A DNA stretch of 64,000 bases from an uncultured Chloroflexia bacterium (GCA_963728205.1 CAVSIV010000001.1:768001-832000), one strand, 5' to 3'; counted from the stretch's first letter, positions 1 through 64,000 are shown. Numbers and translations: made by a program. Notes: generated by a model not told the origin, from the letters alone.

Positions 1-211
1 CCGATTCGCACCCTCGCGCCTCCACTGACGTGAGCGCGGGCATCGGGCCCCGTGCTCGACCCCGCTCGTTCCTTCCCGGGCGCATCGCGCCGACGATCGC
101 CGGGAGTGCGGCGGACCGGCGGTTCTCACGCGGGTCTTCCCCCATCGGCGCGGGCCCGCGCGGGGTGAGCGCCTTGCGCGCGCCGACGATGATCCGGAGG
201 AGGAGGCCGCG

Positions 212-574
212 ATGTTCGCTCTTCCGCTGCGCCTGCGCGTGAGCCTGCGGCAGGTCGCGCCCGTGAGCGCCGTGCTGTTCGTGCTCGGGTTCTCCGGGCT
301 GGCCGCGCGCGGCACCGTCGTTGCCGGGACCTTCTCCGCAGGGGTGACGGCGGTGATCGTTGCCGGCGCCGTGCTGTTCGCCGCCGCGCTGCTGGCCGTG
401 ACGGCAGCGTTCGCCGCAGTGGAGACGCTGTCCGGCCGCGCGTGGGCGCTCGGCTTCCGCCGCCTCGCGCCGGGCGAGGCCGGCTGGCGCGGCATCGCCC
501 ACCGCGCGTTGCGTTACGCGACGTTCCTCTGGCTCTGCAACGGCGCCGCGTTCATCGTCGCGGGCTTCCGCTAG
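212..574 (+). CDS. hypothetical membrane protein
   Basis: 120 aa with about 3 hydrophobic segments; strong SD GGAGGAGGAGG before ATG. Confidence 0.6.
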   Translation: MFALPLRLRVSLRQVAPVSAVLFVLGFSGLAARGTVVAGTFSAGVTAVIVAGAVLFAAALLAVTAAFAAVETLSGRAWALGFRRLAPGEAGWRGIAHRALRYATFLWLCNGAAFIVAGFR

Positions 575-644
575 CCTCGGCCGCCGGCGGCGTTGCGGCC
601 CGGCGGCCGAACGCCGCGGAGTGCGACGGCGTCGCGGCGCCCCC

Positions 645-1859
645 CTACTGGTAGATCACCAGGTCCGGCGGCGGTTGCAGCGCCTCGATCTGCGACGGCG
701 GCATCAGCGGCGTGTCCCAGTCGACGAAGAGCTTGATGCCCGCCCGCTCCGCGTAGCTCGCGAGCGAGAACGTCGCGTACTTCGTCAGCTTCGCGTACTC
801 CCCGCCGAACCCGTCCATGTCGATCACCACGTCCACGCCCGCGTAGTCCGCGAAGGCCGTCGGTGTCGGTTGGATCATGCTCGTCAGGAACTGGTGCACG
901 ACGAGCAGCTTCGGCGGCAGGTCGTGTGCCGTCACGAGGCCGTCGAGGTACGCCTGCACCGCGTTCACGGTCGCCGGGTCGATGCTCCCGATCACCTGCC
1001 CGGGCGCCTCACCGCGCGCCTTCGTCATGTACTCCGGGTCGAGCGCGAGGTGCACGAACGGCAGCGCGAGGAACGGCTCGAGACGCTGCACCTCCGTCAT
1101 CGGATCGGCCCAGCCGAGTTGCAGGTCGAGGATGACCAGCATGCCGTGCGCTTTCGCGACGTCGACGTACTGCTGGATGGTGGCGGTCGGCAGGCGGCTG
1201 GCGTAGAGGCCGTCGGCGCCGGGGTCGGCCTGGCCCACGACCGCGATCGGCTCGAACGCGGCGACGACGCCGCGGGCGCCGTTCAGCGCGTCGTACTGCG
1301 CGGCGCGGCGCTGCGCCTCCGCGGCGGCGTCCTCGGCGCTGTACGCGCCGAGCAGGCCCTGCGCCGGGTGACCGGGGTAGCCGTAGAGCGCGACCACCTG
1401 GTTGTCGGCGAGCACCGACTGTGCGGGCGGGGGCGGCGGCGGCGCGCCGCACGTCACGTAGAGCGCCGAGCGCGGCAGCGGCCCTGGGACCGCCGCCGTC
1501 CACCCGGCGTTCGCGAATGCCGGCGCGCCGACCACGTAGGTGACCGCGCCGCCGGGCGCGCCGAAGTACCACACGGAGATCGGGGGACAGCCGCGCGTGG
1601 TGGCCGCGGCGACGAGGTCCCCGACGTCGCCGCCGCCCCAGATCACGACCCGCCCGTCGCCGTTGACGGCGGTCCAGCCGTCAATCGTGCCGGTGGCCGT
1701 CGCCCCGGCGGCGCGGGCGGGCGCGGGCGCGCCGAGCGCCGGAATGAGCGTCAGCGTCAGCGCGAGCAGCACCGCCACCGCCGCCCGGCGATGTCGGGGA
1801 AACCCGGCGTCGCCGCGCGCGGCGAAAGGGCGGCGCGCACCGCCCGAGAGCACAGCCAT
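645..1859 (-). CDS. secreted protein: signal peptide, small Cys-containing domain, Pro linker, uncharacterised hydrolase-like C-terminal domain
   Basis: C-terminal part of ORF 645..3038; signal RHRRAAVAVLLALTLTLIPALGAPAPARA; blocks VVALYGYPG, LVILDLQLG, LALDPEY, KLLVVHQF, DMDGFG, GIKLF, PDLVIYQ; start uncertain. Confidence 0.7.
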   Translation of the reverse strand: MAVLSGGARRPFAARGDAGFPRHRRAAVAVLLALTLTLIPALGAPAPARAAGATATGTIDGWTAVNGDGRVVIWGGGDVGDLVAAATTRGCPPISVWYFGAPGGAVTYVVGAPAFANAGWTAAVPGPLPRSALYVTCGAPPPPPPAQSVLADNQVVALYGYPGHPAQGLLGAYSAEDAAAEAQRRAAQYDALNGARGVVAAFEPIAVVGQADPGADGLYASRLPTATIQQYVDVAKAHGMLVILDLQLGWADPMTEVQRLEPFLALPFVHLALDPEYMTKARGEAPGQVIGSIDPATVNAVQAYLDGLVTAHDLPPKLLVVHQFLTSMIQPTPTAFADYAGVDVVIDMDGFGGEYAKLTKYATFSLASYAERAGIKLFVDWDTPLMPPSQIEALQPPPDLVIYQ

Positions 1860-1984
1860 CACGGGGTTCCGATCTTCCGCGCCGCCGCGCGAGGAGCGTG
1901 TCGCGCCGACCCAGCGCGAGCGCCGTCCAGCGTGCCGGGAGCCGCCGCTAGGCTCCACCGCGGTGCGGGAGCGGTCGATCGAGC

Positions 1985-3082
1985 TTAATCGAGCAATGCA
2001 AAGCCCGGCGCACCGTCGCGGCAGAGCTCGTACGTGATTGGGTCGTGCGTCTCGAAGAGGCCGTAGGTCGTCTCTCCGTCGCACGTCACCTCGCAGTGGT
2101 GGTTCGCGCCGCCGGCGAGCCGCCGCTGCACGTCGGGCTGCGTCACGTCGTAGGTCTCGCCGGTCACGACGTCGTCGCCGACGTACTGGCCGTGCCAGAC
2201 GTCGCCGTCGGGCGTCCCGCCCTCGCGCCCGCCGTACATGCCGCAGCGCAGGAACGCGATCTGCGAGCCGAGCCGGCGGTAGTGCAGCTCCTTCACCGCG
2301 CCGCCCTCGAGCGTGTTGCGCACGACGCCGCCGACGAAGAGGCGCGTCTCCGGGTCGAACCGCAGCCGCCTGTCCTGGTGGATGATGCGGCCGGTGCCGG
2401 GCCGCGCGTCGCCCAGCGGATAGAGCACGCGGTGCAGCCACACCGACCAGTCGCCGAACTCCACCCACTGGCCGGCGGTCGCGGTGCTCGTGCTCGCCGC
2501 GCGCAGCGCGTGGCCGCGCCCGCCGACGCCGTCCCGCACGCCCCAGTGGTGGTCGCGCAATCCGTTGTAGGCGTCGCGCGTCAGCTCGAAACGCTCGCCG
2601 CGCACGACGACGGTGCCCTCCATCGTCCCGAACGACTCGTAGCCGCCGAGGAAGGCCGGCTGCCGCACGGCACGTTTCGTGTCGAACCAGCGGATGTCGT
2701 ACTCGACGCGCTGGTCGTTCGCGCCGAGCGTGAGCCGCCACTCGCGGAAGGGCGCGACGAGCTCGAAGTTGAGCGGGCCGGCGCGCATGTCGAGGCGGTT
2801 GGGGGTGAGCCGGCGGTGCGCGCGCACGGTCGTGTGCCGGCCGCGCAGGTTGACAATCGCGAAGGCCTCGGCGGTGCCCAGGTTCGGGTAGAGAGCGAAG
2901 CCGGCGACGACGAGCAGATCGCCGGTGCGGTCCTGCGCGGTGAACCAGTAGCGCTCGTAGGCACGCGGGTCGCTCGTCGCCTCCATCAGCATGTCCTGCG
3001 GCGCCCACTCGTGGACGGGCATCTCGGTGAGCGCCCACATCGGCGCGTGCTCGGAGCTGACCTCGACGTCGAGCTGGTGCAT
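1985..3082 (-). CDS. conserved hypothetical protein, probably beta-rich (AttH/tocopherol-cyclase-like)
   Basis: 365 aa; YERYWF, GFALYPN, RDHHWGVR motifs; SD GGAGG before ATG. Confidence 0.65.
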   Translation of the reverse strand: MHQLDVEVSSEHAPMWALTEMPVHEWAPQDMLMEATSDPRAYERYWFTAQDRTGDLLVVAGFALYPNLGTAEAFAIVNLRGRHTTVRAHRRLTPNRLDMRAGPLNFELVAPFREWRLTLGANDQRVEYDIRWFDTKRAVRQPAFLGGYESFGTMEGTVVVRGERFELTRDAYNGLRDHHWGVRDGVGGRGHALRAASTSTATAGQWVEFGDWSVWLHRVLYPLGDARPGTGRIIHQDRRLRFDPETRLFVGGVVRNTLEGGAVKELHYRRLGSQIAFLRCGMYGGREGGTPDGDVWHGQYVGDDVVTGETYDVTQPDVQRRLAGGANHHCEVTCDGETTYGLFETHDPITYELCRDGAPGFALLD

Positions 3083-3112
3083 GCGAGCCTCCGGTCCGGC
3101 GGTGCGGGCGCG

Positions 3113-3150
3113 AGTCTAGGCACGTGATGGACGCGCGACAACGCTAGACT
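3113..3150. promoter_or_regulatory. divergent -10-like hexamers (TAGACT on both strands)
   Basis: AGTCTA at 3113-3118 (TAGACT on minus) and TAGACT at 3145-3150, between divergent genes. Confidence 0.4.
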
Positions 3151-3160
3151 GCGCCGAGCG

Positions 3161-3355
3161 GTTCGAGCGGCGGCGCGGAGGTGGTTCGAGCGGCGGTGCG
3201 GAGGTGGTTCGAGCGGCGGCGCGGAGGTGGTTCGAGCGGCGGCGCGGAGGTGGTTCGAGCGGCGGTGCGGAGGTCGTTCGAGCGGCGGCGCGGAGGTGGT
3301 TCGAGCGGCGGTGCGGAGGTCGTTCGAGCGGCGGCGCGGAGGTGGTTCGAGCGGC
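3161..3355. repeat. 23-bp tandem repeat, 8 full copies plus a partial (GTTCGAGCGGCGGYGCGGAGGTS)
   Basis: Units start at 3161, 3184, 3207, 3230, 3253, 3276, 3299, 3322, 3345; no spacers. Confidence 0.95.
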
Positions 3356-3447
3356 AGCCGGGAGGGTGCCGATCAGGCGGTCGCGCGGGGCGATCCCGTC
3401 GCTCCCGCTCCGGGCTCGAAGCGAGCGGCGGCGGAACGGACGAGCAC

Positions 3448-4482
3448 GTGACAGTCGAGCCCGAAGCCGTCGTCCGCTACCTGCGCCATTCGATGCCGGC
3501 CGCCGAGGACGTCGCCGTCGACGGGCTGCGGCGGATCGTCGGCGGGGCATCGCGCCAGACCTGGTCCTTCGACGCCACCTGGCGCGAGGGCGGCGTGGCG
3601 CGGCGACGCGGGCTGATCGTGCGGCTCGACCCCGGCGCGTCGCTGCTCGAGACCGACCGCGCGCTCGAGTTCGCCGTCTATCGTGGTCTTGCCGGCGCCG
3701 ATGTCCCGGTGCCGGACGCGCTCTGGCTCGAGCCGTCGGGCGATTGGCTGGGAGCCCCGTTCTTCGTGCTTGAACGCATCGACGGCTGCGAGACCAGCCC
3801 CCAGCGCATGTTCGCGCCGCCGTATGCGGGCGGTCTGCCGCGCCTCGGCCGGCGCCTGTTCGAGATCGGCGGGCGCATCTCCGCCGTCGACTGGGACGCC
3901 GCCGGGTGGCGGTTCCTCGAGGCGCCCGCGCCGGGCGACTGCTGGCGCCGCGAGCTCGCCCACTGGGCCGGCGTGATCGAGCGGTACCGCGCCGACACGC
4001 AGCCGATCGCGCGTGCGGCCGCGGACTGGCTGCGTCGACACCCGCCGCCGCCCGCGCAGCGCATCGCGGTCGTGCACGGCGATTACCGCACCGGTAACGT
4101 GCTCTTCGACGAGGCCGGCGAGATCCATGGCGTCCTCGACTGGGAGATGTGCCACCTCGGCGACCCGCTCGAGGACCTCGCGTGGACGTGCATGCCGAAC
4201 TGGCGCTGGGGGCGACTCGACCGTGCCGGCGGGGCGATCGACTTCGACACGGCCTTCCGCACGTGGGAGCAGGCGAGCGGGCTGCGCCGCGACCCGGAGG
4301 CCTTCCGCTGGTGGTCGATCTTCGCGCACGTGAAGGCCCAGGGGATCTGGGTGACGGGCGCGCGCAACGTCGCAGACGGGCGGACGAACGAGGTGCAGCT
4401 CGCGGCGATCGCGACGCGGCTGCTGCCCGCCGAGGATCGCGGGCTCGTGAGCCTGCTCGGCTGGGACGGAGACGCCGCATGA
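3448..4482 (+). CDS. APH-family phosphotransferase (ACAD10/11 kinase domain, LvaA-like)
   Basis: GGASRQTW, VPVP, PFFVLERIDG, VHGDYRTGN, VLDWE, GDPLEDLAW; GTG start at 3448. Confidence 0.88.
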   Translation: MTVEPEAVVRYLRHSMPAAEDVAVDGLRRIVGGASRQTWSFDATWREGGVARRRGLIVRLDPGASLLETDRALEFAVYRGLAGADVPVPDALWLEPSGDWLGAPFFVLERIDGCETSPQRMFAPPYAGGLPRLGRRLFEIGGRISAVDWDAAGWRFLEAPAPGDCWRRELAHWAGVIERYRADTQPIARAAADWLRRHPPPPAQRIAVVHGDYRTGNVLFDEAGEIHGVLDWEMCHLGDPLEDLAWTCMPNWRWGRLDRAGGAIDFDTAFRTWEQASGLRRDPEAFRWWSIFAHVKAQGIWVTGARNVADGRTNEVQLAAIATRLLPAEDRGLVSLLGWDGDAA

Positions 4483-4943
4483 CGCTCATCGACCACCCCA
4501 CCCCGTCCGAGATGCTCGAGCTCACGGCGCGCGCGCTGACCGAGACCGTCGGCCCGGAGCTGGCCACGGACTACGCGCGCTCGCAGCTCGGCGCGGCGGT
4601 GGGGCTGCTGCGTTACCTGGCCGACCACGTCGACGGCGCGGCGCAGGAGCTGCTCGACGCGACCGCGGAGCTCGCCGGCGCGCTCGAGGTCGCGGCGCCG
4701 GCGCTGACGCGCGCCGGCCACGGCTGGCTCGCCGAGCGGATCGCGGCGCTCGCGGCCGAGAGCGCGCCGGACGTGCGGCTCTCGACGCTGCTGCGCCGCT
4801 CCGACGCCCTGCAGTCCGCGCTGCTCGACGTGCTGCTCGTGGTCGAGCCGGCCGTCGAGGCCGGCGACGCGAGGCTCGCCGGCGCGCGGGACGCCGCGCG
4901 AGCGGCGCTCGTCGCCGCGAACGCGCGCCGACTGCGCCCCTGA
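4479..4943 (+). CDS. small helical partner of the APH kinase (DUF6285/LvaB-like)
   Basis: ATGA overlap with the kinase stop; MTLIDHPTPSEMLE...ETVGPEL. Confidence 0.65.
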   Translation: MTLIDHPTPSEMLELTARALTETVGPELATDYARSQLGAAVGLLRYLADHVDGAAQELLDATAELAGALEVAAPALTRAGHGWLAERIAALAAESAPDVRLSTLLRRSDALQSALLDVLLVVEPAVEAGDARLAGARDAARAALVAANARRLRP

Positions 4944-4958
4944 GCGCCGCGGGGCGCG

Positions 4959-5970
4959 CTACTGCGTGATCCGGATCGCGTGCGTGCCGTCGGTCGCCCG
5001 GTACGGACCCCACTCGCCGCCGCGCACCACGGTCTCGATGTAGCGCCCCGTCACCGCCGCGCCGCTCCCGCAGCCGTCGATGAAGAACAGCCCGAACCCC
5101 TGCACGACCGCCTCGCCTCCGCCGGGGAACGTGACGAGCGGCAGGATCCCGAGACGCGGGCTCGACCAGTCGAGAATGCGGGCGCCGGTGGCGTCCTCCT
5201 CGACGACGTCGTCGAAGGTCTGCGCGTTGCCGTCGAGCCGGCCCCCCAATCCCGTGCAGCCGAGCCCCTGCTGCGTCGGTCCGGCCATGTTGCCGGAGGC
5301 GATGTTGATGTGCTCGCCGACGCGCACCGTCGTGAGCGACCCCCCGTCGACGCGATCGCGGTATTCGTTCGCGCTGTCGCTCCCCGTGTTGTCGATGTCG
5401 AGCGCGTGGAAGTTGCCGTTCTGGGGGCTGTTGCAGGCGCCCTCGTCGGCGCTGCCCGATGTCAGCTTGAGGCAGTACGTGTCGCCGAAGACCAGCCCGC
5501 CCGCCGGCTGCTCCACGCCGAACGGCAGCACCCCGGCCATGCCCGACAGGCTGCCGAGCTGCACCGCGGCGGTGGCGTGCACCGTTCCGCTCGACGATCC
5601 CGACCACGCGAGCGAAGGCGAAGTCGACGGCGCGCTGCGCGTTGACCACCACGGTGTCGCTCGCGACCGCGGTCGAGAGGATGGACACGCCGACGTCGCC
5701 CGCCGCGACGTCGTTCTCGCCGGCGACGGTGATGGCGGCGGACTGCGCGGCGACGAGGTGGGCGGAGTCGGTCGCCGGCAGGTAACGAGCGGCGGCCAGG
5801 GCGGCGGCGTCGACGGCGTTTTGCAGCTGACGGCGCGCGACGAAGTAGCGACCGGTGTCGAGCGTCAGCGACGTCATGCCGATGAGCGCCGTGAGCGCGA
5901 CGGCGGTGAGCACGAGCACACTCCCGCGCTCGTCGCCGGCTCGACGCCACGGCCGCAGCATGCTTCGCAT
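4959..5970 (-). pseudogene. TadG-like/Tad-domain pilus protein with an apparent +1 frameshift near 5590 (pseudogene or assembly error)
   Basis: DERGSVLVLTAVAL...DTGRYFVARRQLQNAVDAAALAAA in one frame; continuation VHATAAVQLGSLSGMAGVLPF in another (ORF 4959..5582); SD GGAGG before ATG 5970. Confidence 0.75.
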
Positions 5971-5993
5971 CAGCGCACCTCCACGGAGTGCGG

Positions 5994-6740
5994 TCACGGG
6001 ATTGCGTTCGCCGTCGGGAGCGGCTCGGGGGCCGTCGTGTCGGAGGTTCCGGGCGGTGCGAGCTGCACCCAGCTCACGACGTGTCCCGCCTGCACGAGCA
6101 CCCACCCGTCGCAGCGACCGAGGCCGCGCGCGAGGATCTCGATGGACGCAGCGTCGACGCCCGTCGCGATCGGCGGGGCGGACGCGTCGCAGAGGAGGCG
6201 GAGGTCGAGGCTCGCGGGCAGGACCGGCGGCGCGGGCTCGGCGATCGCTGCCGCCGCGGGCGCGGTGGGCGGCTCGGTCGCCGCCGCACGCGTCCGGGCC
6301 GGGTCGGCGGGGGCAACGGCGACGCCCCGCGCGTCTCGCGACGGCGGCAGCGCCGTACGCCAGGCCGCGGCGACGGCGAGCAGCCCGAGCGCGAGCAGCG
6401 AGGCGAGCACGGCGACGCGCAGCGGCGAGCGGCGCCGCGGTCCGGGGCGGCGGCGCCGGAGCGAGCGCGCGGCCGTCACGAGCGCGACCGCCGCGCTCGC
6501 CGCCCGGCGCAGCGCGCGGCGCCACCGAGCGGGCGACCACGGTGGCGCGCGGCGCGGCGGGGGCGGCGCGACGACGTAGGTGAGCGCGGCGGCGGCGGGC
6601 GTCGCGCCGAGCCAGCGGCGGCGGAGCGACTCCGCCGCCAGCTCCTCCACGGGGGCCGGCACGGGCATGCCCGGCGGCAGGTCGGGCGTGACCGCTGGTT
6701 CAGGGATGCCCGCGCGGGGCGGGCCGGCTGTTGCCTGCAC
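5994..6740 (-). CDS. hypothetical single-pass membrane protein with Pro/Ala linker and short C-terminal (possibly SH3-like) domain
   Basis: TM VAVLASLLALGLLAVAAAW; C-terminal IEILARGLGRCDGWVLVQAGHVVSWV; directly downstream of a riboswitch. Confidence 0.5.
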   Translation of the reverse strand: MQATAGPPRAGIPEPAVTPDLPPGMPVPAPVEELAAESLRRRWLGATPAAAALTYVVAPPPPRRAPPWSPARWRRALRRAASAAVALVTAARSLRRRRPGPRRRSPLRVAVLASLLALGLLAVAAAWRTALPPSRDARGVAVAPADPARTRAAATEPPTAPAAAAIAEPAPPVLPASLDLRLLCDASAPPIATGVDAASIEILARGLGRCDGWVLVQAGHVVSWVQLAPPGTSDTTAPEPLPTANAIP

Positions 6741-6747
6741 GTCGTGC

Positions 6748-6843
6748 TCACTTCGGCGGATCGGCGGCCGTGCCCGCGGGTGCGGGGGTAGGCCCGTATC
6801 TTTGCGTCCCCGCCTTTCGACGGGTTTGCCGTTGTCGGTGTGC
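6748..6843 (-). ncRNA. cyclic di-GMP-I (GEMM-I) riboswitch
   Basis: Minus strand CACACCGACAACGGCAAACCCGTCGAAAGGCGGGGACGCAAAGATACGGGCCTAC...CACGGCCGCCGATCCGCCGAAGTG contains GGCAAACC, GAAA tetraloop, GGGACGCAAAG, GGCCUA and CCGAA. Confidence 0.92.
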
Positions 6844-6878
6844 GCGCAGGGCGCGCGTGGGGCGGACCCCGCATCTCA

Positions 6879-6907
6879 ATCATCGGCAGGCGGCGGCGCT
6901 TCTGAAC
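6879..6907 (-). promoter_or_regulatory. sigma28 (FliA/WhiG)-like promoter upstream of riboswitch 1
   Basis: Minus strand GTTCAG-N14-GCCGATGAT; -10 resembles GCCGATAA. Confidence 0.5.
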
Positions 6908-6928
6908 CCCCGCCGGCCTGCACGGCAC

Positions 6929-7483
6929 TCACCGGATCACGAGCAGGAGCGCGACGGCGATCGCCGGGCCGTAGGCGAACGCGGCGCGCGGACCGCGCAC
7001 CGCGGCGACCACGATCGCGGTGAGGCCGCCGAGCACCACGGTCGCGAGCAGCAGCGCGCCCGCGCCCCCGACGCCGGCGAGCGCACCGGCGGCCAGCGCG
7101 AGCTTCGCGTCGCCCATCCCCATCGCCGCCGGCCGCGCGACCGCGAGCGCGAGGAAGGGCGCGGCACAGAGCGTCGCTCCCGCCAGCGCCGCCGGCCCGC
7201 TCGGCGCGGCGGCGAGCGCGCACGCCAGCGCGGAGAGCACGAGGATGTTGGGGATGCGCCGCGCATGCGCATCGACGAGCGCGGCGGCGACCACCAGGCC
7301 GACGCCCACCGTCCGGCCGGCACCCGGTTCGAGGGCCGCCGCGAACGCGACGGCGATGACGAGCGCGAGCCGCGGCGCGAGGCGGCGCGCCGCCGGCCAC
7401 CACGTCCCGGGTTCGGTGCGCGGCGCCCACGGTGGCGCGCCCGCGCCCGCGCGTGCCGGCGCCGTGCCGGTCGCGGCCCTCAT
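6929..7483 (-). CDS. prepilin peptidase (A24 family, CpaA/TadV-like)
   Basis: VDAHARRIPN, MGMGDAKL, AFAYGPAIA; ATGA overlap with the upstream gene. Confidence 0.85.
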   Translation of the reverse strand: MRAATGTAPARAGAGAPPWAPRTEPGTWWPAARRLAPRLALVIAVAFAAALEPGAGRTVGVGLVVAAALVDAHARRIPNILVLSALACALAAAPSGPAALAGATLCAAPFLALAVARPAAMGMGDAKLALAAGALAGVGGAGALLLATVVLGGLTAIVVAAVRGPRAAFAYGPAIAVALLLVIR

Positions 7484-7857
7484 CCCGCGAGCGCCACGCG
7501 CAGGCGCAGCGCGAGCCGCTCGCCCGGCCGCAGGCCGCGCCGCGCGGCGGCGCCGGCCGGCAGCTCGACCGCCACGTACGCGTGCCGGGCGGCCGCGACG
7601 CGCCACGGTGCCAGCTCCGGGACGACCTTCAGCACGCGGTACTCGCGGTCGAGGAAGACGACGTCGATCGGGAACGCCATGAAGCACGTGTGCACCGACC
7701 CCGTCGGTTCGATCCACATCGCGGCGTCCTCGGCGAGATGGCTCCGACCGAGCAGGCCGCGCATCCGGCGTGGCGTCGAGCGCGCGAGCTCGACGTCTCC
7801 GGCCACCGTCCGGCCGTCGTCCGCGGTCGCGGCCAGTTGACCCCATCGCATTGCCAT
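7480..7857 (-). CDS. DUF192 family protein
   Basis: RMRGLLGR, SVHTCFMAFPIDVVFLD, AVELPAG. Confidence 0.88.
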   Translation of the reverse strand: MAMRWGQLAATADDGRTVAGDVELARSTPRRMRGLLGRSHLAEDAAMWIEPTGSVHTCFMAFPIDVVFLDREYRVLKVVPELAPWRVAAARHAYVAVELPAGAAARRGLRPGERLALRLRVALAG

Positions 7858-8744
7858 CAGTGACCCCCGAGCACCTGCAGCGCGTTGAGCGCCGCCGGTC
7901 CGATCACGACGAGGAAGATCGTCGGGAACACGAAGCCGACGAGGGGAAACAGCATCTTCAGCGGCGCCTTCATCGCGGCCTCCTCGGCGCGCTGCCGGCG
8001 GCGCTGGCGCATCTGATCCGCCTGCGCGCGCAGCACGGGCCCCAGGCGCATGCCGGAGCGATCCGCCTGGTTCAGCGCGTTGACCACGGAGCGGAGCGGT
8101 GCGACCCCGGCGCGGTCGGCGAGCGCGACGAGGGCGTCGCGCCGGCGCCGCCCGAGCCCGATCTCCGACAGCGTCCGTCGCAGCTCCTCGTGCAGCGGGC
8201 CGTCGCCGCGCTGCGCGACGCGCGCCAGCGCCGCCTCGAGGGCGAGCCCCGCCTCGATCGACACCGTGAGCAGGTCGAGCACGTCGGGGAGCGCCGCCTC
8301 CGTCGCCTGCCCGCGGCGGCCGGCGCGGCCGTGCATCACGATCCACGGTGCTGCCGCGCCGATCGCGCCGACGAACGCCGCCATCGCGAGCGACCGGGCA
8401 TCGCTGCCGTGCACGCGGGCGATCGCCAGCACGCCGAGCGCGCCGGCGAGGCCGCTGCCGGTCGAGAGCGCGAGCAGGCCGTGCGGCGTGAGGCGCTCCG
8501 CCATGCCCGCCTGCGCCAGCACGCGGGTCGCGGGGTCGATCAGCATGCCGGGCGCGCGCATGCGGCTCAGCCAGGTGCGCGGTCGGAGGTGGGGCCGCCG
8601 GGGTTCGACGGCCGCGCGCGGGCCGGGCTGCAGCACCGCGCGCCACGCGGGGCGCGGGCGACGCGCGCCGGCCAGCTCCCGCGTGACGAGGTACGCGGCG
8701 ATCGCGAAGCAAAGCGGCGGCGCGAAGGCGAGCAGGGAGGTCAC
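7857..8744 (-). CDS. tadC: Tad platform protein TadC (T2SS F family)
   Basis: LPDVLDLLTVSIEAGL, EIGLGRRRRDAL, RAEEAAMKAPLKMLFPLV. Confidence 0.9.
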   Translation of the reverse strand: MTSLLAFAPPLCFAIAAYLVTRELAGARRPRPAWRAVLQPGPRAAVEPRRPHLRPRTWLSRMRAPGMLIDPATRVLAQAGMAERLTPHGLLALSTGSGLAGALGVLAIARVHGSDARSLAMAAFVGAIGAAAPWIVMHGRAGRRGQATEAALPDVLDLLTVSIEAGLALEAALARVAQRGDGPLHEELRRTLSEIGLGRRRRDALVALADRAGVAPLRSVVNALNQADRSGMRLGPVLRAQADQMRQRRRQRAEEAAMKAPLKMLFPLVGFVFPTIFLVVIGPAALNALQVLGGH

Positions 8745-8745
8745 G

Positions 8746-9705
8746 TCACACCCTCACGTTTGCGATGCGGCGCATCAGGAGCATGCCGACGACCTCGGAG
8801 CACACCGCCGCCCCAATCAGCACGTGGCCGAGCGGTGTCTCGAGCAGCGGCGCCATGTACGCGGGGTTGATCAGCGTGAGCCCGCCCGCCATCACCACCG
8901 GCAGCCCGCCGAGCACCCAGCTCGACATGCGCGCCTGGCCGGTGAGCGAACGGACCTCGCCGCGGATGCGGATGCGCTCGCGGATCGTCCAGCCGATGTT
9001 CTGCAGGATCTCGGCGAGGTTGCCGCCGACGCGTCGCTGGATCAGGACGGCGTCGACGACGAGGTCGAGGTCGTCGTCCAGCACGCGCGCCTGCAGGTGC
9101 TCGAGCGCCTCCTCGAGCGAAGCGCCGAGCTCGACCTCCGCGAGCGCGATCACCAGTTCCGCGCGCAGCGGCTCGGGGACCTCGTCGGTCGTCTGGTCGA
9201 GCGCCTGGAGAAAGGACTGGCCCGCGACGAGCGCTCCGGCCAGGACCTGCAGCAGGTCGGGCAGCTGGCCGTTCATCCGCGAGCGGCGGCTCTTGCGGCG
9301 CTGCGCGGTGAGCAGCATCAGGCCGGCGGGCGCTGCGACGGCGCCGCAGAGCCCGCCCACCAGCCCGCCGGCGCCCGCGCCGAGCGCCGCGCCGCCCCCG
9401 GTGAGCGTGAGCAGCAGCAGCACGAACGGGCCGGCGCCGGCGGCGATGCCGGCATGGCGCAGCCAGTCCTCGGTCGCCGCGAACCGCGGGCGCCGCAGCG
9501 TGCGCGCCCGGCTCGCGCCGCCCGGCAACGCGTCGCTGCGGTCGCCGTCGCCCTCGCCGGGCGACGCCGGTGCCGCGCCGTCGGGGCCGCCGGACGCGCG
9601 CCGGCCCGCGATCAACGCCGTGCGCCGCAGGCGGCGCGCCCGCTCGTCGCGATGCCGCGTGAGCGCGCCGTCCACGAGCAGCCACGCGGCCGTCGCGGCG
9701 CCCAA
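8746..9705 (-). CDS. tadB: Tad platform protein TadB; likely true start GTG 9784 is out of frame
   Basis: QLPDLLQVLAGALVAGQS, IQRRVGGNLAEIL, IRERIRIRGEVRSLTGQARMS, INPAYM. Confidence 0.88.
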   Translation of the reverse strand: MGAATAAWLLVDGALTRHRDERARRLRRTALIAGRRASGGPDGAAPASPGEGDGDRSDALPGGASRARTLRRPRFAATEDWLRHAGIAAGAGPFVLLLLTLTGGGAALGAGAGGLVGGLCGAVAAPAGLMLLTAQRRKSRRSRMNGQLPDLLQVLAGALVAGQSFLQALDQTTDEVPEPLRAELVIALAEVELGASLEEALEHLQARVLDDDLDLVVDAVLIQRRVGGNLAEILQNIGWTIRERIRIRGEVRSLTGQARMSSWVLGGLPVVMAGGLTLINPAYMAPLLETPLGHVLIGAAVCSEVVGMLLMRRIANVRV

Positions 9706-9780
9706 CGCGAGCGCCGCCGGCGCGACGGACGGAATCCGCCGCGCGCGCGAGACCCCCGGCGAGCGCCGCGGCGACGGGCG

Positions 9781-11268
9781 TCACGCGGCCCACCCGTCGC
9801 GTCCGGGTCGCCGCCGCGCCTCGCGATCCTCGAACGGGTCGGCCGGCGCGAGCGTGAACCCGAACTCCTCGAGCCGTTCCACGAACGACGGCCGCAGTCC
9901 CGTCGGCTTCAGCACGCCCTGGATGCGCCCCTGGTCGTCCACCCCGCGGTGCTCGAACAGGTAGAGGTCCTGCATCGTGACCGTCTGGTCCTCCATGCCC
10001 ACGACCTCGGTGATCGCGATCACGCGGCGGCTGCCGTCGCGCAATCGCGCGACCTGCACGACGACGTCGATCGCGGATGCGATCTGCTCGCGGATGGCGC
10101 GCACCGGGAGCTCGAAGCCGGCCATCAGCACCATGTTCTCGATGCGCCGCACCGCGTCGCGCGGCGTGTTGGCGTGCACCGTCGACATCGAGCCCTCGTG
10201 GCCGGTGTTCATCGCCTGCAGCATGTCGAAGGCTTCGCCGCCGCGGACCTCGCCGACGATGATCCGGTCGGGCCGCATGCGCAGCGCGTTCTTGAGGAGA
10301 TCCGCCTGGCGCAGCTGCGAGCCGCCGCCGGCGCGCGCCTCCAGCGAGACGACGTGCGGCTGGCGCAGCGAGAGCTCCGCCGGGTCCTCGATCGTGAGGA
10401 TGCGCTGGTCGGCCGGGATCCACGACGACAGCACGTTGAGCAGCGTGGTCTTCCCGGAGCCCGTGCCGCCGCTGACGATCAGGTTGAGGCCGCTGTTCAC
10501 GCACGCCTCGAGCAGCCGCGCGGAGTCCTCGCTGAGCGACCCGGCGGCCACCAGCTCCTCCGCGGTCAGCCGGTCCGCGACGAACTTGCGAATCGTGAGC
10601 GCGGGGCCGTGGGTCGCGGCCGGCGGGATCACCGCGTTGACGCGCGAGCCGTCCGGCAGGCGCGCGTCGACCATCGGCATCGACTCGTCGATGGTGCGTC
10701 CGGCCGGCGCGAGGATGCGCTCGATCACGTGCACGACGTGCGCGTCGTCGCGGAACTGCACGCCGGAGAGCGACAGCCGCCCGTGGCGCTCGACGAAGAC
10801 CTGCATCGCCCCGTTGACCATGATCTCGGAGACCGACGGGTCGCGCAGCAGCGGCTCGAGCGGGCCGAGCCCGAGCACGTCGTCGACGAGCTGCTCGACC
10901 AGCCGCTCGCGTGCGCCGCCGAGGCTCGGGGCGACGTCCCGGTCGACGAGCTCGCGGACGGCCTGCGCGACGAAGGTGCGCGCGGCGGCGTCGCCCATGC
11001 GGCCGAGCGCCGCCTGGTCGATCTCCTCGATCAGCGCGCGATGCAGGCGGCGGCGGACGTCGTCCGTCGTGGCCGCGACGGCGGCCGGCGCTCGCGGGGG
11101 TGAGACCGCGCGTTGGGCCGGGAACGCGGCCCCACCCCCGCGAGCGCCGGAGGAGCCGGCGCGTGCGCTCTGCTCGCCGCGCGCGTGCGGCGTCTCCGCC
11201 TCGCCCGCCGCCGGGTCGGACGGCGCGCGCGGCACGGGCGAGAGGTTCGGTCGTTCGAGCAACGGCAT
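9781..11268 (-). CDS. cpaF: Tad secretion ATPase CpaF/TadA
   Basis: GLGPLEPLLRDPSVSEIMVNG, GGTGSGKTT, LRMRPDRIIVGEVRG, MNTGHEGSMSTVHAN; SD AAGGAGG. Confidence 0.95.
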   Translation of the reverse strand: MPLLERPNLSPVPRAPSDPAAGEAETPHARGEQSARAGSSGARGGGAAFPAQRAVSPPRAPAAVAATTDDVRRRLHRALIEEIDQAALGRMGDAAARTFVAQAVRELVDRDVAPSLGGARERLVEQLVDDVLGLGPLEPLLRDPSVSEIMVNGAMQVFVERHGRLSLSGVQFRDDAHVVHVIERILAPAGRTIDESMPMVDARLPDGSRVNAVIPPAATHGPALTIRKFVADRLTAEELVAAGSLSEDSARLLEACVNSGLNLIVSGGTGSGKTTLLNVLSSWIPADQRILTIEDPAELSLRQPHVVSLEARAGGGSQLRQADLLKNALRMRPDRIIVGEVRGGEAFDMLQAMNTGHEGSMSTVHANTPRDAVRRIENMVLMAGFELPVRAIREQIASAIDVVVQVARLRDGSRRVIAITEVVGMEDQTVTMQDLYLFEHRGVDDQGRIQGVLKPTGLRPSFVERLEEFGFTLAPADPFEDREARRRPGRDGWAA

Positions 11269-11279
11269 CGCGCCCTCCT

Positions 11280-12464
11280 TCAGCTCGCGCGCAGCCAGCG
11301 GCGGCGCCGCACCGGCTCCCCGTGACCGAGGTACCGCGCGATGCGCCGCACCTCGCGGGCGAACGGGCTGCGCGGCCGCGACTCGCACACGGGGCTGCCC
11401 AGGTCCGACGCGCGCAGCACGGCCCCGTCGTGCGGCAGCGACCACGCGACCGGGATGCCGACCGCGGCGCCGACCTCTGCGTCGCTGTCGGCGCGGACGG
11501 GCAGGGGGCGGTTGCGCACCAGGCGCAGCCGGTCGTCGTCGATGCCCCAGCCGCGCAACGTCTGTACGACATAACGCACTGCCCGCAGCGAGGCGACGTC
11601 GGGGGTGGTGAGGAGCAGGACGACGGACGCCAGCTCCACGGCGGCGCCGGTGACCGGCGTGAACGACGCGGCGGTGTCGACCACGACGAAGTCGTGTGTG
11701 CTCGCCAGGTCCTCGATCACGGCTGCGGCCTCGGTGGGGCCGAAGTCGGCGTGGGCGTCGGGCTCGAAGGGGGCGGCCAGCACGCGCGCACCGCTGCGGT
11801 GTGTCGCGAGGTAGCGGCTGGCGGGCGCGGCCTCGCCGGCCGCGCGCGCGTGGAGCCACTCCTGCACGGTCACGTGCGGCATCACGCCGAGCGCGACGGC
11901 GGCGGCGCCGAAGAGCAGGTCGAGGTCGACGACGGCGACCGAGACGTCGGTCTCCTGCGCGAGCGCGATCGCGAGGTTGCTGGCGACGGTGGTCTTGCCG
12001 ACGCCGCCGCGCGGCCCGGCGACCGTGATCACGCGGCCGGCAGCGCGCGTGGCGGCCTCCTCGCCGCCGCCGCGGCGCAGGGCGGCGCCGAGCGCGCGCC
12101 GCGCCGTCTCGCGCAGGGCGTCGTCGCCGAGCGGGAGCGTGGCGAAGTCGTCGGCGCCGGCGTTCATCAGCCGGCGGATCGTCTCGAGGTCGCCCGCGCT
12201 GGAGACGACCGCGATGCCCGCGCGTGGCGCGGCGGCGGCGATCGCCTGGATGTTGCGCGCGGCCGGTCCGAGCGGGGACTCGGCGTGGACCACCACGACG
12301 TGGGGCTCCTCGTCGGCGGACCGGCGCACGGCGTCGATGCCGGGCCAGGCCTCCGCGGCCACGGCGAAGTCGGGCGCGCACAGGGCGCGCCGCATGGCGT
12401 CGAGGACGTCGGCGTCCGTGCTGACAATCACGGCGCGTGCGGGACGCGGCAGCGGTCCGGGCAT
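11280..12464 (-). CDS. cpaE: CpaE/TadZ (pseudo-receiver plus MinD-like ATPase)
   Basis: REC-like N-terminus; GPRGGVGKTT, VDLDLLFG, DFVVVDT. Confidence 0.88.
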   Translation of the reverse strand: MPGPLPRPARAVIVSTDADVLDAMRRALCAPDFAVAAEAWPGIDAVRRSADEEPHVVVVHAESPLGPAARNIQAIAAAAPRAGIAVVSSAGDLETIRRLMNAGADDFATLPLGDDALRETARRALGAALRRGGGEEAATRAAGRVITVAGPRGGVGKTTVASNLAIALAQETDVSVAVVDLDLLFGAAAVALGVMPHVTVQEWLHARAAGEAAPASRYLATHRSGARVLAAPFEPDAHADFGPTEAAAVIEDLASTHDFVVVDTAASFTPVTGAAVELASVVLLLTTPDVASLRAVRYVVQTLRGWGIDDDRLRLVRNRPLPVRADSDAEVGAAVGIPVAWSLPHDGAVLRASDLGSPVCESRPRSPFAREVRRIARYLGHGEPVRRRRWLRAS

Positions 12465-13285
12465 CACTGGGCTCCCGTCGCGGGCGTGGCGGTGGTCGCC
12501 GGCGCGGCGGCCGGCGCGCCGGTAACGGCGGCGAGGTCGAGGCGCGCGGTCGTGCTGACGCCGTCGTCGCCGGGGCGGCGCAGCATCACGTGGAGCGTGC
12601 CGAACTCGTCCGCGATCGCGAGGCGCTGCGCCTGCAGCGGGCTCACGGCGAGCGTGACGGTCGCGCCGAGCTGCTTCGGGTTCGCGCCGGCCTTCGTGTT
12701 GCCCGGCGCGGCCGTGTCGGCGCCGCCGTCCGCCCCGACGATGTTCGCGGAGACGGCGAGCACCTCGACGTCGTCGACGACCAGCGCGCTGCCGTCGTAG
12801 TGCGCGTGCTGCTGGTCGAAGACGGCGACCACGTCGACGCGATCGCCGGGGGCGACCAGGCCGCCCGCCGCGCTCGCTTCGGAGATCGCCACGGAGATCG
12901 CGCGCGTGTCTTCCGGGACGGCGCGCGCGAGCGGGCTGCCGGCGGGGATATCGCTGATCGCGCTCGCGGGGATCTGCTGGCCGGCCGCGATCGGCTCGGC
13001 CGCGTAGCGGCCCACGGCGGCGTCGGACGTGCGGAGCGCGTCCGGCAGCACGTCCGCCGCCGCGAGCTCGCGCAGGTCGACGTCGCCGGCGGCGATCGTG
13101 GCGCCGGCGACGATGTCGCGCCGCGCGACGAGCGCGGCGATGCGGGCGTCGGGAGCGGACGGCGCCGCGGTCGCCTGCGCGTCGCGGACGTAGCCGTAGG
13201 TCAGCGCGCCCACGAGCAGCGCGAGCACCGCACCCAGCAGCGCGGGCCGTCGTGCGAGAGCGTCGAGCCATCCAAACACGCTCAC
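12464..13285 (-). CDS. cpaB: Flp pilus assembly protein CpaB/RcpC
   Basis: N-terminal TM, SAF domain VARRDIVAG, RAISVAI, GGLVAPGDRVDV, VTLAVSPLQAQRL. Confidence 0.92.
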   Translation of the reverse strand: MSVFGWLDALARRPALLGAVLALLVGALTYGYVRDAQATAAPSAPDARIAALVARRDIVAGATIAAGDVDLRELAAADVLPDALRTSDAAVGRYAAEPIAAGQQIPASAISDIPAGSPLARAVPEDTRAISVAISEASAAGGLVAPGDRVDVVAVFDQQHAHYDGSALVVDDVEVLAVSANIVGADGGADTAAPGNTKAGANPKQLGATVTLAVSPLQAQRLAIADEFGTLHVMLRRPGDDGVSTTARLDLAAVTGAPAAAPATTATPATGAQ

Positions 13286-13289
13286 GACC

Positions 13290-13682
13290 TCATTCCAGCC
13301 GCATCACGGCGGTGCTGTGCACGGTGACGACGCCCCCGAGGATCGAGCCGATCAGCGGGGTCAGGAGGGTCACGTCGTGGCTGACCGCGACCGAGACCGA
13401 CTGGCCCGAGGGCCCGCCGAGGTTCGTCGCGGTCACGGTGAACGGCGTGACGTCCGCCATCGCGTCCTGCACCCGGACGTCGACGTCGCTCAGCGTTCCG
13501 CCCACCGCCGCCTCGCGCGCGCCCTCGCGCGCCGAGTTCGTCACGACCATCCACGCCGAGAAGACGCGCCCGCCATCGACCATGCCGAGCAGCAGCAGCG
13601 CGAAGAGCGGCAGGACAATCGCCGTCTCGACGAGCGCCTGGCCGCGCTCGCTGTGGAGGAACCGCTTCCAGGTGGTGGCCAC
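13290..13682 (-). CDS. tadE: TadE-like pseudopilin
   Basis: ERGQALVETAIVLP...NSAREGAREAAV. Confidence 0.9.
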   Translation of the reverse strand: MATTWKRFLHSERGQALVETAIVLPLFALLLLGMVDGGRVFSAWMVVTNSAREGAREAAVGGTLSDVDVRVQDAMADVTPFTVTATNLGGPSGQSVSVAVSHDVTLLTPLIGSILGGVVTVHSTAVMRLE

Positions 13683-13752
13683 GGGTGGGCCCCGGCGGTC
13701 GGCCGGCCGGGACGCGTTCCTGCGTCCCGCCGGCCGTCGCCGCGGCGGCTCC

Positions 13753-13938
13753 TTAGAACGCGCCGGTGACCGTGTTGATGGCGTTGGTGACCTGCGGGGC
13801 GAGCAGCGCCAGCGCGCCGACGGCCGCGATCGAGATCACCGCGAGGATCAGCGCGTACTCGACCATCGACTGGCCGCGGTCCTCGTTGGTCACGCGCGAG
13901 ACGAGCTGGCGCAGGGCGGTCGCAAGGATGAGCAGCAT
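13753..13938 (-). CDS. flp: Flp family type IVb pilin
   Basis: EDRGQSMVEYALIL Flp motif; 61 aa; SD CAGGAG. Confidence 0.92.
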   Translation of the reverse strand: MLLILATALRQLVSRVTNEDRGQSMVEYALILAVISIAAVGALALLAPQVTNAINTVTGAF

Positions 13939-13964
13939 GAGAGCGTCTCCTGTGTTCCAGGCGG

Positions 13965-14043
13965 GTTCAGTGGGTGGCGGCGGGGCCTGCCCCGCTGCGG
14001 GTTGGTGCGCCTTCGCGGATCCCCCTTCCGGCGCCCACTGAAC
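13965..14043 (-). other. unassigned structured RNA element in the flp leader
   Basis: Perfect 10-bp closing helix GTTCAGTGGG/CCCACTGAAC enclosing GCGCC/GGCGC and GCGGGG/CCCCGC arms. Confidence 0.45.
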
Positions 14044-14081
14044 AGCTCTTTCGCGTCTTCGCCGCGCGCCCCGCGCCGGCA

Positions 14082-14124
14082 CACACGAACAGGAGCCGCT
14101 ACCGGGCAACCCGATAGCGGCTCC
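14082..14124 (-). terminator. intrinsic terminator, expression platform of riboswitch 2
   Basis: Hairpin GGAGCCGCTATCGGG-TTG-CCCGGTAGCGGCTCC followed by TGTTCGTGTG on minus. Confidence 0.65.
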
Positions 14125-14186
14125 GAAGTGGTGTCGACCAGCGGCGGCGCACGGCGTCCCTGCGAACGCTGGCGCAGCAGTGATCA

Positions 14187-14289
14187 CTCGCTTCGGGAGG
14201 TCGGCGGCCGTGTCCCCGCGTCGCCGCGGTGAGGTAGGCCCGTGCCTTTGCGTCCCCGCCTTTCGACGGGTTTGCCGTTATCGGTGAGC
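14187..14289 (-). ncRNA. cyclic di-GMP-I (GEMM-I) riboswitch heading the flp-tad operon
   Basis: Minus strand CTCACCGATAACGGCAAACCCGTCGAAAGGCGGGGACGCAAAGGCACGGGCCTAC...CACGGCCGCCGACCTCCCGAAGCGAG; core nearly identical to 6748-6843. Confidence 0.92.
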
Positions 14290-14360
14290 GCCTCTGCATG
14301 GCGGCCCGCGTCCTCCATCGACGCCGTCACCGCCGAGGTCCGTGTGGACCCCTCGCCACC

Positions 14361-14389
14361 ATCATCGGCCGGCCGGGCGGCGACTTGAG
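14361..14389 (-). promoter_or_regulatory. sigma28 (FliA/WhiG)-like promoter of the tad operon
   Basis: Minus strand CTCAAG-N14-GCCGATGAT, i.e. TCAA-N15-GCCGATGA versus TAAA-N15-GCCGATAA. Confidence 0.6.
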
Positions 14390-14408
14390 GGGTGCGGGGA
14401 GGAATTTC

Positions 14409-14517
14409 CCTCATCGGCGGCAAATCTGCCGCCGATGAGGGGCGGGCGTCCGCCCGCGAATCGGGCGGTGCGGCTGCCGCCGACCATCTGTCGGCGGCGT
14501 ATCCGCCGCCGCTGAGG
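14409..14517. repeat. REP/REPIN-like inverted palindrome doublet
   Basis: CCTCATCGGCGGCAAATCTGCCGCCGA ... TCGGCGGCGTATCCGCCGCCGCTGAGG. Confidence 0.55.
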
Positions 14518-14614
14518 TCCGGACGCGCCGACGGTCGGTCAATCCCGGGCCCGCGCCGACGGTCGGCCGTCGGCGCGGCCCGCCACTCGCCGCACACGCC
14601 CCTGATCGGGCACG

Positions 14615-15118
14615 ATGTCGCGCATGGCCGCGAAGCGACGAGCCGCGATGACCCCCGCCGTCGAGGCGCTCAACGCCGCCGGCGTCCCGTTCGAGCTCGC
14701 GGAGTACGCGCACGATCCAAAGGCGCCGGCGTACGGCCTGGAGGCCGCCGAGAAGCTGGGCGTGGCGCCCGAGCGCGTGTTCAAGACCATGATCGCGAAG
14801 GTCGATGGCAACCGGCTCGCCGTGGGCATCGTGCCCGTCGCCGAGCAGCTCGACCTCAAGGCGCTCGCCGCCGCGCTGGGCGGCCGGCGCGCGGAGATGG
14901 CCGACCCGGCGGAGGCGCAGCGCGTCACCGGGTACATGGTGGGCGGGATCTCGCCGCTGGGGCAGCGGCGACGGCTCGACACCGCGCTCGACGCGTCGGC
15001 GCTCGATCACGCGACCGTGTACGTGAGCGGCGGGCGGCGCGGACTCGATCTCGCGCTCGCGCCGGCGGACCTGGCACGGCTGACCGCGGCGACCGTCGCA
15101 CCGATCGCGCGCGCCTGA
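14615..15118 (+). CDS. ybaK: Cys-tRNA(Pro) deacylase YbaK
   Basis: MTPAVEAL, YGLEAAEKLG, VFKT, TGYMVGGISPLGQ, VYVSGGRRGLD; exact start uncertain. Confidence 0.9.
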   Translation: MSRMAAKRRAAMTPAVEALNAAGVPFELAEYAHDPKAPAYGLEAAEKLGVAPERVFKTMIAKVDGNRLAVGIVPVAEQLDLKALAAALGGRRAEMADPAEAQRVTGYMVGGISPLGQRRRLDTALDASALDHATVYVSGGRRGLDLALAPADLARLTAATVAPIARA

Positions 15119-15288
15119 GCGTTACCGAATCTTCACCGCCGCGCCGGCGCCCGTGGTCGGCCCGAACGGTAGGCTGGTCCGCGTGCGCGAGCCGCGCCGG
15201 GCGGGGCGTGTGCGGACGAGCCGGAGCGACCGATGGTCCACGCATGCGAATGTCGAGCCGAGCCGTGCGCCGCGAGCGGCGGCGCCGC

Positions 15289-16263
15289 GTGACGGGCGCG
15301 CGCTCGGCGCCCGATGCGGCGACCGCGCGCCTCGACGCGGAGGCCGACGTGATCGCCGCGACGCCCGCCCGGTTCGCCCGCGACATGATCGCGACCGCGC
15401 GACCGGCGCAGTGGGTCAAGAACCTGCTCGTCTTCGCGGCGTTCATCTTCTCCGCCGGCACCGCGTGGTCGTGGCGCGAGCCGGGGCAGTGGCTGCCGCT
15501 GGTGAGACTCTCGGTCGCGACGTTCTTCATCTTCGACGTCGTCACCGCGGGCACGTACTTCGTCAACGACGCCATCGACGCCGAGCGGGATCGCCTCCAC
15601 CCGCGCAAGCGGTTCCGCCCCATCGCGGCCGGCCGCATCTCGCCGTGGACCGGGGCGGGCATCGGCGTGACGCTGATGCTGGTGGCCGTGCTGGCGGCCG
15701 GGGTGCTCGACATGGGCCTGGGGCTCGTCGTGCTCGGCTACGCGGCGCTCACGCTGTGGTACTCGGTGGCGCTGAAGCAGGTGGTCGTGCTCGACGTGCT
15801 GGTCGTGTCGGCGGGCTTCGCGATCCGGGCGATCGCGGGCGCGGTCGCGATCCACGTGCCGATCTCGCCGTGGCTCTACGTGGTGACGACGCTGGGCGCG
15901 CTCTTCCTGGCGGTGGTGCGGCGGCGACAGGAGATGCTGCTGTTCGGCGCGGACGCGAGCGCGCACCGCTCGGTGCTGCAGGAGTACACGCTGCACGCGC
16001 TCGACCAGATGGTCGCCGTGGCGATGTCCGCCACGATCGTCGCCTACACCCTCTACGTGACGACGGCCGAGAACCTCCCCGCGGACCACTCCATGCTGCT
16101 CACGCTCCCGATCGTCCTCTACGCGATCTTCCGCTTCTACCTCATCGCCGAGCGGTCTCCCGACCGCAACGTCGACGAGCTGCTGGCGCGCGACGTGCCC
16201 GTCGTGCTGTCGATCGCCGCGTTCGGGCTGACGGCGCTCGCCGTGCTCGCGCTACACCGCTGA
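15289..16263 (+). CDS. UbiA-family prenyltransferase (decaprenyl-phosphate phosphoribosyltransferase-like)
   Basis: RPAQWVKNLLVF, YFVNDAID, DRLHPRKRFRPIAAG, RRRQE, YAIFRF; start uncertain. Confidence 0.88.
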   Translation: MTGARSAPDAATARLDAEADVIAATPARFARDMIATARPAQWVKNLLVFAAFIFSAGTAWSWREPGQWLPLVRLSVATFFIFDVVTAGTYFVNDAIDAERDRLHPRKRFRPIAAGRISPWTGAGIGVTLMLVAVLAAGVLDMGLGLVVLGYAALTLWYSVALKQVVVLDVLVVSAGFAIRAIAGAVAIHVPISPWLYVVTTLGALFLAVVRRRQEMLLFGADASAHRSVLQEYTLHALDQMVAVAMSATIVAYTLYVTTAENLPADHSMLLTLPIVLYAIFRFYLIAERSPDRNVDELLARDVPVVLSIAAFGLTALAVLALHR

Positions 16264-16287
16264 CGGCCGTCGATCGCGGAGGGTCGG

Positions 16288-17400
16288 ATGACGAAACGCT
16301 CCACGGTCGTCCTGGCAGCGGCGTGCGCCGCGGTCGCGCTGGCGGCGGCGACCGCGTGCGGCGGGGGCGGCGGCGCCGCGACGGCGACGCGAGCCCCGGC
16401 GGGCGCGACGGCCGGCGCGGCGACGCCGGCGCCGGCGTCCGCGACGATCCCCGCGGCGGCCGCGTCCGCGACGCACTTCGGCATCGCCGGCCTGGTGCCG
16501 GCGCACTTCCCCGGCTCGACCGCGGACGACTGGAAGGCGTTCTACGCCTCGATCCCGTCGCTGGGCGGCTGGCTGGGCGCGTACTTCGCGTATGACCCCG
16601 CGCACGGCATCCCTCCCGCCGCCGCGTCGCAGCTCGAGGGGGGCGCGCAACTGGGCTTCGAGTCGCTCGCGAACATCGGCTTCAACCACGACGCCGCCGG
16701 GCAGTACCAGTCGAGCGTCGACTTCACGTCCGGCGCGCAGGTGCGCGCGTACACGGCGGCGCTCGTCGCGCTGGCGGGCGCCACGCACCCGCCGTTCCTC
16801 GGCCTCGGCAACGAGGTGAACCGGTACTGGGAGCAGGACCCGGCCGGCTACGACGCCTTCGCGCGGGCGGTGCCCGGGATCGTGCAGGCGATCCACGCCG
16901 CGTCGCCTTCGACGCAGGTGTTCGCGACGTTCCAGTATGAGTTCGTGCTCGGCGCGGGCCGGTTGTCGCCGGTGCCGGGCGGCCGCCGCCCGGAGTGGGG
17001 CCTCGTCGAGGCGCTCGCGCCGTCGCTCGACCTCGTCGGGTTCACCACGTATCCCTTCTTCGACTACGCGTCGCCGGCCGACGTGCCGGCGGACTACTTC
17101 AGCCGCGCGCTCGCGCACACCGCCGGCAGGCCGGTCGGGTTCACCGAGATCGGGTGGCCGGCCGCGCCGCTCGCGCCGGCCCCGGCATCCGACCTCGGCG
17201 GCTCGCCCGACGAGCAGGCCGCGTTCGTGCAGCGGCTGCCCGCGCTCTTCGCCGGCGTCCACCCCGCGTTCGCACTCTGGCTCGACGAGTTCGACACGCC
17301 CGCTGCCGGCCCGACGTTCGAGTCGACCGGCCTCGCGACCCGAGACGGGGAGCCGCGCCCCGCGCTGCGCGCCTGGCGGCAGGTCGCTACCGCGCGCTGA
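16288..17400 (+). CDS. lipoprotein, putative clan GH-A glycoside hydrolase
   Basis: Lipobox-like ATAC; GLGNEVN (acid/base) and GFTEIGW (nucleophile). Confidence 0.7.
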   Translation: MTKRSTVVLAAACAAVALAAATACGGGGGAATATRAPAGATAGAATPAPASATIPAAAASATHFGIAGLVPAHFPGSTADDWKAFYASIPSLGGWLGAYFAYDPAHGIPPAAASQLEGGAQLGFESLANIGFNHDAAGQYQSSVDFTSGAQVRAYTAALVALAGATHPPFLGLGNEVNRYWEQDPAGYDAFARAVPGIVQAIHAASPSTQVFATFQYEFVLGAGRLSPVPGGRRPEWGLVEALAPSLDLVGFTTYPFFDYASPADVPADYFSRALAHTAGRPVGFTEIGWPAAPLAPAPASDLGGSPDEQAAFVQRLPALFAGVHPAFALWLDEFDTPAAGPTFESTGLATRDGEPRPALRAWRQVATAR

Positions 17401-17490
17401 CCGCCGGCCGGACCGATACGGAATCCCCCGCGGGCCGCGGTCACGGCGGCCCGCGTTCGGCTATCGTGCGTCGCGCACGAGGAGGGGACC

Positions 17491-18852
17491 GTGGCCGACG
17501 ACGTTCCAGCGGTGGAGGTGGCCGAGCGTGCCGAGCGCGACGCCGTCGCGCGCATGCCGGCCACGGCCGACGGCGCCCCGGGCGCGCCGCGGCCGCGCAT
17601 GTACTACGGGTACTGGCTGCTCATCGGCGGCTTCGTCGCCATGTTCGTGTCGGTAGGCACGCAGAACTACATCGGCGGCGTGTTCCTCAAGCCGATGACG
17701 CAGGACCTGGGCTGGACGCGCACGGAGTTCACGCTCTCGCGCACCATCGGTCAGTTCGTCGTCGCATTCCTCGGGTTCTACCTCGGCGCGATCGTGGACC
17801 GGCACGGCGGTCGGCGCCTGATGCTGATCGGCGCGACCGTGCTGTTCTTCGCGATCCTCGGCCTCAGCCGTGTCACGCAGCTCTGGCAGTGGATCCTGCT
17901 CAACGGGATCCTGCTGACCTCGGGCGCGGTGATGGCCGGCAACCTGGTCGTCAACGTCACGCTGTCGAAGTGGTTCGTCGAGCGGCGCGGTCGCGTGATC
18001 GCGCTGGCGTCGATGGGCGTGTCGTTCGCGGGGATCGCGATCCCACCGCTGGCGACGGCGGCGATGAACGCGTGGGGCTGGCGGGGGGCATGGGTCGCGA
18101 CGGCGTTCGCGGCGGCGCTCCTGCTCTACCCGGTGGCGCTGATCATGCGCCGCGCCCCGGAAGACCACGGCCTCTATCCCGACGGCAAGACGCGCGAGCA
18201 GGTCGACGCGGGCGGCGGTCACGCGGCAGCGGTCGACTTCGCGACGTCGATGACGCGCGGCCAGGCGGTGCGGACGGCGACGTTCTACCTGATCGTCGTG
18301 GCGTTCGGGTTCGGCGGGCTCTCGATCAGCGTGATGCTGCTCCAGACCATCCCGTTCATGACCGACGCCGGGTACAGCCGCGGCGTGGCGTCACTGATGA
18401 TCGCGCTGACGTCGACGCCGTCGCTGCTGTCGAAGCCGGTGTGGGGCTATCTGCTGGACCGCGCGGCGCCGCGCGCGATGGCGGCGTTCGGGTTCGTCGT
18501 GAACGCGATCGCGCTCGTGCTGATCGTGGTCACGGTGCGACTGCATGCGGACCTCGCCGTGTACGCGAGCTTCGTGCTGCTGGGCTGCGGCTGGGGCGGC
18601 TTCATCCCGCTGCAGGAGGTGATCTGGGCGACGTATTTCGGCCGCCGCCACCTGGGGGCGGTGCGCAGCGCGGGGATGCCGGTGGCGCTCGTCATGCAGG
18701 CCGGCGGCCCCCTGGCGGCGTCGATCTACTTCGACCACGTGGGCAACTACAACGGCGCGTTCCTGGGCGTGGCGTTCCTCAGCGTGGTGGCGCTGCTGCT
18801 CGTGCAGTTCTTGAAGCGGCCGCAGCGCGGTGGCGTGCCGGCAGCGGCGTAG
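17491..18852 (+). CDS. MFS transporter (OFA-like)
   Basis: YYGYW, DLGWTR, DRHGGRR, SKWFVERRG, YFGRRHLG; about 12 TM. Confidence 0.9.
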   Translation: MADDVPAVEVAERAERDAVARMPATADGAPGAPRPRMYYGYWLLIGGFVAMFVSVGTQNYIGGVFLKPMTQDLGWTRTEFTLSRTIGQFVVAFLGFYLGAIVDRHGGRRLMLIGATVLFFAILGLSRVTQLWQWILLNGILLTSGAVMAGNLVVNVTLSKWFVERRGRVIALASMGVSFAGIAIPPLATAAMNAWGWRGAWVATAFAAALLLYPVALIMRRAPEDHGLYPDGKTREQVDAGGGHAAAVDFATSMTRGQAVRTATFYLIVVAFGFGGLSISVMLLQTIPFMTDAGYSRGVASLMIALTSTPSLLSKPVWGYLLDRAAPRAMAAFGFVVNAIALVLIVVTVRLHADLAVYASFVLLGCGWGGFIPLQEVIWATYFGRRHLGAVRSAGMPVALVMQAGGPLAASIYFDHVGNYNGAFLGVAFLSVVALLLVQFLKRPQRGGVPAAA

Positions 18853-18991
18853 CGATCCGGCGGCGGCGTCGGGGCGAGCGCGGGGTCACACGCCCCGCGC
18901 TCGAGCGAGGGGGCCGGCCACGCGCCGCCGCGGCTGCCGTTGCTCCAGCAGTCCGGGTTCTCGGTCACGGGGCGCAGGTCCCGCGCTCGCC

Positions 18992-19492
18992 CTACGAGAT
19001 GCGCTCCAGCAGGCCGGTGCGCACGTCGTAGACGAAGCCGAGCACTTCGTAGTCCGGCGGGAAATGCTCGGAGCCGAGCAGGCGGCCGACGTCGTCGCGG
19101 ACGCTCTGCGCCACGTCGTCAAACGGCAGGAAGTCGATGTCGGGGGACGACCCTGCGACGGCCGCGACGCGCTCACGCAGACCCTCGTTGGTCTTCTCGA
19201 AGAGGCCGCAGTCGGTGTGGTGGATGACCACGCAGTGGCGCGTGTCGAGTAGCGCCGCCGAGAGGATGAGCGAGCGCAGCACGTCGGTCGTGACGCGGCC
19301 GCCGGCGTTGCGGATCACGTGCGCGTCGCCGAGCTCGACGCCGAGGATGCCCTGCGCCGTGTAGCGCGAGTCCATGCACGTGAGGATCGCAAGCCGCCGA
19401 CCGGGCCGGACGGGCAGCGCGCCGGCGGTGAAGCCGGAAGCGTAGGCGCGGTTGGCGGAAATGAACTGTTCGGCGAGCGACGGCTCGGGCAC
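18992..19492 (-). CDS. beta-class carbonic anhydrase (clade D-like)
   Basis: CMDSR, HVIRNAGGRV, HHTDCG, GFVYDVRTG. Confidence 0.93.
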   Translation of the reverse strand: MPEPSLAEQFISANRAYASGFTAGALPVRPGRRLAILTCMDSRYTAQGILGVELGDAHVIRNAGGRVTTDVLRSLILSAALLDTRHCVVIHHTDCGLFEKTNEGLRERVAAVAGSSPDIDFLPFDDVAQSVRDDVGRLLGSEHFPPDYEVLGFVYDVRTGLLERIS

Positions 19493-19755
19493 GCTGGCGT
19501 CACCTCCTGTGCGGTGGGACGCCGCGAAGGCCCGTCGTCCGGGGCGAGTGGGCGGCGGCCCTCGACGGTTTGCCGGCGCAGCATCCTGCGCCGGCGTCGA
19601 CGATACATGGCGGGTCCGCTGGGTTCACCGTGTCGGCCGCCGGACGCCGGCCGGCTGAGGTGTGCCTCCGGTTGCCCCCGCGCGACGACGGGTCCACGAT
19701 GAGGCCCCTCCCGCTCACGTCAATGTCAGGTCGCCGCACACCGCGAAGGACGTTC

Positions 19756-21249
19756 GTGACCGAAGAACGACGGGACCCCGACGCGCGCGGGACGCGGCCG
19801 TCCACCCGGCGAGCCCCCTCTGCAACGGACCACGACCGCAACGGCGCGCGCCCGGCGCCCGGCGGCGGGCGCGACGGCGACGCCAACGGCATCGGCAACG
19901 ACAGCGGCGCCGGCCCCGGCGGCAGCGGCGGGGGACCGCGTGGCGGCACCGCGCGCGCCACCGGTGGCGCGCCCGAGCCGGCGCCGTCGGACGACGGCGG
20001 CGACGCGGGCGGGCGCTTCGCCGCGCTTCGCCGCATCCGCACCTTCGACTCCTTCTCCAACATCGGCTTCCGCTGGTTCTTCCTGGCGATGCTCGGTCAG
20101 ATGGCGTCGGTCAACATGCAGCAGGTCGTGCGCGGGTTCCTCGTGTACGAGCTCACCGGGTCGTACGCGGCGCTCGGCACCGTCGCGCTCGTCAACGCGC
20201 TGCCGGGCATGGCGCTCTCGCTCTACGGGGGTGTGATCGCGGATCGCGTGCGGCAGAAGAAGTACGTCGTGCAGGTCGGGCAGTTCCTGAGCGCGGCCAT
20301 CGCCTTCATCGTCGGCCTGCTGCTCGTCGCGGGGATGCTGACCTACGTCGATCTGCTGATCGCGTCGTTCGTCCAGGGCATCGTGCAGTCGCTCATGATG
20401 CCGGCGCGGCAGGCGATGATCCCCGAGGTCGTCGGGATGAAGCGGCTGATGAACGCGGTCGCGCTGAACGCCGCCGGGCAGAACACGATGCGGATCCTGG
20501 GGCCGGCCGTCGGCGGCCTGCTGCTCGCGATCGTGACGCCGCAGTGGGTCTACTTCTTCATGACCGCCGCGTACCTGTCGGCCGTCGCGTTCCTGGTGAA
20601 GGTGCCGAAGTCGCCGGCGCCGGACGCGGTGCCGGGCCGCGCGCGGCGCAAGGCCGGCATGCGCGAGATGTTCGACGGCATCCGCTACATCGCGAAGGAC
20701 CCGCCGCTGCGCGCGGTGCTCTCGGTGAACGTGATCGTGATCCTGCTCTCGATGCCGTACGTCTTCCTGCTGCCCGGCTTCGTCGCGAGCGCGCTCCACC
20801 AGGGCCCGGCGGTCCTCGGCCTGCTCCTGAGCTTGACCGGCGTCGGGGCGCTGCTCGGCGCGCTGGTCGTGGCGTCGCTGCCGCCGCGCAAGCGCGGGCT
20901 GCTCTACCTGCTCTCGGCGCTGCTGCAGGGCCTGATGCTGACGGTGTTCTCGTTCTCGCCGTGGCTGTGGCTGACGATGCCCGTGATGATCGTGATGGGG
21001 ATCGGCCAGGCGGGGCGGCAGTCGTTCAGCAACGTCCTGGCGCAGCAGTATTCGGCGGACGAGTATCGCGGCCGCGTGATGAGCGTGTACATGCTGCAGT
21101 TCAACCTGACGCGCATCGGCACGTTCATCGTCGGCATCCTCGCGGCGCTCTTCGGGGCGCGGCTGGCGCTCGGCGGGACGTCGCTGCTGATGGTGGGGAT
21201 GGTGCTGGCGACGCTGGCGTTCGCACCGAGCTTCCGCCGGCTGGAGTGA
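19756..21249 (+). CDS. MFS transporter (MFS_3/DHA3-like)
   Basis: GGVIADRV, MPARQAMIPEVVG, NAVALN, YRGRVMS; start uncertain. Confidence 0.88.
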   Translation: MTEERRDPDARGTRPSTRRAPSATDHDRNGARPAPGGGRDGDANGIGNDSGAGPGGSGGGPRGGTARATGGAPEPAPSDDGGDAGGRFAALRRIRTFDSFSNIGFRWFFLAMLGQMASVNMQQVVRGFLVYELTGSYAALGTVALVNALPGMALSLYGGVIADRVRQKKYVVQVGQFLSAAIAFIVGLLLVAGMLTYVDLLIASFVQGIVQSLMMPARQAMIPEVVGMKRLMNAVALNAAGQNTMRILGPAVGGLLLAIVTPQWVYFFMTAAYLSAVAFLVKVPKSPAPDAVPGRARRKAGMREMFDGIRYIAKDPPLRAVLSVNVIVILLSMPYVFLLPGFVASALHQGPAVLGLLLSLTGVGALLGALVVASLPPRKRGLLYLLSALLQGLMLTVFSFSPWLWLTMPVMIVMGIGQAGRQSFSNVLAQQYSADEYRGRVMSVYMLQFNLTRIGTFIVGILAALFGARLALGGTSLLMVGMVLATLAFAPSFRRLE

Positions 21250-21403
21250 ATCCGGAGGGCGAGGCGGCGAGCGCTCGCCGTGAGCGCTCCCGCCGGTGAC
21301 TCGCACCCGAAGAACGTCCACACGTCGACGCGCGCGCGGCGCCCGCCGCGCACCGCCCGTGACGATCCCACGGCAGCGCGTACGGCTGCCGCTCGCCGCG
21401 AGG

Positions 21404-21455
21404 AGCGGCGGCGTGCGCCGCCGGGGGCATCGGCGGCGTGCTGCCGCCGCTTGAG
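21404..21455. repeat. REP-like palindrome doublet
   Basis: AGCGGCGGCGTGCGCCGCCG ... TCGGCGGCGTGCTGCCGCCGCTTGAG between convergent genes. Confidence 0.45.
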
Positions 21456-21475
21456 ACGGGCGCCGCGGCGCGCGA

Positions 21476-22990
21476 TTAGCTGAAGAACGCTTCCACGGCG
21501 GCGCGCTCGTTGCCGAAGGGATCCTCGGCCAGCGCCGAGGCGCGGTCGAAGACCATCGTCGGCCGCGCGTGGTCGTCGTAGGCCGGCCAGGCGCCGATGC
21601 CTTCGTGGCTCGGATTGCCGGTGCGCGCGAACGCCAGCCACGCGTCCATCATGTTCGTCGAGAGCCGCTCCGCGTCCGGGCCCGTGCCGGCGAAGCGGTC
21701 CTGCGTCGGCGCGTCGAGCGTGCCGAAGACGAACGGCATCTCCAGCGCGTGGCATGCGCCGAACGCCCCGTGCCGCGCCGGCGACTCCCACGTGAAGAGG
21801 TAGACGTACGCGCGCGGCTGGTGCGCGCGCTGCGCGAGCGCGAGCCGCGCCGCCGGCACCCGGAAGCGCGCGTCCGTCTGGATCGCGTCGAGCACGTCGA
21901 CGTTCGCGTGCGGGAGCCCCAGCCCGCGGCGCGACTCGCGGTAGAGCGCGATCAGCCGGTGTGCGTCCTCGTCGTCGGCGCGCGGGAGCGTGGCGCGCAC
22001 GAGCTGCGGCAGCTGCTCGTCGGAGACGGTCGCGCGGTCGCGCGTGGCGTTGAAGAGCTTCACCTCGTCGCGGTTCGTGCCGATGAGCAGCGGCACCGAG
22101 GCGGCGGAGCCGCTCGCGACGGCGTCGAGCGGCCGCACGGGTAGCGTGTCGCCGTCGACGATCGGGCCGAACGACGGCAGGCCCTCGCGTTGCGCTCGCG
22201 CGGTGACGCGGCCCTGCGCCCCCACGATGTCCGCGGCGGGCGCCGCGAAGATCGGCTCGGGGTTCGTGCGGCCAAGGCCGAGCTCGCCGAGGAGCTCCTC
22301 GGCGAGGCGCGTGGCGGTCTCGCGGTCGCCGAGGCGCGCGGCGGTGCCGCTCTCGAGCACCGCGCGATGGAAGAGGCCGGCGGCCGCCGGCATCGCGAGC
22401 AGGCAGCCGACGGCCGAGGCACCGGCCGACTCGCCGAAGATCGTCACGTTGCCGGGGTCGCCGCCGAAGCCGGCGATCTCGTTGCGCACCCAGCGCAGCG
22501 CGGCAACGCAGTCGAGCAGTGCTGCGTTGGCGGTCACGCCGGCGCCGGGCAGGAGGTCGCCGAGGTGCAGGAACCCGAGGGCGCCCAGCCGGTAGTGGAT
22601 CGTCACGACGACGACGTCGCCGCGCTCGGCGAGCGGACCGCCGTCGTAGAGCAGCTCGGACCCGGAGCCGTGTGTGAAGCCGCCGCCGTGGATCCAGAAC
22701 AGCACCGGCCGATGCGCGCCGTCGGGACGCGGCGTGTAGACGTTGAGGTTCAGGCAGTCTTCGTCGCGCGGGCCGCTCGCGGCGAAGCCCTGGATCGGGT
22801 GGTCGCCCTGCGGGGCGGAGGCGGCGAATGCCTTCGCCGGGCGCACGTCCTCCCACGCGCCCGACGTCTCGGGCGCGGTCCACCGGCGGCGTCCGGTGGG
22901 CGCGGCGGCGAACGGGATGCCGAGGAACGCGTGGTGGTGCGGACGCTCCAGCCCCTCGACGGTTCCGTACGACGTGTCGACGCGTGCCAT
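21476..22990 (-). CDS. carboxylesterase type B (PnbA-like)
   Basis: FLGIPFA, EDCLNLNV, WIHGGGF, FGESAG, GTNRDE, GACHALE. Confidence 0.94.
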   Translation of the reverse strand: MARVDTSYGTVEGLERPHHHAFLGIPFAAAPTGRRRWTAPETSGAWEDVRPAKAFAASAPQGDHPIQGFAASGPRDEDCLNLNVYTPRPDGAHRPVLFWIHGGGFTHGSGSELLYDGGPLAERGDVVVVTIHYRLGALGFLHLGDLLPGAGVTANAALLDCVAALRWVRNEIAGFGGDPGNVTIFGESAGASAVGCLLAMPAAAGLFHRAVLESGTAARLGDRETATRLAEELLGELGLGRTNPEPIFAAPAADIVGAQGRVTARAQREGLPSFGPIVDGDTLPVRPLDAVASGSAASVPLLIGTNRDEVKLFNATRDRATVSDEQLPQLVRATLPRADDEDAHRLIALYRESRRGLGLPHANVDVLDAIQTDARFRVPAARLALAQRAHQPRAYVYLFTWESPARHGAFGACHALEMPFVFGTLDAPTQDRFAGTGPDAERLSTNMMDAWLAFARTGNPSHEGIGAWPAYDDHARPTMVFDRASALAEDPFGNERAAVEAFFS

Positions 22991-23254
22991 GTGTCTCCCC
23001 TCCTCGATCCCACTCCGGCGCAGCTCGCCCCGGGGCCCAGGCGGTGACCGTGACCCGGGGCGGCCGAGCGGCTCGAGCACCGCACCGGGATTCTAGGACG
23101 GCGGAGGGTCGGGGAGTGTCCCGGGTCCTGGTGAGGCGGCGGCGCATCTGCCATCGCTTGCGAAGGGCTGCGGTCGGCGAGACCGGCGCGACGGGGGCAG
23201 GGAGGCGGCCCACCACGCTCCCCACCCCCGCCGCGGCTGCGCGAGAGGCTGCCG

Positions 23255-24175
23255 CTACGGCTTCGCCAGCGACCAGACGCCGCCGACGCCGTCACCGCTC
23301 ACGTCGGCCGGGAGGTGGTCGCCGGCGAACGTGTAGAGCGGCAAGCCCTGGTAGGTGATCTGCTGCGTCCCGTCGTCGCGCGCGAGCATGTCGAGCTTGC
23401 CGCTCGCCGCGCTCACCGCGGTCGGGGCCATGCCCTTCGGCAGGACCAGCGCCGGCCAGTTCGTCAGGCAGCTGCCGGTGCAGTTGCTGACCCCGGCGGT
23501 GTCCTTCGCGAAGGTGTAGAGCGAGAGCCCGTTCGGCGCGACCAGGTACGGGGCCTTCGCGCCGTCCGCGCGCACGCCGACGAAGGCGGTCGACGCGGTG
23601 TCGGGGCGCGCGACGAACCAGATGCCGCCGACGTTCTCGCCGTTGACGTCGCCGGGCGCCGCGTCCTTCGCGAACTCATAGAGCGGCGCCCCGTTGTACG
23701 TGACCTGCGTGCCCGAGGGCGTGTCGATGCTGTCGAGCGTCCCGGTGGCGGCAGCGTCGCCGGCGACCTGCTGGCCGCCGCCGAGGGTCAGTGGCGGCCA
23801 GGCCTGCAGGCAGCCGCCCGTGCAGTTGCTCTTCCCGGGCTCGTCTTTCAGGAAGACGTAGAGCGTCCGGCCATCGGGCGCGGTCAGGAAGGGGCCGAGC
23901 GCGGTGGTCTCGCCGACGCCGATCGCGAGCGTGGCGGCGCTCGCCGGTGCCGTGGTGGCCGCGGCGGCGGGCGTGCTCGTGGCCGTGGCCGTCGCGGCGG
24001 TGGTCGCCGCCGCTGCCGCCGCCGTCGCGGTACCGGCCGAGCTCGACGAGCTGCACGCGACGAGCGCAGCGGCGCCGACGAGGGCCAGCAGGGCTGCGAT
24101 CCCGCCTGTGCGCGCGCGGCGGAGGCCCCGGCGGCCGCGGGTGCGATGGTCGGATGACGCGTTGCGCGTGAACAT
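23255..24175 (-). CDS. COG4315 lipoprotein with duplicated Yx(F/W/Y)xxD (Lipoprotein_15) repeats
   Basis: Lipobox LVAC; GRTLYVFLKD...SNCTGGCLQAWPP and GLSLYTFAKD...SNCTGSCLTNWP. Confidence 0.9.
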   Translation of the reverse strand: MFTRNASSDHRTRGRRGLRRARTGGIAALLALVGAAALVACSSSSSAGTATAAAAAATTAATATATSTPAAAATTAPASAATLAIGVGETTALGPFLTAPDGRTLYVFLKDEPGKSNCTGGCLQAWPPLTLGGGQQVAGDAAATGTLDSIDTPSGTQVTYNGAPLYEFAKDAAPGDVNGENVGGIWFVARPDTASTAFVGVRADGAKAPYLVAPNGLSLYTFAKDTAGVSNCTGSCLTNWPALVLPKGMAPTAVSAASGKLDMLARDDGTQQITYQGLPLYTFAGDHLPADVSGDGVGGVWSLAKP

Positions 24176-24224
24176 GAAGCCGATCCCCTCTCGCGGCGCG
24201 TGCCGCCTTCGGTGTCGCGGTTGC

Positions 24225-24258
24225 CACTGACTCGCGCCGGCGGCGCGGACGGATCACC
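24225..24258 (-). promoter_or_regulatory. ECF sigma promoter for the COG4315 gene
   Basis: Minus strand GGTGATCCG-N15-CGAG-T-CAGTG, same pattern as 24336-24369. Confidence 0.7.
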
Positions 24259-24335
24259 ACGGGCGCGAACGCGGGCATCGGCCGCCGCGGGCGGGCTAGC
24301 ATGGGCGCCGGCGGCGCGTCCCCGCGCGCCGTTGC

Positions 24336-24369
24336 GGTGATCCGGAACGAGGGCTCGTGCGAGACAGTG
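24336..24369 (+). promoter_or_regulatory. autoregulatory ECF sigma promoter (leaderless mRNA)
   Basis: GGTGATCCG-N15-CGAG-A-CAGTG ending just before GTG 24372. Confidence 0.7.
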
Positions 24370-24371
24370 AT

Positions 24372-24941
24372 GTGCACGACCAGCCCACCACGATCGCGGC
24401 GCGCATCCACGCGCGCGACGCCTCGGCGCTGCGCGAGCTCTTCGAACAGGAGGGGCGGCGTGCGCTGGGGCTCGCGTACCGCGTCCTGGGTGAGCAGGCG
24501 GCCGCCGAGGACGCCGTCCAGGAGGCGTTCACCCAGCTGTGGGAGCGCGCCGCGCGGCTCGATCCCGCGGGCGGCCGCATCGAGTCGCTGCTGATGACGA
24601 TGGTTCACCGTCGCGCGATCGACCTCGCCCGCCGGCGGAGCCGGGCGCCGCGCCCGCTGCCGAGCGTCGAGCTGCTGCCGCACGTCGACGAGGAGGCGCA
24701 GGCGGTGCTCGATCACGTCGTGGAGGCGGTCTCCAGCGAGGGGCTGCGCGCGCAGCTGCGCGGGATGCTCGGTGCGCTGCCGGACGAGCAGCGCCGCGTC
24801 GTCGAGCAGGTGCACTACGACGGGCTGACGCTGCGCGAGATCGCCGAGCGCGAAGGGGTGCCGCTGGGCACGGTGAAGAGCCGGCTGCGGCTGGCGATGA
24901 CGAAGCTGACCGAGGCGATGCGAACGAGGGCGCCGCGATGA
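24372..24941 (+). CDS. ECF sigma-70 factor (SigK-like)
   Basis: AEDAVQEAFTQLW, HRRAID, LPDEQR, GLTLREIA, PLGTVKSRLR. Confidence 0.92.
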   Translation: MHDQPTTIAARIHARDASALRELFEQEGRRALGLAYRVLGEQAAAEDAVQEAFTQLWERAARLDPAGGRIESLLMTMVHRRAIDLARRRSRAPRPLPSVELLPHVDEEAQAVLDHVVEAVSSEGLRAQLRGMLGALPDEQRRVVEQVHYDGLTLREIAEREGVPLGTVKSRLRLAMTKLTEAMRTRAPR

Positions 24942-25738
24942 CCCGGGCGATCACCTGCGACGAGGCGCGCGAGCTCTTGCCGGGCTACGCGTTCGACGCG
25001 CTCGAGGACGACGGGCGCGAGGCGCTCGAGGCTCATCTCGGCGCCGGGCGCGAGCACGACGCGGAGCTGGTGGAGCTGCGGGCGACGGTGTTCGCGCTCG
25101 ACACGCTGGCGGATGAGCGCGAGCCGTCGGGCGCGCTGGGTGCGCGGATCGCGAGCATCACGCGGGCCGCACCGGCGGTGGGCGCCGCGGATGCGGAAGC
25201 GGCCACGGCGGCGGACGCGCCGGGCGTGGGGGTCGCGGCCGCCGGGCCGCCGGGCGACGCGGTCGCGGCGCCGTTGACGGGGGCGACCGCGCGCGGCGGG
25301 CGCCGCGCGACGCGGCTGCGCTGGGCGCTCGCCGCGGCCGCGGTGGTTGCGCTGGTCGCCGTATTTGCCGCGGGTTGGGCGGTCGGTCGCGGCGGCCGGA
25401 GCGGCGCGGCGCCGCTGTTCGCGTTCTCGGTAGAGGGCGGCGGCGGCCAGCTCGTGCGCTTCTCCGGCGTGGCCGGCGAGAGCCCCGTCAGCGTGACGAT
25501 GGCCGGCCTCCAGCGTCTGGACCCCGAGCACGCCTACGAGCTGTGGGCGATCCGCGACGGCCGGTGGATGCGCATCGGCGTCTGCAATACGAATGCGGCC
25601 GGTGGCTGGGTCGGAACGTTCCCGTTCGCGCTCCGCGCGGGCGACGACGTGGCGCTCACGATCGAGCCGGCCGGCGGCTCCGCCGCGCCAAGCTCGACGC
25701 CGATCCTGCGCCGGGGATCCGGCGCGCGGCAGGGGTGA
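24938..25738 (+). CDS. RskA-like anti-sigma factor
   Basis: ELLPGYAFDAL, EAHL, TM segment, YELWAI, ALTIEPAGGS; ATGA overlap with sigma. Confidence 0.85.
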   Translation: MTRAITCDEARELLPGYAFDALEDDGREALEAHLGAGREHDAELVELRATVFALDTLADEREPSGALGARIASITRAAPAVGAADAEAATAADAPGVGVAAAGPPGDAVAAPLTGATARGGRRATRLRWALAAAAVVALVAVFAAGWAVGRGGRSGAAPLFAFSVEGGGGQLVRFSGVAGESPVSVTMAGLQRLDPEHAYELWAIRDGRWMRIGVCNTNAAGGWVGTFPFALRAGDDVALTIEPAGGSAAPSSTPILRRGSGARQG

Positions 25739-25773
25739 AGCCTGCCCTGTGCCCCATGGGGTTGAACGTCATC

Positions 25774-25868
25774 GTGAAGCGGCGGCAGATATGCCGCCGA
25801 CAGAAGCGCGGCGCCAGCCGCGGACTGCGTCCGCGTCCTGTCGGCGGCGTATCTGCCGCCGCTGTGAC
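25774..25868. repeat. REP/REPIN-like inverted palindrome doublet
   Basis: GTGAAGCGGCGGCAGATATGCCGCCGACAG ... CTGTCGGCGGCGTATCTGCCGCCGCTGTGAC between convergent genes. Confidence 0.65.
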
Positions 25869-25896
25869 TGTTCGACGAGACCGCCGCGCCTCGGCG

Positions 25897-27720
25897 TCAG
25901 GCGGGCACCGAGCGCATGCCGGCCGCCTGGGTCTGCTCCGCCGCGCCGACGGGGAGCGGGTCGCCGGAGTCGTCGACCGGCCAGAGCGGCAGCGTGAAGC
26001 GAACCTCGAGGCCGCCGCCGTCGCGCGGCATGGCCCAGATGGCACCGGAGAGCGCCTCGACGAGCCGTCGGCAGACGGTGAGGCCCATCCCGACGCCCGG
26101 GGCGTCGACGCGCTCGGAGCGATAGAACCGCTCGAAGATCAGGTCCAGTTCGTGCGGCGCCACGCCGATCCCGCGGTCGAGCACGGCCACCCACGCGTGA
26201 TCGGCGTCCACGCCGGCCGTCACGTCGATGGGCTCGCCGGCACCGCTGTACTTGTCGGCGTTCGTGAGCAGGTTGTGCAGCACCTGCTCGACGTAGGTCT
26301 GCTCCGCCGCCACCAGCAGCATGTCCTGTGTGGGCGTGAACCGCACCGCGCGGTCCCCGCGGAAGTGCATGAAGCGGTCGGCGCTCGCCTGCACCACGGT
26401 ATTGAGCGACACGGGCTCGGTGCCCAGGTTCGCGCCGACCTCGACGCGGGCGAGCACCAGGAGGTCCTCCACGATGCGGCGCAGGCGCTCGGACTCGCGC
26501 GCGAGGGTCTGGACCAGCTCGGAGCGGCGCTCCGCGGAGAGGGATCGGTCGCGGGACCACAGCATCTGCGCGCTGCCGTAGACGGTCGTGAGCGGCGTGC
26601 GCATCTCGTGCGAGATCAGCGCAAGGAACTCGTCCTTCGCCTCGCTCGTGCGGCGCAGCTCCTCGCGGACCTGCTCGGATTCCGTGAACAGGCGCGCGTT
26701 CTCCACGGCGAGCGCGCAGCGGTGCGCGAGGTCCTGGCCGAGCCGGAAGTCGTCGGCGTCGTAGACGCGCTCGCTATCGCCGAGGCCGAGCGCCATCGTC
26801 CCCACCGTGCGCAGGTGCGCGACGAGCGGGAACACCATGACCGAGCGGCGCCCGAGCAGGCGCAGGTGCGCGATCTGGTCGGCGTCGAGGTGCTCGTCCG
26901 GCTCGAGGGTCGACGGGTCGAGCACGATGCCGGGCCGTTCGCCGGCGAACGCGGCGAAGGCCTCGGCGCTGTTCGGCTCGGCATGCCGCGCGGAGAGCGC
27001 CGCCTCGAGCTCGGGGTCCGCGGCGGCAATCACGCGCCGACTCTGCCAGCCGTCGGCCTCGTCGATGTCGACGATGCACGCCGTGGCGACGGTCGGCACC
27101 GCCAGCCGCGCGATGCTGCGCAGCGTCGCGTCGTAATCGAGCGAGGTAAGGATCGTGCTCGCCTCGGCGAGGAAGGCGAGCCGCCGCTGCGCCGCGCGCG
27201 CCTCCGCGAGGGCGCTCTCGCGCTGCTCGAGCAGCTCGTCCTTGGCGCCGTTTGCCGCGAGCAGCTCGCGCGTGCGCTCGTGGACCGCCTCCTCGAGCTC
27301 GATGGCGCGGCGCTCGAGCGCCGACTGCTGCGCGTCCACCTGTCGCTGCAGCGCGCTCACCTGCAGCGCGCGCGCGAGCGACGCCACGAAGTAGTCACGG
27401 TCGATCGGCTTCTGGATGAAGTCGAACGCGCCGCCGCGCAGCGCCTGCACGGCGAGGTCGCGCTCGCCGTGCCCGGTGATCAGCACGGTCGGGGTGTGCG
27501 GCCGGAAGCGCCGGATCATCGCCAGCAGGCCCAGGCCGTCGATGCCCGGCATCTTGATGTCGGTGACGATCACGTCGTAGTCGACGGCCTGGATCTGGTG
27601 AATGGCGCGCGCGGCGGACTCGCAGACGTCGACCGCGACGCCGGGCATGCGCAGCCGCAGCGCGGCCGGCAGGGCGTCGAGGAGGGCCGCGTCGTCGTCG
27701 ACGATCAGGATGCTGCTCAT
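25897..27720 (-). CDS. hybrid REC-GAF-histidine kinase
   Basis: ILIVDDD, TDIKMPGIDG, ITGHG, FIQKP; GAF; SHEMRTPL, NLLTNADKY, DRGIG, GVGMGL. Confidence 0.93.
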   Translation of the reverse strand: MSSILIVDDDAALLDALPAALRLRMPGVAVDVCESAARAIHQIQAVDYDVIVTDIKMPGIDGLGLLAMIRRFRPHTPTVLITGHGERDLAVQALRGGAFDFIQKPIDRDYFVASLARALQVSALQRQVDAQQSALERRAIELEEAVHERTRELLAANGAKDELLEQRESALAEARAAQRRLAFLAEASTILTSLDYDATLRSIARLAVPTVATACIVDIDEADGWQSRRVIAAADPELEAALSARHAEPNSAEAFAAFAGERPGIVLDPSTLEPDEHLDADQIAHLRLLGRRSVMVFPLVAHLRTVGTMALGLGDSERVYDADDFRLGQDLAHRCALAVENARLFTESEQVREELRRTSEAKDEFLALISHEMRTPLTTVYGSAQMLWSRDRSLSAERRSELVQTLARESERLRRIVEDLLVLARVEVGANLGTEPVSLNTVVQASADRFMHFRGDRAVRFTPTQDMLLVAAEQTYVEQVLHNLLTNADKYSGAGEPIDVTAGVDADHAWVAVLDRGIGVAPHELDLIFERFYRSERVDAPGVGMGLTVCRRLVEALSGAIWAMPRDGGGLEVRFTLPLWPVDDSGDPLPVGAAEQTQAAGMRSVPA

Positions 27721-28895
27721 CGCGCACCTCCCGCACCGGGCACCGGCTCGGCGCGTGCGTGGACCGGATCCACGTACCGCGGCAGGCGGACGGTGAAGAT
27801 CGCGCCGCCGTTCGGCGCGTTCTCGACGTCCACGCTGCCCTCGTGCTCCTTCACGATGCCGTAGAGGATCGACAGCCCGAGTCCGGTGCCCTGGCCCACG
27901 TCCTTGGTCGTGAAGAACGGGTCGAAGATGCGCTGGTGGAGGTCGGCCGGGATGCCCGGACCGGTGTCGCGGACCTCCACTTCGACCACGTCGCGCTGGC
28001 GCTTGCTGGAGATCGCGACACGCCGGATCGGCGCGCCGGCGAGAGCATCGCGCGCGTTGGTGAGCAGGTTAATGAAGACCTGCTCCATCTGGATGCCGTG
28101 TCCGAGCACGATCGGATCCTCGGGCGTGAGGTCGAGGCTGACCTCGATCTGGCGCAGGCGCAGCTGCTCCTGCATCAGCGAGACGGAGCGCTCGATGGCT
28201 TCGTTGAGCGAGATCGGCTCCTTGGTCAGCGGCGCCGCACGCCCGAAGGTTCGCAGGTGCGAGATGATCTCGGTCGCCTTGCGCACCTGCTGCATCGCCT
28301 TCGTGAGCTCTTCGGTCATGCGCTCCCGGTGCGTGTGTCCGAGCGCGAGCTGGTCGATCACGTTGCCGATGTAGAGCCCGATGTTGTTGAGCGGGTTGTT
28401 CAGCTCGTGCGCGACGCCGGTCGTGAGCTCGCCGAGTGTCGCCAGCTTCGCGGTCTGGACGAGCTGCTCCTGCTTCTCGCGCAGCTCCTGCTCGCGCTGC
28501 TGGATCGCCTCCGTCGTGTCGCGGAGGTCGCTCATGATGTGGATCATCGCCTTGCGGCTGTCTTCCAGCCTCAGCTTCGACCCGTGCAGGTCCTGGAGGA
28601 TGTGCATCACGGCGCGGCGCGAGCGGTCGAGACGGGCGGCCTGCTCGGCGAGCTGGCGGCGGTCGCGCTCGTAGTCGATCAGGATGTGCAGCATCGCCTT
28701 GCGCTGGTCGGAGAGGCGCCGGTTCCGCTCCGCCAGGTCGAGCATGATGTGGAGCATCGCGCGGCGGCGGTCCTCGCCTTCGCGCAGCCGCTTCTCGAGG
28801 GTCTCGATGCGCGCGCGCAGACGCTCGTCCGCTTCGACGAGTGTCTCCTGCGTGAGCGGGTCCGCTCCGACCAACGGGACGAGCTCAGTCACCAT
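27717..28895 (-). CDS. cytoplasmic NtrB-like histidine kinase with repetitive N-terminal coiled coil and no sensor domain
   Basis: LATLGELTTGVAHELNNPL, QVFINLLTNARDA, DTGPGI, FDPFFTTK, GTGLGL; four R(R/K)A(M/V)xHIxxD repeats. Confidence 0.92.
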   Translation of the reverse strand: MVTELVPLVGADPLTQETLVEADERLRARIETLEKRLREGEDRRRAMLHIMLDLAERNRRLSDQRKAMLHILIDYERDRRQLAEQAARLDRSRRAVMHILQDLHGSKLRLEDSRKAMIHIMSDLRDTTEAIQQREQELREKQEQLVQTAKLATLGELTTGVAHELNNPLNNIGLYIGNVIDQLALGHTHRERMTEELTKAMQQVRKATEIISHLRTFGRAAPLTKEPISLNEAIERSVSLMQEQLRLRQIEVSLDLTPEDPIVLGHGIQMEQVFINLLTNARDALAGAPIRRVAISSKRQRDVVEVEVRDTGPGIPADLHQRIFDPFFTTKDVGQGTGLGLSILYGIVKEHEGSVDVENAPNGGAIFTVRLPRYVDPVHARAEPVPGAGGAR

Positions 28896-30571
28896 CAGGA
28901 CGTGGCCACGCGGCCTCCGCGAAGTTGCTCCATGTCGCTCCGCTGCTTCTCGAGCTCCTTCTCGAGGGCGATCATCTTGAGCTCGCGCCCGACGACCACT
29001 TCCTCGAACTTCTCGAGGTCAAGGATCTTCTCCTGGAGCTCGGACTTGGACTCCTCGAGGTCGCGCACCACGCGCTCGTACGCGCGCATGTCGCGGAGGA
29101 TGCCGATGGCGCCGATCACCTTCCCGTCGACGTCGCGGAGCGCCGAGGCGTTGAGCGTCGTGGGGATCACCTCGCCCGACGCGCTCGTCGGGTTGAGGCT
29201 GGCGTTGCGCGTCACGCCCTTCTCGACCACCTCGCGCAGCGCCTCGGTGAACTGGCGCGTCTCTTCCTGCGAGATGAAGCGCGAGAGGGACTGCTCGACC
29301 ACTTCGTCGGTGCGGAAGCCGAGGAGCCCGGAGACGGCGTCGTTGGCCAGTGTGATCTTGCCTTCGAGGTCCGAGACGAACACGGGGTCGGGGGCGTTCT
29401 CGATCAGGCTCATCGCGAACGCGCGCGCCTTGTCGAGCTCGCGCATGTCGCGAAGGATGCCGATGACGCCGATCACGACGCCGTCGGGGTCGCGCAGGGC
29501 GGACGCGTTGAGGCTCGTGGAGATGACCTCGCCCGAGACGCTTCTCGGGTTGAGGAGCACGTTGCGCGTGACGCCCTTCTCCACCACCTCGCGAAGGGCC
29601 GCAGTGAACTCCCTGGCCTCCTCGGCGGAGATGAACTGGGAGAGCGACTGCTCGACCACCTCGTCGGTGCGGAACCCGAGGAGCTGGAACACCGCGTCGT
29701 TGGCCTGGAGGATCTTCCCTTCGAGGTCCGAGACGAAGACGGGGTCGGGGGCGTTCTTGATCAGGCTCTCGGCGTAGGCGCGGGCTTTGTCGAGCTCGCG
29801 CATGTCGCGGAGGATGCCGATGGCGCCGATCACCTCGCCGTCGGGGTCGCGGAGGGCCGACGCGTTGAGCGTGGTGGAGATGACCTCGCCCGAGGCGCTG
29901 CGCGGGTTGAGGAGGACGTTGCGCGTGACGCCCTTCTCGACGACCTCGCGCAGGGCGGCGGTGAACTCGCGCGTCTCCTCGGGGGAGATGAAGCGGGAGA
30001 GCGACTGCTCGACGACTTCGTCGGGGCGGAAGCCGAGCAGCTGGGAGACCGCGTCGTTGGCGAGGGTGATCTTGCCCTCGAGGTCCGAGACGAACACGGG
30101 GTCGGGGGCGTTCTTGATCAGGCTCTCGGCGTAGGCGCGGGCTTTGTCGAGCTCGCGCATGTCGCGGAGGATGCCGATGGCGCCGATCACGACCCCGTCG
30201 GGGTCGCGCAGCGCGGCCGCGTTCAGCGTGGTGGCGATGATCTCGCCGGAGGCGCTGCGCGGGTTGAGGACCGCGTTGCGCGTGACACCGTGCTCCACGA
30301 CCTCGTCGAGGGCGGCGAGGAACTCGCGCGTCTCCTCGGGCGAGATGATGCGGGAGAGCGACTGCTCGACGAGCTCGTCGGGGCGGAAGCCGAGGAGCTC
30401 GAAGACCGCGGCGTTCGCCTGCAGGATCTTGCCTTCGAGATCGGAGACGAACACCGGGTCGGGGGCGTTCGCGATGATGATGTCGGCAGCGAGGGCGCTG
30501 CCGGCGCGTAGCTGATCGCGCTCACGTTCTGCCGTCGCGGTCCGTGCGCGCGCGCCCGAATCAGCCTTCAC
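28895..30571 (-). CDS. four-PAS-domain protein with C-terminal coiled coil (VGRELKM), no output domain
   Basis: Four 119-aa repeats NAPDPVFVSDLEGKI...IGILRDMR; tail LEKFEEVVVGRELKMIALEKEL; start GTG 30571 (SD) or ATG 30628. Confidence 0.88.
   Translation of the reverse strand: MKADSGARARTATAERERDQLRAGSALAADIIIANAPDPVFVSDLEGKILQANAAVFELLGFRPDELVEQSLSRIISPEETREFLAALDEVVEHGVTRNAVLNPRSASGEIIATTLNAAALRDPDGVVIGAIGILRDMRELDKARAYAESLIKNAPDPVFVSDLEGKITLANDAVSQLLGFRPDEVVEQSLSRFISPEETREFTAALREVVEKGVTRNVLLNPRSASGEVISTTLNASALRDPDGEVIGAIGILRDMRELDKARAYAESLIKNAPDPVFVSDLEGKILQANDAVFQLLGFRTDEVVEQSLSQFISAEEAREFTAALREVVEKGVTRNVLLNPRSVSGEVISTSLNASALRDPDGVVIGVIGILRDMRELDKARAFAMSLIENAPDPVFVSDLEGKITLANDAVSGLLGFRTDEVVEQSLSRFISQEETRQFTEALREVVEKGVTRNASLNPTSASGEVIPTTLNASALRDVDGKVIGAIGILRDMRAYERVVRDLEESKSELQEKILDLEKFEEVVVGRELKMIALEKELEKQRSDMEQLRGGRVATS
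29085..30475. repeat. intragenic 357-bp tandem repeat (about 4 copies) encoding the PAS domains
   Basis: TCGAGCTCGCGCATGTCGCG recurs with 357-bp period (about 29433, 29790, 30147). Confidence 0.85.
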
Positions 30572-31032
30572 GATCCTCGCCTCCAGCCCGGGTGAGCCCG
30601 ATCCACGCAAGAAAACCCGCGCCACCATACGCAGGCACTCGGAGGCGGCGTATTGCGGAATCGCGACACGCTGGGACTGGCGATGTTGAGGATTCGTAAC
30701 ACTCGATACAGAGCGGACGCTCGGCGGTCCGCGCAGATGCGCCGGGCGGTCCGGGACGCCGCTGGACGCCCGAGGCCGGGCAAGAGGGCGTCCAGCGGCG
30801 CGACTAGCGGTGGCGACGCCGCGGCGGGTCGATCACGAACAGGCCGACGGCGAGGGGCCGCCGATCGCAATCTGCGCTGCGCGTGGAGCATGACGAGGGA
30901 CCAATGGCCGGTCTTCCGGGTGACCTTCGCCCCGGGGACGAGGCCCGCCTCGGCTCATCCTCGACCCGGGCGCGGCCTATGATGGCGCCGCTGCGCTCGT
31001 CCGGTCGGACGCGGCCGCTTTCGAGGGAGGGC

Positions 31033-32412
31033 ATGACGATGGCGGACCAGTACAAGTACCTGCTCGAAGAATCCGAGATCCCCACGCACTGGTACAACAT
31101 CGCCGCCGACCTGCCGAACCCGCCATCGCCGCCGCTGCACCCGGGCACCGGGCAGCCGATCGGCCCGGACGACCTCGCGCCGCTGTTCCCGATGGGCGTG
31201 ATCATGCAGGAGGTCGCGACCGACCGCTGGATCGAGATCCCGGAGCCGGTGCGCGAGGCCTACAAGAACTACCGACCGTCCCCGCTCTACCGCGCACACC
31301 GGCTGGAGCGCGCGCTGCAGACGCCGGCGCACATCTACTACAAGTACGAGGGTGCGAGCCCGGTGGGCTCGCACAAGGTGAACTCGGCGCTCGCGCAGGT
31401 CTACCTGAACAAGCAGGAGGGCGTGAAGCGCATCACCACCGAGACGGGCGCCGGCCAGTGGGGCTCCGCGCTCGCCTACGCGTGCCAGATGTTCGGCATC
31501 GAGCTGAAGGTCTACATGGTGCGCGTGTCCTACGAGCAGAAGCCGTACCGCAAGGCGATGATGAAGGTCTACGGGGCCGACGTCGTCCCGAGCCCGAGCC
31601 CCGACACCGAGGCCGGCCGCCAGGTGCTCGCCGCCGACCCCGACTCGCGCGGGTCGCTGGGCATCGCCATCAGCGAGGCCGTCCAGGATGCGGCGAGCCG
31701 CGAGGACACGAAGTACTCGCTGGGCTCGGTGCTGAACCACGTCCTCATGCACCAGACGGTGATCGGCCAGGAGGCCATCAAGCAGATGGAGAAGGCCGGC
31801 GAGATGCCGGACGTCGTCATCGGCTGCGTCGGCGGCGGGTCCAACTACGCGGGGCTCGCGTTCCCGTTCATGCAGGGCGTGCTCAAGGGCGAGCAGGGTC
31901 CGCGCTTCCTGGCCGCCGAGCCGGCGTCGTGCCCGTCGCTGACCAAGGGCCTCTACACGTACGACTTCGGCGACACGGTGGGACTGACGCCGCTGGTGCG
32001 GATGTACACGCTCGGGCACTCGTTCATGCCGCCGTCGATCCACGCGGGCGGGCTGCGCTACCACGGCATGGCGCCGCTCATGAGCCAGCTGCACCAGGAG
32101 GGGTTCGTCGACGCGGTCGCGCACCCGCAGCTGAAGGTGTTCGACGCGGCGGTTCAGTTCGCGCGCGCCGAGGGCATCATCCCGGCGCCCGAGTCGGCGC
32201 ACGCGATCCGCTCGGCGATCGACGAGGCGCTGGCGGCGCGCGAGGCCGGCGAGGCGCGCGTGATCCTGTTCAACCTCTCCGGTCACGGCATGCTCGACCT
32301 CGGCGCGTACGAGCAGTACTTCAACGGCGAGCTCGAGGACTACGAGTACCCCGCGGACCGCATCGCGGAGGCGCTCAAGGGCATCCCGCAGATCGCCGGC
32401 GCGAACGCCTAG
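31033..32412 (+). CDS. trpB2: tryptophan synthase beta chain, TrpB2 type
   Basis: [26 protein letters not shown] (PLP Lys), [25 protein letters not shown]. Confidence 0.95.
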
Positions 32413-32863
32413 CGGATCGCGTCCCGGTAGGCGAGTCCCGTTGGGGTGAACGTGCCGGCGCGGATGGCGTCGACGGCCGCGGCGTTGGTCGTGGCCGACA
32501 GCTTCGCGTAGGGCAGCTCGCTCGTGGTCGGGCCATAGGCGACCGTCGCCCAAAAGTACGTCATCCAGAACGGCGACGCGTACAGGACGCCGTTCGCGCG
32601 TGCGTAGCGGGCCGTCAGCGCGAAGAACCGCGCGTCGAACGGCTCCCAGAACGAGAATGCGTCGCGCGCGAACAGTTCCGCGGCCTGCCCAGAGACGACG
32701 CGCTGCTCGACGGCGAAGGTCGTGCCGTGCGTGCGCACCGCTGCGCGACGGCTTCGTAGAACCCGAGAGAGTCGGCGCTCCGCGGCCAGTTCGGGGCGAG
32801 CCGGGGGAAACTGATCGTGACGGTGGCGCCGCGAATGCCGGGCTGTGCGAAGCGGTCGAGATC
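32409..32863 (-). pseudogene. degraded remnant of a hydrolase-like gene (frameshift, probable internal deletion, no start)
   Basis: DLDRFAQPGIRGATVTISFP...FYEAVA in one frame continues as AVRTHGTTFAVEQ...FARDAFSFW...YASPFW in another; shift near 32742. Confidence 0.5.
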
Positions 32864-32937
32864 GGGTCGACGCGTCGAGCGTGACCGGGTCGAGGAGCGC
32901 CGGGCTCGCCGGTCCCCGCCTCGCCGGCGAGCGACGA

Positions 32938-32967
32938 TTGACATGTATCGCTCTATCGGCATATAAA
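32938..32967 (+). promoter_or_regulatory. sigma70/SigA promoter for a leaderless arsR-family transcript
   Basis: TTGACA (32938-43), 18 nt, TATAAA (32962-67); ATG 5 nt downstream, no SD. Confidence 0.75.
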
Positions 32968-32972
32968 CAGAT

Positions 32973-33314
32973 ATGCCTCCAACGCACCCCGTCCTCGTTC
33001 CCGACAGCCTGCTCGACCGCGTCGCTCAGCGCTTCCGCGTGCTCGGCGACGCCAGCCGGCTCGCGATCCTGCGGCTGCTCGTCGATCGCGGCGAGCTCAC
33101 CGTCGGCACGATCGTCGACTCGCTGCACATGAGCCAGGCGAACGTCAGCAAGCACCTGCGGCTGCTGCTCGACGCGGGCATCGTGGAGCGCCGCGCCGAG
33201 GGCACGAGCCGCTACTTCCGCGTCGTCGACGACAGCGTCGAGCAGGTCTGCTCGCTCGTCTGCGACCGCATCGCATCCCAGGTCCAGGCACAGGCGCTCG
33301 CCCTGAGGCGCTGA
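32973..33314 (+). CDS. ArsR/SmtB-family repressor with C-terminal CxxxC
   Basis: FRVLGDASRLAIL, SQANVSKHL, VCSLVC. Confidence 0.92.
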   Translation: MPPTHPVLVPDSLLDRVAQRFRVLGDASRLAILRLLVDRGELTVGTIVDSLHMSQANVSKHLRLLLDAGIVERRAEGTSRYFRVVDDSVEQVCSLVCDRIASQVQAQALALRR

Positions 33315-33416
33315 ACCTCGCCGCGGAAGCCGCGGCCTGCCCGGCGGCGCCGTTGCGCGTCAGATCATCGTTTCATCGGCAAGCAGTTGTTCATCTAGCG
33401 GAGGAGACCCCGGAAG

Positions 33417-33740
33417 ATGCCCCTGACCCACCAGTCGATCGAGGTGACCCCGCAGGACGCGTTCGCGCTCGCCGAGGCCGGCGAAGGCGTCGTGGTCGAC
33501 GTCCGCGAGCCCTGGGAGTGGGCGACCGGCCACGCCGCCGGCGCCGTCCACATCGCGCTCTACGGCCTGCCGCAGCGCCACCGCGAGCTGCCGAAGGAGC
33601 GCACGATCCTCTGCATCTGCGCGAGCGGGAACCGCAGCCTCGCCGCCGCGGACTACCTGCGGCAGCTCGGCTTCGACGCGCGCTCGGTCTCCGGCGGCAC
33701 GACGCTCTGGTCGCTGCACCGCCTGCCGATGGAGGCGTAG
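33417..33740 (+). CDS. rhodanese-like sulfurtransferase
   Basis: VDVREPWEWATGH, CASGNRS. Confidence 0.92.
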   Translation: MPLTHQSIEVTPQDAFALAEAGEGVVVDVREPWEWATGHAAGAVHIALYGLPQRHRELPKERTILCICASGNRSLAAADYLRQLGFDARSVSGGTTLWSLHRLPMEA

Positions 33741-33742
33741 CG

Positions 33743-34480
33743 ATGCTGCTCACGGTCACCGCCGGCCTCGCCACCGGGCTCGCGCTCGGCGCGGTCGGCG
33801 GCGGCGGGTCGATCCTGCTCGTGCCGCTGCTCGTGCTCGTGTTCGGGCGCGACGCGCACGCCGCGTCCGGCACGGCGCTGGCCGTGGTCGGCGCGACCGC
33901 GCTGCTCGGCGCCGCGCTCCACGCGCGGGCGGGGCACGTGCGGATACGCGAGGCGGCGCTGTTCGCGGTGCCGGGCATCGCGGCTGCGGCCGTCGCCGCG
34001 CCGGTGAACCAGCGCATTCCCGGCGAGGCGCTGCTCGGCGCGATTGCGGTGCTGATGCTCGTGGTCGCGTGGCGCATGTGGCGCCCGTCGGCGCCCGCGG
34101 CCGGGCGCCGGCCGGCGCCGGTGGTGATTGCCGCCGGCGCGGCGTCGGGCGCGCTGACCGGCGTGCTCGGCGTCGGCGGCGGGTTCGTGATCGTGCCGGC
34201 GCTGGTGCTGGCGCTCGGCATGCCGATGGCCGACGCCGTCGGCACGTCGCTCGCGGTGATCGCCGCGAACGCGGCGGCCGCGCTCGGCGGGTACTGGTTG
34301 AGCGGCGACGTCGAGGTTGCGCTCGCGGCGGTGCTCGCCGCCGGCGCCGGCCTCGGCGTGCTGTCCGGCTCCGCCGTCGCGCGCCGCGCGGGCTCCGTGC
34401 GCCTGCAGCGCGCGTTCGCGGTGATGCTGGTGCTCGTTGCCGTCTACACGGGGGTGCGCGAGGCCGTGCTCGTCGCCTGA
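33743..34480 (+). CDS. TauE/SafE-family sulfite exporter
   Basis: GAVGGGGSILLVP, GVLGVGGGFVIVPAL, AVGTSL. Confidence 0.92.
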   Translation: MLLTVTAGLATGLALGAVGGGGSILLVPLLVLVFGRDAHAASGTALAVVGATALLGAALHARAGHVRIREAALFAVPGIAAAAVAAPVNQRIPGEALLGAIAVLMLVVAWRMWRPSAPAAGRRPAPVVIAAGAASGALTGVLGVGGGFVIVPALVLALGMPMADAVGTSLAVIAANAAAALGGYWLSGDVEVALAAVLAAGAGLGVLSGSAVARRAGSVRLQRAFAVMLVLVAVYTGVREAVLVA

Positions 34481-34527
34481 CGGCGGCGGACCCGGCGCTC
34501 GACGCCCCCCACTGGAGGAGGACTTCG

Positions 34528-35922
34528 ATGGAGATCGTGCAGTTCGTGGCGGACGCGCTCGGCGACGCGTCGTACCTGGTGGTCGGCGGCGGCGAGGCCG
34601 TCGTGATCGACCCCCAGCGCGACGTGCGCCCGTACGTCGCGGCAGCCGAAGCGCGCGGCGTGCCGATCACGCGCGTCTTCGAGACGCACGTCCACAACGA
34701 CTACATCTCCGGCGGCCCCGAGCTCGCCGCGCGCGGCGCCGAGATCGTCGCGCCCGCCGAGGCCGGGCTGCAGTTCGCACACCGGCCCGTGGCCGACGGC
34801 GAGGAGATCGCGGTCGGCGCCGCGCGCATCCGCGCGGTGCGGGCGCCCGGGCACACGCACCACCACACCGCCTACCTCGCGATCGACGAGCATGGCACGG
34901 TCGCGGCGGCGTTCACCGGCGGCTCGATCATCATCGGCGGCGCCGGCCGCACGGACCTGCTCGGGCCCGACGAGACCGAGACGCTGACGCGCCTGCAATG
35001 GGAGAGCGCGCAGCGGCTGGCGACGCTCGTGCCGGGCGAGGCGGAGTTGCTGCCAACGCACGGCGCCGGCTCGTTCTGCTCGTCGCAGCAGTGCGGCGGC
35101 GAGCGCCGCGCGCCGCTGGCGGTGGAGCGCCCGCGCAACATCGTGCTCGCGAGCCCGGACTTCGCGACGTTCCGCGCGCTGCATCTCGCGAACCCGGCGC
35201 CGATCCCCGCGTACTACCGCCACATGGCGCCCATCAACCGCGAGGGGCCACGCATCCTCGGCGCGCCGCCGCGGCCGGAGGCGCTGACGCCGACGTCGAC
35301 GATCGAGGCGCTGCAGTCCGGCACGCCGCTCGTCGACGTGCGCAGCCGGCTGGACTTCGCGCGGGCGCACGTGCCCGGCGCGATCTCGATCGAGGAGGGC
35401 GAGTCGATGCTCGCGTTCCTCGGCTGGACGCTCCCGTTCGACAGCGCGCTGGTCCTGGTCACCGACGGGCCCGCGCAGGCGGACCGCGTGACGACGGACC
35501 TCGCGCGCATCGGCTACGAGGAGGTGCGCGGCTACCTGCCGTTCGCGGCGTGGCGCGCCGCGGGCGCACCCGTCGGCCGGCTCGACACCGTCGACCGCGT
35601 GCAGGCGGCGCGGCTGCTCGCCGCGGGGACGCTGCCGGTGTACGACGTGCGCTTCGCGAGCGACCTGCGCGCGCTGCCGCTCGCGGGCGCCGCGCACATG
35701 CCGTTCGACCGCGTAGCCGAGTGGGTCCCGGAGATCGACGACCAGGAGATGCTCCTGGTCTGCGGCGGCGGCAGCCGCGCCGCGACCGCGGCGAGCCTCC
35801 TCAAGAACGCCGGCCGGCGGCCGCGGGCGCTCGTCGACGGTGGAGTGGCGGACGTGCTCGAAGTGCTCGACCGCGGCCGCGGGCACGCTGCCGACCTGGA
35901 GGACGACGCCGTCGCGGTGTGA
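34528..35922 (+). CDS. MBL-fold persulfide dioxygenase-rhodanese fusion (CstB-like)
   Basis: IDPQRD, ETHVHNDYISG, PGHT, GRTDL, PTHGAGSFC, two rhodanese-like domains (CGGGSRA). Confidence 0.88.
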   Translation: MEIVQFVADALGDASYLVVGGGEAVVIDPQRDVRPYVAAAEARGVPITRVFETHVHNDYISGGPELAARGAEIVAPAEAGLQFAHRPVADGEEIAVGAARIRAVRAPGHTHHHTAYLAIDEHGTVAAAFTGGSIIIGGAGRTDLLGPDETETLTRLQWESAQRLATLVPGEAELLPTHGAGSFCSSQQCGGERRAPLAVERPRNIVLASPDFATFRALHLANPAPIPAYYRHMAPINREGPRILGAPPRPEALTPTSTIEALQSGTPLVDVRSRLDFARAHVPGAISIEEGESMLAFLGWTLPFDSALVLVTDGPAQADRVTTDLARIGYEEVRGYLPFAAWRAAGAPVGRLDTVDRVQAARLLAAGTLPVYDVRFASDLRALPLAGAAHMPFDRVAEWVPEIDDQEMLLVCGGGSRAATAASLLKNAGRRPRALVDGGVADVLEVLDRGRGHAADLEDDAVAV

Positions 35923-35952
35923 CGCGGCGCGCCGAGCGCGCACGGGCGGACG

Positions 35953-36873
35953 CTACCGGTAGGCCTGCGAGAAGTACGTCCAGGTCAGCCACGAGATCGC
36001 CTGCCCGAGCGGGATGTCCGCGTACTGCTCGGGCACCCACTGCGAGAAGAACGAGATCGCGTACGCGTAGGTCTGTCCGCCGCGCTCGAAGCGCACGATG
36101 CCGATGTCGTTGTCGATCCACTGGCCGTTCGTGGTCGGGGCGAAGCCGTTCTTGTGGCTGACGAGCGCGCCGGCGTCGGGGCCGACGGCGGCGAGGTAGT
36201 TGAGGCCGGGCTTCACCTTCGTCATCGCCGTGAGCAGGTAGTCGCGCCACTGCCGCGTGAGCCCGGCGCCGGCGTAGAACTGCGCCAGAGCGGAGTTCGC
36301 GTCGAGTGCGGTCATCCAGTTGTTCCAGTCGTCCGGGTTCGGGTGCAGCGACTCGGCGCCGTACGCCGGCGGGTGGTCGAGCACCGTGTGGTCGAGCGCC
36401 ATGGCGCGCAGCCGGTCGGTGACGCGCTGCGCGCCGGCCAGGACGTCGCCGTCGCCGGCGATGCCGTAGAGCGTGTGCGCCGTGACCGCGTTGCTGCTGT
36501 AGAGCGTCCGCGCGATCAGGTCGTCCACGGTCGACTGCGGATAGCGCCCGTTCTGCACGTCCGCCACGACCTGCAGGAGCAGGACGAAGTTGATCGAGCA
36601 TGCGGCGAGCTGGGGCTGCTCGCCGTTGACCGAGATCGTCTCGCCGGACTGGAGGTCGGTGACGGCGGCCGCGTACTCGCCGGGCACCGCGTAATCGGCG
36701 ATCTGCGCCGCGATCTCGCGCTGGAGGTCCTGGAGGGTCGCGGGCGGCGCGGACGCGCCGGGCTCGGCGTATGCGCGCGCGCCCGGCGCTGCGAGAGCGA
36801 GCAGCGCGGCGACGCCGAGGGCGGCGAGCCACACGGCGAGTCCCCGGAACGACCTGATCACGGCGGCCTCCAT
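35953..36873 (-). CDS. secreted class A beta-lactamase-fold protein with a non-canonical active site
   Basis: Signal peptide; AAVTDLQSGE, AACSIN (SxxK position), YSSN, HKNG, NDIGIV. Confidence 0.78.
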   Translation of the reverse strand: MEAAVIRSFRGLAVWLAALGVAALLALAAPGARAYAEPGASAPPATLQDLQREIAAQIADYAVPGEYAAAVTDLQSGETISVNGEQPQLAACSINFVLLLQVVADVQNGRYPQSTVDDLIARTLYSSNAVTAHTLYGIAGDGDVLAGAQRVTDRLRAMALDHTVLDHPPAYGAESLHPNPDDWNNWMTALDANSALAQFYAGAGLTRQWRDYLLTAMTKVKPGLNYLAAVGPDAGALVSHKNGFAPTTNGQWIDNDIGIVRFERGGQTYAYAISFFSQWVPEQYADIPLGQAISWLTWTYFSQAYR

Positions 36874-36985
36874 CGACGCGGGCCCCCCCGGGGGCTCCGG
36901 TTCGAACGTACGGCGGCGGACCCAGCGCTCACAGGGACGATCGGCCCGCCGCGCGGGTGTCCAGCGGTGCGATTCGACAGCCAGG

Positions 36986-37600
36986 TCAGGCCGGGTGGTC
37001 GCGGATCCACCGGGTGCGCGCGGTCTCCTCGCGCTCCGCCTCGTCGAGGCGGCGCCGCAGGCCGCGCTGCTCCGCCTCGAGCAGCGGGATCCAGCGCCGC
37101 TCGACGATGCGCAGGCGATGCGACGTCGTGGCGATCTCGGCGTCGATGCGCGCGGCCGCGAGGTTCAGCGCGCCGCAGCGCGCGGCGGCCACGAGGGCGT
37201 CGCGGTAGGCGTCCGCCGCCGCGCCGACGGCGGCGCTGCCGCCGAGCGTCGCGTGCGGCGACGCGGGCGGCGGGGTGCAGGCGGCGTGCACGGGGTAGGC
37301 GACGCCCATCGTCTCGCGCCACGTATAGGCGACCTCCGCGACGCCCGCCGCGTGCTGCGCGGCCGCCGCGAGCGCGCCCTCGCCGGCGAGCAGCTGCGCG
37401 CGCACGAGCCAGCGGTCGGCGGTCGCGTACGCGGCCGCCCACGCCGCCTGCGCGCGCTCGGCCTCCGCCCCCAGGCGGTCGCGCTCGACGTGCAGCGCCG
37501 CGAGCTTCTGCTCGAGGATCTCGCCCCCGCGGCGCGCGACGGCGAGCCGCTCGCGTAGCCAGAGGCGGCCGCTGCGGCCGGGCGGCACGCGCACGCTCAC
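36986..37600 (-). CDS. ntpD: V/A-type ATPase subunit D
   Basis: RLAVARRGGEILEQK, EIATTSHRLRIVERRWIP, LDEAEREE; last gene of the operon. Confidence 0.85.
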   Translation of the reverse strand: MSVRVPPGRSGRLWLRERLAVARRGGEILEQKLAALHVERDRLGAEAERAQAAWAAAYATADRWLVRAQLLAGEGALAAAAQHAAGVAEVAYTWRETMGVAYPVHAACTPPPASPHATLGGSAAVGAAADAYRDALVAAARCGALNLAAARIDAEIATTSHRLRIVERRWIPLLEAEQRGLRRRLDEAEREETARTRWIRDHPA

Positions 37601-39156
37601 GGCGCGTCACCCGGCGGCGCGGGCAGCGCCGCGTGCGCCTCCGGCCCCGCGCCCGGCCCCGCCTGCGGTGCGGCGGCCGGCGGAGCGGCCGGCTCTTCGG
37701 ACTCGTCGGATGCGCCCGGCGCGATCGGGCGGTAGTGCGCCTCCACGATCTCGCGCGGCACCATCGTCAGCTCGCGCGCCGGCAGCGCGCCCAGCGCGCG
37801 CCACGTGCGGTCGAGCGTGTCGGCCATGGCGCGCGACTCGTCCATGCGCTGCGCCATCACGTCGCGCGTGAAGGCCGCGGCGAACGCGACCGTGAGGCGC
37901 TCGCGCGGCGAGAGCGCCTCCTCGCCGAGCAGTTCCGCGAGCTCGCCGGCCGCGCGCGCCCGCGCGAGCAGCGCCTGCGCCTGGGCCGCCGCCGTGGGGT
38001 GGTCGTCGCGCGTGCGGCCCGCGCCGACGCCGTGGCGCATCAGCCGCGACAGCGACGTCAGCACGTCGACGGGCGGGTAGATACCGCGCATCGCGAAGTC
38101 ACGCGAGAGCACCACCTGCCCCTCGGTGATGTAGCCGGTGAGGTCCGGCACCGGGTGCGTGATGTCGCCGCCGGGCATCGTCAGCACCGGCATCAGCGTG
38201 AGCGAGCCCGGCCGGCCGCGCACGCGGCCGCAGCGCTCGTAGAGCGAGGCGAGGTCGCTGTAGAGATAGCCCGGGTAGCCGCGCCGCGTCGGCACCTCGC
38301 CGCGGGACGACGCGACCTCGCGCACCGCTTCGCAGTAGTTCGTCATGTCGGCCATCAGGACCAGCACGTGCTGGCCGCGGTCGAACGCGAGGTGCTCGGC
38401 GACGGTGAGCGCGAGGCGCGGGGTGAGGATGCGCTCGACCGCCGGGTCGTCGGCGGTGTTGAGGAAGAGCACGAGGTCGCCGGCCTCGGCGCGCTCCTGC
38501 AGGCCGTCGCGCACGAGCGCGGCTTCGGCGTGCGTCACGCCCATCGCCGCGAAGACGACGCGGAACGCCTCGTCGCCGCGGTCGCCGCTGGCGCCCTCGC
38601 CGGCCGTGCGCTCGACGTGCGCGGATGCGGCGATCTGCACGGCGAGCTCGAGGTGCGGCAGGCCGCCGATCGAGAAGATCGGCAGCTTCTGGCCGCGCAC
38701 GAGCGTCATCAGCAGGTCGATCACCGAGACGCCGGTGACGATCGGGTCCGCGGGCGGCTCGCGGCGCGCGGGGTTGAGCGCGAAGCCGGTGACCGGCTCG
38801 CGCCGCGTGCCGAGCACCGGCGGCCCCCCGTCGAGCGGCTCGCCGCGGCCGTTGCACACGCGGCCCAGCCAGTCTTCGGTGAGCGGGATGCTCATCGGCC
38901 GCCCGGTGAACGCCGCGCGCACGGCGTGCGTGCCGAGCCCGCCCGTGCCCTCGAAGACCTGCACGACGGCGAGGTCGTCGTGCACGTCGATCACCACGCC
39001 ATGCCGCCGCTCGCCGGCGTCGGTCACGACGTCGACGTACTCGTCCCAGCCCACCCCGGCGACGCCGCGCACGACCATCAGCGGGCCGTCGAGCGACTCG
39101 ACGTCGCGGTACTCGACGGGCGCGCGCCACGCGGGCACGGCGGGGTCGAGCGTCAT
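37597..39156 (-). CDS. ntpB: V/A-type ATPase subunit B
   Basis: TLVRGQKLPIFS, TPRLALTVAE, DMTNYCEA, RRGYPGYLYSDLASLYER, THPVPDLTGYITEGQ. Confidence 0.95.
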   Translation of the reverse strand: MTLDPAVPAWRAPVEYRDVESLDGPLMVVRGVAGVGWDEYVDVVTDAGERRHGVVIDVHDDLAVVQVFEGTGGLGTHAVRAAFTGRPMSIPLTEDWLGRVCNGRGEPLDGGPPVLGTRREPVTGFALNPARREPPADPIVTGVSVIDLLMTLVRGQKLPIFSIGGLPHLELAVQIAASAHVERTAGEGASGDRGDEAFRVVFAAMGVTHAEAALVRDGLQERAEAGDLVLFLNTADDPAVERILTPRLALTVAEHLAFDRGQHVLVLMADMTNYCEAVREVASSRGEVPTRRGYPGYLYSDLASLYERCGRVRGRPGSLTLMPVLTMPGGDITHPVPDLTGYITEGQVVLSRDFAMRGIYPPVDVLTSLSRLMRHGVGAGRTRDDHPTAAAQAQALLARARAAGELAELLGEEALSPRERLTVAFAAAFTRDVMAQRMDESRAMADTLDRTWRALGALPARELTMVPREIVEAHYRPIAPGASDESEEPAAPPAAAPQAGPGAGPEAHAALPAPPGDAP

Positions 39157-40904
39157 GTCCGCCTCTCCTCGGGCGCCTCGATCGCCTGGACGAGCGCGTC
39201 GGCGAGGCGCGTGATGCCGGCGACGTCGTCGGGCGCGAGCGCCTCTCGCGCGCGGAGCAGCGCGGAGTAGTCGAGTGCCTCCACATCCGCTGCGGTCACG
39301 CCGCGGTCGACGGCCGCGCGGGCGGCGTCGTAGACGGCGAGCATCGCCTCCAGCAGCGCGAGCCCGCGCTCCAGCGGCGAGTAGGCGTCGTTCGCGTTGA
39401 GCGCGTTCTGCTGCAGCACGCCCTCGCGCAGCAGGCGCCCGGCGAGCAGCGTCATGCGCTCGCGGTCGCGCAGCGCCGTCGTGCCGACCAGCTGCGCGAT
39501 CGACTCGAGCCGATCGGCGTCGGCGAGCACGGCGAGCGTGCGCGCGCGCAGGTCGAGCCAGCGCGCCTGGCTGGCGTCGGCCTCGGCCTCGCCCGTCGCC
39601 ACGACGTCGACATCGCGCGAGAACGACTCGCTCCAGCTCACCGCGGGGTAGTGGCGCGCCGCGGCGAGCTCGCCGTCCAGCGACCAGAAGCAGCGCACGA
39701 AGCGGCGGGTGTGCGCGGTGACGGGCTCGGTCTGGTCGCCGCCCGGTGGGGAGACCGCGGCCACCACCGTGACCGACGCCTCGGCGCCGCCGAGCGTCGT
39801 CACGCGTCCCGACCGCTCGTAGAACGCCGCGAGCGCGGACGACAGGCTCGCGGGGAAGCCTTCCTCGACGGGCAGCTCGCCGGCGCGCGACGCGAACTCG
39901 CGCAGCGCCTCCGCCCAGCGCGAGGTGGAGTCGGCGATCACGACGGCGTCGTAGCCCTGATCACGGAAGTACTCGCCGACGGTGATCCCGGTGTAGATGC
40001 TCGCCTCGCGCGCCATCACCGGCATGTTCGAGGTGTTCGCGATCACGACCGTGCGCTCCATGAGCGGGCGGTTCGTGCGCGGGTCGATCAGGCCGGGCAG
40101 CTCCGAGAGGACGTCGGCCATCTCGTTGCCGCGCTCGCCGCAGCCGACGTAGACGATGACGTCGGCGTCGGCCCACTTCGCGATTTGCTGCAGGAGCATC
40201 GTCTTGCCGGTACCGAAGCCGCCCGGCACGGCGGCGGTGCTGCCGAGCGCGACGGGGAAGAGCAGGTCGAGCACGCGCTGGCCGGTGCGCAGCGGGGTGT
40301 CGCTCTCCAGCCGCGCCGCCGCCGGCCGCGGCGCGCGCACCGGCCACGGGTTCACGAGCCCCACCGCCGTGCCGCCGACGACCGCGATCTCCGCGTCGCC
40401 GGCATATTCGCCGGCCGGCGCGACGCGGTCGACGCGGCCACGCACGCCCGGCGGCGCGAGGATGCGGTGCTCGACGGCCGCGGTCTCCTGGACGACGCCG
40501 AGCACCGTGCCCGGCTCGACGCCGTCGCCCGCGGCGACGCGTGGCGCGAACGTCCAGCGCGCCGGCGCGGCGTGGTCGCGCTCGGCGCCGGGGTGGAGGC
40601 GCTCGGGCGCGCCGCCGAGCGGGCGCAGGAGGCCGTCGAACACCTGGCCGATCAGGCCGGGGCCGAGGTCGGCGGAGAGCGCGCGGCCGCGGCCGGTCGC
40701 GGGATCGCCGGGGCGGAAGCCGCCCGTGTACTCGTAGACCTGCACCGTGGCGACGTCGCCGCGGATGCGCACGATCTCGCCCAGCTCGTCGCGGGCGCCG
40801 AGCGCGACGAGGTCGAACATGCGCGCGCCGGCGAGGCCGCGCACCTCGACGAGCGGTCCGTTCACGCGAACCACGCTGCCGCGCTGCCCGGCGGCGGCGG
40901 TCAC
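39153..40904 (-). CDS. ntpA: V/A-type ATPase subunit A
   Basis: PGGFGTGKT, YVGCGERGNEM, NTSNMPVMAREAS, DSTSRWAEALRE, AVSPPGGD. Confidence 0.95.
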   Translation of the reverse strand: MTAAAGQRGSVVRVNGPLVEVRGLAGARMFDLVALGARDELGEIVRIRGDVATVQVYEYTGGFRPGDPATGRGRALSADLGPGLIGQVFDGLLRPLGGAPERLHPGAERDHAAPARWTFAPRVAAGDGVEPGTVLGVVQETAAVEHRILAPPGVRGRVDRVAPAGEYAGDAEIAVVGGTAVGLVNPWPVRAPRPAAARLESDTPLRTGQRVLDLLFPVALGSTAAVPGGFGTGKTMLLQQIAKWADADVIVYVGCGERGNEMADVLSELPGLIDPRTNRPLMERTVVIANTSNMPVMAREASIYTGITVGEYFRDQGYDAVVIADSTSRWAEALREFASRAGELPVEEGFPASLSSALAAFYERSGRVTTLGGAEASVTVVAAVSPPGGDQTEPVTAHTRRFVRCFWSLDGELAAARHYPAVSWSESFSRDVDVVATGEAEADASQARWLDLRARTLAVLADADRLESIAQLVGTTALRDRERMTLLAGRLLREGVLQQNALNANDAYSPLERGLALLEAMLAVYDAARAAVDRGVTAADVEALDYSALLRAREALAPDDVAGITRLADALVQAIEAPEERRT

Positions 40905-41419
40905 GACCACAGCTCCGCGACGCGCGCGCCCAGCGCGTCGATGCAGCGGTCGACGACGGCGGGGAGCGAGTAGTCGACGCGGCGGCCGTCGGCCTCCGCG
41001 ACGATGCCGCCGCCCGGCGCGTCGTCGACGCGCGCGTCCGCGCCGAGCTGCTCGGCCGCGGCGCGACGCAGGCGGTCGGACAGTGCGTCCACGGCGGGCG
41101 GGGACGACGGGCCGCCGCCGGCGGGCGCCGCGCCCGGCGCGAGCGCGGCGAGCGCCTGCACGCGCAGCGCGTCGTATGCGGCGCGGCGCGACTCGAGCAC
41201 GCGGCGCTGGGCCTCGCGGCGCGCGCGGGCGCGCAGCCGCGCGCCGGCGTGCTCGGCGACGCGCGTGCCCTCGTCGCGAGCCTCCGCGACCGCGGCGTCG
41301 GCCGCGGCGCGGGCGGCGTCGGTGCGTTCCGCGGCCGCGCGCGCAGCGTCGGCGGAGATGGCGTCGGCGTCGCGTTGCGCCGCGGCGAGGACGGCGGCGC
41401 GGTAGGTGGCGAGTGTCAT
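40901..41419 (-). CDS. V/A-type ATPase subunit E-like stator protein
   Basis: Ala/Arg coiled coil; GGIVAEADGRRVDYSL; lies between F and A. Confidence 0.75.
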   Translation of the reverse strand: MTLATYRAAVLAAAQRDADAISADAARAAAERTDAARAAADAAVAEARDEGTRVAEHAGARLRARARREAQRRVLESRRAAYDALRVQALAALAPGAAPAGGGPSSPPAVDALSDRLRRAAAEQLGADARVDDAPGGGIVAEADGRRVDYSLPAVVDRCIDALGARVAELWS

Positions 41420-41640
41420 GTCGGCACCTCCACGCAGACGAGCCGCGGCCGCTCGCGGCTGCGGTCGCCGATCGCCGCGGCGGCGGCGGGGGTGAGCAGC
41501 AGCAGCGCGACGTCGTCGGGGAGCGCCTCCCACGCGGCCAGCGCCGCCGCCGCGTCGGCGGCCGGGGCCAGCGCGACGCCCGCGAGCGCGAAGCCCTCGA
41601 TGCGCGCGTGCTCCCCGATGGCGACGGCGCGTCCCATCAC
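41416..41640 (-). CDS. ntpF: V/A-type ATPase subunit F
   Basis: AVAIGEHARIEGFALAGV. Confidence 0.85.
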   Translation of the reverse strand: MMGRAVAIGEHARIEGFALAGVALAPAADAAAALAAWEALPDDVALLLLTPAAAAAIGDRSRERPRLVCVEVPT

Positions 41641-41647
41641 ATGCCGC

Positions 41648-43546
<1,899 letters not shown>

Positions 43547-43560
<14 letters not shown>

Positions 43561-44509
43561 CGAACGCCTCCAGCGGCGCGCCGCCGCGGGCGGCGAACGC
43601 GAGCGCGGCGCGCACGCGCCAGGCGTCGACGCTGAGCAGCGCAATGGCGCCGAGCACGACCTCGGCGTCGCCGAGCGTGCCGCGCAGGCAGCCCGCCGCG
43701 TCCTGCTCGACATACCGCCACCAGCGCGACTCGGCGATCCAGAGGTCGCGCGGGTCGGCGATGCCGTCGAGCACCCACTCGAGCGCGCGCGGCTGCTGCT
43801 GTGCGAGTGCCGGCACGGAGGCGGGGTCGTCCCACCCGGCGCCGAGCGCGTGGAGATGGAGGACGGCGTCGTCGTCAGGGCGGCGGGCGTCGAGGAAGCG
43901 GTCGGCGGCCGCGTGGACCAGCGCGCGCGCGGCGGCCCAGCGGCGCGCGCGCCCCCCGTGGCGTGCGAGGCGCTCGGCGAGGCGCAGGCGCAGCGCGGCG
44001 ATGATGTCGGCTGGGCGCGCGGAGCCGGGGTCGCCCCAGGCGGAGACCGCGAGCACGGCGCGCAGCTCGGGGATCGAGCGCGCGGCAGCGGCGCGCGGCC
44101 AGGCGTCGCCCAGGGGATCGAGCGAGAACGGGCGGGGCGGAGCGCCGCCGGCAAAGACGAGGAGGCGGCCCTCGAGGTTCGCCAGCTCCCAGCGCGCGAC
44201 GAGGTCGCGCACGAGCGACCCGGCGCCGGGCGGGAGCCAGCCGGCCACCTGCTGGAGCTGGATGAGCACGGCGCCGGAGACCGCCTGCTGGGCGTCGCGC
44301 AGCGACATGCCGTCGTGGACGGCGCGGCGGTAGGGGGTGGCGGCGAGGGCCGCGAGCGCGGCGTCGAGCGACGGCTCGCGCGCGATGCGGCGGGCGCCCC
44401 CGCGGCCGAGGCGCCGGCGCGCGAGGAGTCGCGCGCGGATGCCGCCCGCGACCCAGCCGGCGCTGGTGTCGCGGAACGCCGCGGCGCCGGGGCTGCCGGG
44501 CGTGATCAC
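43547..44509 (-). CDS. V/A-type ATPase subunit C/d-like
   Basis: AGWVAGGIRARLL, ALAATPY, WELANL; operon position; start uncertain. Confidence 0.65.
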
Positions 44510-44967
44510 GGCGCGCGCTCCTCGCCAGCCGCGGGCACGGGCGGCTCGCGCAGCAGCGCGAGCGCGGCGTCGACGAGCGCCGGCAGCCGTTCGGCCGAGA
44601 CGCGGCGGATGCGCTCCGCCTCGCGATCCGCCTCGGCGCGGAGACGCTCGGACTCCACGCTGCGTTCCTCCATGCGCAACTGCATCGCCTCGGCCCGGGC
44701 GCGTCCGGCGCGCTCGCGGGCATCGCCGCGGAGAGCGGCCACGGCCGCGTCTGCGGCGGCGTGTCGACGGTCGGCGGCCGCGTGCGCGGCGGCGATGGCG
44801 CGGTCGGCCTCGTCGTCGACGGCGTCGAGCTCGGCGAAGAGGGGCGCGAGCTCCTCGGCGAGGACTTCGCTCTCGTCGATCTCCGTGGTGGTCGACGGTG
44901 GGGGGCCACCGCCCATCAGCGCCGGCCGGCCGGCGACGCGGAGGAGGAAGTCCATCAGGTCGGGCAT
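44506..44967 (-). CDS. V/A-type ATPase subunit G/H-like coiled-coil protein
   Basis: First gene of the operon; EELAPLFAELD followed by an Ala/Arg/Glu helix. Confidence 0.6.
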   Translation of the reverse strand: MPDLMDFLLRVAGRPALMGGGPPPSTTTEIDESEVLAEELAPLFAELDAVDDEADRAIAAAHAAADRRHAAADAAVAALRGDARERAGRARAEAMQLRMEERSVESERLRAEADREAERIRRVSAERLPALVDAALALLREPPVPAAGEERAP

Positions 44968-45098
44968 GCGCGTCGCCCCCGTCCTGCCTCTGCGGCACCT
45001 CTACGGTCCGGTGTCAGCGGGCGGACGTTTAGGGGCATTGGTCACCCGGTGCGGATGACAAGCGCAGGGCACGGCGCCCTCCGCTGCGGCCGAGCCGG

Positions 45099-45923
45099 TT
45101 ACGGCGTGAGGCCGTACCGATCGCCGCGCAGGCCGCGCACCGCGAGGTCCACCGTCGCCAGCCGGCGCTGGCCCTCCACGCGACCCGTGCCGCGCATGTC
45201 GCGCATCGCGACATAATCACCCAGCGCGTCCTCGAGGTGGCTCGTATAGCCCTGCATGTCCTGCGCCTTGTTCATCTCGATCTTCGAGAAACGCAGCGCG
45301 GCGGGGCTGTTCTCGGCGACCCGGCGCGCATACGCGTACGTCTCACGCTCGAGGTCGGCCGGCGCGAGCACGCGGTTCACGAAGCCGTAGCGCTCGGCGT
45401 CGGCGGCGGAGATGAAGCGGCTCTCGAAGCACAGCTCCTTCGCGCGCTTCACGCCGATGTCCCAGGGGATCGACATGTACTCGACGAACCCGGCGAGGAA
45501 GAGCGCGTCGTCGGCGGCGAACACCAGGTCCATGCACGCGGCGAGCATCCAGCCGGCGTAGATGCAGTAGCCCTCCACCATCGCGATGGTCGGCTTCGGG
45601 AAGTTCCGCCACCGCAGCAGCAAGTCGAGGTTGTACTTCTTGAACTGGTCGTACTGCTCGATGCCGGGCTCGGCGCCGAGCGACTCGCGGTACGCGGTGC
45701 CCTCGGGCGTGCCGAGATCGTGCCCGGACGAGAATGTGCCGCCGGCCCCGCGTACGACGACGACGCGCACGTCGCGGTTCGCGCCCGCCAGATCGAACGC
45801 GCCGTCGATCTCGTCGAGCAGGCGGTAGCTCTGCGCGTTGCGGTACTGCGGGCGGTTGAGCGTGATCGTCGCGATCGGGCCGTCGACCGCGTACTCGATG
45901 TCCTCGAAGCTGCCCTCGCTCAT
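45099..45923 (-). CDS. enoyl-CoA hydratase/isomerase family
   Basis: ITLNRPQYRNA, FSSGHDL, KPTIAMVEGYC. Confidence 0.92.
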   Translation of the reverse strand: MSEGSFEDIEYAVDGPIATITLNRPQYRNAQSYRLLDEIDGAFDLAGANRDVRVVVVRGAGGTFSSGHDLGTPEGTAYRESLGAEPGIEQYDQFKKYNLDLLLRWRNFPKPTIAMVEGYCIYAGWMLAACMDLVFAADDALFLAGFVEYMSIPWDIGVKRAKELCFESRFISAADAERYGFVNRVLAPADLERETYAYARRVAENSPAALRFSKIEMNKAQDMQGYTSHLEDALGDYVAMRDMRGTGRVEGQRRLATVDLAVRGLRGDRYGLTP

Positions 45924-46030
45924 GGTCTCCCCCGTCGTGCATGTGCATGCGCGGACCTGTCGCGGCGGCAGTCTACAGGCTGCCGCCGCGGCCGGCCCGA
46001 AGGGGAGGCAGCCGACGGGGCGCAGCGCGC

Positions 46031-46549
46031 CTAGGAGGCGCGGATGGTCGTGTGGATCACGATCACCGGCAGCGTCGTGCCGCGGATCACCTGCTCGGCG
46101 ACGCTCCCGAGGAGCGCCTGCACGATGTCGCGTCGTGCCCGCGTGCCGACGGCGATCAGGTCCGGGGCCAGCTCGTCCGCGAGGTCGAGGATGACCTCCG
46201 CGGGGTGCTCGGCCGAGCGGATGTGCGCCGTCCATCGCGTGGACGGCGGGAGATGGCGCGTGGCGAGGCCCTGGATGGTGCGCAGGTGCTCGGCGTCGAC
46301 GCGCTCCGCGGCCTGCACGACGTCCTCGGCCGGGAGGTGTCGCACGACGCTCGCCGTCGCGCCCAGCTGGTTCGAGAGCGGCGGGCCCTCGACGTGGGTA
46401 GGACCGCTCGCCGAGATCGTCTCGTGGATCTCGCGGGGGTCGATGACGCTGACGATGTCGACCGCGTCGCCGGATCCGAGGACCCTGCCGACGCCGTCGA
46501 GCACCTCGCCGCTGACGGGGCCGCCGTCGATCGCAATGAGTACGCGCAT
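46031..46549 (-). CDS. universal stress protein (USP)
   Basis: RVLIAIDG, DLIAVGT, LLGSVAEQVIR, PVIVI. Confidence 0.88.
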   Translation of the reverse strand: MRVLIAIDGGPVSGEVLDGVGRVLGSGDAVDIVSVIDPREIHETISASGPTHVEGPPLSNQLGATASVVRHLPAEDVVQAAERVDAEHLRTIQGLATRHLPPSTRWTAHIRSAEHPAEVILDLADELAPDLIAVGTRARRDIVQALLGSVAEQVIRGTTLPVIVIHTTIRAS

Positions 46550-46789
46550 CGCTGCGCTCCCTCCGGGGCATCGGGGCGCGGGGCGGAGGATCACGAGGGA
46601 TCGTTTCGCGCGGCCGCCCCGCCGGGTAGAGGCGGTGGACCCGAGACGGCGGGACCAACGGGGCGACGGCCGGCTACGCGGTGCGATGCCTGCACCGCGG
46701 CGGCGTGTCTCCCTGCACCGCGGCCGCGCGCCGCCCGCGGCGCATACTGGTCGGCGGCCGCCACCCGGTCGCGCGAGAGGAGACGCCCG

Positions 46790-47086
46790 GTGCCCGACCA
46801 GTGCACCCACCTCGACACGGTCCACGACGTCACCCCGTCCAGCGACGGCTGCGAGGATTGCCTGCGCATCGGCGGGCAGTGGGTGCACCTGCGGCTGTGC
46901 ATGACCTGCGGGCACGTCGGCTGCTGCGACAGCTCGCCGCACCGCCACGCGACCGCGCACTGGCAGGCGCATCCCGACCACCCATTGATCCGCTCCTACG
47001 AGCCCGGCGAGAACTGGTGGTGGTGCTACGTCGACGAGCTGGCCTTCGAGGTGCCGGACGCGCCACCGGCGCCGTCGCATCCGTAG
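46790..47086 (+). CDS. stand-alone UBP-type zinc finger protein
   Basis: CTHL, GCEDC, WVHLRLCMTCGHVGCCDSS, HATAH, WWWCYVD; SD GAGGAG. Confidence 0.9.
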   Translation: MPDQCTHLDTVHDVTPSSDGCEDCLRIGGQWVHLRLCMTCGHVGCCDSSPHRHATAHWQAHPDHPLIRSYEPGENWWWCYVDELAFEVPDAPPAPSHP

Positions 47087-47142
47087 ACCGCCGCGGCGCG
47101 GGCGACCTGCGGTCGACCGGGCGACGCGCGTCTCGGATACTC

Positions 47143-48111
47143 ATGCGCATGCCCGACCTCTCGATGCGCGACCTCCTGCGCGAGTCGCCCGTGCGGCTCG
47201 CACCGATGGCGGCGTTCACCAACGCGCCCTTCCGCGCGATCGCGCGACGCTGCGGGAGCGGCTTCACGACGAACGAGGAGATCGACGCCGACGCGCTGCT
47301 GCGCGACAACACGCGCACGGCCGTGATCGCGCAGACGTTCCCGGGCGAGGGAGTCGTCGCGATGCAGCTCCTCGGCGCGAGCGCCGCGACGCTCGTGCCG
47401 GCCGCCGAGCGGCTGGTCGCCGACGGCGCGCCGATCATCGACGTCAACATGGGCTGCCCCGTGCCGAAGGTCGTCCGCAAGGGGAAGGGCGCCGCGCTGA
47501 TGTGCGACGTGTCGCGGACCGCGCGCATCCTCGCGGCACTGCGGCGCGCGATCGACGTTCCGCTCACCATCAAGATCCGTGGCGGCTGGAGCGCCGACCA
47601 GATCAACGCGGTCGAGGTCGCGCGCATGGCGCAGGACGTCGGCGTCGACGCCATCACCGTCCACCCGCGTTCGCGCTCGCAGCGCTACGCCGGCCGAGCG
47701 CCGTGGGACGTGATCGCCGACGTGGTGGCCGCCGTCGACATCCCCGTGACGGGCAACGGCGACGTGGCTTCGCTCCGGGAGGCGCGGCGGATGATGGTGG
47801 AGACCGGCTGCGCCTCGGTGATGATCGGGCGCGGTGCGCTCGGCCGCCCGTGGGTGTTCGACGCCGCCCACGACGCCCTGGAGCCGGATGCGCGTGCGGC
47901 GCGCGAGGCGTGCGTGCTCGCGGAGCACCTCGATCTGATCGAGGCGTGGCTGCCGCCGAAGGAAGCGCTGATCCAGGCGAAGAAGCAGGTCGCCGCGTAC
48001 ACGGCCGGCGCGCCGGGCGCGCGCGAATTGCGCGCGCGCATCTTCGCGCAGCCAACGGTGGCGGCGGTGCGCCAGGAGCTCGCTTCGAGCGGCGTCCGGC
48101 GAGGATGCTGA
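47143..48111 (+). CDS. dusB: tRNA-dihydrouridine synthase (DusB-like)
   Basis: LAPMA, DVNMGCPVPKV, TIKIRGGW, TVHPR, GNGD, VMIGRGALGRPW. Confidence 0.88.
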   Translation: MRMPDLSMRDLLRESPVRLAPMAAFTNAPFRAIARRCGSGFTTNEEIDADALLRDNTRTAVIAQTFPGEGVVAMQLLGASAATLVPAAERLVADGAPIIDVNMGCPVPKVVRKGKGAALMCDVSRTARILAALRRAIDVPLTIKIRGGWSADQINAVEVARMAQDVGVDAITVHPRSRSQRYAGRAPWDVIADVVAAVDIPVTGNGDVASLREARRMMVETGCASVMIGRGALGRPWVFDAAHDALEPDARAAREACVLAEHLDLIEAWLPPKEALIQAKKQVAAYTAGAPGARELRARIFAQPTVAAVRQELASSGVRRGC

Positions 48112-48191
48112 GGGCGCGCAGCGAGGAGCGTGCGCACGCGGCGTGACGCTCAGCGCCTTGACCAGGCGCCGCTCGAAGCAACCTCTGCTCG

Positions 48192-50015
48192 CTAGAACGC
48201 CTCCGCCGGCATCGCCAGCATGCTCTCGCCGCCCGCGCGCACCTTCGCGACCAGCGACTGCACGTCGGGCAGCATGCGGTCCATGAAGAACCGCGCCAGT
48301 GCCAGCTTGCGCTCGTAGAAGTCCGCGTTCGCCGGGCGCTCCGCGAGGCGCGACTGCGCGACCTCGGCCATGCGCCCCCACATCAGGCCGAGCGCGAGCA
48401 GCCCCAGCGCGCGCAGGTAGTCGCTCGCCGCCGCGCCGGCTTCGTCCGGGTTCGCCATGCCGCGCTGTGCGATGAACATCGTCGCCTCGCGCGCCTGGCC
48501 CAGCGCGACCGCCAGCGGCGCGACGTACCGCTCCAGCGATGCGTCGCCGTTGTGCTGCTCGACGAACGCCGCCACCGGCCCGAAGAGCTCGTTGCCAAGC
48601 GCGTTGCGCAGCTTGCGGCCGACGAGGTCCATCGCCTGCACGCCGTTCGTGCCCTCGTAGATCATCGCGATGCGGGCGTCGCGGACGAACTGCTCCATGC
48701 CCATCTCGCGGATGTAGCCGTAGCCGCCGAAGCACTGCATGGCGAGGTTCGTCGACTCGAATCCCATGTCGGTGAGGTACGCCTTGAAGACCGGCGTGAG
48801 GAACTGGAGGAGGTCGTCGGCCTCCTTGCGGCGGGCGGCGTCGGGGTGCCAGCGCGCGATGTCCGTCTGCAGGAACAGCCAGGAGCCGAGCGCGCGGGCG
48901 CCCTCGACGAACGCGCGCGCGGTCATCAGCATCCGGCGGACGTCCGGGTGCGCGATGATCGGGTCCGCCGGCTGGTCGGGCGCCTGCGCGCCGCTCGGCG
49001 CGCGGCCCTGCAGGCGCTCGCGCGCGTAGGCCGCCGCGTTCTGGTACGCGACCTCCGCGAGCGCGACGCCCTGCTGGCCGACGCCGATGCGCGCGACGTT
49101 CATCATCGTGAACATCTGGCGCAGGCCGCCGCCCGCCGGGGCACCGCCGCCCTCGCCCGCGCCCGCGCCCCCGGCCTCGTCCCCGACGAGGTAGCCGACC
49201 GCGCCGTCGTAGTTCATGACGCAGGTCGCGTTGCCGTGGATGCCCATCTTCTCCTCGATGGACCCGGCCTGGACGGCGTTGCGCTCGCCCAGCGTCCCGT
49301 CGGCGTTCACGAGGAACTTCGGCACGATGAAGAGGCTGATGCCGCGCGTGCCCTCGGGCGCGCCGGGGATGCGCGCCAGCACCAGGTGCACGATGTTCGC
49401 GGCGAGGTTGTGCTCGCCGGCGGAGATGAAGATCTTCGTCCCCGTGATCCGGTACGTGCCGTCGCCCGCCGGCTCCGCGCGCGTCTTCAGCAGCGCGAGG
49501 TCGGTGCCGGCCTGCGGCTCGGTGAGGTTCATCGTCCCGGTCCACTCGCCGGTCGCGAGCTTCGCGATGAAGCGGCTGCGCAGCGCCTCGGAGCCGTGCG
49601 CGCCAATCGCCGCGTACGCGCCCTCGGTGAGCGTGGGGTACATCGAGAACGCCATGTTCCCGCTGATCAGCATCTCCGAGAATGCGGCGCCCACCGTGGC
49701 CGGCAGGCCCTGGCCGCCGTGATCGGGAGCCGTGGTGAGCGCACCCCAGCCCGACTCCACGAACTGGCGGTAGGCATCTTTGAAGCCGGTCGGCGTGGTG
49801 ACGACGCCGTCGTGGATCGTGCACCCCTCGCGGTCACCGATCGCGTTGAGCGGCGCGACGACGCCTTCGACGAAGCGCGCGCCCTCCTCGAGCACGGCGT
49901 CGGTGACCTCGCGCGGCGCACGGCCGAACGGCGGCAGGTCGGCGTACTGCTCGACGTGGAGCAGCTCGTGGAAGAGGAACTTGTAGTCGTCGACGGGAGC
50001 CCGGTAGCTCGCCAT
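48192..50015 (-). CDS. acyl-CoA dehydrogenase (long FadE5/DmdC-like type)
   Basis: GTMNLTEPQAGTDL, GTKIFIS, KMGIHGNATC, GGYGYI, IYEGTNGVQAMDL. Confidence 0.95.
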   Translation of the reverse strand: MASYRAPVDDYKFLFHELLHVEQYADLPPFGRAPREVTDAVLEEGARFVEGVVAPLNAIGDREGCTIHDGVVTTPTGFKDAYRQFVESGWGALTTAPDHGGQGLPATVGAAFSEMLISGNMAFSMYPTLTEGAYAAIGAHGSEALRSRFIAKLATGEWTGTMNLTEPQAGTDLALLKTRAEPAGDGTYRITGTKIFISAGEHNLAANIVHLVLARIPGAPEGTRGISLFIVPKFLVNADGTLGERNAVQAGSIEEKMGIHGNATCVMNYDGAVGYLVGDEAGGAGAGEGGGAPAGGGLRQMFTMMNVARIGVGQQGVALAEVAYQNAAAYARERLQGRAPSGAQAPDQPADPIIAHPDVRRMLMTARAFVEGARALGSWLFLQTDIARWHPDAARRKEADDLLQFLTPVFKAYLTDMGFESTNLAMQCFGGYGYIREMGMEQFVRDARIAMIYEGTNGVQAMDLVGRKLRNALGNELFGPVAAFVEQHNGDASLERYVAPLAVALGQAREATMFIAQRGMANPDEAGAAASDYLRALGLLALGLMWGRMAEVAQSRLAERPANADFYERKLALARFFMDRMLPDVQSLVAKVRAGGESMLAMPAEAF

Positions 50016-50155
50016 GGGTGTGGCCTCGCCTTCGATGCGGAACGGGCGCGCGGTGGGTTGCGCGGGGTCGCAGCGATCGTCTCACGGGGCGGTGGCGGCC
50101 CGGCACCGGGCGAACGTCCCACGGGCGGGTAGCCGAACGGCGGATCGGCCGAGGC

Positions 50156-50413
50156 TCAGCGCCAGTCCAGGAGCAGGAAGGTCGCGACCCAGAGCACGGC
50201 GCCGAGCGCCGCCGCTGCGAACAGTCCGCGCCGGGCCGCGCGTGAGAACCCGTGGCGCGACACGAATGCGAGCCACACCGCGGCGGCGGCGACGCACCAC
50301 GCGAGCGCGTGCGATGCGAAGAAGGCGGCGACGAGCGGCACCGCGGGGAAGAGCGCGAGGGCGACGAGGACGCGGCCGCGCACGCGGCGCGCGGCGCGTT
50401 GCAGTGCTGTCAC
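50156..50413 (-). CDS. small hypothetical membrane protein
   Basis: 85 aa, 3 hydrophobic segments, SD GGGAG. Confidence 0.5.
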   Translation of the reverse strand: MTALQRAARRVRGRVLVALALFPAVPLVAAFFASHALAWCVAAAAVWLAFVSRHGFSRAARRGLFAAAALGAVLWVATFLLLDWR

Positions 50414-50610
50414 GCATGTACTCCCGGAGCGTAATCGCGAGGGTACCGCTCGGCCGCGTCCGCCTCGAGCGCGCGGGGGGGTGACGACCCGTCCACCGCC
50501 CGCTCGTCCGGGCCGCCGGGGGGCCTTCGGCCCTGCCCGCGCTGCGGCCGCGCGCTCAGGATCGGATGCGGTGGCGCGGCCGGAGCGCCGCGCGGAATGC
50601 GAGTGATGTC

Positions 50611-51378
50611 ATGCAACTCGCGGCTGCCGGTGGCCGGGACGAGAGGCGCGTCGTCGCGTGGCGCGCCGCAGCGGGGTTCGTGGTCGCGGGTGCGCTCGTG
50701 ATGTTCGCGGGGCTGATGCTCGGGCCGACGCCGGGGACCGACCCGGCGGATGCGCTGCGGCGCATCGACGACACGCGCACGCTCTACGTCGCGACGAACG
50801 GCGTCGACCTCATCGGGGTGGCGCTGCTCGGCGTCGGGCTGCTGCTCGTGGCGCGGCTGCTGGCGAGCGGGGTCGATGGGGTCGCGGAGGGCGCTGTCGG
50901 CGGGGTCGCGGCCGCGGTGGGGACGACGCTCGTCGCGGTCGTCCTCGTGATCCAGACGGCCGTCGATCCCGGCATCGCGGGGCGCTTCGTGTCGGCGAGC
51001 GGCGCCGAGGCGGCGACGCAGCTCGCGGTGGGCCGCGCGTTCCTCGATTTCGAGGGCGGACTCTTCGGCATCGCGATCATGGCGGAGATGACCGGCATCG
51101 CGTGCCTGGCGGCGGGGCTCGCGCGTCAGGTCGCGCGCGGCCTTGCGCCGCACGTGGACGCGCGCGTCGCGCTGTTTGGCGCCGCGATCGCCGGGCTCGC
51201 CGCTGTCACCGGCGTCGGCTTCTTCGCCGACGGCCTCGCGTGGCTGGAGCGGATCGAGGCGTTGTGCTCGCTCGCGACGCTGGTCTGGCTCGTCGTCGCC
51301 GGCGTGCTGCTGTACCGTGCGGCCCGCGCGCCGCGGACGCCGGGCGTGGACGTGAGCCTGTCGCTCCGTGTCCGCTAG
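50611..51378 (+). CDS. hypothetical multi-pass membrane protein (DUF4386-like)
   Basis: About 6 hydrophobic segments; start uncertain. Confidence 0.6.
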   Translation: MQLAAAGGRDERRVVAWRAAAGFVVAGALVMFAGLMLGPTPGTDPADALRRIDDTRTLYVATNGVDLIGVALLGVGLLLVARLLASGVDGVAEGAVGGVAAAVGTTLVAVVLVIQTAVDPGIAGRFVSASGAEAATQLAVGRAFLDFEGGLFGIAIMAEMTGIACLAAGLARQVARGLAPHVDARVALFGAAIAGLAAVTGVGFFADGLAWLERIEALCSLATLVWLVVAGVLLYRAARAPRTPGVDVSLSLRVR

Positions 51379-51422
51379 TTGTCGCTCGCGCCGGCGCCTG
51401 GCGCAGCGGGAGGGCGGAGCCG

Positions 51423-51797
51423 ATGTCACGAACCCCTGAGAACGTCGTGCGCGACTTCTGCGCGGCATGGTCGCGCCGCGACGTCGACGAGATCATGGCG
51501 TACTTCGTCGACGACGCGACCTACCACAACATGCCGGGCCCGCCGGTCGGCGGCCGGGATGCCATTCGCGCCACGATCGCGCGCTTCCTCGGCGGCTGGG
51601 CGTGGACCGAGTGGGAGATCCGGTACATCGCCGCGGCCGGGCCGACGGTGCTGACGGAGCGAGTCGATCACATTCGAAGCGCCGACGGTCGCACGCTCGA
51701 TCTCCCGGTCGCCGGCGTGTTCGAGGTGGACGGCGAGCGCATCCGCGCGTGGCGCGACTACTTCGACCTCGCTACGTACCAGCGCGCGCTCGGGTAG
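51423..51797 (+). CDS. limonene-1,2-epoxide hydrolase family (NTF2-like)
   Basis: YHNMP, VLTERVD, LPVAGVFEV, WRDYFD. Confidence 0.88.
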   Translation: MSRTPENVVRDFCAAWSRRDVDEIMAYFVDDATYHNMPGPPVGGRDAIRATIARFLGGWAWTEWEIRYIAAAGPTVLTERVDHIRSADGRTLDLPVAGVFEVDGERIRAWRDYFDLATYQRALG

Positions 51798-52058
51798 GTC
51801 CGGCTGCGCGCTCGGCGGCGCACGGCGCCTAGCCGACGTGCCGGCCGCAGGTCGCGGGCGACGCGTGCACGCTTGCAATCGCGTGTGATTCGCGTTCGTG
51901 ATGCTTCGCAAACTGTGACAAGACTCGGCATTTCGTCACATGTGGGGCGACCACGTGCGTGGTCTGCCACGTCTACGATCCGCGCACCTCCGCATCCCAC
52001 CACGCGGACGGCCCGGGCGCCGCGGCCCGGCCCGGCCGAACGGCGAGAGGAGCGATCC

Positions 52059-53453
52059 GTGGCAGAAGCCCCGCAACGTCCGTCCACCGTGGCGCGCATC
52101 GCAGCGCGCGTCGACCGGCTGCCGTTGACGCGAGTGCAGTGGGAGCTGGCGATCCTCACGCAGATCGCGTGGGGACTGATCGTGCTCGACACGGACGGCA
52201 TTCCCGCCCGGCTCTATCCGTTCATCTGGAAGCCGAACCACCTGATGACGACGTTCCAGTACGCCGTGATCCAGGCGCTCGCGGTCGGCCTCGGCATCCT
52301 CATCGGCGACTTCATCATGGGCTTCGTCGCCGACCACTTCGGCCGGCGAAGGGCGATCATCGCGTCGGCGCTGCTCGCCGGCATGTTCGTGTGGCCGTTC
52401 GCCATCGTCACGAACTACACGGGGCTGGTCATCATCTCGGTGCTGAGCACGCTCGGCGTCGGCGGCATCCTGGCGACGCACTCGGTGTACATCGCCGAGG
52501 TGACCGGGCCTGAGACGCGCAACCGCGTGATGCTCGCGTCGCAATCCACGACGGCCGCGATCGGTGTCGCGATCGGCCTGCTTGCGTTCTTCTGGATCCC
52601 GGACCACTACCACGCGTACATCTACGTCGCGGCCGGGGCGGAGATCTTCATCCTCCTGCCGCTGCTGATCTGGCGGCTCCCGGAATCGCCGCGCTGGCTC
52701 GAGGCGGTCGGCCGGCATCGCGAGGCCGAGGTGCAGATGGAGATCCTCGAGGCGCGCACGCAGGCGGCGTACGGCAAGCCGCTGCCCGAGCCGGACGCGA
52801 CCCAGCACGAGGTCGTCGACGCGGGACACCCGCTCGGGCGCTTCAAGGAGCTGATGACGCACCCGGTGTACCGCGTGCGGATCTTCCGGCAGCTCGCGGC
52901 CTGGATCCTCGGGTACGCCGGGATCATCTACGGCGCCGGGGCGTTCGTGTACGTCTACATGGTCGATCACGGCGGCAGCGCCCACTTCGTCTTCCTGATG
53001 GTGACGGTGTCGGGTCTGCTCATCTTCGTCGCATTCCACGCGAACTCGTACCTGCGCGAGCGGGTGGAGCGGAAGACGGTGATCCTGGTGGTGGCGGTGG
53101 TGTTCGCGATCCCGTACGGCGTGATGTACTTCGTGCCGACGCTGGCGGTGATCGCGATCTGCTACCTGATCGGCCGCGTGGGCGCCACGCTGTGGCTGTT
53201 CAACATGTACAACTACACATCCGTGTCGTTCCCCACGCGGCTGCGCTCCGTCGCGATGGGCACCGCGGACGGGCTCGGCCACCTGGGCGCGTGGGGCGGG
53301 GTCACGCTGCTCGGCAACCTCTACGGCGCGGGGCCGAACCACCTCGGGTGGTTCGTCTTCGTCGCGATCGCCGGCGCGCTCGCGCCGGCCGCGCTCATCT
53401 TCGGCTGGGGCATCCGCCAGAGCTCGATGGCGCTGGAGCACGTGGCGGCCTGA
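52059..53453 (+). CDS. MFS transporter (sugar porter/AAHS-like)
   Basis: ARVDRLP, ADHFGRR, YIAEV, LPESPRWL, FPTRLRS; SD GAGGAG. Confidence 0.9.
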   Translation: MAEAPQRPSTVARIAARVDRLPLTRVQWELAILTQIAWGLIVLDTDGIPARLYPFIWKPNHLMTTFQYAVIQALAVGLGILIGDFIMGFVADHFGRRRAIIASALLAGMFVWPFAIVTNYTGLVIISVLSTLGVGGILATHSVYIAEVTGPETRNRVMLASQSTTAAIGVAIGLLAFFWIPDHYHAYIYVAAGAEIFILLPLLIWRLPESPRWLEAVGRHREAEVQMEILEARTQAAYGKPLPEPDATQHEVVDAGHPLGRFKELMTHPVYRVRIFRQLAAWILGYAGIIYGAGAFVYVYMVDHGGSAHFVFLMVTVSGLLIFVAFHANSYLRERVERKTVILVVAVVFAIPYGVMYFVPTLAVIAICYLIGRVGATLWLFNMYNYTSVSFPTRLRSVAMGTADGLGHLGAWGGVTLLGNLYGAGPNHLGWFVFVAIAGALAPAALIFGWGIRQSSMALEHVAA

Positions 53454-53472
53454 TCCGGCGCGCGATCAGACA

Positions 53473-53500
53473 GAACGGCGGGCCTCCAGGCCCGCCGTTC
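53473..53500. terminator. probable terminator hairpin between convergent genes
   Basis: GAACGGCGGGCCT-CC-AGGCCCGCCGTTC. Confidence 0.6.
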
Positions 53501-53528
53501 GCGTTGTGCTGGATTACCGGGCGTCCTC

Positions 53529-53625
53529 GTCAAGCGGCGGCTGCATGCCGCCGATGCCGTCGCGGCCGTGCGGCTGGCGGCCGTGCGGCCGCCAGAGTGT
53601 CGGCGGCATGCTGCCGCCGCTTGAC
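53529..53625. repeat. REP/REPIN-like inverted palindrome doublet
   Basis: GTCAAGCGGCGGCTGCATGCCGCCGA ... TCGGCGGCATGCTGCCGCCGCTTGAC (26-bp inverted repeat, 1 mismatch). Confidence 0.7.
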
Positions 53626-53649
53626 GCGGGCGGCGGGGCGGGGCGTGCC

Positions 53650-54180
53650 TTAATGCGTGCCCTCGACGGCCAGCAGCGTCGGCATGCCCTGCATGCCGCG
53701 CAGCAGGTTGATCTCGCCACGGTGGCCGTTGAAGTGGCCCATCATGTGCAGCGAGATTGCCTGGCCGACGGTCTCCGTGCCGCCGCCGCGCGTCGGCATC
53801 TCGCGCTCGAGGTCGGCGTCGCCGATGCCCGCGAGGTAGGCCTCGGTCTGCGCGAAGACCGCGTCCTGGTACTCCGCGAACGCGGCCATGTCCTTGATGC
53901 GCACCTGCTGGGCGTCGTCGTCCGACATGCCCGTGCCGAAGCCCTCGCCGGGCAGGCCCGTGCGCTGCGCCCACTCTTCGCTCCACACCTGTGGCTGCTG
54001 GCGGATGCGCGCGTTGATGATCAGGTCCTCGACGCGCGCCGTGTGCCACACGCACCACGCGATCGAGTGGCTGCCGTGCTCGGGCACGAAGTGCAGCTGC
54101 TCGGGCGTGCCGTTGCGCGCGTCGCGCAGGGCGCGGTGCGCAAACTCCAGGCTGCTCTTGATGAAGTCGATCGTGCTCAT
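53650..54180 (-). CDS. DinB/YfiT-family protein
   Basis: HSIAWCVWHTARVED, HFNGHRGEI. Confidence 0.85.
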   Translation of the reverse strand: MSTIDFIKSSLEFAHRALRDARNGTPEQLHFVPEHGSHSIAWCVWHTARVEDLIINARIRQQPQVWSEEWAQRTGLPGEGFGTGMSDDDAQQVRIKDMAAFAEYQDAVFAQTEAYLAGIGDADLEREMPTRGGGTETVGQAISLHMMGHFNGHRGEINLLRGMQGMPTLLAVEGTH

Positions 54181-54232
54181 CGCGTCCTCCTCGCGTCTCG
54201 GGTCCCGCGTACCGCGTGCGGCGCGGACGGTA

Positions 54233-55441
54233 CTACGCGCGCTCGAAGAGCGCCGCGAGCCCCTGCCCGCCGCCGATGCACATCGTCTCGAGTCCGTAGC
54301 GCGCGTTGCGCCGGCGCAGCTCCGGCGCGAGCGTCGCGAGGATGCGCGCGCCCGTCGCCGCGATCGGGTGGCCGAGCGAGATGCCCGAGCCGTTCGGGTT
54401 GAGGCGGTCGTCGACCTCCGAGAGGCTCGTGCCCCAGCCCAGCAGCACCGAGAGCACCTGCGACGCGAACGCCTCGTTCAGCTCGATCACGTCGATCTGG
54501 TCGAGCCCCACCCCGGTCTTCGCCTTGAGCTTCGCGAACGCCGGGACCGGGCCCTCGCCCATGTACGCGGGGTGCACGCCGGCCGCCGCCCAGCCGCGCA
54601 GGAAGAGCGCGGGCTCGAGGTTGAGCTCCGCGAGCCGGTCGGCGGCGACCACCAGGCACATCGCCGCGGCGTCGTTCTGCGCGCTGGCGTTGCCGGCCGT
54701 CACCGTGCCGCCCGGCGTGATCGCGCGCAGCCGCGCGAGCGACTCCGCCGACGTGTCGGCGCGCGGGCCCTCGTCGGTGTCGACGACCACCGGGTCGCCG
54801 CGACGCTGCGGCACCGTCACCGGGACGATCTCGTCGGCGAAGCGGCCGGCCTGCTGCGCGGCGACCGCCCGCTGGTGGCTGCGCAGCGCGTAGGCGTCCT
54901 GTGCCTCGCGCGCGATGCCGTCGCGCTTTGCCAGGTTCTCGGCGGTCTCGATCATCCCGCTGATGTAGCCGACCCGCTCCTCGGGCGCCGCGCACACGCG
55001 GGCGCGGTCGAGCCGGTCGTGCAGCTGCAGCGACCCCTGCCGCACGCCCCAGCGCAACTCGCTGGTCGCGTAGAACTCGACGCGGCTCATCGACTCCACG
55101 CCACCGGCGAGAACGACGTCGGCGTTGTCGGTCTGCACGAGCATGGCCGCGTTGAGCACAGCCTGGAGGCCCGACGCGCAGCGGCGGTCGAGCTGATAGC
55201 CGGGCGTCTCGATCGGCAGTCCGGCCTTCAGGGCGACGATGCGGCCGACCGCCGGCTCCTCGCCGCTCGGGTAGCCGTGGCCGAGGATGACGTCGTCGAC
55301 GCGCTCCGGGTCGAGCCCCGTGCGCTCGAGGATGGCGCGCGCGACGGTCGCGCCGAGGTCGGCGGCGGCGACGTCCTTGAGCGCACCCCCGAACCGCCCG
55401 ACGGGCGTGCGCAGCGGGCTGACGATCGCAACTTCTCGCAT
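54233..55441 (-). CDS. acetyl-CoA C-acyltransferase (thiolase)
   Basis: RTPVGRFGG, DRRCASG, GGVESMS, ELNEAF, GHPIAATG, MCIGGGQG. Confidence 0.95.
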   Translation of the reverse strand: MREVAIVSPLRTPVGRFGGALKDVAAADLGATVARAILERTGLDPERVDDVILGHGYPSGEEPAVGRIVALKAGLPIETPGYQLDRRCASGLQAVLNAAMLVQTDNADVVLAGGVESMSRVEFYATSELRWGVRQGSLQLHDRLDRARVCAAPEERVGYISGMIETAENLAKRDGIAREAQDAYALRSHQRAVAAQQAGRFADEIVPVTVPQRRGDPVVVDTDEGPRADTSAESLARLRAITPGGTVTAGNASAQNDAAAMCLVVAADRLAELNLEPALFLRGWAAAGVHPAYMGEGPVPAFAKLKAKTGVGLDQIDVIELNEAFASQVLSVLLGWGTSLSEVDDRLNPNGSGISLGHPIAATGARILATLAPELRRRNARYGLETMCIGGGQGLAALFERA

Positions 55442-55596
55442 GGGGGAACCTCCAGGCTGCGGGGCGCGACGAGCATCGTAGCCGTTCCCGGCGAGCCGCC
55501 GGCATCGCCCGGCGGTCCTTCCCGCATCCCCCCGCCGCTCCTCCCGCGGCTCCCCGCGCGCCGCAGCATCTCCCCGCACGCGAGAGGAGCCGCCAC

Positions 55597-56454
55597 ATGC
55601 CCGCGGACGCCCGCGACGCCCTGGTCGAACGCGCGCGCACGGTCTTCGCCGCCGATCCGCGCGTGCTGGGCGCGTGGCTCGAGGGCTCGCTCGGCCGCGG
55701 CACCGCCGACGCCGCGTCCGACGTCGACCTCCACCTCGCCGTGCGCGACGCGGCCTTCGACGGCTTCGTCGCGAACCCCGACGCGCTGCTCGCGCGGCTG
55801 GCTGCGCCGCTCGGCTACCTCGACGTCCCGCTCCCGGCCGGCCGCCTCTTCGCCGCCGCGCTCGCCGGGCCCGTGCGCGTCGACCTCGCCGTCGAGCGAC
55901 GCGACGCGATCGCGACGGCGCCGCGCGAGGCGGGGCGCGTCGTCCTCTTCGATCGTGACGGCGTCGCGGCGTCGCTCGCGGCGGCGCCGCCGCCCGCGCA
56001 TGACGCCGCCGATCGCATTCGCGCGCTGATGCGCGGCTGCTGGATGGGCACGATGTGGCCGCACCGCTTCACGCAGCGCGAAGACTGGCCGGCGCTGCTG
56101 ATGAACGCGCTCACCGCCGTCCACCAGTTCGCCGTGCCCGCGATGCTGATCGCCGACGGATCGCCCGAGTTCTATCGCGACTGGTTCAGCGTCGCGCGCT
56201 TCCTGCGCCCGGAGCGCCGCGACGCGATCGCCCGCCTCTTCGCGCAGGGGTTGGACGCGTTCGCCGGCATCGACCGCGGCGCGCCGGACCGCGAGCGCCT
56301 CGCGCGCTTCCATGAGGCGTGCTTCGCCACGGTCTGGGGCGCGTTCCGCGACGCGTGCGCGGCCACGGGCGTCGCATACCCCGTCGCGGTCGAGCGCGAG
56401 TACCGCGACTATTGCCGTCGCGAGATGGGCGTCACCGTCCCCCCGCTCAACTGA
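55597..56454 (+). CDS. Pol-beta-like nucleotidyltransferase with helical C-terminal domain
   Basis: GSLGRGTADAASDVDL (GS...DxD) and RVDL. Confidence 0.75.
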   Translation: MPADARDALVERARTVFAADPRVLGAWLEGSLGRGTADAASDVDLHLAVRDAAFDGFVANPDALLARLAAPLGYLDVPLPAGRLFAAALAGPVRVDLAVERRDAIATAPREAGRVVLFDRDGVAASLAAAPPPAHDAADRIRALMRGCWMGTMWPHRFTQREDWPALLMNALTAVHQFAVPAMLIADGSPEFYRDWFSVARFLRPERRDAIARLFAQGLDAFAGIDRGAPDRERLARFHEACFATVWGAFRDACAATGVAYPVAVEREYRDYCRREMGVTVPPLN

Positions 56455-56734
56455 TCCGAAGCGGAGGCTTACGCGCGGCTCTTCGCGGTGCCGGGCGTGG
56501 ATCCGCGCGAGGCGGTGGCGATCGACGGCCGCGCGCGGCCGGCTGTCGCGGCTGCGATGGACGGCGCGACCACGGAGCTCGTCGGCGCCGAGGCTGCGGC
56601 TTCGCGGGGAGTGCGCCGGCGCACGCGTCGATCGCGCACGTCGGCGAGCTGCCGCCCCCCGCTGGCGATGCTCGGCGCGGCCGGCGGCTCGGCGGGACGG
56701 GGGCCCAGCCGCCGGGAACCGTGCCGATCGGGGA

Positions 56735-57301
56735 TCATCCGGACGCGCTTGTCTTGCGTCCCGTCTCCACCTGCACCGCGTCGAACTCCACCTCGACGCG
56801 CTCCGTGTAGCGCTCGCCGTTCTCGCGGTCGTGCCGCATGAACGCCGGCGGGTCGATCGCGACGCGCAGCCGGTACGTGCCGTCGCCCGGCACCGTCCAG
56901 TTGCGGCCGTAGTGGAACAGCCACGGGTGCCACAGGAAGGGCTGCTCGTGGGTGCCCACCTCCGTGCCGTCCTCCGCGATCAGCGTCGCGCGCACGGTCA
57001 GCGCCGGGATGAAACGACCGTCGTCGCGGTCGCGGACGACCACCTCCACGTGCAGGTTCTCGTCCTCGGCGGGTTCATGCCACGAGAGCGCGTCGTCCGC
57101 GAACCGGTACATGCCCTCTGCCTCTTCGACTGCGTAGCCCACGAGGTAGTCGCCGGCTGCCTGCTCCGCGCCGTGCGCCTCCTCGTGTGTCATGTGCTCG
57201 ACGGCGGCGCCGAAGGCGTCGCCCTCGCGCCGCGCGAGCCGGAGTTGCTCGGCCGTTGCCTCATTGCTCGGTTGCGTCGTGGAGCGCCTGGTCGGGGACA
57301 T
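56735..57301 (-). CDS. p19/Tp34-like metal-binding (Iron_transport-like) protein without signal peptide
   Basis: AEGMY, NLHVEV, GRFIP, HYGRN, GDGTY, PPAFMRHD; SD GGAGG. Confidence 0.65.
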   Translation of the reverse strand: MSPTRRSTTQPSNEATAEQLRLARREGDAFGAAVEHMTHEEAHGAEQAAGDYLVGYAVEEAEGMYRFADDALSWHEPAEDENLHVEVVVRDRDDGRFIPALTVRATLIAEDGTEVGTHEQPFLWHPWLFHYGRNWTVPGDGTYRLRVAIDPPAFMRHDRENGERYTERVEVEFDAVQVETGRKTSASG

Positions 57302-57491
57302 ACGTCCTCCTCTCTCTCACTGGATCGAGGCTAGACGACCCTGCTCGCAGGGCACTCGCGATATCGCGCACCGTCATGACCTTCGCATCGCGATTGGGCC
57401 CGTCACACCTGTCGAACCGCGCGATTCCGGCTCGCGCCCGCTACCATCGCGCGGCTCGGCGAGGGCCGAGCGCAGGGACCGGGGGGTGGCG

Positions 57492-58355
57492 GTGACCGAC
57501 GAGCCCGTGCAGCGCTTCGTCGACTCCCAGCGCGTGCGCATCGCGTACTGGGACTGGGGTAACGCGGGCGCGCCGCCGCTCGTGCTGGTGCACGGCGGGC
57601 GCGACCACGCGCGGTCGTGGGACCGCATTGCCGCCGCGTTTCGCGAGGACTACCACGTCGTCGCGCCCGACCTACGCGGCCATGGCGACTCGGACTGGAC
57701 GGTCGGGGGGACGTACGGCCTGCCCGACAACGCGCTCGACGTCGTCCGCGTGATCGAGTCGGTTGGCACGCCGGCGCGGGTGCTGTCCCACTCGTTTGGC
57801 GCGTCGATCAGCCTCGTGGCTGCCGCTACCTACCCCGAGCACTTCGCGGCAGTCGCGGCGATCGAGGGCACGCACTCGATGAATCCCGCGGCGAACGAGA
57901 TGGGACCGCAGTGGTTGCGCGCCTGGGGCGACCGCGTCCGCCAGTACGAGGGCCAGACGCCGCGCGTCTACCCGGACCTTGCTGCCGCGGCGGAGCGCAT
58001 GCACGAGGCGAACCCGCGCCTACCTGATGACTTCGTGCCCCACCTCGCCGCGTACGCCTCGAAGCCGGTCGAGGGCGGCCTGATCTGGAAGTACGACTTC
58101 TGGATGAACGCACGCACCTCGATGGAGATCCGGCGCGAGGAGCTGCCGCGCTTCTGGGCCGCCGTGGAGTGCCCCGTGCTGCTCGTGTTCGCGAGCGACA
58201 CGCGGGCGAACCAGCGCCCCGACGCCGAGCGCTTCTTCCGCGACGCGCGCACCGTGCGCATCGACGACGCCGGCCACTGGGTGCACCACGACCAGCCGGG
58301 GGCGCTGGTGGCCGCGCTGCGCCCGTTCTTCGCGGGCGAGGCGCGCCCGGACTAG
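57492..58355 (+). CDS. alpha/beta fold hydrolase
   Basis: LVHGGRDHARSWD, DLRGHGDS, SHSFG, AGHWVHHDQP. Confidence 0.92.
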   Translation: MTDEPVQRFVDSQRVRIAYWDWGNAGAPPLVLVHGGRDHARSWDRIAAAFREDYHVVAPDLRGHGDSDWTVGGTYGLPDNALDVVRVIESVGTPARVLSHSFGASISLVAAATYPEHFAAVAAIEGTHSMNPAANEMGPQWLRAWGDRVRQYEGQTPRVYPDLAAAAERMHEANPRLPDDFVPHLAAYASKPVEGGLIWKYDFWMNARTSMEIRREELPRFWAAVECPVLLVFASDTRANQRPDAERFFRDARTVRIDDAGHWVHHDQPGALVAALRPFFAGEARPD

Positions 58356-58568
58356 GAAGCCCCGCGGCGAGCAGCGAGCCGCGAGCAGCAACTGCGCTGG
58401 TCACGGTCGCCGAATACGCTGCCCCGCGTCGACGCCGCCGCGGGTCGCCCGCCGGGGGCCCTCTGGTGTCGCGGACTCGACGGTATCGCCGGCGAGTCGC
58501 GCTGCGCGTCGCAAGCCGCGGGGTCGGCGCGACCGCGCGCCGTCGCCGTTTCGCCAGGAGGATCGTTC

Positions 58569-61049
58569 GTGTCCGACGACGCATCGCCACCGCCCCCCGG
58601 GCCGCTCGCCGGCATCCGCGTCCTCGACCTCGCGACCGCGCGCGGCGAGCTCGCGGGGCGGCTGCTCGCCGACCTCGGCGCGGAGGTGATCAAGGTCGAG
58701 CCGCCCGGCGGCGCCGAGGCACGCCGCCGGCCGCCGTTCGTCGCCGGCCGCGAGGCCGACCCCGAGGCGTCGCTCTTCTGGGCCGCCGTCGCGCTGGGCA
58801 AGCGCAGCGTCGTCCTCGACCTCGCGGACCCGGCGCAGCGCGCGCGCCTGCTGCCGCTCGTGGACGCGGTCGACGTGCTGATCGAGTCGTCCGACCCGGG
58901 AGCGCTCGACGCGCTCGGGCTCGGCTACGACGTGCTCGCCGCCCGCAACCCGGCGCTCGTCTACGTCTCGATCACGCCGTTCGGGCAGGAGGGCCCGAAG
59001 TCCCGCCGCCCGGCGACCGAGCTCACCGTCGAGGCCGCCGGCGGCCTCGTCGCGCTGCAGGGCGACGGCGACCGCCCGCCGGTGCCGGTTGGCTACCCGC
59101 AGGCGGCCTTCCACGCCGCCGCCCAGGCGGCGGCCGACGCCGTGATCGCGCTGAACGAGCGCGCCGTGTCGGGGCGCGGGCAGCACCTCGACACCTCGAT
59201 GCAGGACGCCATCGTCTGGACGCTGCTCAACGCCACCGGCTTCCCGCCGAACGTCGGCCGCGAGCCGCCGTTCGCGGGCGACGACCGCGCCGCCCCGCGC
59301 CCGGCGCTGCACGGCCTGCGGCTCGGCGGGCTGAACCTGCTCGAGGCCGCCGACGGCTGGGTCCTCGCGAACCTGGGGCTCGGCCTCTACGGCGCGCGCG
59401 TGTGGGAGGGCATCGCCACGGTCGCCGCCGCCGACGGGCGGCTCGATGACCGCCTGCGCGGCCTCGACTGGGCGGAGTTCGCAGCTGCGATGGCGCAGGG
59501 CGCGGCGCCGGAGCCGCTCGGCCACGCGGCCGTCGCGATGGTGATGGAGACCGTTCGCGCGCACACGAAGGCGGAGCTGATGGAGCTCGCCGTCGCGCGC
59601 GACATGATGGTCGCGGCCGTGCAGCGCGTCGACGACCTCGTGGAGCGCGACCCGCAGCTGGCGGCGCGGGGCTACTGGACGACGCTCGCCGACGGCCACA
59701 CCTACCCCGGCCCGGCGGTGCGGCTGTCGCGCACGCCGGTGCGCCTCGCGGCACCGGCGCCGGCCCTGGGCGCGGACCAGGCGCTGCTGGACGCGCCGCC
59801 CCCGGCGCCGTCCCGCGCCACCCCGTCCGCCGACGCCGATCGCGCCGGTGAGGCCTACGCCGGCCTCCGCGTCGCCGACTTCTCGTGGGTCGGCGTCGGT
59901 CCGATCAGCGCGAAGTCGCTCGCCGATCACGGCGCCACCGTCGTGCACGTCGAGTCGATCGCCCGCCCCGACGTGCTGCGCGCGCTCCCGCCGTTCCGCG
60001 ACGGCGTGCCGGGCATCAACCGCTCGCAGTTCTTCGCCGACTACAACAGTTCGAAGCTCGGGCTCGCGCTTAACCTCGCGACGCCGGAGGGCGTCGCCGT
60101 CGCGCGTCGGCTCATCCGCTGGGCCGACGTCGTCGTCGACTCGTTCACCCCCGGCACGATGGAGCGCCTCGGCCTCGACCCCGACGTCATCTGCGCAGGG
60201 CAGCCGGATCTCGTCTGGTACTCCACGAGCCTGCGCGGTGCGACCGGCCCGCACGCCGCGTTCGCCGGCTTCGGTCAGCAGGGCTCGGCGCTCGCCGGCC
60301 TGCACGGCATCACCGGCTGGCCCGATCGCGCGCCCGCCGGCACCTGGGGCGCGTACACCGACATGATCGCCCCGCGCTACGGCACGGCCGCGCTCGGCGC
60401 CGCGCTGCTCGAGCGCCGGCGCAGCGGCCGCGGACAGCGCATCGATCTCGCGCAGGTCGAGGCCGGCATCCACTTTCTCGAGCCGCTCGTGCTCGACGAC
60501 ACGGTGAACGGCCGCGCCGCCGCCGCGGCCGGCCACGAGTCCCCGCTTGCCTGCCCGCACGGCGTGTACGCCGCGGCCGGCGTCGAGCGCTACGTCGCGA
60601 TCGCGGTCGAGATGCCGGCGCAATGGGATGCGCTGCGCGCGGCCGCCGGCCTCGAAGCGTGCGCCCCCGCCGGCGCATCGCTCGCGGACCGCATCGCCGC
60701 GCGCGACGCCATCAACGCGGCGCTGGGCGGCTGGTGCGCGACGCAGGACGCGCGGGCCATCGAGGAGCGGCTCGCCGTCGCGGGCGTTCCGGCGTCGGTC
60801 TGCCAGCGCCCGAGCGACCTCTACCGCGACCCGCAGCTCGCCGCGCGCGGCTTCTTCGTCACGCTCGACCATCCCGAGATGGGCCCGACGCCGTACGACG
60901 GCCTCGTCACGCACTTCTCGGCGAAGCGCGAGATGCTGCATGGCCCGGCGCCGCTGCTCGGCCAGCACACGCACCAGGTGCTGAGTCGGTTCCTCGGCAT
61001 GAGCGACGCGGAGATCGCGAACCTCGCCGCGGCCGGCGTGCTGTCGTGA
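58569..61049 (+). CDS. family III CoA-transferase (CaiB/BaiF), tandem two-domain fusion
   Basis: PLAGIRVLDL...LADLGAEVIKVEPPGG and second copy YAGLRVADFSW...LADHGATVVHVES; GAYTD; APLLGQHT. Confidence 0.92.
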   Translation: MSDDASPPPPGPLAGIRVLDLATARGELAGRLLADLGAEVIKVEPPGGAEARRRPPFVAGREADPEASLFWAAVALGKRSVVLDLADPAQRARLLPLVDAVDVLIESSDPGALDALGLGYDVLAARNPALVYVSITPFGQEGPKSRRPATELTVEAAGGLVALQGDGDRPPVPVGYPQAAFHAAAQAAADAVIALNERAVSGRGQHLDTSMQDAIVWTLLNATGFPPNVGREPPFAGDDRAAPRPALHGLRLGGLNLLEAADGWVLANLGLGLYGARVWEGIATVAAADGRLDDRLRGLDWAEFAAAMAQGAAPEPLGHAAVAMVMETVRAHTKAELMELAVARDMMVAAVQRVDDLVERDPQLAARGYWTTLADGHTYPGPAVRLSRTPVRLAAPAPALGADQALLDAPPPAPSRATPSADADRAGEAYAGLRVADFSWVGVGPISAKSLADHGATVVHVESIARPDVLRALPPFRDGVPGINRSQFFADYNSSKLGLALNLATPEGVAVARRLIRWADVVVDSFTPGTMERLGLDPDVICAGQPDLVWYSTSLRGATGPHAAFAGFGQQGSALAGLHGITGWPDRAPAGTWGAYTDMIAPRYGTAALGAALLERRRSGRGQRIDLAQVEAGIHFLEPLVLDDTVNGRAAAAAGHESPLACPHGVYAAAGVERYVAIAVEMPAQWDALRAAAGLEACAPAGASLADRIAARDAINAALGGWCATQDARAIEERLAVAGVPASVCQRPSDLYRDPQLAARGFFVTLDHPEMGPTPYDGLVTHFSAKREMLHGPAPLLGQHTHQVLSRFLGMSDAEIANLAAAGVLS

Positions 61050-61119
61050 GCTGCGCAACTGTCGTGGCCCACGTCCCCGCGACACCGGCGGCGCGTCTGC
61101 CGCCGCCGGCGGGAAGCGA

Positions 61120-62643
61120 CTACCCCCCGGTCCGCTCCAGCCGCACCGCGACGTCGTCGCGATAGACCTCGCGCCAGCGGCCGCTCGCGACGAGGTACAG
61201 CTCGAGCGGCGTGTCGGGCGGGATGAGCACCTCGCGGATCCTGTAGCGGTCGAGCACGCCCTCCGGCGCGACGGCGAGGCGGATGACGTCGACGTAGTCC
61301 CGGTACACCGATGTCTGCGTGTAGAGGTCGTGCTGGCGGCCGTCGATAAAGACGTGCAGCCGCGGCCACTCCGTCCAGATCACGTAGCCGCCCCAGTTGT
61401 AGTCGTTGAAGAGCGGCCCGCTCGGCGCGGCGGCGGCGAGTGAGCGTACCGCCGCGACCGGGACCGGCTCGCTCGGCGGCGTGTGGACCGCGCGCGCGCC
61501 GAGCGCGACCGCGATCACGACGACGACCGCGAGGTTCGCGACGCTTTGCGCGCGCGTCGGTGCGGCAGGGGACGACGCGCCCAGCGCGCGCAGCCACCCG
61601 AGCCGTCGCGGCACGGCGACGACCGGATCGCCGGGCGCCGCGATTGCGCGCGCCCACAGCATCGCGAGCGCCAGCGACGCGAACGGCACGTAGCGGGTCG
61701 CCCACAGCCCGGCGAGGGCGAAGGCGAGCGATGCAGCCAGGTCGAACAGCGCGAGCCGCGGCCGGCGCACGGCCAACAGCGCGACATAACCGAACACCAG
61801 CAGCGCGAACGGCCACGACGGAGCGAGCGTCAGGTCGGTGGGCTGCCACTCCTGGATGACCTTGCTGCCGGCGAAGGTGATCGACGTCACGGGGTAGCGC
61901 AGCAGCTCGAACCCGTTCGGGTTGACGATCGTCGCGACGATCGAGACGGCGAGCGCGGCCGCGAGGTGCAGCCGCCATCGCGGCGCGAGCGACCCGCCGG
62001 CGCGCCACCCGAGCAGGGGAGCGCCGAGTTCGGCGGCGAGGAACAGCGCGACCAGCGCGAAGCCGATCACGAACGCCGCGTGCACGTTCGCCCACAGCAG
62101 GAAGACCGCGGGCAGCGCCCAGGCGCTGCGGTCGGGCCGCCGCGACCACCGCTGCAGCCACGCGAAGAGCGCGACGAAGAGCAGGAACGACAGCACCTGC
62201 GGCCGCGAGCCGACGAACGGCAGGCACGCGGTGACGGTCGTGATCGCAATGAGGAGCGCCGCGAGCCGTGCCACGCCCACGCGCCGCATGGCCGCGACCA
62301 GCACGAGCGCCGTCGTCGCGAACGCGAGCGCGAACAGCGCGCGCGCCCCGGCCGCGCCGAACGCGCGGTGCAGTTCGTACATCGCGAGCTCGGGGAGCCA
62401 CTCGTGGACCGTCCAGCGCTGGCCCGCGGCGGTGAACGAGAACGGGTCGTGGATCGGCAGCCGGTGCTGCTGGGCGAGGTAGCGCCCGACCGCGAGGTGC
62501 CACCAGTAGTCGTAATCGGTGCGCACGAGGAACGTCACGTCGAACGCGACCAGCGCAACCACGGAGGCGACGAGCGCGTCGAGGCCGAAGGCGAGGCGAA
62601 GGCGGGGCCGGGCGCGGGCGGCGGGCTCCGGGTCGGGCGTCAC
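61120..62643 (-). CDS. uncharacterised GT-C-like polytopic membrane protein
   Basis: DYWWHL, DPFSF, HEWL, RPQ, LWANVH, NPNG, EWQP, FNDYNWGGY, FIDGR; start uncertain. Confidence 0.75.
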   Translation of the reverse strand: MTPDPEPAARARPRLRLAFGLDALVASVVALVAFDVTFLVRTDYDYWWHLAVGRYLAQQHRLPIHDPFSFTAAGQRWTVHEWLPELAMYELHRAFGAAGARALFALAFATTALVLVAAMRRVGVARLAALLIAITTVTACLPFVGSRPQVLSFLLFVALFAWLQRWSRRPDRSAWALPAVFLLWANVHAAFVIGFALVALFLAAELGAPLLGWRAGGSLAPRWRLHLAAALAVSIVATIVNPNGFELLRYPVTSITFAGSKVIQEWQPTDLTLAPSWPFALLVFGYVALLAVRRPRLALFDLAASLAFALAGLWATRYVPFASLALAMLWARAIAAPGDPVVAVPRRLGWLRALGASSPAAPTRAQSVANLAVVVVIAVALGARAVHTPPSEPVPVAAVRSLAAAAPSGPLFNDYNWGGYVIWTEWPRLHVFIDGRQHDLYTQTSVYRDYVDVIRLAVAPEGVLDRYRIREVLIPPDTPLELYLVASGRWREVYRDDVAVRLERTGG

Positions 62644-62863
62644 AGTCGGCTCCGTCGCGTCGCGCGGGTGGCCCCCGGAGATGGTGCGCGACGGCGCGCG
62701 TGACGACAATGGCGCGACACCCAGCGCCACTCGGTGGCGATCGGGAGGGCGGTCCCGGGAGACGGACCCGGCAGTGCACACGACCGCGCCGGCGCCGTCT
62801 GGCCGGCCACGCAGCGAATCGCAAGCACCCCGCACCGGCGGCGACGGCGGCGCGCGCGGCGTC

Positions 62864-64000
62864 ATGCGTACCGCGCGCCCATGGACGCGGGCGGAATGGG
62901 GGGCGCTGGCGGCCGCGCTCGTCCTGGGCTTCGCCCTGCGCGCGCTTGCCGTGCTGCCGCGCGACTTCCCCCTCAACGACGGCGGCCTGTTCGACCTGAT
63001 GGTGCTGGCGGTGCGGCACGCGCATTTCGCTCTGCCGCGCGCGGTCGACTACAACGGCGCCACGCTCCCGTTCGACTACCCGCCCCTCGGCTTCTACGCG
63101 GCTGCCGCGCTCACGGCCACGACGCCGCTCAGCGTGCTCGACGCGCTGCGCTGGCTCCCGCTCCTCGTCAGCACCGCGACGATCGTGCCCGCCGCGCTGA
63201 TCGCGCGACGCGCGCTGCCTTCGCGGCCGGCCTGGGGCGTGGCGCTGTTCGTCTTCGCCGCCGTGCCGTCGGGCTACGCGTGGATGGTGATGGGCGGCGG
63301 GCTGACGCGCTCGTTCGGGTTGCTGTTCGGACTGTTCGCCGTGCACGCGCTGATGCGCGGCTTCGCGTGGCCGACCCCCGGACGGGGCGCGCTTGCGGCG
63401 GTGCTGTGCGCGCTGAGCCTGCTCAGCCACCTCGAGGCGTCGTCGCTCGTCGCGGGAGGGGCGCTCGCGCTGCTCGTGGCCGGGCCGCGTGACCGTCCGC
63501 GTCTGGCGTGGCTCGCGGCGGTCGCGGGCGCTGCGGCGGTGCTTGCCGCGCCGTGGTGGGCGACGGTGCTTGCGCGCGACGGGCTCTCCGGGTTCGCGCA
63601 CGCGCTGGGGAGCGGGCCCGGGCCGCTGGTGCGCGTCGTGAGCGCGCTCGCCGAGCCGGTGTTGAACGAGCCGCTGGTCGGGTCGCTCGCGCTCCTCGGC
63701 GCCGTCGCCGCCTGGTGGCGCGGCCGCCGCTTCGCCCCGACCTGGTTCTTCCTGGCGTTCCTGCTCACGCGCAACGCGGTCACGTACGGCGCGGTGGCGG
63801 CGGCGATCCTGGTCGCGGAGGGGCTATGCGGCGTGCTCCTCCCGTTCGTCGGGCGGGTGGGTCGGACCCACCGCGGGCGGCGGCTCGCGCTCGGCGCGCG
63901 CACGTGGGACGTCCGCTGGCGTCCGCTGCTGCCGCAGCTCGTTGTCATCGGCGCGGTGCTGTTCGTCGCCTGGGTGGAGGCCGCGAACGCGCGTCGCGCC
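62864..64000 (+). CDS. GT-C-like (ArnT/PMT-like) membrane glycosyltransferase, truncated by the window end
   Basis: Translated by eye from ATG 62864: ...FPLNDGGLF...YNGATLPFDYPPLGFY...GGGLTRS...; absent from the ORF track because it runs off the edge. Confidence 0.7.
   Translation, partial: MRTARPWTRAEWGALAAALVLGFALRALAVLPRDFPLNDGGLFDLMVLAVRHAHFALPRAVDYNGATLPFDYPPLGFYAAAALTATTPLSVLDALRWLPLLVSTATIVPAALIARRALPSRPAWGVALFVFAAVPSGYAWMVMGGGLTRSFGLLFGLFAVHALMRGFAWPTPGRGALAAVLCALSLLSHLEASSLVAGGALALLVAGPRDRPRLAWLAAVAGAAAVLAAPWWATVLARDGLSGFAHALGSGPGPLVRVVSALAEPVLNEPLVGSLALLGAVAAWWRGRRFAPTWFFLAFLLTRNAVTYGAVAAAILVAEGLCGVLLPFVGRVGRTHRGRRLALGARTWDVRWRPLLPQLVVIGAVLFVAWVEAANARRA

Follow-up and report, generated by a model that had tools for sequence, protein, structure and literature searches.

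The window, a stretch of 64,000 nucleotides, carries on its minus strand three genes with overlapping ends, lying from upstream to downstream in the order P0001, P0002 and P0003 and here termed the cassette (Table 1). The junction between the sensor and kinase genes (P0001/P0002) is a TGATG stop/start overlap and that between the kinase and REC genes (P0002/P0003) an ATGA stop/start overlap. ORF, Pfam and motif checks bear out the description given by an earlier, sequence-only reading of the locus: a protein of four PAS domains with a VGRELKM end, a kinase devoid of a sensor and a REC-GAF-kinase. That reading placed the sensor-kinase pair at 27717..30571. The kinase end stands, but the sensor start at 30571 is an alternative GTG, the ATG at 30628 also being possible; counted from this ATG, P0001 is 577 aa long.

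Table 1. Features of the three-gene cassette, with positions counted from the first nucleotide of the window.
Feature	Positions	Strand	Basis
P0001, output-less sensor, four near-identical PAS repeats and C-terminal docking tail (predicted)	28895..30628	-	ORF and Pfam
PAS repeat 1	30161..30469	-	Pfam, repeat alignment
PAS repeat 2	29804..30112	-	Pfam, repeat alignment
PAS repeat 3	29447..29755	-	Pfam, repeat alignment
PAS repeat 4, C-terminal helix unbroken into tail in predicted model	29090..29398	-	AlphaFold2 monomer
Tail core, residues 531-560 (G547, R548, I553, E556), predicted docking plug	28949..29038	-	conservation
P0002, sensor-less NtrB/AtoS-type histidine kinase, N-terminal coiled coil	27717..28895	-	Pfam, NCBIfam, AlphaFold2
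Socket helix 1 (His49)	28737..28766	-	motif
Socket helix 2 (His70)	28674..28703	-	motif
Socket helix 3 (His98)	28590..28619	-	motif
Socket helix 4 (His119), 47 residues ahead of phospho-His163	28527..28556	-	motif
HisKA/DHp, His163 at 28407-28409	28236..28436	-	Pfam
HATPase_c, N, G1, F and G2 boxes intact	27777..28094	-	Pfam
P0003, REC-GAF-HisKA-HATPase	25897..27720	-	Pfam
P0003 REC, Asp54	27379..27711	-	Pfam

P0001 consists of four PAS stretches followed by the VGRELKM tail (Pfam scan and motif). The Pfam scan finds no catalytic domain in it, and there is no HisKA match among the 25 Pfam families listed. In the AlphaFold2 monomer the PAS fold is recovered and the final helix extends through the tail. 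Cassette proteins contain 1-6 copies of the PAS repeat. Across 191 such repeats there is a single Cys and no Trp, the 46 His residues are scattered, and the consensus repeat is without His. LOV photoreceptors are marked by a Cys motif within the PAS core that forms the flavin adduct, and heme-PAS domains of the FixL type by a conserved proximal His. Neither assignment fits here, the former in view of the Cys count and of LOV structure matches of only ~20% identity, the latter for lack of a conserved His in the repeats. A PAS fold search gives generic PAS/LOV matches, likewise at ~20% identity, and no clue to a ligand. Because the repeats are without Cys, Trp or conserved His, no cofactor is evident.

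P0002 is, by domain criteria, an ordinary HisKA-type (NtrB/AtoS-like) histidine kinase. A helical N-terminus of ~150 residues precedes the Pfam HisKA domain (residues 154-220; 27.3 bits, cut-off 26.9) and HATPase_c (residues 268-373; 91.7 bits), and the top NCBIfam matches, AtoS and FixL, are partial and below cut-off. The Pfam scan detects no sensor domain. The AlphaFold2 monomer is composed of helices 13-103 and 110-184, the second of which runs into the DHp. Within this N-terminus lie four AxxHIxxD motifs, referred to here as sockets, which begin at residues 44, 65, 93 and 114 and so confirm the spacing of 21, 28 and 21 residues reported earlier. The four sockets differ from one another in consensus, and H49, H70, H98, H119, D74, D102, D123 and His163 are invariant across the P0002 family. 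When the genome is read in six frames, giving 34,376 ORFs, the four-helix motif occurs in the P0002 ORF alone; this uniqueness, together with widespread homologues, argues that the array is not a product of chance. Pieces of the socket region are matched, with 0-1 differences, by contigs from two other runs, none of which spans the P0001/P0002 junction. No family was found for tail or sockets in Pfam, NCBIfam or PHROGs, PDB sequence searches with either return chance coiled coils only, and the ESM Atlas holds only small unnamed clusters. The helices might have matched a characterised domain able to explain them, a case considered in the sequence-only reading; Pfam, NCBIfam, PHROGs and the PDB offer none that fits.

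The cassette is widely distributed. Of 4522 candidate proteins, 3809 match the socket region, and identity is mostly ~70-74% among the best 120. Among GTDB genomes, 232 of 543 pattern matches fit the socket region, and the best 80 loci were retained; these bear ten phylum-level labels by record title, or nine if Thermomicrobiales is placed within Chloroflexota. A separate tail-ending gene lies directly upstream of the socket kinase in 78 of these 80 socket-selected loci, the two exceptions being a contig that begins inside the kinase gene and a locus that has lost its sensor. When loci are instead selected by the tail, the array stands beside it in 72/72 metagenome loci whose downstream sequence is 400 nt or longer and in 22/22 loci from the phylum; where the downstream sequence is shorter than 400 nt (8 of 80 tail-selected metagenome loci), the array is present in 5 and absent in 3. 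Within a sample of 401 genomes from the same phylum as the window, 30 have a match to the tail profile and 24 to the array profile; every one of these 24 arrays adjoins a tail, and none occurs in the 371 tail-negative genomes of the sample. The expected co-occurrence and adjacency of the two motifs are thus found from either direction. The earlier suggestion that they reside in neighbouring or fused genes holds for the neighbouring arrangement but not for fusion: among 988 longer candidates there were 6 matches, three of which join tail and sockets in frame, at least one of them in an error-prone record. Since fused records in the representative library, and others similar to them, are full of frameshifts, read errors are suggested and fusion is given little weight. 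No full-length orthologue was found in 60 relatives, flanking genes are conserved in a handful of 81 loci at most, and no upstream DNA word is shared across the cassette loci.

A REC domain at least 50% identical follows the kinase in 77 of the 80 loci (two others end at this point and one is without REC), which upholds the placement of a REC protein directly downstream. These comparisons make the REC the third conserved component of the cassette and the remainder of P0003 a lineage-specific output. Among 25 hand-picked downstream proteins, 13 contain a second kinase, 6 contain a sigma54 activator and 3 carry SpoIIE with an RsbW-like ATPase; the remaining ones are 2 REC-only proteins and 1 STAS protein. 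Mean pairwise identity amounts to 97% in the tail core (29 residues), 86% in the last PAS, 79% in the sockets and 63% in the DHp region. The difference at four-fold sites is 0.55-0.61, and saturation is at 0.63. The kinase tree, a quick one in which the long row L045 was kept, groups mostly by phylum and has one supported mixed clade. Near-saturated synonymous sites combined with a conserved protein point to old purifying selection and not to recent transfer; these sites, and a tree largely ordered by phylum, rule out that the conservation stems from recent horizontal spread. Judged in this way the three-gene cassette is ancient and present in about nine phyla, many of them of soil bacteria. 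Such identity of the PAS domain over about nine phyla, along with outputs as varied as SpoIIE/STAS stress modules, points to a cue shared by soil bacteria.

Profile and motif searches assign both motifs to a wider unnamed family, in which tails end output-less sensors and sockets stand ahead of kinases or HD-type enzymes. At E<=0.001 the profile of the tail finds 1795 cluster representatives. In 53 longer, distant tail proteins, drawn from the best 150 of these representatives, no catalytic domain reaches E<=1e-9, and 49 of them carry PAS, GAF, MEDS, PocR, REC, RsbRD_N or DUF4118 (4 are without a match), in agreement with the idea of the tail as a module carried by many unrelated sensors. Tails are present in 20/301, 4/251, 6/151 and 42/301 genomes of four further phyla; one distant tail occurs on plasmids, and the viral contigs searched for the motifs gave no matches. 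Sixty-eight distant tail loci were examined, and in 47 of them the downstream sequence extends to 2.8 kb or more. Within 5 kb downstream of the tail, a socket is located in 15 of these 47 by a strict motif fixed beforehand and in 36 by a relaxed motif that was broadened after the misses were known; by the latter, 11 of the 47 have none within the sequence covered. Controls gave 0/27 for the other kinases of the source genome, 0/72 for other kinase ORFs, 0.02 matches per 5 kb and, in 9 unrelated kinase loci, a single weak match. The pairing of tail and socket sometimes occurs with one gene in between. Many distant socket kinases carry sensors of their own, so the socket is not simply a substitute for a lost sensor.

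Both helices keep a register with the domains to which they are attached. Counted from the PAS-terminal Asp, the tail Arg lies 7n residues away in 47 of 59 distinct cases; the interval is 7n+4 in 9 and has another value in 3. The 7n+4 interval is that of tails with an RT-type S-helix (7 of 9). The tail Gly (R-1) lies 7n+6 from the PAS end, and the phospho-His is in the same phase in 13 of 19 PAS kinases. In distant kinases the last socket is separated from the phospho-His by 7n+3 residues (24 of 27), and in the four-His kinase family the sockets stand 47, 68, 96 and 117 residues from it in 107 of 113 members. By these counts, tail relative to PAS and socket relative to phospho-His are each in a fixed heptad phase. 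Heptad-dependent linker length is an established signature of signal-carrying coiled coils, as PMC6798134 describes for PAS/LOV kinases. Hydrophobic residues also occur at flank positions outside a/d in both the tail and the socket helices. The strongest inter-chain covariation among 957 position pairs couples tail R+5 with the central residue of the socket (MI-APC 0.42, the next being 0.22), compared with a maximum of 0.24 in 40 shuffles, which ignore relatedness. Covariation of this one residue pair fits a direct contact between tail and socket. The set comprises 44 tail-socket pairs (effective 19.5), kin and co-inherited neighbours with one row mis-anchored, and kinship could inflate the signal. 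Sockets with Asn or Ser pair with a hydrophobic +5 and Lys at +8 in 32/32 cases, those with Phe or Tyr pair with a polar +5 in 10/10, and His sockets pair with Glu at +8 (the window's cassette family and one distant locus).

We therefore favour, as the probable arrangement, a PAS protein that docks its C-terminal helix onto the kinase sockets, the pair making up one sensor kinase split over two chains. The PAS stack would be the input, the dimeric stack twisting its tail coiled coil. The tail would act as an exported linker helix that packs on the flank of the kinase N-terminal coiled coil to give a four-helix bundle, in which tail I553/E556 may come near the socket His; orientation and stoichiometry are guesses. 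The twist would then be passed on to the DHp, as through the covalent linker of ordinary PAS kinases, and the four sockets probably provide a cooperative, multivalent hold on a single partner. Phosphate would next pass from the kinase to Asp54 of the conserved REC, whose fused output differs between lineages (second kinase, sigma54 activator or SpoIIE phosphatase; here GAF-kinase). The helical docking code put forward in the sequence-only reading gains from adjacency, modularity and covariation, but a separate sensor for each site does not.

Much of this could also arise if both helices were mere homodimer coiled coils in a co-inherited operon, the PAS protein acting via DHp/REC contacts or not at all: adjacent genes covary through descent, heptad spacing is common to any amphipathic helix, and the kinase N-terminus is predicted as plain long helices. 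However, the pairing is kept across unrelated sensors (PAS, GAF, MEDS, PocR, REC) and enzymes (kinases, HD proteins) and persists even with an intervening gene. A single residue pair also stands far above the rest in covariation, and the 29-residue tail core is 97% identical as against 63% for the DHp region, which makes this reading unlikely. A different use of the tail, which we regard as rather improbable, is that it mimics a His-less DHp helix 1 and invades a weak kinase coiled coil, so that strand exchange within a 1:1 heterodimer switches the kinase off (or on). The phase that the tail Gly shares with the phospho-His (7n+6; 13/19 PAS kinases) would suit such a mimic, as would Arg at core positions of the kinase helix and Glu in the tail. 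The covarying socket residue, however, points outward from the kinase dimer instead of lying in its core, and the similarity of the tail and DHp profiles is weak (hhalign probability 17%, 23 columns). For a DivL-like pseudokinase partner, the mark of which is DHp homology lacking the His, the observations are the shared phase, this low hhalign probability and no HisKA match in the Pfam listing for P0001.

The number of sockets bears on two further readings. Several tail genes are found in some genomes (6 in G592, 5 in G955) and the four sockets have different consensus sequences, as if each site accepted a different sensor and several inputs were integrated. Yet a single tail gene is present in the source genome, in every other genome of the phylum sample with an array (the two tail matches of G393 are one broken gene) and in each of four genomes with 3-6 Asn sockets; in G457, which has two tails, the second has a four-socket kinase of its own. 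These counts come from searches that scored 13-17 candidates per genome. With one tail gene per cassette, the four sockets likely bind a single partner in a multivalent, cooperative manner; the proposal that they take different detachable sensors finds no support in these genomes and is very improbable. We give as little credence to the idea that the invariant HxxxD pairs (H49, H70, H98 and H119 with D74, D102 and D123) bind metal or protons, the kinase coiled coil being the sensor and the PAS protein a modulator. The composition of the PAS repeats, without Cys or Trp (1 Cys in 191) and with His rare, would agree with it, whereas the wider family has Asn, Ser, Phe or Tyr at this socket position, which covaries with the tail.

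Sensor genes without an output beside a kinase gene are known from H-NOX/HnoK, NosP/NahK and LuxP/LuxQ, the ligands of which are known. The window's cassette is like these in that an output-less sensor adjoins a kinase; to our knowledge, none of the three has a dedicated helical plug and socket. S-helix and HAMP are coiled-coil signal relays that act within one chain, whereas tail and sockets are predicted to act between two, and there is no Pfam HAMP match. One-chain PAS/LOV kinases (YF1, FixL, AtoS/NtrB class) have a similar kinase core and follow a similar PAS-effector heptad rule, as described in PMC6798134. In FixL, AtoS and YF1, however, sensor and kinase are one polypeptide, while here they are separate ORFs in the window and in 78/78 loci with a tail gene, and each of the two chains has a linker region, with the unnamed tail and socket motifs in it. 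The HisKA kinase type is already known, as is kinase control by separate proteins: activity is set by binding in Sda/KipI-KinA/KinB, PtsN-KdpD, SaePQ-SaeS, BceAB-BceS, DivL-CckA and RetS-GacS (PMC12189002). The partners described there are system-specific, and where a site is named it is a DHp or CA-DHp contact (PMC12189002); in contrast, the predicted binding here would use a portable helix pair that lies ahead of the DHp, serves many sensors and enzymes and can occur in as many as six copies. A search of open-licence PMC and bioRxiv texts, with subscription journals and supplements outside its range, found no description of such a tail/socket helix pair.

A broader reading, offered tentatively as possible and not as the expected outcome, is that of a prokaryote-wide plug-and-socket code. 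The socket centre (Asn, Phe/Tyr or His) would be matched to tail +5/+8 and would connect sensors lacking an output, in trans, with kinases and HD-type enzymes, daisy-chained via relay proteins with both halves and tandem-multiplied for cooperative switching; the cassette would be its most conserved form and a universal soil-bacterial input, and its four-His array might be a pH or metal gate. If docking is as proposed, a partner rule could be read from sequence for thousands of output-less 'PAS domain S-box proteins' and sensor-less kinases, and a short, portable, phase-locked helix pair would become a tool for engineering sensor-kinase circuits. The cassette is testable because two cultured species carry it, Thermosporothrix hazakensis and Ktedonospora formicarum.

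The combination of a multi-PAS sensor gene and a sensor-less kinase gene is not confined to the type found in the window. Four loci (L193, L202, L204, L205) carry a second cassette built to the same plan, a multi-PAS gene followed by a kinase gene. Its PAS domains are of another repeated type, with about 30% identity to the window's PAS-plus-tail protein, and its C-terminal tail, the predicted docking plug, is almost identical to that of the window. The sensor-less kinase of this cassette has 3–6 sockets (the helices ahead of the kinase core) of the Asn type, spaced by exactly 21 residues. P0124 is a membrane sensor-HAMP kinase in which three His sockets of the window's kinase family are inserted ahead of the same kinase core.

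Tails with a polar residue at +5 (five after the tail Arg) accompany Phe- or Tyr-centred sockets (L260, L268, L269, L271, L274, L275, L277, L280), and of these partners, the three that were scanned are all HD/HD_5 proteins instead of kinases. At L253, L254, L257, L258 and L259, a single chain picked by a loose motif contains a socket-like helix followed by a tail, encoded upstream of a socket kinase; such proteins may form a relay or daisy chain.

The sensor and kinase genes of the window have a G+C content of 68%, against 74% for the whole window, and no full-length orthologue was found among 60 relatives, so the pair was possibly acquired in this lineage. None of the neighbours listed below is conserved next to the cassette elsewhere; among the 81 loci compared, no flanking gene recurs in more than a few.

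Sensor and kinase genes of the cassette in the window and their neighbours, the latter presumed from labels assigned by eye
Positions	Strand	Feature
24357-25738		ECF sigma and anti-sigma
27717-28895	minus	sensor-less kinase (P0002)
28895-30628	minus	multi-PAS sensor with tail (P0001)
30883-32412		TrpB2-like protein
32973-35922		ArsR/rhodanese/TSUP/metallo-beta-lactamase cluster
36986-40910		V-type ATPase subunits

The sensor gene and its relatives (65 loci) encode one to six PAS copies (1x, 4 loci; 2x, 16; 3x, 25; 4x, 17; 5x, 2; 6x, 1), counts in which short-read assemblies may introduce errors. At four-fold sites, PAS repeats of one gene differ by 0.40, less than the 0.55 measured from gene to gene, a pattern consistent with either concerted evolution or a shared codon bias. 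The cassette is present twice in Ktedonospora formicarum and twice in one Rokubacteria genome (L068, L076; genome G457). At L071 (5800-5900), read by eye, the sensor gene is lost and the kinase kept, the last residues of the tail being the sole remnant.
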